Below, in pieces: positions 1 through 64,000 of a stretch of DNA of 64,000 nucleotides. The stretch is from the human T2T-CHM13v2.0 reference genome, Homo sapiens. A model generated the notes under the pieces. It had not been told where the DNA came from, did not search any database, and saw only the letters and a program-made list of their open reading frames with translations. Both the position numbers and the translations under genes were made by a program. The stretch lies in the NCBI RefSeq assembly GCF_009914755.1, contig NC_060928.1; one strand, written 5' to 3'. Within the stretch, counting starts at the first letter, position 1. Each line of letters starts with the position of its first letter.

Positions 1-1000
1 TTGGTTGGGTGACTGACTGGACCAATTCATCTTAGTAGTTCTCAAGCACCAATTGAAACTGTCTTCTTGGTTCAGACCACCTCCCCAAAGAAGACTTGGA
101 AATTTACCAACATGCCAGATCCTGAAGCCAAATTTTCAAAAATGTGAAAATTCCTGTAAGCCACAGAAAATTACTATCTAACCCTTCATCCTTATTGATA
201 CCTGCATACCATTCAGAGACTGACTCCTACCCTTAGGTGTCCTCATCGGCATAATGTAGACCATAACAACTCCTTTTCTATCCCTGCAAATCTAATGAGT
301 CATGATAATTCAAGCTCTGCAATGTTTCAACTTGCCTCAACAGGACAAAACATAGTAAATCTTATTCAGGATCTTTTTCATACTGCAACTAAAACTCCGT
401 GCTACCTTTCCTGTCATCTAAGACACAGGATGCAGTGTGGCCCATAAACCCAATGAATGTAAAGTATCCTTCAGGCTGCCCACCATGATGATAGCCTCCA
501 ACCCACACATACCTCCAGGAGACTAGAAACCTCATGGTTTTGCTTCATTTTATAGAGCTGCACAGAGGCATGGAACAGTTAAAGCACATAATGATTCAGC
601 CTACCACTGGGATAGAAACAGATCAAGGAACTTGCTCTCATTTCTTCACCTGAATTTTTCAAATTCCTATGTCGTCAATAGTATTCATTTGCTTTGTTTC
701 CATGTAACATTGATGACAAAACAAAAATTGTTCACATTTGAGAATTTTTTTCATATCTAAGAGCTCTATCTTGACTTGCTACAATTTAGGACTCAGTGAC
801 ATCTTTTGCCTAATTTTGTATCATAGTTCCTAGAATTTCTTCAGAATGAAGAAGAGAAACTAGCTGTGTTATTCAAACATATTACCTACCTCATAGTATA
901 GACATAGCTTGTCTAGCCTTCATGAGGAAGGAGGACCTGGTTTTCTTTTGGAGAAACCCAATACATTCCTACCTTGGAGTAAGCAACACATTTCAACAGT
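1..1000 (+). mobile_element. Possible decayed ERV internal fragment (pol end/env)
   Basis: Weak similarity of TGPIHL...TWKF...DPEAKFSK to ERV integrase C-termini, followed by env-like composition; family not identified. Confidence 0.3.
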
Positions 1001-1727
1001 CTCAAACTATTCATGATGTGGTTGAAAACTCACAAAATTTTCAGCACATTAATTCTCATTAATTAAAAACTAATTAAGCTTTCCTAACAGCTGCTTTACA
1101 AGGAGAAACATATGTCACAAAAACAAAGAATGATACAGTGTCAGAACCAGAGAAGGGATGACAAACATTGCTTTTAATAAATATTTTGCCAGCTACAAGC
1201 TTTGAAATATGAGTAGAAGGCAAGCTTTAAATTGTTATATTTTATTATTAAATTGCTGCTACTGAAAAAGTTTAGGAATTAAGTAGCCTACTTAAGTGGC
1301 TGTTTTTAATTTTTAAAAATTGGACATCAGTATTATTTTTTAAACACACATAGATACCTATATGCAAAGATAACCCATAACTTCCTGAATTTGAAAAATA
1401 AACAAATACAGCTTGCATATTCGCTACACAAAAGATTCATAGTAGGAGACCTTTAAGAATTAGTTCTTCTGATATGTAATAAAATAAGATTCAATTTACA
1501 AAAATTCAAGTTATCTAAAGCTTTCAGGATCACAGCTATTTCCTGGAGGCAAGGGTATCAGTATCTATTTCATACTATGTAAAAAAGTATCTGATAGTTA
1601 ATATTTAATTCCTTTCCAAAATTAGGTTGACTTTAAAATTAAATGCTAACCCTCTATTAATATCTGTTTACAAAAGTTATCTATAAGATTTATTGCTAGA
1701 AATAAAAGCACACTAAAATTAAGCTGA

Positions 1728-2070
<343 letters not shown>

Positions 2071-3299
2071 TTATATCATTTGACTTTTTAGTGCTAGAAA
2101 GAGTAACTGAATAATTAACATGCTCAAGTACTTCTCTAGACACTGTTTTTTAAAAAAGCTTTGAACATACCTGATTGACATAGTTGACATGATGTATGTG
2201 ATACAAAACTCTATTCACACATGATGTTTTTTTAATGAGTACAATTCTTTCCAAATCAACATATTAGGAGTTAAAATTAAAAATATGCAGTGCAGCAATA
2301 TATACACATAATTGGGACTCTCAGATTGTAATTCTGCATGACTAAACATTTTTAAACTTATTTCTCACTCAGATTTCTCCATGGAAAGATCATAGTAAAA
2401 ATGACCATAAACTGATTACCATATGTATGAAAACCCCTCTCACATGTACAGCCTCCAAAGTTTTTGATGTGTCCAATGGCTCAATCACCAATCATGAATA
2501 TTTTTAATTAGGTCTCTCTCAGCATCACTAAATGAAGTTTTAGATTCCTACTTCATAATAATCATTTTGTGTCTCTTTCCCTTTTTTTTTTTTTAATGAG
2601 TTTAGTACCTATACAGGAACTTTAGCAAGGCTTCAGGGAGAATATTGGGAAAAATACAATCACATAAGATCAATCGGTCCACCAACAAATACTTTCTGAG
2701 CACCTACTATTAGCACGGTACCCTAGGGCAGAGTTCTCCTAACTGATGTACCAAGGCAAGTGCCTGGGCCAGCTGTGCTTCTGGTGTACTGAAGCTTTGA
2801 TCCTCTCATTTCCTCATGGTGGCCGGGGAGAGGGGATGACTAGGCTGAAATTCTTCCTGTGAGCAGCTCTGCCACCCAGCTTCTCCTGAGAAAGCTTCCA
2901 AAGTTGGAGAAACAAAATATAAACATTTGAAAAGTGAAGTAAAAACTCATCATATAAATAACATCAGAAGACATGAATATAAATTACACCATGTTGCAGA
3001 GTATGTTTGTCAAATTAGTGGTATAGAAAAAATACTCTATGAAAAGAGGAAAAGAATAACATAGGCTGCATGGAACAAGTGGAAAATTAGCCTAAGCACC
3101 AAGAATGTGGAAAGGTCAGAAGGATGCTTTTGTACCAGAGGTTACAGTGCAACCATAGGACAAGCGTTGGGAAGACTGTTCAGAGGCACAGTAGACCACG
3201 ATGTCTGGAATATGGGCTTTGTGTCAGAGAGCAGCAAAAGGCAAAGTGTGAGTGAGATTGCGGGATGCCTGGAGGCTGAGCTGAAGAGAGAACACTACA

Positions 3300-3900
3300 T
3301 CCTGTTTATTCACGTATTCAACATATGTTTACCCAGGCCCTGCTGTGTGCAAGACACTATTCTGTGTGTTGGGGATACACCAGTAAGCAAGACAGAAATT
3401 CATGCCCTCATGGAGTTCACAGTTAACTGAGGGAGACAGATAATAAGCCAGAAAGTAAGTGAAGGATTAGTCTATTGGGAGGTGGTAAGTGCTGTGGAGG
3501 AAAACAAAGCAAAAGAAGAACAAGGAGCAAGAAGGCCAGAGCAGAAGTGGGGATCTGCTATATTAAGTAAGGTGGTCAAAGGACGCCTGACTGATTAGCT
3601 GGCATTTGAATGAAGCTTTAAATGGACTGAGGGAGTTAGCCATGTTGCTGTCTGGGGAAAACGCATTCCAGTCTTTGGGAACAGCCAATACAAAGGCTCT
3701 GAGGTGAGAATGTCCTGGGCATGTCTAAAGAATAGCGAGACGATCAATTCAGCTGGATTGGAATGAGTGATAGGAGAAGGGCGCTAAGAGGTAACAAATG
3801 GCTCACATTACAAGGCTTTGTAGGACACTGAAGATTTGGGATTTTATTCTGCATGGGTTGGGAAACCACTGGAGTGTTTTGAACAAAGTAGAATGACATT
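3300..3900 (-). mobile_element. L2 3' fragment
   Basis: ATTCAACATATGTTTA...TGTGTGCAAGACACTATTCT...CATGCCCTCATGGAGTTCACAG is the L2 3' end in antisense. Confidence 0.75.
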
Positions 3901-4694
3901 TACTAGTTCCAGCAGGTTGATCACAAAGTCAGATATAAAACAGTCTTGGAATCATAACTGCCGACACCTTCCCACCCTCCTTTGGTCCTAAATATTTGCT
4001 ACCATTTTAAGTAGAGTGCAATAGGAAAGTGGTATGGAAGTGCCAGCTGCTGGTCCTTGAACCATCAGAGAGGTACTGAAGCTGGGCTGGCGCTCACAGA
4101 GGCTCACAACCATGGAAAGTGTGAAAACCTCCGTCAGTGGCAGTGGGGAAACCACTGAAGATTTTTAACCAAGGGAGAAACAGGCTCTTAAAGGGGCAGT
4201 TTAGAAAAAGTAAACTGGTAGCAATTCATCAAATGAAATGAAGAAGAAAAAGAGGCCAATTAAAAGGGCTGGACAATAATTTCGGTATGTGCTGAACTTC
4301 TGAAGTAATCTAGAAAAGAAAGAAGATACAGAGCGTAGATAGGTATTGAAGGAAGAATCAAGAGAACTTGAAGGTTAACTGAATATAGAGTGTAAAAGAG
4401 AAAACAAGTCAAAGATGATCGATTTCTCAAATTCAGATGCCAGAAAGATGGATATAATTTTCCCAAAAAGTGGCAAAGTCAGAATATCTAGTTTGTTAAT
4501 TTTACTTTTTCCTTGAATTAGAGGGCTTGGGGGAAGAAAGGATAGAATTGAGAATCATTTGTTTTCTTTCATTGGGAGCATGAATGATGAATTTTTAACA
4601 AGTGATGGGGAACTGAGGGATCATCTAGAGTCCATAATTTTTAAACTGTGCTCCCCAGATTCCCAAGGGTTTTGCTCAAGATTTATGGGGATGC

Positions 4695-4835
4695 CACTGG
4701 GCTGCGGTGAGGCCCACTGGGCTGCGGTGAGGGGCTGCGGTGAGACCTGCTGGGCTGCGGTGAGGGGCTGCGGTGAGGCCTACTGGGCTGCGGTGAGGGG
4801 CTGCGGTGAGGGGCTGCGGTGAGGCCCACTGGGCT
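4695..4835. repeat. GC-rich minisatellite, 8 copies of GGGCTGCGGTGAG in a 33-bp higher-order unit
   Basis: Copies at 4699, 4719, 4732, 4752, 4765, 4785, 4798, 4811 (spacing 20/13). Confidence 0.95.
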
Positions 4836-4871
4836 TCCCTTACAGCACCTTTGCTTTGATTTCTTCATTTG

Positions 4872-5241
4872 CAGTGGGTCCCTCAGTGTCAGTGGGGGGT
4901 TGGTTCCCTCAGTGTCAGTCGGGGGTTGGTTCCAGGACCCCCCTCAGATACCAGAATCCAAGGATGCCCAGACCCTTATATAAAATGGTATAGTGTTTGT
5001 CTATAATATATGCATATAACATATGCAAATTCTTCTGTATAATTTAAATCACCTCTATATTATTTCTAACATCTAATACAATGTAAATGCTATGTAAACA
5101 GTTGTTATACTGTACAGTTTAGGGAATAATGACAAGAAAAATGTCTGTACATGTTTAGTACAGAGTGTTTTTCTGAATATTTTCAATCTGAGGTTGGTTG
5201 AATCCATAGATGTGAAACCCACAGATCCAGAGGTCTGACTG
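4872..5241 (+). mobile_element. MER2 (TcMar-Tigger MITE) with a ~27-bp internal tandem duplication at the 5' end
   Basis: GGTTCCAGGACCCCC...ATACC...AATACAATGTAAATGCTATGTAAA...GGTTGGTTGAATCCA...GACTG matches MER2. Confidence 0.88.
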
Positions 5242-6265
5242 CATTTGACTTCCAGTTAAGATTTCTTTCACCCTCTGGATAATACATTACTGACAAATGA
5301 ACAAAATCTCAAGTCAAATGTTTTCTGAGGCCTATCATAGCATTCAAACTTTAATTGTTAGATTACTCTTCCTTCCATTGACTTTGGATTGTATTAAAAG
5401 TAGTTCTCCGCTGGTTCTTCAAAATAGTACAGAAGAACCCTCATCCCTTTATCCCACATAGAATTTATCATGTTTCCCACATGGCGAATACTCAGAATTG
5501 ACCAAACTGCCCTTCAATGTGGTGACAGTGACTCAAATCGCTATCTTGAAATAGGTCCAGTGTCTCCAAGGTCCTTAAGGACCTTGGCTTCTAGTGATTT
5601 AGACTCACTAGAACCAGGCAGCAGACAGACATACCTGAATGGAAATCCAAAATAAATGTTTCTAAACACAGCCTTGTCTTAGAAAACGAACAAACTAAAA
5701 TTAGCCCAAACATTAAAAATACCTGCTATGTTCAAGCCAATATACTTGACACTACAAATCAAATGAAAGAACCATGGAATGAACTGTGTTTGTTTGCCTG
5801 TAATTGTATGCTTTTAGTTCCGAGTCTGCTTCAACGTGAGAGTTCAGAAAGCATCCACTAACACAGTTAAGAGTACTCTAAGAGACTAAGAGGTAGGTCT
5901 GAAATACTCATCATCACAAATCCTGTGACACCAATTCCACTAACACTTTAAAAGGTTAGCTTTTACCAAGCAGATGCCATTAGAAAGATGACTTAGATTT
6001 TTGTCCAGGATCTTGTCTACTGACTCTAACCAACTTTCAACACTGAGGCCATAATCATGGTCCACTTTTCAGAGGTCAAAGCTGATATCCCAATTCTAAG
6101 AAAAAAATATCGTATATCAAATATAAAACAAGAAATAAGCAATACGGGTTTTTATAAATTTAAAATAACTGTTAAAACCTGATTTCCCAATTATTTGAGA
6201 TTATAATTCTTTGCTATGTACTCTTGCCTCACAGCCTTGCTTTTAAAATATAAACCATGAATCAT

Positions 6266-6266
<1 letters not shown>

Positions 6267-6292
<26 letters not shown>
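6267..6292. repeat. (AC)n microsatellite
   Basis: Direct reading. Confidence 0.95.
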
Positions 6293-6297
<5 letters not shown>

Positions 6298-6549
6298 ATC
6301 TATCTTATAAAAGAGAATCACACACTAATTATGTACACCTGTTGCCCTAAATATCAACACAATGTAAGACTTTCAAAGTAATTTGCAGAGGCACATGTTT
6401 CTGGACTGCAATTAATAAAATATATGGCATATATCCTCAATAAGAATTATTTCATATGCAGGGAAGTTTAACCCCTTCTCATCTGAACAAGCAAGTCGCT
6501 AATTTCTGCTGCAATGTTTGTCCTCGTGGGAGGGAAGGCATGCTGACCA

Positions 6550-6760
6550 GGTGCCAGGCTCAGTGCTAGGCACTATGTAGGTGTTTCACCTGAGTCTCGT
6601 AATAACCCTGTAAGTTTGCTATTGTTGACACTAATTTAGCAGATTAAAACAAAACAAAAGTAAAACTCTGGAAAGTTAAGTAATTTGGTTGAGTTCACAC
6701 AATTAGTAAGCGAGAATTCAAACTCACATCTCTCTAACTCAGAAATCCATGTGCTTTCCT
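6550..6760 (-). mobile_element. MIR
   Basis: GTGCCAGGC..GTGCTAGG...AACCCTGTAAG...GTTAAGTAATTTG...TTCAAACTCACATCT, MIR core in antisense. Confidence 0.7.
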
Positions 6761-7159
6761 CCTCGATGGGCTATTTCAGAATCAAGGCGAGATGGAGGTA
6801 AATGGTCCTTCTATATTCCTCACTGATGTAAGAGGCTTTGTACACTATGGGATCCATAAAAATTGACTAGTCCTCAGTAGCTACAAATATTTGTAATACA
6901 GAAACTACAAATGGTAAATAAAAACTCACAAAAGATGAATACAGATGAAGCATTGTAGGAGCTTAGAAAACACAAACAGATTCAGAGAAATACTCTGCCG
7001 GATTAGCATCTACAGAAGACACTGCTCAAATACCAGCACACCCACTCATGTCCCTCTTGTATTCTTTATTTATGCTAATGGTGGTGTTAGTGACCTTTCC
7101 AGTCTTCTCCCCTGTTGCTTAGAGTCCCTCTAATGAAAACCTTAGAAAAACCAACCCTT

Positions 7160-7503
<344 letters not shown>

Positions 7504-8014
7504 TTAGTACCTGGTCCTCTTTTTCCAGCCCTAATGCTACAAGACAAGTTTAAGCACATGCTAGCCTCTACCTGGAAGCCTTGTAGTAAGTCTCCCAAGC
7601 TTCACTCTTTTTAGGCTCACATTCCATCTACGTATCTTACTAGATGATCTTATTAAATTACTTGTCAGGTCATGCTGCTCCATGATTTATTTTTTTTCTG
7701 TGGTATTTCTATGGCCCACTAATTAATGACCAAGCGCCTCAGCTGAGATTCCTTCTGGCGGGAAGCACTAAGGCACCCTTCACAGAGAAGCAGCGTTTGA
7801 GCCAAGGAGGAAGGATTTTGACAATTGGAAATGTGAATGTAGACTGTAAAAGCAATGCACAAAAAGGAAATAGGAAAGTATCATTGACAAGTAGGAGCCA
7901 GAGAATAAGACTTTTGGCTTGAATCAGGAAGTCCTATGGAGACAGACAGAAGATGGAAAAAAAAAATTTGTTGATTTATTCAACAATTGTATTTTATATT
8001 TTCAGAGTCCTTTT

Positions 8015-8017
<3 letters not shown>

Positions 8018-8050
<33 letters not shown>
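8018..8050. repeat. (AC)n microsatellite
   Basis: Direct reading. Confidence 0.95.
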
Positions 8051-8699
8051 ACGGTATCGCAGAACATACAGACATGCAAGACTCTCAAAGCTATTACAGA
8101 AGAGATATCCTGTATATACCTAACTGTGACATAAGGCAAAGTATGATATGTTCCATAAAAGTGATACAATGTATTACAGAAACTGAAAGAAGGGAGAGAA
8201 GATGCTCTTCTAGGTATGCTTTTACAGAAATACAGCTATAACTACAGTTTAAAATTATATGTAAGTACTTAAAATAGTCCAGAGTATTTTGAAAATTCAG
8301 AGAACAGAAAGATCTCTTCTCACAGGCAATAGAGTATCTTCATAGAGAAGACAGTTTTGGAACTGAGCCTTGAAAGAGAATGTACAATTTTCACAGGTAT
8401 AGACTAGAGAAAGACTTTTTTTAGGCAAAGAGAAAGATCTCATCCAAGTCACCGTGGAGGGTAACACAAAGCGTATTGAGAAAGATCAGATAGTTTGGCT
8501 GGAACACATGGGCCAGGAAAAGCAGGACAGAAGACAACCAAACAATAATATGACATCCAGCCACCTACCTAATGTTTGAGTTTCGTACCTTTTACAATTG
8601 ATTCTGTTTTTGAACAGCTGTGAATATTGGAAATGTGACGGTGTTTGCAATCTACTGGGGAAGAAAGACAATTTAACAGGCAATGACAATAAATTGGAA

Positions 8700-10150
8700 T
8701 AAGTAGTAATGAAAATGCAAGGTGATTTGCCACTCAGACCAGGGCTAGGAAAAGCTCCCTAGAGAATGGGATTCCAAGTTAGAACTGAGGGAGTATTGAC
8801 CAATAGCCAGGCAAAGGAAATAGAGGTTTTTCAGATCATGTGACCAGTATAGGCAAAGACCTAAAGCCAGAGGGCACGATTTGTTCCAGGGACTGAAAGA
8901 AGTCAAGCTGATAAAAGGAAAATATCAATAAAATTTTTAAGAAGGTATGGAGCAGGCCTTGTAATGCTTCATTAACCGTGATAAAGAATTTAATACAAAT
9001 TCTTTAAGAAGTAGTGTTCCAGGCATCACTAAGAAGCCATTGAAGACTTTAAAGCGGTGACCTGATCATGTTCCTATTTTAAAGAATCACTCTCACTGCC
9101 CCAGGAGAAACTTCGGGAATGGGAAAAGACCTAAGAGAGGCAGACCAGTCAGAAACTCGTGTGGCAATCCACCTAGAGGAAATAGTCCAGTCCAGTAGTA
9201 AAGAGGTGGAAAGGAAGGAAAGAGGTGGAAAGATACTAGAGAGAGCTGTAGTGGGAATGGGGTCTGGGTCTGGGCTTGTAATTGACATCATGGAAGGTAA
9301 TAAAATCATCCAAGGAATATGTGGGTCTATTTAGCGCAAAGTAAGTTCTGGACATCCAACACTGTGGAGGATCAACATTTGATCAAAGGACAAAAGAGTG
9401 TGTTAAATGGAAAAAACTTACTAGCTAAAAGAAATCTGGAAAGAAAACTATAACAGTGAATGGTCTCAGATGTGAAGAGAAGAGAGTATTTCAATAGGGA
9501 GTGGTCAATATTGTCAAGTGTTACTCAGGGAATAAGCATATCCATGAGAACCAGCAACAGATAGATCCTCAGGCCCCGGGTGAGAACAGTGTTCAGAATG
9601 GTGGACTAAAGCCAGACTGCAGCTGTTGGAAGAATAAGTGGAAGGACACATACACTGCTCTCCCAAGGAATATGGTGATGAAGGAGAGGTGAAGGCCAGG
9701 AAAGGAGCTCAACCTAGAAGAAATGGGATCCCAGGAGGGTGTTTGTTTGTTTCCAACGTAGGAGACACTTGAGCACATTTAAATGCAAATATGAAGGAGC
9801 CAGTAGAGGGCAAAGCTTGAGAATACAGTAACAAGCAGGGTTTTGAAAAGGTAAAAAGGAATGAGATCCAGGGTACAATTCCTCTGCAGTAAGAGAAGAG
9901 AGACATTTTTTTTGTAACTGCATGAAAGGCAAAAGTATGGATGTGAATGCAAATAAATTTCTAGGTTCAATTGCCTGATGTTTAGTGAGAATTATGTTGG
10001 ATTCTATTTTCTACAAGATGGAGGAAGCAAATCACTGGTGAGAGTGAGAGGTCAGAAATTTAAGAAGAATAAAGAATAGAAAAGCTATCTAGAGCAACAT
10101 GGCAGAACTGATGTACAGCTTTGAGGGCTCAGCTGAGGTTAGAGGTCATT
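8700..10150 (-). mobile_element. L2 fragments
   Basis: Purine-rich L2 antisense signatures (GAAGCCATTGAAG...TTTAAAGAATCACTCT, AAGCCAGACTGCAG). Confidence 0.55.
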
Positions 10151-10389
10151 ACATTATTTTGGCCTGATCTGTACAGTTGCACATTTTTTTCAAATATCCT
10201 CAGCAGCTTCTAGTTAGCCAAGGGCAGACAGACTTGGATTTAACAGAGAGTTGTAGAGTAAGCAGTAAAATGACTACTCAAAGTGGTACTAAACAAAAGT
10301 CAATTTTAACGGGGTGTCCCAATGGTGTATGAAGTATAGTGAGAGGCCATTTTGATTAGAGTGTGAAAACTGTGCTTCATCTCATCCCC

Positions 10390-10620
10390 ACAAATCTCAG
10401 TGGCTTGATCTAATAGATTCAGAACCCAGGTTCCTTCTATCTAGTTGCTCTGTTATTCCCTAGGACTTTGGAGTCCTCCACTGGGTCTTCTGCATCCAGT
10501 TGGCAGATGAGGTAAAGAGAGAACATGGAGGATTGTGGGAGTTTTAATGAACCTGACCCGGAAGTAGTGCACATCACTTCTGCACACATCCATTGGTTGT
10601 CACATGGCCACATCAAAACA
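10390..10620. mobile_element. Old MLT1-type MaLR LTR fragment
   Basis: AACCCAGGTTCCTTCTATCTAGTTGCTCTG...GAAGTAGTGCACATCACTTCTGC...AGTCACATGGCC-like sequence. Confidence 0.55.
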
Positions 10621-10859
10621 GTTTTGTTAAGCATCTGACTTGACTACCATAGAGGCATAGAGTCAAGTTAGCAGGCTTTGTAATAATCTAAGCATGAAGA
10701 AATACAGGCTGAATAAGGCCAATAGTAGTAGAAATGAAATAAAAAGCACATTGGGAGAAAATCAACAGATTTGGTGATTGCTTAGATCAAGGATAATAAG
10801 CAAGGTTCTGTCTAAAGCACAGCATTAAAAAGAATTATGAGATCAAAATTCAGGATATG

Positions 10860-11130
10860 AGGTCCACTCTAACCACCCTGTTTAAAGTTGAGATCCTTTC
10901 CCCTAACATCCCCCATTTACCCTTACATGGCTCCGTTATCTTTCATAGCACAGGACACCTTCTACCATACTATATAATTTACCTACTGGTCATTGTCTTT
11001 CTCCTTCCACCATAATGAAAGAAAATTGAGGGGAGGAGTTTCGCAGTCTTGTTTATTACTCTTTCTTCAGTGCTTAAGACAGTGTCTGGTATATGAGGGT
11101 CATTGAATTACTGCTTGTTGAATTATTGAA
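10860..11130 (+). mobile_element. L2a 3' end
   Basis: CTTCATAGCAC...ACCTTCTACCATACTATATAATTTAC...CAGTGCTTAAGACAGTGTCTGG...TTGTTGAAT. Confidence 0.7.
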
Positions 11131-11408
11131 TGGCACGATTGATTAACAATGACCATTATGGTGCGGTCAAGTTCAAGTGGAAATACATTCATGTATTTAC
11201 TAATTACTGGCTTAGCTATAGAAAGGAAAAGAAGACTCTGACATCATAACAGAGATTCAAGGTAGGATGTCTGGACGAATAGACTCAGGGAAAATATTTT
11301 GTATGTGGAGTGAAAAATGGTATTTGACTTTGGAAACATCATAATTGAGATGAAGGTAAAATATCCAGGTGGACATACTAAGCAAGACATTGACAATGTA
11401 ACGCCTAA

Positions 11409-11783
<375 letters not shown>

Positions 11784-13188
11784 TCAACACATACATACAA
11801 AAAAGATAAGTATGAATATCTTAATTAGCTTAATCTAATAATTTCACAATGTGAGTATATATATACACACACATATGTACATATATATATATAAACATGA
11901 CATTGTATACCATATGCATATGTGTAATGCAATTTTTGTAAATTACACCTTAACAAAACTGGAAGAAAAAAGATAACAAAAATCTCAGGATAACAAGATG
12001 GGAAGTTATTCAATGGGCAATATAATGTTGAGTAACCAAATTATATGATCTAAAGGACGTTCAAGGGTAATTAATCTAAGGGTCTCCTATGCGGTAGAAT
12101 AACTATCACAACTTAACCTGTCAAAAAATATTTCCATAAGGAATATCTTTATTGCAGCACTTCATCAATATCACTGCACCTACATGAAGTGTACCACATA
12201 CACAGCAGAAAACCAACTTTTGTTTTCTGTTGGTTCTTCTGTTGAAAAATGATCACATTTAAGCCCTCTTGTGGTGGCTCTGCATAGAAACAGTCCTACC
12301 TCTTGAGGAGTCCTGAAGCAAACTACTCCTTGACAACACAATGGAACAACAAATCATTTTTTTATTATCCTGTATCTGTGTCTTTAAGGAACAGAGAAAT
12401 AATCTCTTTTCTCCTCACAATCTCTCTTTTCTTCATATCCATCCCAGCTGCAAAGTGATAGCTAAAACACATGAATAATAGTAATACTGGTGAAAATCAG
12501 AGTCAACAAATACAAAAGCTTAGATAAATGACCTAAACACAGTGATATTATGTGTTTTATAATTCACATTTTCATCAGATAGCCATATAAATTATTTTAA
12601 TTGCTATATTAAACATTTGAATTGCACCTAAATTAGCAATTGTGAAATTTAAAAGGAATAGAAATAAGTAGAACTGTTATAAATGTCATATCTTGTCTAA
12701 AAATACTTAGAAATATTGAAGACAATGTCTGAGCTCCACATCAGTTACTAATTAGGTGTTTTTGTTTAAGTAAAGCAATTGTTAATGTCCCAGTGACAAC
12801 TTCAATTCATAGAATACTTGTTATTACCTAATATGCCAAATGGTAACTTAGCCAGTGACTCCAGCATAATCTTGGTCAAAATCAATTTTCCAATCCAGCA
12901 TACAGCACAAAAAAGTACATTCTTCTAATATTTTTGGTGCCACACTTTTCCTTTTTATTCCCCATAAAGCATTTGACCCAACTTACAGTAAAACTTCCAA
13001 ATGGCCTCATATTTTTCTATTCTCATCAGAATAATATGGGACATATCAAACATTTTTCAATTTTGAAAGAAAATTCAAGATCAGTTTATGAGTAGTTTCG
13101 GAGGCTAGTTGTTACATAAGATTTAAATATTCACATACTCCCTAAAATTGATAGAGTATAAATTTAAGAAATATATGAACCTCTAGAG

Positions 13189-13572
13189 CAGGAGTCCCCA
13201 ATCCCCGGGCCATGGGCCAGTACCAATCCATGGCCTGTTAGGAACTGGGCTGCACAGCAAGAAGTGAATGGGGGTAAGTGAGCACTGCCTGAGCTCCGCC
13301 TTTTGTCAGATCAGCATTAGATTCTCATAGGAGTGTGACCCTATTGTGAACTGCACATGTGAGGGATCTAGGTTGGGCACTCCTTAGGAGAATCTCATGT
13401 CTGATGATCTGAGGTGGAACAGTTTCATCCCAAAACCATCCCCCTCCCCCCACTTCACCTCCTCCCACCCCATCTGTCACCCCCACCCCACCCCTACCCC
13501 GTGCCCATCCATGGAGGAAAAATTGTCTTCCACAAAACCTGTCCCTGGTGCCAAAAAGCCTGGGGACCACTG
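13189..13572 (+). mobile_element. MER1B (hAT-Charlie) with a C-rich internal tract
   Basis: CAGGAGTCCCCAA...GGGGACCACTG termini; 8-bp TSD CTCTAGAG / CCCTAGAG. Confidence 0.88.
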
Positions 13573-13924
13573 CCCTAGAGAGAATTTCAGAAAATTCCAA
13601 GCATTCTAACAGATGCAATAAAAAAACTGAAGAGTTTCTCTGTACATAGCCAAAATATAAACATTTTTCTTAATAACTTTTTAGGACACGTTACAATAAA
13701 ATGAGCATGACTAATTCAATATATCTACAATGATTACTTAGAATCTAAAATAGAAAATAGCGTAAAATAAAAGCAGTCTTGGACTTACAAAAAGTTCATT
13801 TCCAGAAGTTCACTTCCAAGTCATTTATTTTAAACACATAATGCATTATTCCAAAGGAAGGGAAAAGGTATACCTAATGGTTGCTTCTTTAGGTTAGCCC
13901 TCAAAAAATGTTATTTAACTATAA

Positions 13925-13988
13925 TTTTTTTTTTTTTTGTGAGACAGAGTCTTGCTCTGTCGCCAGGCTGCAGTGCAGTGGCATGATC
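13925..13988 (-). mobile_element. Severely 5'-truncated Alu (AluSc-like)
   Basis: poly-T plus ~50 nt of the Alu 3' end with CTGTCGCCAGG; TSD TTAACTATAA (13915-13924 / 13989-13998). Confidence 0.85.
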
Positions 13989-14134
13989 TTAACTATAAAA
14001 TTATTGAAATATTTAAAATAACATTTTTAAAAACTAATCTTTTGACAAACATGTTCATGTAAAAAGAGAAAACATAATAATATGAAAGAACATACAATGT
14101 TAAATGTTTTTAGAAGATCCTGAGAGAACAAAGT

Positions 14135-14380
14135 TAGTGGCAGCCCAAAGAAATTAGAGTCTAAAAGCCAGGGTTCACATCTGCCATTTGTCAGCTGTGC
14201 TACCCTAGGCAAGTTACTGAACGTCTCTGTGTTTCATTTTCCTCTCCCACAAAACAGAAGTAATAATAGAACGTTTCTCATCATATCTGAAAGGATTTAA
14301 TGCTTTAATAGACGTAAAACACTTAGCACAGTTCTTTGTTCACAGTAGGCTCAAAATAGTGTTCTACCGTTATTATTCTG
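14135..14380 (+). mobile_element. MIR
   Basis: GGGTTCAC..CTGCCATTTGTCAGCTGTG..CCTAGGCAAGTTACTGAAC..CTCTGTG...CTTAGCACAG. Confidence 0.8.
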
Positions 14381-17300
14381 TACAAATTTCTGTTTAATAT
14401 AATGCAAGTGGTAATTAAAGATTGATGCTGCAAGAGTGTAAAATACAATAAAAGCTAACATTTTACCTTCCAATCCAGTTCTAAAAGATCTTTCTTAGAG
14501 AGATGTACAAATGAAAACATATGTGTTAGTCACCCTGTTATTTAGCAATTTTGTGCAATCTTGTAAACCTGCAATATAAAATAAAAAAAAACCTTTAAGA
14601 CATTCAGATTTTGGAAGTATACATTGTATTCCACTGCATTTAAAAGCAGACTTTTAAATATGCACCACCTCGTGTCAGGGCCAAAATTGTTCTGATTATG
14701 TATTGGAATATGTTTTGATCTTAAATATGTCTAGAACTTTAAGAACTTAAGGAAACTTCAGCAACATTATAAAAAGGTCATATCCAAGGCAAGTTGAAAA
14801 TTAGTAAGGCAGGTCTATTTAGAGAAGCTCTACCAAACCACCACTAAAATTACAAACTCTTCAGACTAAAAACGGTCTTTATATTTGTTGTCCAAAAAAA
14901 AAGGAAAGACTAACTTTAAGGAGATTTTCATTTTTAAAGGTTTTATCCACTAAAAATGTGTTTGTTTTTCGAATTAAAATAGAAACAGAAAAAGAAATAG
15001 AGGCAGTTCCTTGCACCCTGAATGTTAGCCAAAGTGGTGACAATTACAGAGTCACACTGAGAGTCCCCTTCTTGTTTCTCCAAATGCTCACCAGGAAAGA
15101 AAACACGGGCCTCCTCCTCTAGTACAGACTGACTCCCTGCTGTCTTTTGTAGAGCCAGATGGTGGCGCTGTGGTATCATTTGTTGAGAGTTTAGCTTTAA
15201 ATTCTGTTTTCTGTGAGCAAACAGCATTGTGTGAAAAGTCTCAGCCCTCTTTTGAAAAATAAAGTATTTTAAATAGACTTTATTCTTCCCTTTAACGATG
15301 AATAAGCCCATCATTTAAGCCCTTTAGGTTGTTTTAATGTTTACTATTTGTAAAAGAATGTATCTGAAACTTGTAAATATAGATGATTTACAGTGTACTT
15401 TCAAAAGGGTTGAGTGTAGATGGTGGTATTTTGTGTCTGTTGTTTTCTTAGTTCATAAAAATAAAAATGAAAAGAAATGGAAATATTTTGTCCATATTAT
15501 TTTCATATATTCATAATTTCTAAATAAAGTCTTATGACACCTCCAAGCCCCAACCTGCTGCCCAAATCATCAGAAAACAAAGACTTTTGTCAGCAAAAGT
15601 TAACTCAATTCTAATCCCACTTCCCTCTCTAACCCTTTCACCAATTTTGGTGAGAATGCCTGTTCCTACTGAAAGTGGTGCTATGAGGCTAGTTTGGCAA
15701 CATACACATCTGTACCTTTAATTCTCCCCCACACCTAGCCCTCTCTTATGTGCTCTGTTCATCTCACTAAGCCACTTTCTTCTTGGAAGGCTGGGTTTTA
15801 CCTGACCTACACCCGCAAAATGAAAACTGAAAACTGAGTTAGGCCAATGCAAAATTATGAATTGACCATTTTCTTCCTCACCTACATTAGGCCAATTTTG
15901 CATTGGCCTAACTCAGTTTTGCTTCTCCTTCACCTTTGGCTGACCCAGAACAAAAATCATGCTGGGAACCCTACCACACCCCTTTCACCCCACTTTTAAT
16001 TCTGAATAAAGTGAATGTCAGGATAACACAAATCAATGCAACTATTGGAACATCAGGTCCAAATAGACATATGGCAGGTGAAAAATGAAGTCCAAGAAAG
16101 AGAACACATCAGAAAGAGGCCATGTGCAATTTTAGAGTCTATACAACAAGGGCATTTGTGATCCATGGTGAAACCTCAGTCTCACCCGGGTTGTTCTGAT
16201 TGATGATGGAGGGGAGGAGAGGACGATTCATGGTGGTTTGTGAGTGCCAGCTGGAGGTCCCACCTATTCCTTTACCCACTGCCACATCCACTGCTCCAGG
16301 TAGGACGTCAGGTTCCACAGATTTTTCCCACCTCTTCTAGTTAAACTGTGAAACAATGTACATGCAGTTTAGCCATAGTCCTTTATAAGTATCTTTTTAA
16401 CCTATTTTTCAATGGAAACTGTATTGTTTTCTAAATAAAACCTTATGCTCGATCCCACTATGCCAAACAAATTAAAGCAGTATTTGAAATATAAATGTAT
16501 AACTTAAAATTCATAAAATTTACTTATTAAAAGGCAAGAAATTAGAAAAATGGATGACTGTTTCAGACCAAGGACTAAGCATTCAGTTTATTTTTGGTGT
16601 TTCGATGGATCCACATACAAAAGCTGTGTAAGAAAATGTCTATACTACAGAATTTAAAAGAAGCCACACCTAGCAGGCTTTGAAGATGCCCTCCTTCCCT
16701 AAGAGATTAAAGAAAAACATCACACTCAGAGTAATTAGATTCTGATAATGAACGTAGAAACATTGATCTATAGCACACTTTAAAGACCATTGTTCTAGAA
16801 CAATGCCCTGACTTTTGTGCCTAAATCTGTTTTGTTAGGCAACTTCCAATTCCTCCTATGTGTGGAATTGGTCTTAAACGACAGATCATATTTTCCAACT
16901 TGGTTCTATGGGAATTTCAACCATCATTGATGCTTGTCTGTAATTTAACATGCATTCTCTCTATATTTCTATTATCCTAGTTCTAATTGTCTTCTGAAAT
17001 TGTAATATTGAGATACACTCAAAAACAAATGATTTGAGAAAACACCTTCTCAAATTCCATGATGCTACTTAGTACTTTTGTGAACAACACACATAAGTCA
17101 AGAAGAATTTTCCTGTGTACAATGAGGGGAAGCTAAGCCTCAAAGCTTCAGAAGCACCAAGGACGTATGCAAACAGAAAATATGATGAACGCTCTCTCTT
17201 CTTGGCATGTTTTTCTCATCCAGTTTTCACATCTTAGTGCTCCTCCAGAACCTTTAAAATCAAAAAGGAAAAATGAGATTAAAAAGGGTGAAATGCCAAG

Positions 17301-19289
17301 AATCTTCCCTCTTTTCAGGGGTCAGTTCTGGGTTATAATCCTAAACTAATGTGGAATTGTCTTAAAAAGATAAAGCCTTTCTTATTTCTCCCATCTGCAG
17401 AAAAAAAAAAAGAATATGATTTACCTGATTACTGACTTTCTTTAGGGAATCTGTGAATGAGATGTTAGAGTATAATTTGTTTCCATTGTGAGTGCTTCTT
17501 CAAACTATAAAATCAAACTCCTAACAATTCTATCAGGGTGTCCCTAATCTTGAGCATAAATGATAGGTTCCTTTTAGATGGCAGTGATACGTCTGTGGAG
17601 TTTTATTTCCAGGGAGACAGGGCAGGATTTGCTGCTATGCAGACTGAATAATGTTTGAAGCCAACATCATGTCACATTTTGTGTGCACTTTCCAAAGATT
17701 AATCCAAGCGTTACAAATGGGACACAGACTGCCATTGTCCCAGGGACACTTTAATAACCCACACCTACAATATTCAACCTGTTGTTTGCATAGGGACAAC
17801 TTTGGGACACAAAAACCCACCAGAACGACTTAGGGAAAGGAGCCGTGGAGAGGCAGAGACCCAGGCGCCACGGCACCTCCACATCTCATCCTTCATGGCA
17901 AATGAGTCTGTTTGGAGTTTATTTATGCCCGAGGATGGGGGTCGTGCAGCTTGCTTTCTTCAAAGCGTCTCGGCGAGCCTTTCTCAAATCTGATGCCTGC
18001 TAACTCAGTTTCTCACTTCTGTTGCACTTTGGCAGGGTTTGCCAACTTGCAGATAATTTTTGTTTTGTTTTGCATAATGCAGCTTAAATTAAGGAACATT
18101 ATTCCCCTCAGAAATAAACTGTGCTTAACCAGTTTCTTCTTCCATTTTTCTCCCCACTCCCCTTCTCTCCTCACAATTCCTTGCATCTGTTGTTCTACTA
18201 GGATATTCTTCATGAATGGAAGACTCAGGAGAAAGCTTCAGGATGAAAAGATTGTGAGAGGCAGATGAGAAGAGCTAATAATTTTTACATTCCCCAATGT
18301 ATCATCTTTAAGTGCTCCCATGAAGTACTTATTACTGTAACCTTATTTACTTTAGAAAACAAACTGTAATGGTCTGGTAAATCAAAATTGATGACTAAGT
18401 TTCACATTGAGTTTAAAATATCAATAACCTACTTTTTCACATAAGAAGATATTTTAGCATAAAGACAAAAAACTAAGAGATACAATGAGCAGAATCATAG
18501 TTATGATATATTTAATCTCAGATATAATATTTTGAACAGTAGCACAAAAATAATTTCTTTTCATAATACATTATTACTATAGTATATAGTAGTGTGACTA
18601 TAACAGGTAGAAAAAATTCAAAACCAACAGAAATCTTTAAAGGAAAATACTTTCGGAAATCACAATAAGGCAAAAAGACTTATAGAAGCATCATGAAGAA
18701 AAAGACTATGTAAGTGTGTATTATATATATGTTATATATTATTTTAAAAAGGAATCATATACCTTTACTTAATTTCCACCTTAATGACAGATTTCCATTA
18801 AGTGAAAAATTACAAGAGAAAGAATCAATAAACAGAAAGGCAGTAGTGTATATTTTGCTAAAGAACATGGTCCTTCAATTTAAACTTAAGCTTGGTACTT
18901 TTTAAAATAAGTATAAATAAATTTATTGAAATACAACATTTCAAATTTACCTTTATTGCTTGGTATAATTTTTTAGTTAAAATTATTGTATTTCTTTAAT
19001 AGATTATTTTATTACCACTCTTGTAAACAGGTGAGCAAGTATAGGATTCTTCCTAACTTCTGTAAATGTTATTAATCCCAAATTACGGGATTAATCCCAA
19101 CGTTATTTACACAGGAATATGTGTATAATGCTACAGGTCTTAAATGCAATTATATTATCAGCAGTGGTTCATGTGAAAACCAAAGGTAGATTGTTTTGAC
19201 TTTCTAAGCTTAGTATGAGGCAGTAAATGTACTGCAGCTAGTTGGGGAAAGCATTGAGGAGCGTGTGGAAGAATCCAAGTTTCTTCTCT

Positions 19290-19750
19290 ACTCAGCAACC
19301 CACAAGGCTTAAGGCAAGGTGTTGGCTGAGCCGCCTTTCTGGAGCCCGGAGTTCTCTTCCAAGTTCACATGGTTGCTGGAAGAATTAAGTTCCTTGCACT
19401 GACAGGACAGAGGCCCCTATTCTCTTACTGGCTATTGACCTGAGGCCCACTCAGCTCTTAAGGTTGCCCACAGCTCCCCAGGTGGCCATTTCCAGATGCC
19501 CTCCCAGGCTTTAAATGTCTTTGACTTCTGGAAGGGCCCAGTCCCTTTGAAGGGACTATTTGATTAGGTCAGACCCACCACCATCATCTAGCTTCTGATT
19601 AACTCAAAGTTGACTGATTAGTGACCTAATCAAAGATTGATACTCCACTAGAGTCACAAGTCTTCCCTACACGCAAAGAAGGAGGATTATATAAAACTCA
19701 TATAGCACAGGGGGAATTTTGAAAGCCATCTTAGAATTCTGCCTACCACA
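19290..19750 (-). mobile_element. MLT1E-like MaLR LTR
   Basis: Ends GCCATCTTAGAATTCTGCCTACCACA; internal TGATTAGGTCAGACCCAC and GATTAACTCAAAGT. Confidence 0.7.
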
Positions 19751-19867
19751 GAAGCTAATTCCAGATAGTGAAATGGTTGCAAAGGAAATGAAGTTGGAGA
19801 CAAGCAGAGGGGAATCTATGTAGAGTGGTCAGAAAAGGAGTCTCTGGAGCAGTAATACTTGATCTGA

Positions 19868-20216
<349 letters not shown>

Positions 20217-20266
20217 AGTCATGGGAACGTACTTGTAAAGAGTGTTTAGCTATCCAATTTAATGTA

Positions 20267-20588
20267 CAGTCATGCATCATTTAACAATGGGGTACGTTCT
20301 CAGAAATATATTGTTAGGTCATTTCACAGTTTTGTAAACATCATAGGGTGTACTTACCCAAACCTAGATGGTATAGCCTACTACACACCTACGATGTGAG
20401 GTATAGCCGATTGCTCTAGGCTACAAACCCTACAGCATGTTACTGATTGAATGTTGACAAAATGGCAAGTATTTGTGAATCTAAACATAGAAAAGGCTCA
20501 GCAAAAATGTGGTATTATAATCTTACAGGACCACCATTGTATATGCGGTCCATCATTGACCAAAATGTCATTATGTGAAACATGGCTG
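20267..20588 (+). mobile_element. Tigger3a/MER7A-type MITE
   Basis: TA-CAGTCATGC...AACCTAGATGGTATAGCCTACTACACACCTA...CATGGCTG-TA. Confidence 0.85.
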
Positions 20589-21165
20589 TATTACTGTAAT
20601 AGTGTTAAAATTCCACTTACATGTCAAAATAGATGCTATTTTTTGAGGTTTTATAAGGAAATTCCTATTTCTAATACATGTTTTTGAATAAAACTTCTTT
20701 TTCTAGAAGCTCAAATGAGTTCCTGCAGTACAGAGAACCTGCGATGTGCTTGAGCTTCTAACTGTAAGCTAACTTTCTAGAGGTTCTGCAGAAAAATGTG
20801 TCTGAATAGCTATTAATGGAGAGATGCTGAAGTGATTTGCCCTTGGAAAGATACAGAGGAAGGTGCCTGCAAATTTACAATTATAATTTCATCATGATGG
20901 TGGCTGGTGTCAGAACCACTCACGCATTTACTCAAAAAGCATTTGTGGTAGGATAATTTTAAAATATCAATTTGTGTTCTACTTCAGCATTTTTCCCTCC
21001 TTTCCTCCCCTCCTCCAAGCTCAGAGTCAAGGCCCTGTGTGTCTCTTTGCCTGGGAGACTTTGCAGAGGGGAAAGCAGACTCATCAGCTACTTTTCCCGT
21101 CTTTGGTAAAAACTTAATCAGAGAGAGAATGTTAGCTCTGGAGAGGCAGACATACCAGAGACTTA

Positions 21166-21613
<448 letters not shown>

Positions 21614-22344
21614 TCACAGGAGCTCAGAGGGGAGGGGAGGCTCTGTGGTGTAGGATCACAGTCTTTCCAAATAATCTTATTTCCAAAACATGATCAGAAA
21701 TAGCAAAGCCATTAGACCTGAAGAGACTCTCCCTTCAGCCTAGGACAATAAGCATCTTACTAGATAACAAGTGTGGACCCATGTCCTTAGGGGCCGCCTA
21801 GACAAGATGACTGTGTTTAGGAACCCAGGATCTTGGCACAAACCTGGTTGGAGGGAAAGGTGAATGAAAACCTTGGGAATGACTATGATCGGATTCCCCA
21901 AGTCATGTTTAAATCCACATAAGTGAGTAGGGCATGCATTTATGCACATCATATTAAATACATATGTACCAGGTGCATCCAGAAACTGCTTAAAAAATCT
22001 GTCCTTTTAAATTCATATCTAAGAAGCAGAAGTGCTCTTATGTGTTATTGACAACACAGAATAAACTTTACTAGTTTAAGTGATTTAAAGCAGTTCTATG
22101 CTTTAGAGATTTCAGTCTTTCTCTACCTTTCCAATGCCTCTCCCCACCCTCAGAATGGATCATGGTGTGGCTGAAAGAGAACTGGACCAGGAGGCCAGAG
22201 CCCTGGGTTTGTTATGTGGCAACCATTGGTTGAGTGCTCTTATTATGCAGCACGCTAGGCTTACAAAGATACATAACACCAGTTCCTGTCTTGTACATTC
22301 CAAGAATGGAGAAAAACAATACAGAGAAAAAAGCAGGGGGTAGG

Positions 22345-22480
22345 CAATATGGCAGAGTGGTTACTCACTGAGGCTCAGAGAACAGGAGCTCCGATCTCAG
22401 CTCTTCCACTGCTTAGCGGTCTGATCTTGGGCAAACCATTTAAAGACCCTCAACCTCAGTTACTTCACATGTTAAATAGC
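22345..22480 (+). mobile_element. MIR fragment
   Basis: GGCAATATGGCAGAGTGGTTA...CAGCTCTTCCACTGCTTAGC...TTGGGCAA...CCTCAGTT. Confidence 0.7.
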
Positions 22481-25400
22481 TTCTACAGTTAATAGGATCT
22501 ATTAATAATTTATGCCTCAGTATTATTGTGGCTAGAAATCGTATTTATAAAAGTTTACTATAAGTAAGTCATTGCAATGCACTGTTAAGTACCATGGGTA
22601 TTGTATTTATTTATGTGACTCTAAATTGATTCTTTCAGCAGTCAACACATCTTTACTGAGGGCCTACTATGTTCCTAGATTTGAGTGACAAATATTAAAA
22701 ACTCTCCAAGACTGCTTCTTTTGTAAAATGAGAGATTTGGAATAGATACTCCCTAAAGTCCCTAAAACTTGGTCATATGCTCAAGGGGAAACTACAGAAC
22801 TGCAGCCCCTTTTTTTTTTTTAACAAAAATCTTTAGATTATATCTACATAGGCATATTTGAGGGGAGGGAATCAAAAGAAAAGAACAGAAAATGTTAAAT
22901 TGAGCCAAGTGACTACTGATTTTTAAAATAAATAGAAATAAAAATTTTGGAAGCTAGCTAATAACTAAAATTTGAATAATTACATTATTGAACAATTCCA
23001 GTCAGTGAAATAGAGACTATGTGGTTATCTGGTATATTTAATCAGTAAAGATAATCAATTAGTATGATTTAGCTAGATGTGATATCTCAAGTATATCCTT
23101 TGTTTCTTTATGTAATTAAAAGTTTAATTCAAAATCCAATTGAATTCACTCAACTAATTTCTAATCAAATTGCTATGTTTTGTTTTTGTTTAAAAAGAAA
23201 CATATTTGAATTAATTCATAGGTGTCTGTTTTCCTTACTGAGTTCTATAAATATGACTACAATAATTCTCAGTGAGACACTAAGGAAATCTTATTTTATT
23301 CATGAATCAAATAAATGAAAACATCGCTAGGTCTAGAATGCATCAAAACATTTAAAAGACTGAACTTCTCTTAAATGTTGCATATTTTTAAAAATGAAAG
23401 CTCCTATGTTTCCTGGGCTTGGATTAATATGTAGAGTAGGAGTTGGTCTAATACCTAACCTACCAAATTCCTATGTAATGTTATAGGTTGACGATAACGC
23501 CTCACAGGAAAGAGGTAGGAAACAATGGTAACCATAGCAAGGGAAGTTTTCTAGCACAAGTAAAATATATGATATGACAATCAGCACGATGTAGTGTGAT
23601 AGCAGCAATCCTGTGTAAACGAGGAGATTCTGTGCATTGCTTCTTCAGAACTGTGGCTTTCACTGACATTTACAAATGAGGATGGGAAAATGATATGACC
23701 CTTTCTGGGCAGCCACTGCCATAAAGCTGAAAAGTGTTGCAATGTCTGACACGTATCTTATCAAGTTTGGATCGAACAATTTGGAAACACCCAATTTCTA
23801 GAGATGTAAGTAGCATTGAGGAAACAAACAGGATTAGTTTATGTTGCATCAGAGAGACAGAAATACTTCTTTTCTACTCATGTATTTGTATTGTATTAAA
23901 GATTTGGTTCTTATTTAAATAAAAAGGCCCCCATTAAATGTCCCAGATAGCATTTTAATGGGTATCATGAATCCTTAACTTTCACTGTTATCAAAAAGTT
24001 TTTATGTTTTTCTTAGATACTTGCATGGGTAGTTATAAATAGTAACCTGGATACATATAGAAGAAATTTAAGAGACATTATAGTGATGAAAGTTATTTTA
24101 TAATTATTCCCAGTTTGTTAAATAATTACTACTACTGTTAAAATATGTATTTAGCCAATATTTGAATAATTGAATCAATTTTCTTTCTTTTAAATTGTAG
24201 ATATAGACACCAACGTTAAAAGGAATTCTGGCAATTAGCTGGCTTATTTGCACCTAGGCATAAAATATGCTGGAAAACACTGAATGAATTCAATCTTACT
24301 GCTAATTATTTTCCTAGCAGTTAATAGGTAATGTCATTAGCACAAAAACGTAATTAGTGCTCAATACAACTAATAAACTGAATCAAATTTAATTGAAAAT
24401 AATCGTTTGTTGGTCAAATTTCTATTTTTTCCCAGATCTATTATTTAGCTAGTAACAAATTATTTTTTCAGTAAGCTTGGTAATATACCTGCATGAGAGT
24501 GAACTCAATTGTTTATATGAAAGTAAGCAATTAATCTAATTTATATAGATTGATTTTCCCAACCAATTAAACAAACCAGATAATTACCAAATTTCTAGTT
24601 AAGTTTCCCTTTTCAGTTTAGTTTTTAAAATAAAAGGTGTATTTTAGAGACCTGAGCAAAAGTTAAATTTAACTATTATTTAAAATTGAGTTTAATTTGA
24701 AAGTTTTAAGGTGAATAAGTTTGTGTATGTGTAAACAAACTGCACTGTTTTTTCTTATTTTCTTTTTTTATTTTCAGTTCCAAGTTCTAATTCAATGACA
24801 TAGTCCTGAAAGATTTGTCACATAAAGTATGATATGTGAGTAAACAGAGACTTCTAAATAAAATATAACACTATTTTATTAAATATTTTTAATTTACACA
24901 AATGGATTTACTGATATTGGGTATAAAATAATTAACTCCTCCTTCTATGTAGACTTTCTATTAATAATGTAAATAGCGCCTTCTAACAGTAGTTTTACAA
25001 TACTTACAACAGCATTTCTTTCAACTTCATAAAAAAGTAAATAGTTAAAGCACTGCACTTTCTCACATTTTTAATGGAAAGTAATGAGAAATAAAATAGC
25101 TAAACACCATGCGTTATTGAAAATCTCAGATATGTTGATGTCATACTAACAGTAAAACAGAAACAACTTCACTAATAATTATGGGGGAAATTTGGTTAAA
25201 CTAATCAATATAAAAATGCATACAGACACATCTCAGGTTAAATTACTATAAGGGGTTCAACCCACGTTAAAAATCTTACCCAGTCCCTACTCTGCAATTA
25301 AATGATATAGCATATATCCCTTTAAAATCCTGTATGTAGAATATACTGCATGTGTGCCCCCTCCTACATATTTTGGTGTTTTGAGGGAGACAGAGAATCC

Positions 25401-25738
25401 AGCATCCAGGCCTGGAGCTTTCTGTCTATTGTACAGTAGCTGTTTCAGACCTGTATGCTTATGTTTCCGATTCCTGGGAAGTTCTTTCTGCCGCAGGGCG
25501 TGCCCTGAAACACATCAAAAGAACCAAGTTCTACAAAAGAAAAAAGAAACTCAAGTAGGCTTGAACATACAAAGAGAGGGAGAAAGAGATGAGAAAGGGG
25601 CCAGGCAAAGTGTTGAATACAAAATGAGTTCAGGCAACCCCAGGAGCTCTTCATCACTTACATTTATCTTATTCTGTGAGGGGAGCGTCAAAACCAGCCC
25701 TGACATAAACCACCCACTGCCATTGACTTTGACTCTAT

Positions 25739-25805
25739 GTGTGAGAGTGAGTGTGTGTGTGTGTGAGTGTGTGTGTGTGACAGAGAGAGAGAAAGAGAGA
25801 GAGAG
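25739..25805. repeat. Compound (GT)n/(GA)n microsatellite
   Basis: Direct reading. Confidence 0.9.
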
Positions 25806-26812
25806 ATGTATTGAACATAAAAAGGAGCAGATTTCATGAGGTGTTACTAGTACCTCACAAGAATTAAAAAAGAAAACATTTTACAACACCAATGACCAAA
25901 GTCCCAAGAAAATAAATTTAGTATGGTTTTTGTGTAACTCCTCTATAGTGTTTACATCAGAATCTTCGAATTGTGCATTGCTTTAACATCTTTACTGCCG
26001 TATCTATATTGCACCTTCTGTACTTGTTATCATAAAGCATGTAAGATTTTTAATTTCTACTTGCAATATTTTGTGCATGTTTTATATTTCAGGGCAAAAA
26101 CCCATAGTCAACATCTCTGCAACAAGATAAATTCTCTATGATAAATTTAAAAAAACCATAATTAAGGGTCAAGGATCCAAATAACTGAAGGAATAATGGA
26201 AATGTTTTCTAAATCTATGCTAATTCCATCTTTGAAAGTAAGACCCCCAAATTCTGACCCTGTGTCCTGTTTAAAAGTGTAATGCAGTTGATAAACCCCT
26301 TGTGCAAAAGATCGTAAGCGCATTTAGGTGACTGTGTCAGGTTTTCTTAGCAGACTAAGCCAAGCTCTGCTCCAATGGCCTTGTTTGAACATAGAAAGTG
26401 TTTCAGTTGGCCAGCAGTCTGGAATGAAAGGTAGAATCCTCACATCCTATGTACATGCAGTGGAATTTTGTAGCCTGAAGGAACTACAGTGATCTTTAAA
26501 TTCATTTACAGGGTTTTCCTCTGTTTTGATTTTCTTCCATTTTCTTAAGCAAATAAAAGAATTAAAATTTTCAAGTAATTTACAATTTGGGGGCAATCAC
26601 ACTCAACTCTGATACTGTGACATGTCAGTAATTATCAGAATAAAATTATATCATTTCAATATCATTTATATAAGCAACTATCCCAAAAACCTGTCTTGAG
26701 AGAAAGAGAGAAAAAAGTAGAATTGATAAAGAAAAATTAAGCACGAGTACCAATTCTGAATGTTGCGAGTCATGGTCCAAGTTTTTTCTCCCTTCAAAAC
26801 CACACCTTTTTT

Positions 26813-27110
26813 GGCCGGGTGCGGTGGCTCGCACCTGTAATCCCAGCACTTTGGGAGGCCAAGATGGGCGGATCACAAGGTCAGGAGTTCGAGACCAACC
26901 TGGCCAACATAGTGAAACCGTGTCTCTACTAAAAATACAAAAATTAGCCGGGCATGGTGGCACGCACCTGTAGTCCTAGCCACTCGGGAGGCTGAGGCAG
27001 AAGAATCGCTTGAACCCAGGAGATGGAGGCTGCAGCAAGCCGAGATTGCCCCAACGCACACCAGCCCGGGCAACAGTGTGAGACTTCGTCTCAAAAAAAA
27101 AAACAAAAAA
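26813..27110 (+). mobile_element. AluSg-like
   Basis: GATCACAAGGTCAGGAGTTCGAG; TSD-like ACACCTTTTT on both sides. Confidence 0.95.
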
Positions 27111-27620
27111 CACCTTTTTCAAATATACTACACAAATTTATCATATGATTTTATGTGGTTCCTTTTTTAAAATTGCTTACCTTTTTCTGATTAGCATTTA
27201 TGCCACTGCAAAGTGTGAATGCAACAATTGAAAAAGCAGACAAAAGACTTTCCTAAAGATTAAAAACAAAAATGTAAAAAACTACAACCATCATCACACT
27301 GCATCCAATTGCCAGGTGTGTGGCGCTTCCTGGCTGCACAGTTCCTATATCTTCAATGTTAGGGAGAAAAGGAAAAAAAGCACAGCATACCATTCATGTG
27401 ACCCTCAGAATCCCAAGGGTCCTTCACTTTGCAGGTTTTACAAGCCAGCCTGAAGGTCAGTGTCATCTACCATGATGCCCCTGAATGTCAAGGTGTTCCT
27501 TAGGATCTAAAACTAGGATGTAAAAATAAATTAAAAATTGTCCCCACCATCCATGAGACTATCACAGACAACAGACAATTAAACAACTCATTATAATATA
27601 CCAGGTAAGAACTCTAATAG

Positions 27621-27974
27621 TAGTCATGTGTTGCTTAACCATGGAGATCCATTCAGGAAAAATGAGTCATTAGGTGATTTTTGTCAAAATGTGAACATCA
27701 CAGAGTGAGTATCCTCACCTAAACCTAGATGGTTTAGCCTACTACACGCCTAGGTTATATAATATAACCTATTGCTCTGAGGCTACCAACCGGTACAGCA
27801 CGCCGCTGTACAGAATACCGCAGGCAATTGTAACACAATGGTAAGTATTTGCATATCTACACATGTCTAAACATAGGAAAGGTACAGTAAAAATATGGTG
27901 TTAAAATATTATGACACCATTATTATATATGCAGTCTGTCATTAACCAAGACATCCTTATGCATCATGTGACTA
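27621..27974 (+). mobile_element. Tigger3a/MER7A-type MITE (second copy)
   Basis: AGTCATGTG...AAACCTAGATGGTTTAGCCTACTACACGCCTAGG...CATGTGACTA. Confidence 0.85.
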
Positions 27975-29185
27975 TATGGGACAAATAAAAGAGATCCATA
28001 CTCTGTAACATTCTGTTCTTGGGTAAGAAGTCCTTAAGAAATATTAGAATTTAATGATTCTAATACAGCAGAAGAGTTGTTTGCTGCACAACTTTTTGTT
28101 CTTTGAAGTCACAGGGCCCCTCAAGTAAAAATGCCCTCAACCTTTCAAAAGCCTAGCCATCCCATAAAACCAGTCCTACCTCCTCCATGATTTCTTCTTT
28201 TATTATTCTAAAACTTTATCTTCCTCTCTGCAACTACTATATCTATTAGTCTTCATTGTTTAACTTAGTACTTGGTTATGTGGAATCTTTAGGTGGTTGA
28301 TATTGTTTTATGTAATATGGTAGATGTATCTCCCAACCAGATTATGAGCCTATCCAGGGCAGACTTTATGTTGTATACCAGTGCATTTTCTATTTTCCAA
28401 AGTACCTAGCTTAATTTAACACAATTACAGTAATAGATAATTAGTAATAGCTTAATTTATTTTTTGGTGAAGAAATGTGTAAATTTTGCAAATGAGTATT
28501 TCTTCACACTGCATGCTAGTCTAAAATTCCCTAAATGTTTCTTTATGTAGCACCAGTTCTAAAGATGCTAATAAACATGACTCAAAAACTTAACTTCATG
28601 TTGAAATGTTAGGGACGTATTGATTTAAACATAGTTAAATAAATTATTTTGTACTGGACTTCTCAAAATCTTTAAAACTTGTATAATTAAATCTTCAAGA
28701 GAGGTAGATAAAATGCAGTGTTTCCCAAGTGTGCCTAATGAGAAAACTGTTTTTGAAATTAGTGTTCACAGACCTTACTATGGGAATTCTGGTGTCTTCC
28801 AAGGTCTTTAGAGCTGATTTCTACACTTAGTTCAGTCAAATTACTTGCTGAAATAACTGGTTGGTTGATTCAATTTATCTGGTAAGTGCTATCAATCCAC
28901 TAACACAATTAGAAACACTCAGTCTTCTCTAAATCCTGTAACATTAGCAAAGATTTTGATAAACATGAAACCTAGGTACAAGCTCTCCTAACAAGGACAT
29001 AGAGGTAAGGATCACACTGATCCCTTCTGATGCAGGCCTAAGTTAAGATTCACAGTTTGTGTCCACATTCAGGGTTCCTGCTGTTGATTTACAGTTTTTG
29101 ATTCTGTTATTTAATGGCTGAAATATGCCATCTACTCCTCAGGTTTCAAGAAAAAGGGAAGTTTCTTATTTAAGAGCATATATTC

Positions 29186-29548
<363 letters not shown>

Positions 29549-31144
29549 TTATAAACATAGTACAATTTATATATTTATTATTAATTGTTAGTGTTTTTAA
29601 GTTTATGCATGGTCTGGAACCAATAACTAAAAGTCAAGATGTAAGATTCAAGATCTAAGCAAACAGGCTCCAGGATTTCATGTGTGACTGTATATCGACA
29701 CCAACTTTGGTAGAACTCTCTGTTGACTCTCCATGTGAGAGCGATACTGCCTTTATTTTCTGGTGAAGATATTGAAGTCCTTATCCACTCTAAACTACCA
29801 AAGTATCCTAATCCAGACCTGGATGAACTCCAAAGCCCTCCTTGAAACAGGTTCTATTGAACCAGCAGCCAATATGCTCTGGTTTTTGACAGTTGCCTGG
29901 AGTCTAGAAAACCTGTGAAGCCCTACATGGGAGGGAGGTATGCATCATCAATCATCATGCTCCACTTTGTTTACGATGGACATTTAAGGTGGAGCCAATG
30001 CCTTATAAGTAGTGATAGGACCATGGAAAGCCAAACTTTGTCTAAAATCAACCTTGATGTGACCTTATGCTTTATTTCCCCACAGGCTTCATCCCTGCAG
30101 AATGAAACTACAATATCTGAAAGAAGGAATGCTTGGCCATTAAGGCCATGTTTGAAACTTGGCAGCAATACCTGGAGAAGCCAGGCATCCAGTCATAGCC
30201 TGCACCAATCATCACAAATGGGAGGACCCCTGGATGACCCATAACCTCTACCAGCACAAGAACTGCTGATCTGTTTTCCACCTTATTGATTTCAGGACCC
30301 ATTAGATCCTGTATTCAAAACTGGTGAGCTAATGTATTATCTCCTAAATTAAAAACTCCTATCCAGTTCAAGGAAGCTGACCTCACCAGATTGTGACACA
30401 CAGAAATCCTTGCTGTAATCCACTCATAGAAGAGTAACGACAGGACTGCTGCTTTCAGCCACAGGTCATGGATCTTGCCTGCGCCAGCCCATTAGCCTTA
30501 GAAGGATGCTTCTATGCAGTGGACTTCTTGCCTAGATGTCCTGGTCAAGAGCACTCACACTGAGGTCCAAGTCTATACCACAGTAGCTTTGTCCTCAGCT
30601 TCTATCTGTGCACGATTTTAAACTCTGGGTCTTAGGACTTCTCATAGCCAGAGATCTAGGGAGACATGAAGGACCAAGGAGAATGGCAGAACTTAACCAG
30701 AAAAAGACAGACGGCTCTTCTAATGCTTATTGAATCACTGGTAACTGTGGTTAAACATCTTTGGAGGTTTTATCACAGAATTCTCTCCATATTTCTAGAA
30801 CAACATTATTTCATACTTACCAAAATTGGCTACTTTCCTCCACACCAAGGGACATTACCTTTTTCCCCAATGGCCATCAAATGTCTACATTTTGCATGGA
30901 TTCCTGGCTAATGTAGAGCCTCCAGTTTGAATCCACACTTAGTACATGTGTCATTGTAAACAAAGATCACTTGGATCTTAGGATTACACCCTGGAATTGC
31001 AGTGCCTGTATATACTACCCAGCGCTAAGATAAGTTTGTTTTCCTTATACCCACTTCCACATTCATTTATAATACCTCTTCAATGCAAAATGTATTTTAC
31101 AAGTAAAATAGGGAAGCATCATATGAAATATCCCAGCCCCTCAT

Positions 31145-31280
31145 GAACTCAATCAGTTTTTATTGAGGACCACTATGTGCCAAGCACTGTATTACATTTT
31201 GGGAATACAATGATGAATGAGTCAGAATCCTTTCCCTAAGAAGTTTGCATTCCAGTGGGGAATCCAGATGATTAAACAGC
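31145..31280 (-). mobile_element. L2 3' end inserted in the Gypsy integrase
   Basis: TTTATTGAGGACCACTATGTGCCAAGCACTGT...GGGAATACAATGATGAA. Confidence 0.75.
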
Positions 31281-31589
31281 ATGAAGAGTGCTAGAACAGG
31301 CTAACAATGGCCATAAGTATTCCCTCATCTCTGTTCCTTAAGCACCCAGGGAGCTCCCAGTTGCCCAAGCTGATGCACAGATGATCTATTATGCCAAAGC
31401 AACCTAAAAGATTAAAGCCAACAAGCAGCAGTCCAGGAGGAGCCTCTACAAGTAGTGATCCCATGGGTTCTTTTACTAATATATTATTTCTAAATAATCT
31501 GACTTTCAAACAAGTTAGGTGTTCACTTACTGAGCACCTTCTTCATTATGTCATCAAACTGATAACCCTCAAGTTGTAGCTGCTCACAG

Positions 31590-31795
31590 GTGAAAATCAG
31601 GCTATAAAGTCAAAAGACAGAGCTTCAAGTTTGGGTCTTGGTGCTTACCATGACTGTGGGCAAATCACCTACTTTCTGGTCTTTGGTGTCATTCTTTGCA
31701 AAATAAAAGTAAAAACATTATATACTGTACCTACCTCACAGGGTTGTTGTGAGAATCAAGTGAAAAGTATGTGAAAGAACTTTGTAAACTTTGTT
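31590..31795 (+). mobile_element. MIR inserted between the Gypsy integrase C-terminus and chromodomain
   Basis: GGGCAAATCAC...ACCTACCTCACAGGGTTGTTGTGAGAATCAAGTGA...ATGTGAAAG..CTTTGTAAACT. Confidence 0.8.
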
Positions 31796-34700
31796 ATTTT
31801 TAATCACCCCATTTCCATGGGTTCTTCATCTTCTCTACGTAATACAATACTATAATTCACCTGAAGGATGTACTCTTACCCACTCTGTTCCTACCTCTCA
31901 CCCTTACACAAGTGAATTGTACAAAGAAGATGAAGTACATGCCTTCCTGGATATCTAGTTTCAGATGGAAATTCTGATACCTCACAGAATGACAAAGAAG
32001 TAGTCCGGAGGACCAAAACCGGGGCTCTACTGCCATAGAGACATTCCACCATTAACATACCACTGGACCTGGATATCAGCCAGCCCTCTTGATGGACAGT
32101 TGTCCACAGAGAACCCATTCTTGGCCCCAGAGAACTACTGCAGTGGTTCAGGGAATCATCTGGGTTCTTTCTGGCTGCCAGGGGAGTCACCAGCCATTCC
32201 AGGAAAGCGCATGCTTCCGAAAATAAAGCAAGAAGATTGGTTAAAGGAGACACTGACCCCATTAAACAAAATACAAGCCTTCCCTGACTGCCTGACCTGT
32301 GATAATTGGGCTGCCAAGGGAGATACCTAGACACTTATTTAAAGCAAGGATTTGGTGACACATTTCTTCATTTAGCAGTTTATCCCTGATGCCAACCTGA
32401 CTCTTACTTCTCTGATTTTTGATTTGTCGACTCCCTGTCTGTCTAACAGACCTATGATAAGATGTGTTTCTGGCTTTAAAATCCCATATGCTCCCCTTAC
32501 ATACACACAAACACACAAACATCCACACAATGAGGAATGCCAGCATTTTTCCTATCTATCTTACCCACTTGACCAAGCTTAGCCTGGCCTTCCATTTCTG
32601 ATTATTTCATATGGATTCTGATTGGCTGATCCAATTTGAGTTCAGTCTCACTGGACCAGTCGTAATGTATTCCAGGCTGAAACTCTGACTCCCTTTCAGT
32701 CCTGTGTAGAAGCTTAGAGTGCCCATGAAGCCACGATACCGATACCCAGCAATCCTTTAAACAAAGGGAGGTCTTTCAACTTAGAATACACATGCTTATC
32801 CAAAACTAAGGCCGTATTAGCATGTATCTCCAGGAATAACATAAAGTTTCTATAAAAGTTCTCCTGAGCGAATAGAATGGTGACTATGTACAAAAGATCT
32901 GATAGAATTGGCATCCAAGAAACTTTGTAATAAGGTCTTAAGCCTAAAATAGAAAATTTCAACTACAATTCATTCTTCAGCTTCCTAGAGCAAGGAAGGC
33001 AGATCACAGGGAAAAATCGATTCATTGTTTATATCAGTTTCCAAAATATTTTCAAATGGAATGGAAAATAATTCACAATTTCCTTCTTGCTATAAGTCAG
33101 AATGGCTGACTTCACACACCAATTCAGTGAACTAAGAAATTCCAAGACTTTTTCCTATGGCTATAATATTAAAAGTTAATTTTAATACCTAAAAAACATT
33201 AGCAATTAAAAACAGTGTCTTATATTGTAGTTTACAACCACCACTTGCTGTGGGAAGGGAGCCAGAGAGACTCAGAGTACCCGCCACCCAAGGTCAAAGG
33301 CACTGAGCCAAAGGATCCAGCAAAGAGCAGGCCCAAGCCAGGAAGAAAAGCTGTTGCTGAAATGTCAGACCAAGCATATGAAACAAGATGATCTCCAGGT
33401 CATGGTAGCTGAGAAAGGAGAATAGACAGATCCAAGCTGGGAACCAAATTAAGATGTTGGAACAGGTACCAGAGTGAATAAGACTGGGCAGGGGATGGAG
33501 TCACCTACGGCCACACGTTTGTCGTACAGTAGCCTTTCTTGTAAGTTGCGATACTACATCCTAGTTTCTTTTTCAGAAATAAAATCCTTGGTATTACTGA
33601 TGTAGCTTACATAGCCAGCCCCAAGCAGAAAACTCTTCCTTTCCCACAGACATACTTTTTACTATCTTGGTTGATATAATTTTCTTTTTCAGAGATTTTT
33701 AATTTTTTTCATGAATCTTTGATAGATTATTTTATCAATAAAAATTTTGTCAATAAATAATTTTCCTGATTGAACTCCAAGTCCTTCTTTGGTGATTAAA
33801 GTTGGTAATAAAAACAAATTACTTTAATTAATAGTTTGTCTGTACTTGCTTTTCCAAGGCGGTATGGAAGGGAGACAATGTTCTAACACAGATAACATAT
33901 GAGTGAGCTCGAAACAATTATAGTAAAACACCAGCCAGGGGTAGCCAAGGTGACGTTTGATAATGACACACAGTGAACATTTCAAGTTAGCTTCAATCTA
34001 CAAATTGTACCTCTCTTTCAAAAGTCAGAGGCAATCAACTCTGCCACTGCCGCATCAGAATGCAGAGACTGCCCAGTGAGAGACAGACACTCAGGATGGA
34101 AAGGAATAATGCAGGCAGCATTTTGCAGAAAGAGGTATCTGAATGCAGAGACCAGCCACTCCCCATAGCTGGGGAGAGTGCCAGGCTTTTCAGAGAACTC
34201 ACGTTAGAAGTTTCAGCAGTAGATGGAACTGGGCCAATAGACACAATGGTGGGGAGAGTGGGGAAGTTTCTGTAATTAAAGTCTGAATTCTGCACACTTT
34301 CAAACAGACTAAGAGCTCTCTACTATTGACAACAAGGACTTTTTTTTAAGTGATTGTTCTAACTGAACCTGGTAAGACATGAATCACTGTGGAAAATAAA
34401 GGAAGTCAGTGGAGTACAGACTTTGGGTTAAGAATGAAGAAAATAATCTGAATGGCACCAGAAGAGACAGTTCCATAAGCTCTATAGCAGGAGAGACTGG
34501 AAGTTACTAACAGAGGAATATTGCTGTGTGTCTTTTCCAGTATGCCATATATATAGTTAGGCTTAAACTGACTGCTTGGTAAAGTACAATTGGTTTTTAA
34601 TCTTTCACGTGGATTCGGTTCTTGTCTATTGAATTCTTGCATTGTCTTTATAAAACCCAGAATTTATAGAGAACTCTTCAATGTTAACAGAGTATCTGTT

Positions 34701-35029
34701 GATATCTGAATCAGATAGATGCTAACTGATAATTACAATCAATATTCCAGAATGGTCAAGCAATTCTTCACTTAATAAAATTTATTTTGAACTGAATATA
34801 TATAATTTATACCAGCAAGATATAATATCATTTGTTACGGCAGCACCTACTCTAAATATAATCCCAAATACCCCATCTTTCACTCCCCACAAACAAAACT
34901 AAATATCTGTAAGCTGAAAATCAACACAGAGAATTTTTTTTAATAGGTCAAACTTTGGTAGTAAGTAAACTATTATTTGAAGCAACTACTAAAAAAAGGC
35001 TAAACTTCTTGAAAGCATTCTTTCTTTCA

Positions 35030-35520
35030 ACTTGTATTGAATGCCAACCATGTCCGAGACACTGAATTAAGCAATGGATATAACATAGTGAGCAAAATCA
35101 TGGAGTTCACATTCTGGGCTCAGAGAAAGATATTCAATAATCATACCAATGAATGTGTAGTTACCAACTGAGAAAAATTCCTGAGGAAAGGAATAAGCTA
35201 CCAGGAGTGTGTATGACAAAGAAACCTAACCAAGTTTAGAAGACTTGCTGGAAGAAGTAAAGCTTGAACTAAAGACCAGTGAGCAGAAGTTGGAAAAATA
35301 GAAGTGGGGAGTATAAAACATTTCAGACAGAGGGACCCAGTTCTCATCTGAGAATTGAAATGCTAATAAGACCTGAAAGCAGGTTCAAGTGATTACAGCC
35401 CTGAAAGCAAAAGTTAGAATGGTAAGAGGTGAAATATATAGGTGGGTAGCAACGAAGCTATGCTGTCTTAGAGACCACACTAAGAAACCTCATCTTCAGC
35501 CTAACAGAATTAGAAGCGTC
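35030..35520 (-). mobile_element. L2 fragment
   Basis: TATTGAATGCCAACCATGT...CATGGAGTTCACATTCT... Confidence 0.55.
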
Positions 35521-35949
35521 TCAGCTTTTACTAAGAGTTAAGTCTTAAATTTGTTTGCCTGGTTGTGTTCTGTTGTACACATATAGAGTGCTTAATATAC
35601 ATGCATTTAATACATTCTGGATTTGTTTTCCACAATAAATTCCAGAGAACTGATACAATATTCTCCTAAGTTGATTATCAGAATTATGACTTAGAAACTT
35701 CCACCCAAAGAGTCATTCTGTGATGTACATTCAAGTGATGCCAAGAATATAGCTACTGTAGGTGTATCATGGCCATAGTGTATGGATTCTGTCTTCAAAA
35801 CAAGGATTCCGTCTTCAAAACAGATTTTTTAAATTGTCTCAATTGCAACAATACATATGAAAATACTTTGGAAGTTTTAATGAGAGTACATGAAGGAATC
35901 ATTACTGTTTACTACTCTACAAAGGACCAGGGCTCAACTTAGATTGGAG

Positions 35950-36860
35950 ATACATAACAAAGGAAACAGAAATACAGAGATGTCCCAATTTGTATGCACA
36001 GCAATAGCAACATTAGGTTGCAGTCTGTCCTCCATCAACCCTTCCCTCACCCCTGCCTTCAGAGATACCTGGTGCCTCCAACATCTGAGCATCTTCAGGG
36101 AGCTAGGGCAGGAATTGATCTTTTTCTCTCTGGCTTTCCCTACAGACTAAGGTGTAGGCTTTCTCAGCTCTGCTAAGTCAGTTATCACTTGTCCATCTGG
36201 TTCCAGTCTGTAAACATTTGTTGACATCTTTGATTTGTTACTGTTTCTTCAGCCATTCCCTTGTATTCTGCATTTATGCCTTTTGTGTCCTTTTTAATGG
36301 TGTTTGAGAAGGACATCTACGTGTTCAATCTAAAACAATTACCCGAAACTTTCTTTTTGTTTTAATTTGCATTTCCTGATTGAATACTTTTTTCATCTTT
36401 ATGAACCATGTTTACTGTCCCTTCACGAATTACCTGCTCTTATCTTTTGGCTGTTTTTCTATCAGGAACTATTCATTTTCTTATCAAACTTAATAGTTCC
36501 ATTTATATGATGCATATTAACTCGCTGTGTGTCAGATTAATTGCAAATATTTTTCCAGTTTGTCATTTACTTTTAATTTTTGTGATGTTTATGCATGAAA
36601 AAATATTATTTTGTTATAATTTACTATAGTTTGTGATTTTTTATTATTAAAAGTATTAATAATAAATATTGTTATTTAATTTATTAAATTAATTACTGAA
36701 TTAATCTTTCAGCAAGTTTAGGCATAGAATTCCCTTAATCAGCCTGATATCAGTTCAAAGATTACCTACCTTATACTCTAAATATATTTATAATTTCGTG
36801 TTTTTAGATTTACTTTTTAATTCATCTGGAATTTAATTTTTCATGTAGTATGTAAGGGGA
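35950..36860 (-). mobile_element. Old L1 (L1M/L1ME) fragments
   Basis: GCTTTCTCAGCTCTGCTAAGTCAGTTA...; TTTTAATTTGCATTTCC...TTGCAAATATTTTTCCAG. Confidence 0.6.
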
Positions 36861-36864
36861 ACTA

Positions 36865-36910
36865 TTAGGTTGGTGCAAAAGTAACTGCAGTTTTTGCCAT
36901 TAAAAGTAAT
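36865..36910. mobile_element. Half MADE1 (Hsmar1 MITE), one TIR only
   Basis: TA-TTAGGTTGGTGCAAAAGTAACTGCAGTTTTTGCCATTAAAAGTAAT; second TIR absent. Confidence 0.85.
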
Positions 36911-38035
36911 ATAAATAACTAATTGTTTGCCATTAAAAGTAATATAAAAACTAATTATTAGCATGTATACCGTCAAATATTTAAATATAGAATACAATTA
37001 TGTACAATTTAACATACCATTTAAAAGCAACTATTCATTCTACCACAACCTAAATCCCTATATAAGTATCTACTTTTAGGAGAACCCGAAATAAAATAAT
37101 TTGTACTGGAGATAGCTCAGGAAATCCATCCATCCTTAGCCTTGGAAATAGCCCTGGAAATCTATCCATAGCAACGAAGACTGCATTGTTACTGCTAAGT
37201 GGGCTGTGACAACCCCTGGTAGGGTCAGTATTACTAAGAGTCTCATTGGTGATGAATTGAGACAGAATGCAGGAGGAAGGGGACGTAAAGGGTTTATGCA
37301 ATATCTCTACTATTTCAGACATATGACAATAATAGTTGTCATGAAAGACTGCAGAAATGATAGGTTGCTTTTGAGTATCATGGATACACCACTGAGGGAA
37401 AATGGTGGACTCAAGTCAGCCAATCACCAACTCAGGACATGATGTTAAATTCAGAAAATCTCTATGACACCTGTAGCTACCACAATCAGAGGGCAGCACA
37501 GACGGAAAACAAAGCCTGATTGTGAGAGTAGCAAAATTGCAAAGATTTACTACACAGCCTTGGCAAATGTATTGTGCTAAACTCAAGACCCAGATAGAGA
37601 AGAAATGGGAACGTGACGACCAAAATGGAAACATCTGAGTGGATGCACCTGAATCTCTATATTCTGCTGAACCATCTAGGACTCTTAAAGTGACTCACTC
37701 TTTGGTATTCAAGATTAGCAAATTTCCTTTGCCTAGAGACCATGCAGAGAATTCGTGTGAGTAAGATGCCTCACAAGATAATAGTTGTTTTCATCAAGAT
37801 TCACCTCACCTTTCTGATAGTTTACAGGCATAATGCTAGCTCCAATCTTAGCATGGCCCACCTGCAGAAGTGCCATTCTATTTTGGAAGCAAAGCCATTA
37901 TTCACCAAAAATTCTGCAACATTTAGCTGTTATATTCTGAGACGAACCTAGAGTATAGATGCCTTAGAATGGATCTTTAGGTGGGTGACTGAGGAAAAGG
38001 GTATCAGTTAAGACTGGAAAAGGCAGTTTACTAGT

Positions 38036-38464
38036 TGCTGTGGTTTGGATATTTGACCCTTTCTAATTTCACATTGAAATTTGACCCTCAGTATTGGAGG
38101 CGGAGCCTAATGGTAGGCGTTTGTATCCTGGGAGCAGATCCCCCCATGAATTGTTTGTTACCAAACTCGTAGTAAAGAGTGAGTTCTTGCTCTGTTAGTT
38201 CTGGAGATTTCCCTTAGAGCTAGCTGTTAAAAGGAACTTGGCACCTCCCCACCCCCACTTCCTTTCCCATCATGTGACCTCTGAATGCTCACTCCTCTTC
38301 CCTTTCTAGCAAAAGAGGAAGAAGCCTAAAGCTCTCACCAGAAGCTGATGTTGGCACCATGCTTCTTGTACAGCCTGCAGAACTGTGAGCCAAATAAGCC
38401 TCTTTTCTTTATAAATTACCCAGCCTCAGACATTCCTTTGTAGCAATACAAACAGACTAAGACA
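38036..38464 (+). mobile_element. MSTB-type MaLR solo LTR
   Basis: TG...CA ends, CCATGCTTCTTGTACAGCCTGCAGAACTGTGAGCCAAATAA, TSD CTAGT / ATAGT. Confidence 0.88.
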
Positions 38465-39019
38465 ATAGTGTAGAGGAACGCACCCATAACTCAGGATCTC
38501 ATGTTCAAGAAGTCCTAATATTATACTCGAATGGATTTCCTAAATTTGGGAAAAGTATTAACCTATAGTAAATGAGGTAGAAATGCCAGAACAGCCTTAT
38601 CAAATTTTTGAGAAAAGGGGGGGAAAGACTTAGGCAGGAGTTTTGCTTGAATGGATTTAATGCTTAAGACCAGAGACCCCATCAGCTGGCTGACCATTTC
38701 CCAGGAGATCCCAGAGGACATTCCCTTCACTAATTTGAAAGACAGAGTGACAGTATGAGGACACAGGCCTTGTTGAGAGACTCGGTGAATCTGTCCTTGT
38801 TAGGCTGAGGTGTATCATCACGAAAGCTGCCATGAAATAAGCCAATCAATGTCATTGAGATGATAGGATTCTGGGATAGTAGAAGCCAGGTGGTGTCACT
38901 TTACTGTCAGCAGAAAAGTGAATGTAATTATTGTATTTGGAAGCAAAGCCAGAATGGAAATCAGAGACCCTAACTCCCAAGGATCTGTGGCAATAGTTTC
39001 CAGGGGCACAATAGATAGG

Positions 39020-39938
39020 TATATGGTATTCTGAATAACGGAACCCCTCCAAAGATGTCCACATTTTAATCCTCTAGAACCTGTGAATATGTTACTTTAC
39101 ATGGCAAAGGGGACTTGTAGATGTGATTAAATTAAGAATCTTGAGATGAGGAGTTTATCCTGGATTAGCTGGGTGTGCTCAGATAATCACAAAGATCTTT
39201 GTAAGGGAGAGAATGAGGCAGGAGTCAGAGAAGGAGCTATGGCAACAGAAACAGAGCTGAGGGAGAGAGAGAGAGAGATCTGAAGATGCTAACCTGCTGG
39301 CGTTGAAGCTAGAGGAAGAGGATGAGTCAAGAAATGCAAGCAACCTGCGGAAGCTGGCAAAGGCAAGGAAATGGATTCTCCCTGGAGGCTGCCCTGCTGA
39401 CCCCTTGATTTTCGTCTAGGGAAACTGTTTTCAAACCTCTAACTTCCCAGAACACTAAGGTAATAAACGTTGTGTGTTTTTGAGCAACTACGTTTGTAAT
39501 AGTTTGTGGTGATGGTTTATTTTATTTGTCATCTTGGCTAGGCTATAACACTCAGTTATTCAATCAAACATTAATCCAGGTGTTACTGTGGAAGTATTTT
39601 ATAGGTGTGGTTAATATCTACAATCGATCAGTTGACTTTAAGTAAGAAAGGTTACCCACAGTAATATAGGTGGACCACGTCAAATGAGTTGAAGGCCTGA
39701 AGAGCAAAAATTGAGGTTTCCCAGAGAAGACATTGTGCCTCAAACCTGTGGCATTAACTTCTGCCTGAGTTTCCAGCCTGGTGGCCCACCCTATGGATTT
39801 CGGATTCACTAGCCTCCAAAATCACATGAGCCAATTCCTTAAAATAAATAAATATATTAAAAATCTCCTATTAGTTCTCTTTTCCTGGATAACTCTGACC
39901 AAAACATTTGTTTCAGTACCAGTAGGAAGCAAATGCAG
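39020..39938 (+). mobile_element. MLT1D-type LTR, split by an MLT2 insertion
   Basis: CCAAAGATGTCCAC...AACCTGTGAATATGTTAC..ACATGGCAAA...GGCAAGGAAATGGATTCTCCC; 3' end resumes at ~39907. Confidence 0.8.
39507..39906 (+). mobile_element. MLT2D-type ERVL solo LTR nested in MLT1D
   Basis: TGATGGTT..TTTTA..TGTCA.CTTGGCTAGGC...GTTGACTTTAAGTAA...ATGAGCCAATTCCTTAAAATAAAT...CTGAC..AAACA. Confidence 0.8.
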
Positions 39939-40734
39939 GTAGCTAACCAAGGTATTGAATGATCCATATAAACAGAAAGGACCAAAAGCAGGTAGGACAA
40001 ATAGCCATCACAAAAACTATGAACTAATCTTTTTTTCTACTTTCTGCACCTGAGCGAGTTTGAACCAATTAATGCAAGGGATGCCAGGTTACCTTGAGGA
40101 CTCCTCCAATCCTTTTGCAAATGGACCTACAAATAGTTGCCAGAATATACTTGGGAAATTTAAAAACCCCGCAAATATTAATTTTTTAAAATACAGGGTA
40201 TGAGCTGACACTGATAGCAGAAGAAGCAAAATGCCATCATGGATCTTTTGCTACAATGAGAGCATGTGAAGATCAGGTGATAAATAGGCTCCTGCCCAAG
40301 TTCATCTGACAAGGGTCCAATGGGCATAAAGGTAATGGTCACTTTTCCAGTCCTTAAGTGTATCACTTAGATGGATAAGCTTAGCAGTTGTCAGAAACCT
40401 CACATTTCCTCCCTAACCCTTGAATTAAAAACTATAGTGGCAGAAAAAGCCAAGTGACAGTGTCTGAAAGTGTACCTCCTCCAAGATACTAAATCAGAAA
40501 AATATCACATACTAGATGAAACTACAGAGTATCATTCTCAAAGTATGTGTGCCAGTAAAAGAGACAGGAATAGTGTGATCTCTATTATGTGCCTATTTAA
40601 TTTGCTAGTCTGATACCTGCAAAAAATCAGTTGGATCATGGCAGATGACAATAGACTACGGGGAACTGAACTAAGTGGCCTCACCCTTATACCTCTCACT
40701 AGCCTAATTATAAATAAACTACTTAAATGAAAGT

Positions 40735-40801
40735 GCCCCTGTAGTATAATCCAATACTCTGGTCTTGTAAACCAGAAATGGAGAATCGTCTCCCCAGGGC
40801 A
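40735..40801 (+). pseudogene. mt-tRNA-Thr pseudogene within the NUMT
   Basis: GCCCCTGTAGTATAA...CTGGT-CTTGTAA-ACCAG: perfect anticodon stem, anticodon TGT at 40766-40768; acceptor stem degenerate. Confidence 0.85.
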
Positions 40802-40803
40802 AC

Positions 40804-40871
40804 TCAGGGAAAAAAGCATCCCGCTTCACTGTCAATACCAAAAGCTGAAATTCTAGTTAAACTATTCCCTG
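40804..40871 (-). pseudogene. mt-tRNA-Pro pseudogene within the NUMT
   Basis: TCAGGGAAAAAAGC...AAAGCTGAAATTCTAGTTAAACTATTCCCTG matches light-strand tRNA-Pro; 7-bp acceptor stem CAGGGAA/TTCCCTG intact. Confidence 0.85.
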
Positions 40872-41199
40872 AATTCTTTCTCAGTGCATATTTTAGCTAC
40901 CCAATCTTGGCTGGCGGGCTACTGCTACATTTATTATGTAGTTACTGATCTGGTGAGTTTATCAGAAAGGCTGATTAGAAGCAGTTCACATTCACTTGGA
41001 ATGAGCAACAGCATACATTCATGATCTTGAAAAGGGGTATGCTAACATTCCTTCACAATATAGTTCTTGTTATAAAGGGACCTTTGCCATCTGGACCTTC
41101 TGCAGAACATCTGCAGAACATCATTTTGATTAGACCTAGGGAGGAGAAAGAAGCTTTATAAGAAATGCCCTTGTGAGGCATATGTGGGCCCAGGGGGTG

Positions 41200-41621
41200 T
41201 GTGGAGACAAAGTGGCTTCATCTTGAATGCAAATCCACCATGCTGTCTTCTCATTAGCCCCAGACACCCTGACGCATCCCAATTCCTACTGTATTTACTG
41301 TTCCTAGTGTAAGAACATGTCAACCTTGATGTTATTACGCAAATTATGGGCTATGACCCACATAGTATTCTTGCCTGTTCTACCTTTGATTGTCTTGCTG
41401 GAGCACCTATACCCCTTCCACATGGTATATAAGCCCTGAATCTGGAAAGTAAAGGTGTAATCTACCTGTATAGTGACCACCCAATATCAGGTTTCTGTCT
41501 GTAAGTCCCCCAGCAAAGCATTCCTTACCAACAAACTACATTCATCTGCCTCCTTGTTCAATTTCCCAGCTCCTTCAGCATTTTGGGGGCTGCTTTGCCT
41601 ATACGGCCCTCTCATGGAACA
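41200..41621 (+). mobile_element. Solo LTR (LTR47-like)
   Basis: TGTGGAGACAAAGTG..TCCATCTTG-like start, TATATAA box ~41427, ...GGAACA end, TSD GGGTG / GGGTC. Confidence 0.65.
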
Positions 41622-42960
41622 GGGTCAGGGATTTACCTTACAAAGACCAAGATTCAGCCAAATTGGTGATGTTTCAAGAATTCCATGAGTTTGTGAAATG
41701 CTAAAACACACCCAAAGAAATGGGCAACTTGTTACTCCTTGCATCTATGCCATGAAGAAAGGTATAATGCCTGGTAATCCTCTTTGGATTTTGGAAATAA
41801 CACATGCCATATTTAGAAATACAGCTCTGACTCCTTTATCAATTGACTCAGATGGCAAATAGTTTTGAGTGGGGCTTTGCAACAGATTTAAGCTGTGGAA
41901 CAAGCATCCCTGCCATTTAGGTCATATGATTCAGTAAATTCCATGATGCTAGAAGCACTTGAGATGATACATAAGAATGCCGTGTACAATCTTCTGAAAG
42001 CCCCCACAGAAGAATCACAGCAAAGACCACCAAGGGCATGCAGCAAGCTGTACTATCTGTAGCAGAGAACTATTCAGCATTCTGAAAGTAGATTCTGTCA
42101 CGCTACTGGACCTAAATAGAGACTGAACTCCCAACCAAGGAATATTAAGTGACTGTGAAACTGAGGCTAGTTACTTTTATCCTGATATTACATCAAGTCA
42201 TAACTTTGTGGAGGGAGGCACAATAGGAATTCATCATATTGTGAAAATGGTATATTCTGGATCAGATCGAAGCAGGTTCAGAGAACATAAGTAAGTTACA
42301 CACGCTAGTGTCCCAGACCTTTACATTACTTACTTAGTTTCATCAATGCCTCATATTTAGTGAGCTAGTAGAGAAGAAATAGCAAATGGAGAAGGAAAAT
42401 CTCAGGCTTGGTTCATGGATAGGGTGACTTAATATGTTTGCAAGATGAAAATAAGCCTCTGTTGCACTACAGCCTGTCTCAGAGGAGGCCTTGGAAAACA
42501 GTGTTAAGGGGAAGTCCTGCATGGTTCACTCTGTCATCAGCTCTGTATGAAGAGAGAAATGGTCTGAGGTAAGAACACAAATAAATTCCTGGGCAGTGGC
42601 TGGTTAATCATGGACTTGTAAGGAGCAAGACTGGAAGAGTGGGGTCTAGAAGATATGAGGAAGACTCATGTAGAGGGATCCATAGAAGTGAATACAAAAT
42701 GTGCAGATCTTTTTGTCTCCTATCAATATCCCCTGGAGACCATCTACCACCGAACAGCCAAGTGGTAAAGATGATTCAGCCAGTGAAAGTCAGCGAGTTT
42801 CTTTCCTCAGCAACCCCAGTGCTTGCACAAGGGGCCCGTGAACAGAATAGCCTCACTGGCAGAGATGGAGGGAGACAGAGGAGAAACAAATATTAAATAA
42901 ATAATGACACAGATAATTGTTGATAATGATTTTCAATACTAAGGAAACAAATATAAGGTC

Positions 42961-43302
42961 TAGGTTGAGTATTCCAAAATGGTTGGGAGCAAAAGTGTTT
43001 TGGATTTTGATTTTTTTCTGATTTTGGAATATTTGCATATAATGAGATATCTTGGGGATGAGATCCAAGTCCAAACACAAAATTCATTTATTTCAAATGC
43101 ACCCACATGCATAGCCTCAAAGTAATTTTATACAATATTTTAAATAATTTTGCACATAGAGGAAAGTTTTGACTGCATTTTGACTGCAACCCATCACATG
43201 AGATCAGGTGTGGGACTTTGCACTTGTGGTGTCATCTTGGCTCCCAAAAAATTTGCAACTTTGGAAGATTTTGGATTTTTTGGATTTAGGATGCTCATTC
43301 TG
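42961..43302. mobile_element. Tigger4b-type (Zombi) MITE
   Basis: AGGTTGAGTAT...TTTTGGAATATTTGCAT...GATATCTTGGGGATG...GGATGCTCA..CTG-TA. Confidence 0.8.
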
Positions 43303-43560
43303 TATCATAAAACATGTAAAACATGGAACAACCCTATTCTGGGAAACCAGGGAATGCTTTCCTGAGGAAATACAACTTTAAAGTTGAGCAGATGATAACT
43401 AGATAAGAAAGGGACAGGCAAGACCAAAAAAACTATAGCATTTGTGTGAAAGCCCTGAGGTGGGAAGACGCTTGGTAATATGAGCAAGTAAAGAAGACCA
43501 ATGTGCCTAGAAGACCATGAAAGAGTGGAAGAGTGGTGGAGGTGAGAAAGAAGAGATAAA

Positions 43561-43632
43561 TGAACATGCCTGATCTTGTCTGATCTCAGAAGCTAAGCAG
43601 GTTTGCGCCTGGTTAATACTTGAATGGGAGAC
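43561..43632 (+). pseudogene. 5S rRNA pseudogene fragment (approx. nt 20-91 of 5S)
   Basis: TGAACATGCCTGATCTTGTCTGATCTCAGAAGCTAAGCAGGTTTGCGCCTGGTTAATACTTGAATGGGAGAC aligns by eye to human 5S, mostly with CpG-decay changes. Confidence 0.92.
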
Positions 43633-44139
43633 AGAAGACATAAGGACCACTGTGAAGGGATCCTTTGTTGCCATTGCTGTTCTTGCTGTTGCTGCTGCTG
43701 CTGTTCTAATTGTTGCTTGTGGGTTCACCTTTCCTGAGCTAACTCTTTTTCAACTTTCACTTTTTACTTCCTCAGGGAAACATTAGTGATGCTCCAAATT
43801 AGTGTTGTTTATTGATGTTTGTGCTTATTTTAAGAGCAGTGAAAATCATTGAAAAAGGACTGGGCTAGAGATAAGAATTTGGTATTGATTGGAATATAGA
43901 TGACATATATGGATTAAGAGGAAATTAGAGCATGGTACCAAGCCTAGTAAGGGAAAAGTCTCCTTAAGAGACATCAAGAAGGAACAACCTGAGAAGAAGG
44001 GAGAACTAACAAAGAATATGGTATTCCCAAGTCAAGAGAAAAGATAGATTTGAAAAGAATGTGTTCAACTATGTCAAAAGTTGAAGAGCAGGTCAATTAA
44101 TATATAGCCTAAGAAAATGTCCGTTTGATTTAGCAACAT

Positions 44140-44727
44140 TCGTATTTACACCAACAGAAATTAGCAAATGCCACAAATCCTGGCTGGATTTATTGTTTTA
44201 TTGATTGTCTAGTCTTAAGAAAGCGATAGAGAAAATATTAATAATGCAGACTAAACTGAAAAGTATATCAAAGTCTGTAGCCATTACATGAATAGCACAA
44301 AAGATTGAGCACGTATTCTTCCAGTATTTGAAAACTATTATCCTACTCAGCAAAGAAGTTGCACACGTCATTGATTCTCAAATGAATTCTGACAAACAGC
44401 TTCATTGTCATTTCACTTTCATCTTACTCATTAACCACAAATGAAAAATACCAACCAACATTCATGTGGGAACTACATTTGTTCATCAGTTGCAATCATT
44501 GATTAGTTAGGGATACAAGAATGGCAAAAATCAATGAAATCAAGGATTCTGTGAGAATCTGTTAGATCTAGAGGATTTCCAATAACAAACTTTGAATATT
44601 TTATTGTTATTTACAAACTGCCATGCATTCTTTATATCAATAAAATGCTTAATAGATTTATATTGTTATAATACGTGTGCACTTTTTCCAAAGAGTAAAT
44701 TATTATGCATTTACCGGCATATCACTA
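44140..44727. mobile_element. MER63-like hAT-Blackjack DNA transposon fragment
   Basis: TGATTGTCTAG.CTTAAGAAAG...ATGCAGA.TAAACT; terminal CATTTACCGGCATATCACT. Confidence 0.6.
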
Positions 44728-45107
44728 TCCTTAGCCATCAGTAATGACCATTAGATAAATGCTCAGGATATACTTATATAAATTTAAAACAAATTCACAA
44801 ATATGACTTTGAAATAAAGAGATATCACAAAAATGGAAGGAAAGAAAATACAATGGAAATTAACTACCATAATATGGTTACTGTGGAGAGTGTAAATGGC
44901 AGACTTATGAATAAAGTTTTGGAACACATGCCATTTGAAGTTCTTGCAGGAACAGAAAAGTCTGAATTTTTTCTTCACTTGTGGTTCACCAAATTCTGCT
45001 ACCTTTATCTCACTTTACTGAACATGTTTCCCCACCTCAGTAAAATAAAGAGGAATTAAATTTTGCAAAAGGAACAGAGAAATTGATGTAAAACAAAGGG
45101 ATATTTT

Positions 45108-45601
45108 GGTAGTTTTAACCTACGTCCACAAACGGTTTTATATTCTTTCCTTCCCTTCTGGGCCTAATTACCCTTTCTGAGTGTAGACTTGACTTAGTAA
45201 CTCAACTCTAATGATTAGAATATGGCAGAAATGATAGAGTGTAACTTCCAAGTATAGATCTAAATGATATTGTGACTTATGTCTTTCTCCCTTGAATCAC
45301 TTGCTCTGGGGTAGAGATTCACATGGAGAGAAACTGAGGCCTCCTACCAACAGGCAACACTAACTTTCCAATCCAGGTGAATGAGCCATTGTGAAAGTTG
45401 ATCCTCCAGTCCCAGCCAAGCCTTCAGATGACTATAGCCCCAGCTGACATCTTGACAGCAACCTCACGAGAGATCCTAAACCAGGGTCACCCAGCCAAGC
45501 AGCTTCAGGATCTCTGATCCTCATAAACTGTAATATAATAATTATTTATAGTTTTAAGGACTATGGAGGAAATTTTTTATGTAACGATAGATAACTAATA
45601 C
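45108..45601 (+). mobile_element. MLT1F-type MaLR LTR
   Basis: GAAACTGAGGCCTCC...CAAGCCTTCAGATGACT..AGCCCC.GCTGACATCTTGAC...ATAGATAACTAATAC. Confidence 0.8.
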
Positions 45602-45970
45602 CTATAGTATAAAATTATGAAGATGTTTACATTTCTTGGGGGTCAATTAATCTTAGATAAGTTTAGGAACTATAATAAATGTGACTTTGAACTTCTCTAA
45701 CAAGCTGTTAGTGTAGTATTAGACTCAAACACCTTGTCTTCACCTCCTTGTTGAAGGATAGATGGTAATTTAATGAATCCCTCCCAGAGAAGGACACATG
45801 GGAAGAATTACTAGAGGAGGTAGCATTTGACCTAGATCTCGAAATTTCAATTACATTTTAGCAGACAGGACTGGATAATAGGTATTTGGATTCGTGTACT
45901 GGTGGTGACAGAAAATACATGTTTTAAGAACTATAAGGTAGCTGAATAGAGCACAGGGAAACTTTCAGAG

Positions 45971-46159
45971 CAATGTTTCACAAACTGGGGCATGCCTAAC
46001 AATCCCTAGGGGTGCTTATTTAAAATACATGACTGGGCCTCATTCACAAAGTTGACTTGGTGGAATTGAAGGGGCCCAGGAATTTACCTTCTAAGTGAAA
46101 AATCACAAGTGATTATCATGTAGGTAGATGGTCACTGGATCACAATTTAAGAACCACTG
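45971..46159. mobile_element. MER5-type hAT MITE
   Basis: CAATGTTTCACAAACT...GGGGCCCAGGAAT...TTTAAGAACCACTG. Confidence 0.65.
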
Positions 46160-46284
46160 TGTTAATGGAATAACACAATTTCAGTCTAGAAACATAAGTT
46201 AGGACCGTGTCACAGGTGTTTAAATGTTGAACTAAGCTATGTGGTTGAAATGATAAACAGTGAGATGCTACAGGATTTTTGAAT

Positions 46285-48960
46285 AGTTTTTATTGTGAAA
46301 ATTTTTATGTACAAGTAGTACTAACAGTAATGAATCTTTATATCACCATATCCATCAATTATCAAGATTTCTCTATATTTGCCTTACTATTCATTTTTCA
46401 TATTATTAATATTGCTGATAAAGTACTTTAAAGCAAATCGTAGACTTCATGTTATTTCACCTCTATTTGCTTCTGCATGTATCTCTAGCTTGCTAGACAA
46501 TCACATTGTTTTTATAGTACCTAAAACAATTAATAATAACTCACTGGTATCCTCTAATACTGAGTTCAAATTTATCTTTTATAATTTTTTTAAAAATTCT
46601 TTCATTGTGAGCTTGTTTGAACCCAAATCCAAACAAGGTCCACACATTGCATTAGATGCTGTATCTAAAGATTATCCTAATCAAGATGGGTCCCTCCTCA
46701 TTTCCCTCCATTTTTCTTCATGTCACAGCCTTACTGATACTGAACACTAGTTCTACAGAATGTTTCACAATATAGGTTTGTTTTTTTGTATTCTTGTGGT
46801 ATCATCTAACTTAATATGATGTCCTCCATATTTCCTGTAAGCAGAAGGTTATCTCAAAGTCTTAATAAAATTCAGGTTTACTTTCTTTTTTTAAGGAATA
46901 CTTCATAGGGGACTATGTAGTGTATAATCCATGAAAGCAAGAAGCACGTCATATCAGGGTCTCCCACTCCAAACGATGCTAAAATTGATCCGTGATTTCA
47001 AGGAGTGACAGATTGATTCCTTCATTATAAAATTCCTCAAAATACTTTGATCTATTGTTTCATTTATTCTTAATCATTGCCTCAATAAAATTTTCATTAG
47101 GAGATGCAAAATGTTGATTTTTCTAAAGCTCTTATTTCTTCTACTTTTATTATATGGAATTACTCTAAAATATTCTTCTGTCATTACTAAAGCTACTTGA
47201 TTACTCTGAAATACTTCATATAGAAATGATAGGATAAATGCTTAATTATTTCCCACTGTTAAGGCTACAACAAATGGTTAAAAAAAACACTTTTTTTGGT
47301 TTTTGCTTGTTTGTTAATATCTGTGACACTATGAGAAACTGCTTAGGATAATTCATCTTGACCTGGAAATTCTTATTTAAAATAACCTATAGGAGAACAC
47401 ATTTCAAATTAATTTTCAATTTATTTACACCTCTTGAGAAATATTACAGTTCTTTAATTGGAATAGTCCTTAAAATCTGAGATTTCTTAAAGCCATTGGA
47501 TATATACTGTACCATGGCTGGGTGGAGCAAAATTTAACTTAAAGTTTCAGCAGTAACTACAGGCCTCAAAACACTAGAGATAATGCTTGAATTGACTTGA
47601 ACTAGTAACTCTAGGCATCTAAAGAGCAAAGTAAATATGCCTGTTTGGTTTCTAGTGTTTTCACTTTTTATTCTGAAACAATCTCAAACTAACAAAAAAG
47701 TTGTAAGTACAGTACAAAGGACCTTTTTCACAAAATCATTATAGAGTAAGCCGCCCATTTTTTCTGAATACTTTGAGTATTCCCTGAAAAGGAGGACATT
47801 CTCTGATGTAACCAAAATATAACAATCAAAATGAGGAAATTAACTTGTTACCATCTATTTCCCAGACACCAATTTTGTCAATTGTTTCAATGATGTTCTT
47901 TATTAGAAAAGGACCTAGTTTAGAATCAGGCATCAGATGTATTATCATTCTCTTTATCCACCTCTACCCTGGAATAGTTCCTTGGTTCACCTTGGAATAG
48001 AGACTTGATCTGTCTTTCACAATCTTGACACTTTTAAAGATTACAGGCTGGTTATTTTCTAGACTTTCTTTATAGATTGGTTTGGTGTTTTCTCTCAACT
48101 GGCTTCAGGATATGCATCTTTGGCAGGAATATCATAGAAGTAATAATACATTCTCTGCATCCTAACAGAAGGCATATAAATTAAATTTGTTCTGTCTCAT
48201 TACTGGTGATGTTAACTTTGATCACTTGATAAAGTTGGTGTCTGCTATACATCTCCATGGTAGAGTCAATTTTATTTTACTTGCAATCAATAAATATTTT
48301 GTAACTAATAATTATTTCTCAAACCTTCAGGCATTTATTTGTTCTGTCTAAGATTCATGGATTTCTTTATTTCTCAGGAAGATAATCTGTCACTGCCATT
48401 ACTTATTTTGATACTCAAATTGTCCTACGGGTTGTCAGCGGAAGCTGCTTCAAGCAAGCTTCTACAGTACTTTGACATGTCTCCATCATTCTTTGAACAC
48501 TTCCTTATTTCTGAGAAAACAAGAGGTTTTTGTTATCTTGTGTTTTTTCTGCTTCATCCCTGAAATCAAATGATTTTTCCAAGAACCCTAGCTCTTTTTA
48601 GTGCAGAACATTATTGAGAAACTGAAATCTGGGAGCTAGATATGTTCAATTGCTAATCTCAGGCACTGAGACACTGAGAGTGAAAAGAACTACAAAATAC
48701 ATAGGTACACACACACACACACACACACACACAGGCATGACATTTATATATATTTATTTCTATATCATCTATTCATATATATTAAAAACTAGAAACTCAT
48801 ATTCAAACCTCCAATTCAAATCTATCACCACAGCTTCCTCCATTTCCATATTTGCAACTCCCTTCTCTGACAGTGAGAAATCTATTCTCGTTCTCCTCAA
48901 ATATTTACTTTTTTGCATTCATCCTTCTGTATGTAACTAATCTGGCTGCCCACACACACT
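46285..48960 (-). mobile_element. Old L1MC 3'-end fragments (at least two pieces)
   Basis: L1MC antisense signatures (ATCCAAACAAGGTCCACACATTGCATT; TTACTGGTGATGTTAACTTTGATCACTTG); includes (AC)n at ~48707-48732. Confidence 0.65.
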
Positions 48961-49045
48961 AGAAGCTCTCTCTGCTTAAACTGTGATACCTCAGGCTGTG
49001 CTGCTGCTGCCATCATCCAGCTCCCACAGATACTCAATTTGTTGT

Positions 49046-49423
49046 TGATATGATTTGGCCCTATGTCCCCATCCAAATCTCACCTTGAATTGTAATCCCC
49101 ATAATCCCCACGTGTCAAGGGCAGCCCCAGGTGGAGGTAATTGGATCATGGGGACAGTTTCCCCCATGCTGTTCTCGTGATAATGAATGAGTCTCATGAG
49201 ATCTGATAGTTTTATAAGTGCCTGGCGTTTCCCCTGCTTGCACTTACTCCATCCTGCCCCCCTGTGAAGAAGGTGCCTGCTTCGCCCTTGCCTTCCACCA
49301 TGATTGTAGGTTTCCTGAGGCCTCCCCAGCAATGTGAAACTCTGAGTCATTTAAACCTCCTTCCTTTATAAATTACTCAGACTCAGGTATTTCTTCAAAG
49401 CAGTGTGAGAAGGAACTAATACA
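49046..49423 (+). mobile_element. THE1D-type MaLR solo LTR
   Basis: TGATATGATTTGG...CAAATCTCACCTTGAATTGTAATCCC...CCATGATTGTA.GTTTCCTGAGGCCTCCCCAGC...ACTAATACA; TSD GTTGT / GGTGT. Confidence 0.9.
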
Positions 49424-50749
49424 GGTGTTTTGACATCCTATGACACACACTGTCCTTAAGGATGTCCTGATCACACTATTCAGACTCCAACCCCATGCTC
49501 AAGGCCCTGTGCCCCCTTCCCCAGTTCAGATGACAAGCTTCCTCAGCTCTGCCTAATGGGGGAGAAAGAAGAGAAGAAAAAGGGAGGGAGGGAGGAGAAG
49601 AATAGGTCCCTACTTATTTTAAGGGCCAAATAAATATATTTCACCGTAAACTACCAAAACTCTTACTGTCCCTCACATTACTGGAACATTCTAATTTACT
49701 CACCTAAAAATTGACGTTTGCTTCAAAAAAGTAATAATACTAAAGGTTATATGTAACCCTGGCATATTAGGACCAATATTCTATATATTCAGCAAATATT
49801 TCACTACAGCCCATAAAACTGTTGAAACTCAAAGGAAAGTGAATATTGTGTATTATACAATCAAATTTAAAGCACAAAGTTTGGATGATGCAAGCTCAAG
49901 GAAAATTTGGGCATCCTACACATTTGGTAGTGACATTATGTGAAAGAATTTCGGGATTAATTTTCAGCTGATAGAGTTGGAAAAAAAAGTGGACGTATAG
50001 GGAAAAAAATGCAATATAGACAACCGATACTACCAGGCACTAGCTGCTTACACTGCCATACATATATAGATGACAGTTAATTGTCTCTCTGAAAGTTCTA
50101 CTTAAGCATCTACAGCTACTAGCAATTATTTTCTCAAGAAGCACATTTTATATGGTAGCACTATTTATAGTAACAGCATTATTAGTCGATTTCAATAACA
50201 CCCACTTCAATCACCAAACGGAGAATTTTCTGCCCAAAAAAAAAAAAATACATTAGATGGCCTTTTCTTTTTCTTTGTTCTCATGGATGGTTTTCAGATT
50301 AGGTTTGTTTTTTGTTGTTGCTTTTGTGTGTCTTTAACATTTATTTCAGCAGAGCCCAAACATTCACACAAGAATAAAGCTCTGAAGTTTCTGGCACGTA
50401 AGATACGCCCAAGACTATTCCTAGACACCAGCAAACAGACGAGGTTGAAGAAGAAACAGGTGAAGAATAATGTCTTAAACATCATTTTAGCACCCTATTC
50501 TGCCATTCTGTATCTTTATAGGATATGTCCAGTCCAGTCCCAGAAAATCTACTGCCCAAGGAGTTCTAGATGACAGGTTAGATCAAGCCCCGGCAAATGT
50601 TTGCGAAAACAACATTCAACTGCCTCTGGACATTGCAAAGACATATTCCAGGGAGCTATCTCTTGGGCTCTTTTTTAACATCTCTCCTAGAGGATGAGAC
50701 TCCTTTCGGGATTACAGCCACTGGGAAAGTAAAAGCAACAGTAGCATCA

Positions 50750-51110
50750 ACAGGTTGCATCGCACTCCCGCGCCCCAGGGGCGGTGCAGGAGAGCGCCCG
50801 GAGCCAGAGCCAGGGCGCGCTGGGCGCAAGCTGGGGCGCGCCCAGGGCCAATGAGCTTCTGATTGGCTCTTTGCTGTGAATAGACTAGGCCGAGGCTAAT
50901 AGGACCGGAGGGGGCGTTCACCTGGGAATTGGCCTCCCCCCCTTGCCAAGGACCTCCCTGATTGTATGGGGCGGAGTGGGGTGGGGGTGGGGGCTGGAAA
51001 GGGGAAGCCCACCCTAACTAAACGGAGGGGCGGGAGGAGGTTAAACTGAGGAAGCCACGAGCCCGCAGTAAAGAGAGGGCGATCGAGGCAAAAGGGTAGG
51101 TAACTTGGGA
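50750..51110. promoter_or_regulatory. Upstream CpG-rich promoter-like element
   Basis: CCAAT ~50848, ATTGG ~50862 and ~50928, GC boxes (GGGGCGGAG ~50967, GGGGCGGG ~51027), G-run cluster. Confidence 0.55.
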
Positions 51111-51959
51111 CTTCTGTGCCTTGAAAGTGTTAAGGATTGCAGGGAATGCAGGCGCCTTTCATTTTACTTTGGGCACCCTCCCCTGGCTGGGCATTTAATG
51201 AGGAGTCCTACTGTGTGTGTTGAAACTCTGCATAATACCGTAAAATATTCTGGCCCTAAATTACACTCAACGGAGAGATTTAGGCAGATTACAATCCTAA
51301 TTGGCCGCAGGGTGCTGGGGAAAGGGGACAGAGAGAATTGGGGGATCTGGAATTTGGTGTGCTATCACTACACCGCAGCTCTATTTTCCATTAAGAAAAA
51401 GATCATATGACGAAGTCGAACTAAGAGATCTGAAGTAAAAAATGAAAAGATGGAGCAAAAGTAAGAAACATACTCTGAGACGAGTGGGTTTTCCCCCTTT
51501 ATTCCAACAGCAATCTTAAATGATGGACGTCATGTAGCAGTTATATATCTATGAACATGCATGAGAGATTTATAAATACCTGCATACATAAATACAAACA
51601 TCCTATTATACATGAGAAATCGTAAATGCTTGGGCATCAGAAGTGGGAGCTGTGATCCTAGCTTGGGGGCAGCACAGGGTAGGCGGCCTTCTCTCTGCTT
51701 TGAGTGGCTTCTGGGCGCCTGGCGGGTCCAGAATCGCCCAGAGCCGCCCGCGGTCGTGCACATCTGACCCGAGTCAGCTTGGGCACCAGCCGAGAGCCGG
51801 CTCCGCACCGCTCCCGCACCCCAGCCGCCGGGGTGGTGACACACACCGGAGTCGAATTACAGCCCTGCAATTAACATATGAATCTGACGAATTTAAAAGA
51901 AGGAAAAAAAAAAAAAAACCTGAGCAGGCTTGGGAGTCCTCTGCACACAAGAACTTTTC

Positions 51960-52150
51960 TCGGGGTGTAAAAACTCTTTGATTGGCTGCTCGCACGCGCC
52001 TGCCCGCGCCCTCCATTGGCTGAGAAGACACGCGACCGGCGCGAGGAGGGGGTTGGGAGAGGAGCGGGGGGAGACTGAGTGGCGCGTGCCGCTTTTTAAA
52101 GGGGCGCAGCGCCTTCAGCAACCGGAGAAGCATAGTTGCACGCGACCTGG
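51960..52150 (+). promoter_or_regulatory. ATOH1 proximal promoter
   Basis: Reverse CCAAT boxes (ATTGG 51981, 52015), TATA-like TTTTTAAA ~52093-52100, four class-C sites CACGCG/CGCGTG (51993, 52029, 52083, 52139), 150-330 bp upstream of the ATG. Confidence 0.85.
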
Positions 52151-52297
52151 TGTGTGATCTCCGAGTGGGTGGGGGAGGGTCGAGGAGGGAAAAAAAAATA
52201 AGACGTTGCAGAAGAGACCCGGAAAGGGCCTTTTTTTTGGTTGAGCTGGTGTCCCAGTGCTGCCTCCGATCCTGAGCCTCCGAGCCTTTGCAGTGCA

Positions 52298-53362
52298 ATG
52301 TCCCGCCTGCTGCATGCAGAAGAGTGGGCTGAAGTGAAGGAGTTGGGAGACCACCATCGCCAGCCCCAGCCGCATCATCTCCCGCAACCGCCGCCGCCGC
52401 CGCAGCCACCTGCAACTTTGCAGGCGAGAGAGCATCCCGTCTACCCGCCTGAGCTGTCCCTCCTGGACAGCACCGACCCACGCGCCTGGCTGGCTCCCAC
52501 TTTGCAGGGCATCTGCACGGCACGCGCCGCCCAGTATTTGCTACATTCCCCGGAGCTGGGTGCCTCAGAGGCCGCTGCGCCCCGGGACGAGGTGGACGGC
52601 CGGGGGGAGCTGGTAAGGAGGAGCAGCGGCGGTGCCAGCAGCAGCAAGAGCCCCGGGCCGGTGAAAGTGCGGGAACAGCTGTGCAAGCTGAAAGGCGGGG
52701 TGGTGGTAGACGAGCTGGGCTGCAGCCGCCAACGGGCCCCTTCCAGCAAACAGGTGAATGGGGTGCAGAAGCAGAGACGGCTAGCAGCCAACGCCAGGGA
52801 GCGGCGCAGGATGCATGGGCTGAACCACGCCTTCGACCAGCTGCGCAATGTTATCCCGTCGTTCAACAACGACAAGAAGCTGTCCAAATATGAGACCCTG
52901 CAGATGGCCCAAATCTACATCAACGCCTTGTCCGAGCTGCTACAAACGCCCAGCGGAGGGGAACAGCCACCGCCGCCTCCAGCCTCCTGCAAAAGCGACC
53001 ACCACCACCTTCGCACCGCGGCCTCCTATGAAGGGGGCGCGGGCAACGCGACCGCAGCTGGGGCTCAGCAGGCTTCCGGAGGGAGCCAGCGGCCGACCCC
53101 GCCCGGGAGTTGCCGGACTCGCTTCTCAGCCCCAGCTTCTGCGGGAGGGTACTCGGTGCAGCTGGACGCTCTGCACTTCTCGACTTTCGAGGACAGCGCC
53201 CTGACAGCGATGATGGCGCAAAAGAATTTGTCTCCTTCTCTCCCCGGGAGCATCTTGCAGCCAGTGCAGGAGGAAAACAGCAAAACTTCGCCTCGGTCCC
53301 ACAGAAGCGACGGGGAATTTTCCCCCCATTCCCATTACAGTGACTCGGATGAGGCAAGTTAG
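52298..53362 (+). CDS. ATOH1: Atonal bHLH transcription factor 1 (ATOH1/HATH1/MATH1), single exon, 354 aa
   Basis: ATG at 52298 ([16 protein letters not shown]...), poly-Pro stretch, atonal-class b[61 protein letters not shown], Ser-rich C-terminus ending ...[16 protein letters not shown] at 53360-53362. The ORF-track start at 52241 is a TTG, not the true start. Confidence 0.99.
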
Positions 53363-54315
53363 GAAGGTGACAGAAGCCTGAAAACTGAGACAGAAACAAA
53401 ACTGCCCTTTCCCAGTGCGCGGGAAGCCCCGCGGTTAAAGATCCCCGCACCCTTTAATTTTTGCTCTGCGATGGTCGTTGTTTAGCAACGACTTGGCTTC
53501 AGATGGCAGCTACATTTGATGGTTTGCAAATGCCGCCGCTGTTCCAAACTTCCTACGGTCCATATTGTTTGATGAAAACTTTCTGTTAAAATTGTGTCCT
53601 TTCCGCCCACCTTCTGCTCCCCCTTTAGATAGATACGGTATAATTGTAGGTACCCGTATATGGCATCATTATTCTAGTTCCCTGCTGCCAATACGCTGCT
53701 AAAACGTCGCATCTTCTCTGTCACTGGTTTGGGTTTAATTTATTTTACGCCCTGGGCATCCATCCTTGTGTGTTGCGCACTCAAGTGTGGGAGATTTAGT
53801 CTTCCGAAGTTGTTTTCCAAAATGCACAATGAAACGCAAAATTAGTGCTTCCAAAGTGGATAACTTTTGACTATGGAATTGTTAGAAAACAAGAAACTTT
53901 AAGGTTTATATATTGTATAAACATACCCAGTATGTGCATCCGATCGCGAGAACGTTGGCGTCTTTTAGGAAACTCCGCGCACGCACTTTATCAGCCGCTG
54001 CTGCGGTGGTGGCTCCAGGAGAAACTCAACTGCCAATTGCAGACCAGTTTTTTTTTTTTTAAACACAGCCACTTATAATTCTTAAGCTCTTTGCAAATGT
54101 TTGTTTAAAAAATGAAAAATTAAAAAAAATCTAGTAGTGTCAAACGCATTTGGTCAATTTTATTTTGCTTTGTTAATATTAGAAAACTTATTTATTATTG
54201 TTTGCTACCATTTCTACTTATCTTGATTCATTTTTTACGTTTTCTACTCGAGATCATTTTATTTTAATTTAGCAAAGCCAACTGCCCTTGTTTAATGTAT
54301 TTTGTTTTGCAAATG

Positions 54316-54326
54316 ATTAAAATAAA
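54316..54326 (+). terminator. ATOH1 polyadenylation signal (overlapping ATTAAA/AATAAA)
   Basis: ATTAAAATAAA at the end of a U-rich 3' UTR ~960 nt after the stop codon, followed by a T/GT-rich tract (TTTTGTCAC). Confidence 0.75.
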
Positions 54327-55141
54327 TGTGAAAAGAAGCCTTTTGTCACTTATTCCTTGAGTATAACTACTGAAAACAATTTTCAAATGAATGACTTTGA
54401 AGAATTGAGTTAAGTCTTCTATTCAATGTCATTTATGCGATCTTACAGTTTTGAAGAAAAATGTTGTAAACTTGGTGCCTTCAGGTAGTATCAAAACCCC
54501 TTCAAAGAAAAGCACTCAAGTCAATAATTAAATTGTGAGATAAAACTTCTTCCAAATTTGCAGCACAGTTTTGCCTCTTTGATGGCCAGGATCTTCCCAG
54601 TCTTCTTTACTCCTTGCCCCAACAACATCTGCAAGGGGGGGAGGCCATAAGTTTTAGGTTTGCTAGAACCTAGCCTGGAGTAGTTAACTTTACCAGGGTT
54701 AGCTATGTCCACTCATAAAACCTACTCAAGCTGAAAATTTTTCACATAGGTCAAGCGCAGTGCACACTGTCTATGCCTCTCTCTCTCTCTCTTCTGGGAG
54801 AAGAAGACCAGAAGAGACAAAGATGATAACAGAAAAAAACTTGAGGGAAAAAAAGGAATGGGATTAATTGATTCAAAAATTAGAAGTGTGTAGTTGCCCT
54901 GGGAATTTGTTGACCTCCACTCATTTTTTTCTTTTCACACAATTCTGTTTCTCCCAATGTAGAAGCTAATGTCTGTCTTTATTTTGTCTTTCTAAATTAG
55001 CTTCTATGTAGAAAATATTCAACTACATTTCTGAGTCAATTGCATAAACTAAACGGTGCTGTCACTCTCACCTCAGGTGTTCTCACTAAGGAAAAACCTA
55101 TTCTGGGTCTCAGGATCATAGGTTTTGGAAAAGCTAATAGT

Positions 55142-55176
<35 letters not shown>

Positions 55177-55199
55177 AGACAGTGAGAGAGAGAGAGAGA
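55142..55199. repeat. (GT/GC)n plus (GA)n microsatellite between ATOH1 and its 3' enhancer
   Basis: ~35 bp of alternating purine-pyrimidine (Z-DNA-compatible). Confidence 0.9.
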
Positions 55200-56119
55200 A
55201 GAAAGTGGAATTAAAAAAATAAATTTGGCAAACACGAGAGTAGGACTACTTATTAAACTAAATATTCGGCAACGTTCCACTGGATAAACATCGTTGAATT
55301 TGAGACGCTGATTTTAAGCCAAGTCTTTTATCTTTTGAGGCCTCACTGGGATAACAAATTGCTGGGAAATGAAGCACCAAAAAGAGCAAGGGAAGGTTAG
55401 TATAATCACTCCTGCATCCTCTTCTCCTCCTAGCACCTTGAAAAGAGAAAAGCGCCAAAAAGAAAAGGAAAGCGCCACAAACTGGGTTTGCAGAAAGAGT
55501 AATGCACTAGGGAGCGCAGGTTCTGGTCTCCTTAAGTAAGAAACTGCAGAACCAGCTTTTTACTGACCACCTGGGTATCTGTGGCTTTCAGCGGAAGCCG
55601 ACCAAGAGATGCAGAGAACGTCCGCCAGCTCTCTGGGAGAAGCGAGCAGGCGGCTGGTGACACTTTCCAGGGCAGAAATAATGCACCTGTCCCTTAGATA
55701 ACCTTTTGCACCCATCGAGTTTGCCGTGCTCACGATAAACATCAGGAATCTTCGGGCTGCTGAATAAATCAAGCGATTGCTTCTAACACATTTCCATTTC
55801 GCTCTCAATAAGCAGACCCAACAGGTATGGACATACAGCAACCTTGCGGGATGAGAGCACGCATATTTTTATAGTTATTTGCTTAGTGTGTTCGCATGCA
55901 TGTGACAAGGACCTAGACTCATTTTACCTGTTCTGAATCTGGCTCAGAAAAGGACAGGAGGAAGGAAAAGGTGATTTCTTTTTTCCTCAAAGAAAATCTA
56001 TGTTTCATTTTTCAAAACCATTTCTGTTCATTTTGTGTCAATCAAAGAGGAGAAAGACCTTGTCCAACGTTAATATTTTTCATTGTCTCATAGAAATTGC
56101 AAAACAGAAAGGACATCAG

Positions 56120-56250
56120 GAACATCTTCCTTCACATCTTTCATAAATGAGGAAACTGCTGTCCCTAATTTGCCCCCAAAATCACACAGCTAGAAAGTGT
56201 CAATATCCAGAACTGATCTTAGTACTCCTGGCCGCTAGGTCAATGTTCTC
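56120..56250 (-). mobile_element. MIR fragment
   Basis: AATGAGGAAACTG...TAATTTGCCC..AATCACACAGCTAG. Confidence 0.65.
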
Positions 56251-56699
56251 ATAATTTTTCTCTGAGGAAATCAATAGATAAGAGCTACAGCTATCTAAAT
56301 GTTGGTGGGGAGGTGTTGTACCACCACAGTAGGTGGATATTTATACTTTTAAATATTAGTGGCATTACATAGGAATTGAAAATAACACCAGCTTCATTTA
56401 AGGACATTCTTTACATTTCTCCTCAAGAGAAAAACAACCATAACGGAATATCCGAAATACTATACTGATATAGTCTTTATAACAATATAGAACTGGAAAT
56501 ATTATAACACAGTTGATTGAAAAGGGGGGATACATTTTACTAACCCATTAAGACATGCGAGAAAAGTCAAATCACTGTGGTAAATTGAGTGATCAAAGTT
56601 CAAATGAGAGCTTTAACCCCTTTTCTCTCCATTCTATTTCTTTCTTTCTTTTTTTATTGCTGGCATTTCTTTGAAAGAGATGTACAATCACATTTCCAT

Positions 56700-57280
56700 T
56701 TTAAGGTTCTTCTATGGAGTTTGCATAACAAACGTTTGGCAGCTCGCTCTCTTACACTCCATTAACAAGCTGTAACATATAGCTGCAGGTTGCTATAATC
56801 TCATTAATATTTTGGAAACTTGAATATTGAGTATTTCTGAGTGCTCATTCCCCATATGCCAGACCACTTCTGCCATGCTGACTGGTTCCTTTCTCTCCAT
56901 TATTAGCAATTAGCTTCTACCTTCCAAAGTCAGATCCAAGTATCCAAGATACTAGCAAAGGAATCAACTATGTGTGCAAGTTAAGCATGCTTAATATCAC
57001 CCAAACAAACAAAGAGGCAGCATTTCTTAAAGTAATGAAGATAGATAAATCGGGTTAGTCCTTTGCGACACTGCTGGTGCTTTCTAGAGTTTTATATATT
57101 TTAAGCAGCTTGCTTTATATTCTGTCTTTGCCTCCCACCCCACCAGCACTTTTATTTGTGGAGGGTTTTGGCTCGCCACACTTTGGGAAACTTATTTGAT
57201 TTCACGGAGAGCTGAAGGAAGATCATTTTTGGCAACAGACAAGTTTAAACACGATTTCTATGGGACATTGCTAACTGGGG
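56700..57280. promoter_or_regulatory. ATOH1 3' enhancer, element A
   Basis: Non-repetitive block ~3.4 kb downstream of the CDS, the position of the known Atoh1/Math1 enhancer A; SOX/TCF-type AACAAAG at 57008-57014 and TTTGCATAACAAA at 56720. Confidence 0.8.
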
Positions 57281-57809
57281 GTCCAACTTGACCAGAAAAA
57301 AAGGGGGAGGTTAATTTCCTTAATCTTAACCAATGAATGACCAATATTTTCATAAGGCCTTCCTATTGATTTTAGAGTGTTGAACCAAGTAAGCAGAGTG
57401 TTTGAACCAAGTAAGAGGTCTTTTACCAAAAGATAGCTTGTAATATTTCTCTCCTTTGCCCATTTGAAAGTTCAAGAAAAATATTATCAAATTCGTCTTG
57501 CCAGTTACAAACTCGAATTAGAATTGGAAAGTAAAAGTAGCAGATGCACTTATCAATTATAATCTAGACTTGTCAGTTGCAATCTAGAAAAACCAGCAAG
57601 AGCTGCTCAGCGTTACAGATAACCAATCGTAGTTGAATTGCTTGCAGTTATTTTTGTGAAAAGGGTTAGGAGATGGAGGGAGAAGGATATAATAAAGGCA
57701 TAAGTTTTTCTCGATGTTATTGACTCTACATTCGCTAACCGCCCTCGCCCCTAGGCCAAGAAGAGTCCCAGACGCCGACAACTAAGGTTCCTCCCTTTCT
57801 CCTACTAGG

Positions 57810-58200
57810 CCCCTAAGGAGAAAGGGGAAACTGAGCGGAGAATGGGTTAAATCCTTGGAAGCAGGGGAGAGGCAGGGGAGGAGAGAAGTCGGAGGAGTAT
57901 AAAGAAAAGGACAGGAACCAAGAAGCGTGGGGGTGGTTTGCCGTAATGTGAGTGTTTCTTAATTAGAGAACGGTTGACAATAGAGGGTCTGGCAGAGGCT
58001 CCTGGCCGCGGTGCGGAGCGTCTGGAGCGGAGCACGCGCTGTCAGCTGGTGAGCGCACTCTCCTTTCAGGCAGCTCCCCGGGGAGCTGTGCGGCCACATT
58101 TAACACCATCATCACCCCTCCCCGGCCTCCTCAACCTCGGCCTCCTCCTCGTCGACAGCCTTCCTTGGCCCCCCACCAGCAGAGCTCACAGTAGCGAGCG
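57810..58200. promoter_or_regulatory. ATOH1 3' enhancer, element B (autoregulatory)
   Basis: E-box CAGCTG 58043-58048 next to C-site CACGCG 58033-58038, plus the palindromic GCTCCCCGGGGAGCT (Zic1-type site) within 58071-58088; matches the established enhancer B architecture. Confidence 0.88.
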
Positions 58201-58535
58201 TCTCTCGCCGTCTCCCGCACTCGGCCGGGGCCCCTCTCCTCCCCCAGCTGCGCAGCGGGAGCCGCCACTGCCCACTGCACCTCCCAGCAACCAGCCCAGC
58301 ACGCAAAGAAGCTGCGCAAAGTTAAAGCCAAGCAATGCCAAGGGGAGGGGAAGCTGGAGGCGGCAGAGGCGGCGGCGGGAGAGCTGTGGGGTTGTTCAGG
58401 AAAAGTTGGGCTGGGGGCTGAGGCACCTGAAGCAGTGAACCAGGACTAGGTAGGAAGCAAGAGCATCCTCCTGCGCAAGCGGAGACGCAAACGCGCTCCT
58501 GAACCCATGCAACCGCCCGGCCCAGCGCCGATATT
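57990..58535. promoter_or_regulatory. CpG island over and downstream of enhancer B
   Basis: GC-rich, CpG-dense block. Confidence 0.75.
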
Positions 58536-60393
58536 TGAAGATCTACTTCTCTTTTCTAGCCAGAGATGCATTTCTTCACTCACTCTGTTATTCTAAAGAC
58601 TTTTTTTTTAATGTTAGTAAAATTCTCAGAGTTTAAAGGAGAAGCCAACATATGGGCATTGTCTTCCACGTGTCGTTCCACGGGCGGGTGCCTGACTCTT
58701 CTTTCCTTGGCTCCTTAAGAAAAGTTAAGCATTTCAATACAAAGATTGTAGGCCTTTCTCTTCTCAGGATGCCCCTCCCTTTTCAGCTCTGCTTTCTCTG
58801 GTCCCAGACAAACAAATTAGGCTTTTGCTGCCTAATCTACAAGTAGGCCAGGCCCATTCTGCAAGTTCATACTTTTCCCCAGTGAAACCAGAAGGCTCCT
58901 CCACAGAGCTGAAAAACAAAGTGCTCTTCAATATAAGTATTTTTCACTATTGTTTTCAACTATTCTGATTAGTGAGTTAAGAGACATGATAAAGAAAACG
59001 CTGTTTGGATGTCCAGCAGGTTCACCACAGCTGCAAGGCCTAGATACTGTTAGGTTGATGAAGAAGGTGTGAGCTAGGATTTGGGGTCTTGGGATTTCTC
59101 AAGCCAAGAGATGTCGTTACTCTTTTGGACCACTGGACATTTGTTTGTCATTTCTAGATACAGTTCTCCACAATTCCTCCCACCTTCCTGTCTCTACAAA
59201 CTCTTAAAGATGGGGTGCTGGTAAGGGAGGGGCTAGGATTGGAAGGGATCTTCAATGATCTGGGGCAGGGGTGAAGTAGCATTTGAGGGAGGAGTAGGCA
59301 TCATTCTTTGTACCTTAGGGGGCCACAAAACTAGGAGAGATCTGAAATCACTGGGCCACAAGTTGACCAGGAAGATGGGAGGCCAGTTCTTTTTGTTTTC
59401 AATAATGCATCTGCTTCTGGAAACAACCTAGCAGAAATGCACAGGATTATTTATTTTCTTTAAGTTTTCTTCCAACCCAAGGGATGTTGATTCAGTCAAT
59501 GAAAAATCCCAGGAATTTGCATACAGGGTTTCCAGGCGATCAGATACTAGTAGAGCAGAGGATCCCTGAGACACTAATGTAAGGGAGTTTCTATCAGACA
59601 CCTTCTTGAGATTGTCTATGAAAATGGAAACTAGCTAATAATTCCCCCCTACCTCCTTATACAGTATTGGTTTTTTTTGTTTTGTTTTGCTTCTGAAAAA
59701 AGAGAAGCAGGCAACGTAGCTTCTTGGATCCCATGACTTGACTTTGTTGTTTTCAGGCTATTTGGCCTGGGACAATGTGATCCAGCCCTAAGATGTCTCA
59801 ATTTCAAACGTGATACCAGCTGCCTTTGGAGGCATAAGGGCATCATTCCAGGAGGTACAACACATTCACCCTCTGACTGTCCAACATAAGTGACTCAGTG
59901 GGAGAAGCCAAAATGATAACCAGTGAGTGTTTATGAAAAGCAAGGAGCAAGACCAACAAACTCTGAAAGAAATAGAAAGATGGGCGAAGATTGTCAGAAA
60001 GCCTTTGGTTTAAGGGAGGTGGACCAAGTCACATCACTCTGTAATAACTCTAGCCTGAATTTAGAGGGTCATCAAATTTGATGGAAACATTAGCCACCTA
60101 TCAATTGACTGAAGAAATAGCTATTCTGCTGTGCTGGTAATGGCAATCTGAGAATACAGAGAAAACCATTTTCATGATGTAGAAAGGCAATGAGCCCAGG
60201 AAACAGTGTAACTTCCTTTGGTGACTAATTCTTTCATTTCTTTCAAACTCTTCCTCACTGTCTCATATAACCCACATCCCTCTTGTTTTCATCAATGAAT
60301 GGGCACTTACTGAGCACCAATCTATATCAGGGGAGTTAACCACCCTAGGAGATGCCAAAGAATAAAATAGAGCTCCCTCTCCTAAAGGACTTA

Positions 60394-60744
<351 letters not shown>

Positions 60745-62185
60745 TCAGAACAAACATAGAAAAAAAGCTTCATCTCCTAGATGAGGGTAGCATTATCACT
60801 ACAAATGAGCCACAGCATTGTCGCCTTATGTTTGCCATCACATTATTTCAATCATAGTTCCAGGTGTATCTGTGCATAACCCTCTTTGTTACCCTCAAAA
60901 ATAGTAGAGATTTTGAATGACCTGAAACCATACACCTAATCTTTAAGTTAACCACTTTTGACCTCAGAGAATACCTTTATTTGTTTTTTATGAGGTTGTT
61001 GGGATGTAATCATAATTTCATACCAGAAAAAAAAAAAGAGGTTCTGAGAGAGATTTGAGTATCTTGCAGAAGGTAACGTAGTCTCAGTAGATTCATGGCC
61101 ACAGAAACTCAGGTCTTTTCTCAGCCTAGGGTCAGTGTTTTTTTCACCACATTTCACCTGTCTTGGGTTCATATTTTGAACCAGCCACCTTATACTTGCT
61201 TCTCCAGTTCTTGTCAAATATGGAAGTGGTAGAGATCTCTGAACTCTTCTGTTTTACATTTGCTCCAGAGGGAGATAAGATAGTTCTTTGGAGATGGTTA
61301 TGGAGCAGGCTCCATTTCCACATGATAGATTTAACAGACATACTGGATAGAATAATTTTCATTTAGAATGCCAGCTTTGCTCCTCTGATGTGATTGATAC
61401 TGGACATTATTGCCGTTTATTCCATATTGACATTCATTTCCACTTTTATCTAGAAAAACCCATCCCAATTCTAAACACAAAATAGGAAATGAGGCTAAAG
61501 AGTGTTATATGAAAATGTGTCCTGAAGAGTAATGGCCTGAAAGCAGGTATTTCCCAAAATTATTGCCTCATGTATGCTTGCAAAAAATGGCAGGGAAAAT
61601 AATTCTTATTGAAAGGAGAAGTAAATGTACCTGGTACTTTGTAGCTGCGGATTCATTCAGTGACAACACACATGTTTTATTCACCTGGTCATTGGAGCTG
61701 TTGGCTTTTTCCCCTAAAGCTTCCTACAAGGAAATACCACTGTTCTGAGTGGTTCAATGTCTAAAAAATATTTCTTTGTTTTGAAAAATTCTGATATTTA
61801 CCTGTCATGAGTCAGTACTCCATTTTATAATGCCTCCAGATTCATTGGTTTAAGGCAATTTCTTTTGTATGACTTGTAACTTAGAAGTATTCAACCCCCC
61901 AAGGAGTGAAGCAGGGAGTAGAGAGGACTTAAAAAGCAGAATATATTCCTATTCAAAAAAGCAAAGTTCTCAAGCAGCCACAAAGGTCACATCTTTGGAT
62001 CAAGGGATAAACTTTGTACTTGCAGTGCTATCTAGAAATTTTCCCGCAGGTTATTTAGCCCCTGTTGCTCCCTCTCCCGACCAGCACACCAGGACAGCTC
62101 CTAGGGATTTAGGTCAGAGCACTGTTTACCACAACCTAAACTCATATTGCTTGTTTGTGGGGTGGGGAGGGGGGGTGCAAGGGGG

Positions 62186-62465
62186 GATGGCGTCTTGCTC
62201 TGTCACCCATGCTGGAGTGCAGTGGCATGATCTCACTGCAACCTCCACCTCCTGGGTTCAAGCGATTCTCTTGCCTCAGCCTCCCAAGTAGCTGGAGTAG
62301 CTGGGACTACAGGTGCCCGCCATCACATCCGGCTAGTTTTTGTATTTTTAGTAGAGACAGGGTTTCACCATGTTGGCCATGCTGGTCTCAGACTCCTGAC
62401 CTTGTGATCCACCTTGGCCTCCCAAAGTGCTAGGATTACAGGCGTGAACCACCATGACCTGCCCA
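62186..62465 (-). mobile_element. AluS without a poly-T tail, abutting a G-rich tract
   Basis: GATGGCGTCTTGCTCTGTCACCC...CTCCCAAAGTGCTAGGATTACAGG; small internal duplication GTAGCTGGAGTAGCTGG. Confidence 0.9.
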
Positions 62466-64000
62466 GATTACTTCTTAACATGTCCTGCCTTGTGGTACCG
62501 GATAACTCACCTGGCTGAACATTCCCCACTATTTTGGGACATCTACATGGCTCCTGATTCTAGAAAAGGAGTGTGAAGCTATCATGTAGACCTTTCCTGC
62601 TTTGTCTGAGAATGATCCCAGATGTGTTCACTGTAGGCAAGAAGGCTACTTTCCCAACATTTTGTTCAACATCTCTTCTTTCTCCTCCACCTTCTCCATT
62701 CTGCTACAGAGAGGTGAAGATTTACCCAGACCAAGGGGATTGGCTTGGGTTTAATGTTTTCTCATAGGTGCTGCACCCTACATAAGCCAGTTGGCCCAAG
62801 GACTAGAGAGATGGGGACAAGGAGGCTTGGTTATTCAGCCAAAAACTATATTAATGAGGGAGGCTCAGTCTTCTCCGGGCCTGTGGAAGGTGAGGAGTAA
62901 TTTGGTAAGGTCCATTTGGGAGACCCTCCAAAGCACTTTTCCAGGTACCAGGCATTTTGTATGAAGGTCCTTCTTGAGGGAGCCTCCTCATCCTCACTCT
63001 ACTGAGAAATAAAGAAAATAATTCATCTTGTGGGCTAACGGTTGTCCTCAGAACTCTTTCACCTCTGAGATCACCTCCTTCTGGGTTCCTCCCCAACACT
63101 TCAAGGTCTGGCGAAGATTCTTTTTTCTCCTGGAACCCCATACAAAGTTTTCTCACATTCCACTGGAATTTCAGATTTGTTTTTAAGCGCCAGCCCCTTG
63201 AAGGCAGGAACCTGTGTCTAATTTGAGTTTGCCACTGGCCCAGTGACAGGCAGATAGTGCCCATGGAAGAGATAAGTGAGATTCAAGGTCACTTAGGCCT
63301 GTATGTGTTCTGCCCGGCCACAGAATTCCTTGTCTTGCTTTCTCTTTAGATCAGACGCTTTAAACTGATTACAGTCAACATTGGGACTTCTTTCTGTCCT
63401 GAAAACTACAAAGCCTTTCCAACACGGTTTCCCCTCCCTTCTTTAACTTTTTGCCTAATCTCTGAAACCCCTAGATAGAGTGAAATACTCTGTCCACTGT
63501 GCTCCAGTGGTCCTTCTAACAACTGACACTTTTTTAAAAGTGCATTTCTGGAGTCAGGGCAAGGTCTTATCCACCGTTGCATCCGGATTATCAGAAACCC
63601 CAATATGCCTTTCCAGGATTTAGTTGGACAGGCTGATGCCCTCAGGCCAGTCTTGGGAAGTTGCTTTCTTCTCTGGCCCCGTGCTGTGTTACAGTGCACT
63701 GCTTGCACTGCCGTGGCTGAGTGTGACTCAAGAGGTTACCCTACATGATCCCCAGAAGGCAGAAGCACAATTCTAGCATCTCTTCCCCTTGCACTTTCTC
63801 ACTACCTGTGTCGCCTGGCTGCATTTTCTACCACATTATTCCTTTCTACCACCATCTTTCCTTCCCTTTCATGAGCTCTCACATGCTTTTCACTCATTCT
63901 TTTCTAGCAATTTCCACTTCCCTATCATTTCCCCCCAGTCCTTCTGACATCTCTTGGTCCAATTGCCACCTTTTCTTCCCCCATTCCCTTGACCTTTATT

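What the first reader, a model, noticed from the sequence alone, without database searches (positions are those of the whole stretch)
29630..32060. Ancient sushi-like Ty3/Gypsy pol fossil hidden across broken reading frames
Seen: no ORF in the track reveals it, but frame-hopping on the + strand yields collinear motifs. These are the RT thumb (ELQS...FY), Ty3-type RNase H (VE/ANA...PYALF...PAE*NYNI*KKECLAIKAMFETWQQYLE/ARHPVIACTNH; cf. canonical PAERNY....ELLAIK.AFEEWRHYLEGA.HP..V.TDH), integrase (H...H.G, W..I..FITE, LHG, HP, AK...K..A.K, KL, KL.L) and a chromodomain. Known: Gypsy elements are extinct in mammals and survive mainly as the domesticated sushi-ichi-derived RTL/SIRH genes (PEG10, RTL1) and a few MamGyp-type repeats. 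Inference: the L2 (31145-31280) and MIR (31590-31795) insertions date this copy to before L2/MIR extinction, so it may be a relic of the lineage that produced the RTL genes.
Basis: partly seen in the sequence, partly recalled or inferred. Interest (0 to 1): 0.8.

Follow-up and report, generated by a model that had tools for sequence, protein, structure and literature searches.

The report
Decayed Gypsy retrotransposon relic beside GRID2
A badly decayed piece of an ancient Gypsy-type retrotransposon gene lies at the far end of GRID2 on human chromosome 4; the relic is real, but relics of this kind are already known, so the find is sound and fairly ordinary.

Summary
The core observation holds. 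Window 30073-30177 (+) encodes, through two in-frame TGA stops, the central part of a Ty3/Gypsy-type RNase H. Support: Pfam RT_RNaseH at 30.1 bits, E 5.5e-7; 55 of 55 chromovirus Pol proteins by tblastn; 47 bits against my own Pol profile versus 18-20 bits for strand controls.

A collinear integrase-core motif at 31002-31094 is probable. It is hit by 29 of 55 Pols, best E 0.004, and 2 of 150 nulls reach its score.

The RT thumb, an RT motif upstream of the Alu, the zinc finger and the chromodomain are visible by eye. None beats real-DNA null segments, and Pfam finds none of them.

A specific tie to the sushi/RTL lineage is not shown. Human RTL1 does not match, and RTL1-like relatives match worse than fungal chromoviruses.

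Dating by nested L2/MIR is insecure, because Gypsy sequence beyond 31094 is unproven. Age rests instead on orthologous copies in other, unnamed records.

Ancient Gypsy fossils in human DNA are a known class (Repbase families; Frith 2022). I could not check whether this copy is already annotated. Low interest.

The parts
30073..30177 (+). RNase H core of a Ty3/Gypsy-type Pol, with two in-frame TGA stops at 30103-30105 and 30118-30120
   Evidence: Pfam PF17917 30.1 bits, E 5.5e-7. 55 of 55 Pols by tblastn. Profile columns 605-639 score 47.3 bits versus 17.7-20.1 for strand controls. 7 of 13 IMG/VR Gypsy loci hit by tblastx. 3 of 3 orthologous ORFs that cover it hit the same profile columns.
30180..30293 (+). 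Continuation of the RNase H domain in another frame; the frame changes between 30177 and 30180
   Evidence: The best local profile match in 30178-30420 starts one column after the anchor (columns 641-652, 11.8 bits). P0106 aligns at offset -1 nt. Ortholog P0013 runs through in one frame. By score alone the stretch is not above null: 29 of 400 nulls reach it.
30301..30345 (+). End motif of the RNase H domain (YRPG..N..ADALSR type), back in the first frame
   Evidence: The 99-aa single-frame tblastn alignment of P0116 over 30073-30354 has E 8.5e-6. Coordinates.
30739..30915 (+). Possible integrase catalytic-core N-part (weak)
   Evidence: P0046 and P0051 align at offsets -90 and -93 nt with E 0.94 and 1.4. 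Banded profile test of columns 786-965: 16 of 300 and 30 of 300 nulls reach the score. No Pfam rve hit.
31002..31094 (+). Integrase-core C-terminal motif (the ..LP.AEFAYN.. region), collinear with the RNase H
   Evidence: 29 of 55 Pol C-terminal parts hit it, best E 0.004, at offsets -160 to -256 nt. Banded profile test: 20.8 bits against a null of 14.5 +/- 2.7, with 2 of 150 nulls reaching it. It ranks 5th in the whole window for that sub-profile.
29047..29142 (+). Possible RT motif (FGL.NAP..FQ type) upstream of the Alu (unproven)
   Evidence: 7 of 55 Pols, E 0.25-3.6. The offsets of -315 to -357 nt equal the size of the intervening Alu. Profile test with the Alu left out: 20 of 200 nulls reach the score. 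No Pfam hit.
29801..29836 (+).
   Evidence: The profile places it on the thumb columns 499-511, but at 11.4 bits against a null mean of 15.3; 189 of 200 nulls reach it.
31921..32060 (+).
Evidence: Profile test with L2 and MIR left out: 217 of 300 and 186 of 300 nulls reach the score. No Pfam Chromo hit.
29184..29493 (+). Alu inserted into the upstream part of the region
   Evidence: Masked stretch in the hub's annotation. Direct-repeat families D1/D2 pair it with the Alu at 26811-27110.
31145..31280 (+).
   Evidence: One other genomic match, 81% identity over 63 nt, to 31158-31220.
31590..31798 (.). MIR-type SINE piece; the core lies at 31709-31798
   Evidence: 22 other genomic matches at 80-97% identity to 31709-31798. 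The family name is recalled.
30086..33831 (+). Alternative terminal exon of GRID2 (RefSeq models) that starts inside the RNase H remnant
   Evidence: Hub annotation. A polypyrimidine tract plus AG lies at 30084-30085, and AATAAA lies at 33807-33812, 15-19 nt before the annotated ends.

Best explanation
WHAT IT IS: a dead, single-copy remnant of the pol gene of a Ty3/Gypsy (Metaviridae) LTR retrotransposon, most like the chromovirus branch in its RNase H.

HISTORY: it integrated in an ancestor shared with other mammals. It then decayed neutrally, gaining stops, frameshifts and deletions, and was interrupted or flanked by later repeats (Alu, MIR and an L2-like piece).

WHAT IS SHOWN: the RNase H remnant at about 30073-30345, and the RNase H then integrase gene order typical of Gypsy.

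WHAT IS PROBABLE: an integrase-core piece at 31002-31094.

WHAT IS INFERRED ONLY: RT pieces upstream to about 28790-29142, and any integrase C-terminus or chromodomain downstream.

FUNCTION: it encodes nothing today. Its one present-day role on record is passive. RefSeq GRID2 models use a splice acceptor inside the RNase H remnant (30084-30085) and a poly(A) signal at 33807-33812 to make an alternative last exon.
For: RNase H identity:
- Pfam RT_RNaseH above its cut-off.
- 55 of 55 Pols hit the same 105 nt, 48 of 55 at E < 0.01 and 20 of 55 at E < 0.001. The best hit elsewhere in the window is E 0.019.
- My profile gives 47.3 bits versus 17.7-20.1 for reverse-complement and reversed controls, and this is the top hit of the RH sub-profile in the whole window.
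- 7 of 13 independent Gypsy-like IMG/VR loci hit it.
- A genuine Gypsy fragment (P0017) was the only non-orthologous hit of the whole frame in 1.84 billion proteins.

Gypsy rather than ERV:
- Six-frame translations of 30 human loci that carry RT_RNaseH (28 ERV-like loci, RTL1 and a chr15 Gypsy fossil) give 0 hits on 30073-30177 at E <= 10.
- A chromovirus RNase H probe finds RTL1, this locus (E 0.00175 genome-wide) and two others.

Integrase downstream and collinear.

Orthologous copies: 13 of 13 junk ORFs from other records align over 29763-31955 at 31-94% identity.

Decay: no open frame longer than 127 aa across the claimed fossil (29630-32060); the longest ORFs in 29000-33000 are 147 aa (- strand) and 127 aa (+ strand).
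Against: - Only about 35 codons are individually significant.
- RT, thumb, zinc finger, integrase C-terminus and chromodomain do not exceed nulls taken from real DNA of the same window. Pfam sees none of them.
- No LTRs were found.
- No paralogue was found in the human genome by DNA or protein search, so family membership is untested.
- With a second chromovirus probe (P0116) the locus ranks only 11th of 76 matches, so it is not uniquely well preserved.
- The references were mostly fungal or metagenomic. No vertebrate chromovirus Pol could be obtained, which limits both sensitivity and lineage assignment.
Confidence: 0.85

Rival explanations
1. The RNase H-like piece comes from an ancient endogenous retrovirus (ERV), not from a Gypsy element. 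ERV pol genes also carry the RT_RNaseH Pfam domain.
For: PF17917 hits at least 150 loci in the human genome. Judging from the 30 fetched and their tblastn patterns, nearly all look ERV-like. Two ERV loci give weak hits (E 0.86 and 4.1) at 30310-30375.
Against: 0 of 180 six-frame translations of 30 such loci hit the core 30073-30177 at E <= 10. tblastx of 29500-32500 against 31 fetched genomic loci (the 30 RT_RNaseH loci L004-L033 and L003) finds no hit to any of the 30 RT_RNaseH loci at E <= 1; the one hit, E 0.033, is to L003, an unrelated chr4 locus. Gypsy and chromovirus Pols hit at 1e-4 to 3e-6. A chromovirus RNase H probe recovers this locus at genome-wide E 0.00175 together with RTL1.
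Confidence: 0.04
2. It is a decayed duplicate (pseudogene) of a domesticated Gypsy gene such as RTL1, which keeps PR, RT and RNase H-like regions. On this view it is not an independent element insertion.
For: RTL1 is the best match in the human genome to chromovirus RNase H probes and retains RT/RNase H (PMC11011659, passage read). A meerkat RTL1 aligns to the same 24 codons at E 3.6.
Against: Human RTL1 (988 aa of the ORF) gives no hit at the locus among 15 HSPs at E <= 50. Fungal chromovirus Pols are far closer. An integrase motif follows, which RTL1 lacks.
Confidence: 0.03
3. The remnant has been exapted. It works as part of a GRID2 isoform (3' exon/UTR), or as a regulatory element in the GRID2-ATOH1 interval, and is kept by selection.
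For: RefSeq models start a terminal exon at 30086 with a good acceptor and end it after an AATAAA (hub annotation). Frith 2022 reports that very old TE fossils tend to lie near developmental genes (PMC9004415, abstract).
Against: Orthologous copies differ as much as neutral DNA would, with 31-40% identity in junk frames for the more distant ones. All frames are full of stops. Only non-selected transcript models use the exon, and no expression data were seen.
Confidence: 0.08
4. Chance resemblance in non-coding DNA.
For: Most of the listed motifs score within the null range.
Against: The core has Pfam E 5.5e-7 among 90 tiles, hits by 55 of 55 Pols, and 47 bits versus 20 or fewer for controls.
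Confidence: 0.01

Closest known systems
Catalogued human Gypsy repeats (MamGyp-int with MamGypLTR1-3, LTR85/88/104_Mam, X1-X4_LR in Repbase; MamGypsy2-I in Dfam)
   Same: They are ancient, heavily decayed internal parts of Gypsy elements in mammalian genomes. Their existence shows that Gypsy fossils in human DNA are a known class (PMC5753468, passages read; the MamGypsy2 name was seen only in the listing).
   Different: Membership could not be tested because no Dfam/Repbase library was available. No paralogous copy was found in the human genome by DNA or protein search. The best-preserved other Gypsy RNase H fossil found (chr15, 94 bits to PF17917) shows no detectable similarity to this locus by tblastx, and its RNase H motifs look different by eye.
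TE protein fossils of Frith 2022 (frameshift-aware LAST against RepeatPeps, hg38)
   Same: It found 546,821 TE fossils in human, of which 1,641 were new. That total includes 83 pre-amniote Gypsy fossils, of which only 3 were known to RepeatMasker (PMC9004415, tables seen in passages).
   Different: The four Gypsy fossils named in the passages I read lie on chromosomes 1, 2, 19 and X.
Chromovirus Pol proteins (mostly fungal/metagenomic references P0018-P0137)
   Same: The RNase H core is 40-60% identical over 28-37 residues, and a collinear integrase-core motif follows.
   Different: No chromodomain could be shown. These references are distant in host, and no vertebrate chromovirus was available for comparison.
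RTL1/PEG11 (domesticated sushi-type Gypsy gene)
   Same: Both derive from Metaviridae, and both retain an RNase H-like region that Pfam RT_RNaseH detects.
   Different: RTL1 is an intact 1377-codon open frame. This locus is shattered. The two share no detectable similarity beyond a 24-codon match at E 3.6.

Membership tests
Ty3/Gypsy (Metaviridae) pol | RNase H domain of the RT_RNaseH type | tested here: met
   PF17917 at 30.1 bits versus a cut-off of 24.8, E 5.5e-7. 55 of 55 Pols hit it.
Ty3/Gypsy (Metaviridae) pol | Gene order RT - RNase H - integrase on one strand | tested here: met
   The integrase-core motif at 31002-31094 lies downstream of the RNase H on the same strand at a collinear offset. 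29 of 55 Pols hit it, best E 0.004, and 2 of 150 nulls reach its score. The RT side is only suggestive.
Ty3/Gypsy (Metaviridae) pol | Reverse transcriptase domain (RVT_1) | tested here: inconclusive
   No Pfam hit. 7 of 55 Pols hit 29047-29142 at offsets equal to the Alu length. Profile test: 20 of 200 nulls reach the score.
Ty3/Gypsy (Metaviridae) pol | Integrase H2C2 zinc finger and DDE core (Pfam Integrase_H2C2, rve) | tested here: inconclusive
   No Pfam hit. Banded profile test: 16 of 300 and 30 of 300 nulls reach the score.
Ty3/Gypsy (Metaviridae) pol | Flanking long terminal repeats | tested here: not met
   There are no long direct repeats in 24000-38000 other than Alu pairs. At this degree of decay LTRs could be unrecognisable, so this weighs little.
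Chromovirus branch | Chromodomain at the integrase C-terminus | tested here: inconclusive
   One hit at E 0.25 at noise level. Profile test: 217 of 300 and 186 of 300 nulls reach the score. No Pfam Chromo hit. References were fungal and metagenomic only.
Sushi-ichi / RTL lineage | Closer to sushi-type or RTL sequences than to other Gypsy lineages | tested here: not met
   Human RTL1 gives no hit. RTL1 orthologue E 3.6, nearest RTL1 relatives E 0.12, a medaka Gypsy protein E 4.4, versus 3e-6 for chromovirus Pols. True sushi-ichi was not available.
Endogenous retrovirus pol | RNase H/connection region resembling human ERV copies | tested here: not met
   0 hits on the core from 180 translations of 30 loci.
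MamGyp-int / MamGypsy2-I (Repbase/Dfam) | Nucleotide match to the family consensus | not testable with these tools
   No Dfam or Repbase library is held. Own-genome DNA and protein searches find no paralogue, which is weak evidence at this divergence.

The most novel reading that the evidence does not exclude
This is a single-copy pol fossil of the chromovirus lineage that no repeat library labels. It is older than the placental radiation and is one of very few non-domesticated Gypsy RNase H remnants still recognisable in human DNA. Its RNase H remnant supplies the splice acceptor of an alternative GRID2 terminal exon.
Probability: 0.15. Interest if true: 0.4.

Novelty: new member of a known kind. 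Interest (0 to 1): 0.2.

Why it matters
The value is mainly record-keeping. It adds or confirms one more Metaviridae fossil in a mammalian genome, a class with few recognisable pol remnants.

If it proves to be unannotated and to predate the placental radiation, it would be a small data point on when Gypsy elements were last active in the mammalian stem lineage.

It is also a tidy example of a TE remnant donating a splice acceptor to a host gene (GRID2). It does not open a new question.

Tried and rejected
- PDB sequence search of the three frames: nothing relevant.
- Word-index homologue search with the RNase H piece: only an orthologous junk ORF.
- Whole-frame search of 1.84 billion representatives: 13 orthologous junk ORFs and one Gypsy fragment, with no full Pol.
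- RTL1-based search for vertebrate sushi-like Pols: 19 proteins, none a better reference than the fungal set.
- IMG/VR scan: 13 Gypsy-like loci that hit only the RNase H core.
- First version of my frameshift-aware alignment: gap costs were too cheap, so it chained noise over 5 kb. I discarded it.
- Wide-band version downstream of the anchor: 20 of 120 nulls reach the score.
- SH3_Tf2-1 (PF24626) in the human genome: nothing above cut-off.
- A cluster of 14 Pol hits at 60358-60492: it turned out to be the translation of an Alu, so it is chance.
- 'Second-best chromovirus RNase H in the genome': this did not hold with a second probe, where the locus ranked 11th of 76.
- Rfam on 28000-34000: no family.
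Full report
WHAT THE SEQUENCE SHOWS

The window is human T2T chr4:97,092,001-97,156,000. Between 29000 and 33000 no stop-to-stop frame on either strand exceeds 147 aa, and none on the + strand exceeds 127 aa.

I read the three + frames of 29601-32400 with X at every stop and scanned them against Pfam. Only the frame that starts at 29602 matched, and only RT_RNaseH families:
- PF17917: 25.3 bits, E 1.8e-5, residues 157-193.
- PF17919: 23.6 bits, below its cut-off.

I then cut the same region into 90 tiles of 60 aa. The tile 30052-30231 scores 30.1 bits (E 5.5e-7) for PF17917. One neighbouring tile scores E 0.034. Four unrelated families appear at E 0.037-0.24. No tile matches RVT_1, rve, Integrase_H2C2 or Chromo. 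Rfam finds nothing in 28000-34000, and PDB sequences give nothing relevant.

GETTING REFERENCE PROTEINS

A word-index search with the RNase H piece returned a single protein, P0004. A search of 1.84 billion representatives with the whole frame returned 14.
- Thirteen of these (P0004-P0016) are short ORFs that align back to the window at 31-94% identity over 29763-31955. I take them to be junk-frame translations of orthologous DNA in other, unnamed records.
- The fourteenth, P0017, is a genuine Gypsy-type RNase H fragment (E 6.5e-4).

Using P0017 as bait gave 291 proteins at E <= 0.001, of which 120 were listed. Many are full chromovirus Pols carrying RVT_1, RT_RNaseH, Integrase_H2C2, rve, SH3_Tf2-1 and Chromo. 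Those that are named come from fungi.

THE RNASE H IS REAL

- tblastn of the 55 Pols of 800 aa or more against the whole window gave 213 HSPs at E <= 10.
- All 55 Pols hit 30061-30225 on the + strand. E ranges from 2.9e-6 to 0.11, with 20 of 55 below 1e-3 and 48 of 55 below 1e-2.
- The best HSP outside the + strand of 28-33 kb is E 0.019, inside the ATOH1 coding region. The next best is 0.26.
- A profile HMM built from 30 of these Pols (1220 columns) places 30073-30177 on columns 605-639.
- My frameshift-aware alignment gives that block 47.3 bits. The reverse complement and the reversed sequence of the same 5.5 kb reach 17.7-20.1 bits.
- Scanning the whole window on both strands with nine sub-profiles, the RNase H sub-profile has its top hit here. 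No other sub-profile has its top hit at the locus.
- Seven of 13 Gypsy-like loci from IMG/VR hit the same core by tblastx, best E 9.6e-5.
- All three orthologous ORFs that cover the core hit the same profile columns. The other ten ORFs give nothing.

The core carries two in-frame TGA stops, at 30103-30105 and 30118-30120.

The frame changes between 30177 and 30180. The domain goes on at 30180-30293 and returns to the first frame at 30301-30345, where the domain's end motif lies. Two results support that continuation:
- In ortholog P0013 the core runs into the next conserved motif in one frame.
- P0116 aligns over 99 residues (30073-30354) at E 8.5e-6.
By score alone these flanks are not significant. 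29 of 400 nulls reach the C-flank score and 70 of 400 reach the N-flank score.

GYPSY, NOT ERV

PF17917 also hits ERVs. In the human genome 150 loci were scored out of 1513 candidates. The top hit is a chr15 Gypsy fossil at 94.4 bits, and RTL1 scores 42 bits. This locus is below the listed range.
- Six-frame translations of 30 of those loci gave 1074 HSPs against the window, but none on 30073-30177.
- tblastx of 29500-32500 against 31 fetched loci gave no hit to any of the 30 RT_RNaseH loci at E <= 1; its only hit, E 0.033, was to L003, an unrelated chr4 locus.
- A chromovirus RNase H probe (P0121 residues 546-700) found four places in the genome: RTL1 (66 bits), this locus (28.7 bits, E 0.00175), the chr15 fossil and one on chr22, out of 27 candidates.
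- A second probe (P0116 residues 201-360) found 76. This locus ranked 11th at E 0.026. Most of the others match only the N-terminal half of the probe.
So the locus is Gypsy-type, but I do not claim it is exceptionally well preserved.

INTEGRASE: PROBABLE

I searched the Pol parts C-terminal to the anchor against 30178-32400 only.
- 29 of 55 hit 31002-31094, best E 0.004, at offsets of -160 to -256 nt from the zero-indel diagonal.
- Two Pols align over 30748-30915 at offsets -90 and -93 nt, with E 0.94 and 1.4.
- Noise clusters on the wrong strand in the same search reach E 0.27 (8 Pols) and 0.34 (17 Pols). Only the first integrase hit therefore stands clear of noise.
- In a banded profile alignment of columns 843-1010 the real score is 20.8 bits against a null of 14.5 +/- 2.7 from random segments of the same window. 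2 of 150 nulls reach it.
- For columns 786-965, which exclude that motif, 16 of 300 and 30 of 300 nulls reach the score under two gap settings.

RT, THUMB AND CHROMODOMAIN: NOT SHOWN

- Upstream, 7 of 55 Pols align an RT motif to 29047-29142 (E 0.25-3.6). Their offsets of -315 to -357 nt equal the length of the Alu at 29184-29493, which is suggestive. With the Alu left out, however, 20 of 200 nulls reach the profile score.
Four Pols instead align it, out of order, to RT motif 1.
- Downstream of 31094, with the L2-like and MIR pieces left out, 217 of 300 and 186 of 300 nulls reach the score.
- A wide-band test of everything downstream was also null, with 20 of 120 nulls reaching the score.

These negatives were obtained with fungal and metagenomic references, so a vertebrate chromovirus Pol might do better. 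I could not obtain one. An RTL1-based search gave 19 proteins, and none matched the locus better than E 0.12.

LINEAGE

- Human RTL1 (988 aa read from the genome) gives no HSP at the locus.
- A meerkat RTL1 matches 24 codons of the core at E 3.6.
- The two nearest non-orthologous relatives of RTL1 match at E 0.12, and a medaka Gypsy protein at E 4.4.
- Chromovirus Pols reach 3e-6.
The RNase H is thus chromovirus-like. Sampling was very uneven (55 chromovirus Pols against 6 others), and a special tie to the sushi/RTL lineage is not shown. From recall, not from any call, sushi-ichi itself is counted among vertebrate chromoviruses. The two ideas are therefore not exclusive.

AGE AND INSERTIONS

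- The stretch 31709-31798 has 22 other matches in the genome at 80-97% identity, which fits a MIR core.
- The stretch 31158-31220 has one other match. Calling it L2 rests on recall.
- Ortholog P0012, which is 34% identical in a junk frame, spans both pieces. Both were therefore present before that lineage split from ours.
- Because Gypsy sequence beyond 31094 is unproven, these repeats may sit beside the fossil rather than inside it.
- The range of identities among the orthologous ORFs (31-94%) fits an old insertion evolving at about the neutral rate. I did not try to learn which organisms those records come from.

IS IT A KNOWN REPEAT?

- No LTRs are detectable.
- DNA and protein searches of the human genome find no paralogue. 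At this divergence that says little.
- Kojima 2018 lists the human Gypsy families MamGyp-int, MamGypLTR1-3, LTR85/88/104_Mam and X1-X4_LR (PMC5753468, passages read).
That study found 546,821 TE protein fossils, of which 1,641 were new, including 83 pre-amniote Gypsy fossils of which 3 were known to RepeatMasker (PMC9004415, passages read).
- The searches for 'MamGyp-int' (7 papers) and 'MamGypsy2' (3 papers) gave listings only, and none concerns this locus.
- GRID2 and ATOH1 do not occur in the main text of PMC9004415.
I therefore rate this as a new member of a known kind, with a good chance that existing annotation already covers it.

SIDE OBSERVATION

RefSeq GRID2 models have a last exon at 30086-33827/33831.
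- The exon starts 13 nt into the RNase H core, behind a pyrimidine tract and an AG at 30084-30085.
- It ends 15-19 nt after an AATAAA at 33807-33812.
- Depending on phase, the reading frame would close after 6, 18 or 52 codons.
This looks like ordinary exonisation of a TE remnant.

VERDICT

The RNase H remnant is real, an integrase piece is probable, and the rest is unproven. The sushi/RTL link and the L2/MIR dating are not supported. Interest is low.

Noticed in passing
window 30084-30086 and 33807-33831: The alternative GRID2 terminal exon of the RefSeq models begins inside the RNase H remnant, behind a good splice acceptor. It ends 15-19 nt after an AATAAA. This is a TE-derived last exon, and the frame closes after 6, 18 or 52 codons depending on phase.
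   Followed up: partly
G000 chr15:69118551-69118841 (-), locus L004; also chr15:69176254-69176451: This is a much better preserved Gypsy-type RNase H fossil (94.4 bits to PF17917, with five stops). Its sequence type differs from that of this locus. A second hit lies 58 kb away.
   Followed up: partly
window 60358-60492 (+): 14 Pols give weak RT-like tblastn hits here (E 0.26-10). The stretch is the start of an Alu read as protein, so this is a chance match.
   Followed up: yes
proteins P0004-P0016 (public protein collections): Public metagenome and genome protein sets contain short 'proteins' that are junk-frame translations of mammalian non-coding DNA. Several read TGA as W. They swamp searches that use vertebrate fossils as queries.
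   Followed up: partly
window 52824-52979 (+), ATOH1 coding region: This is the best off-target tblastn hit of a Pol (P0114, E 0.019). It is probably a compositional match in the ATOH1 coding sequence.
   Followed up: no
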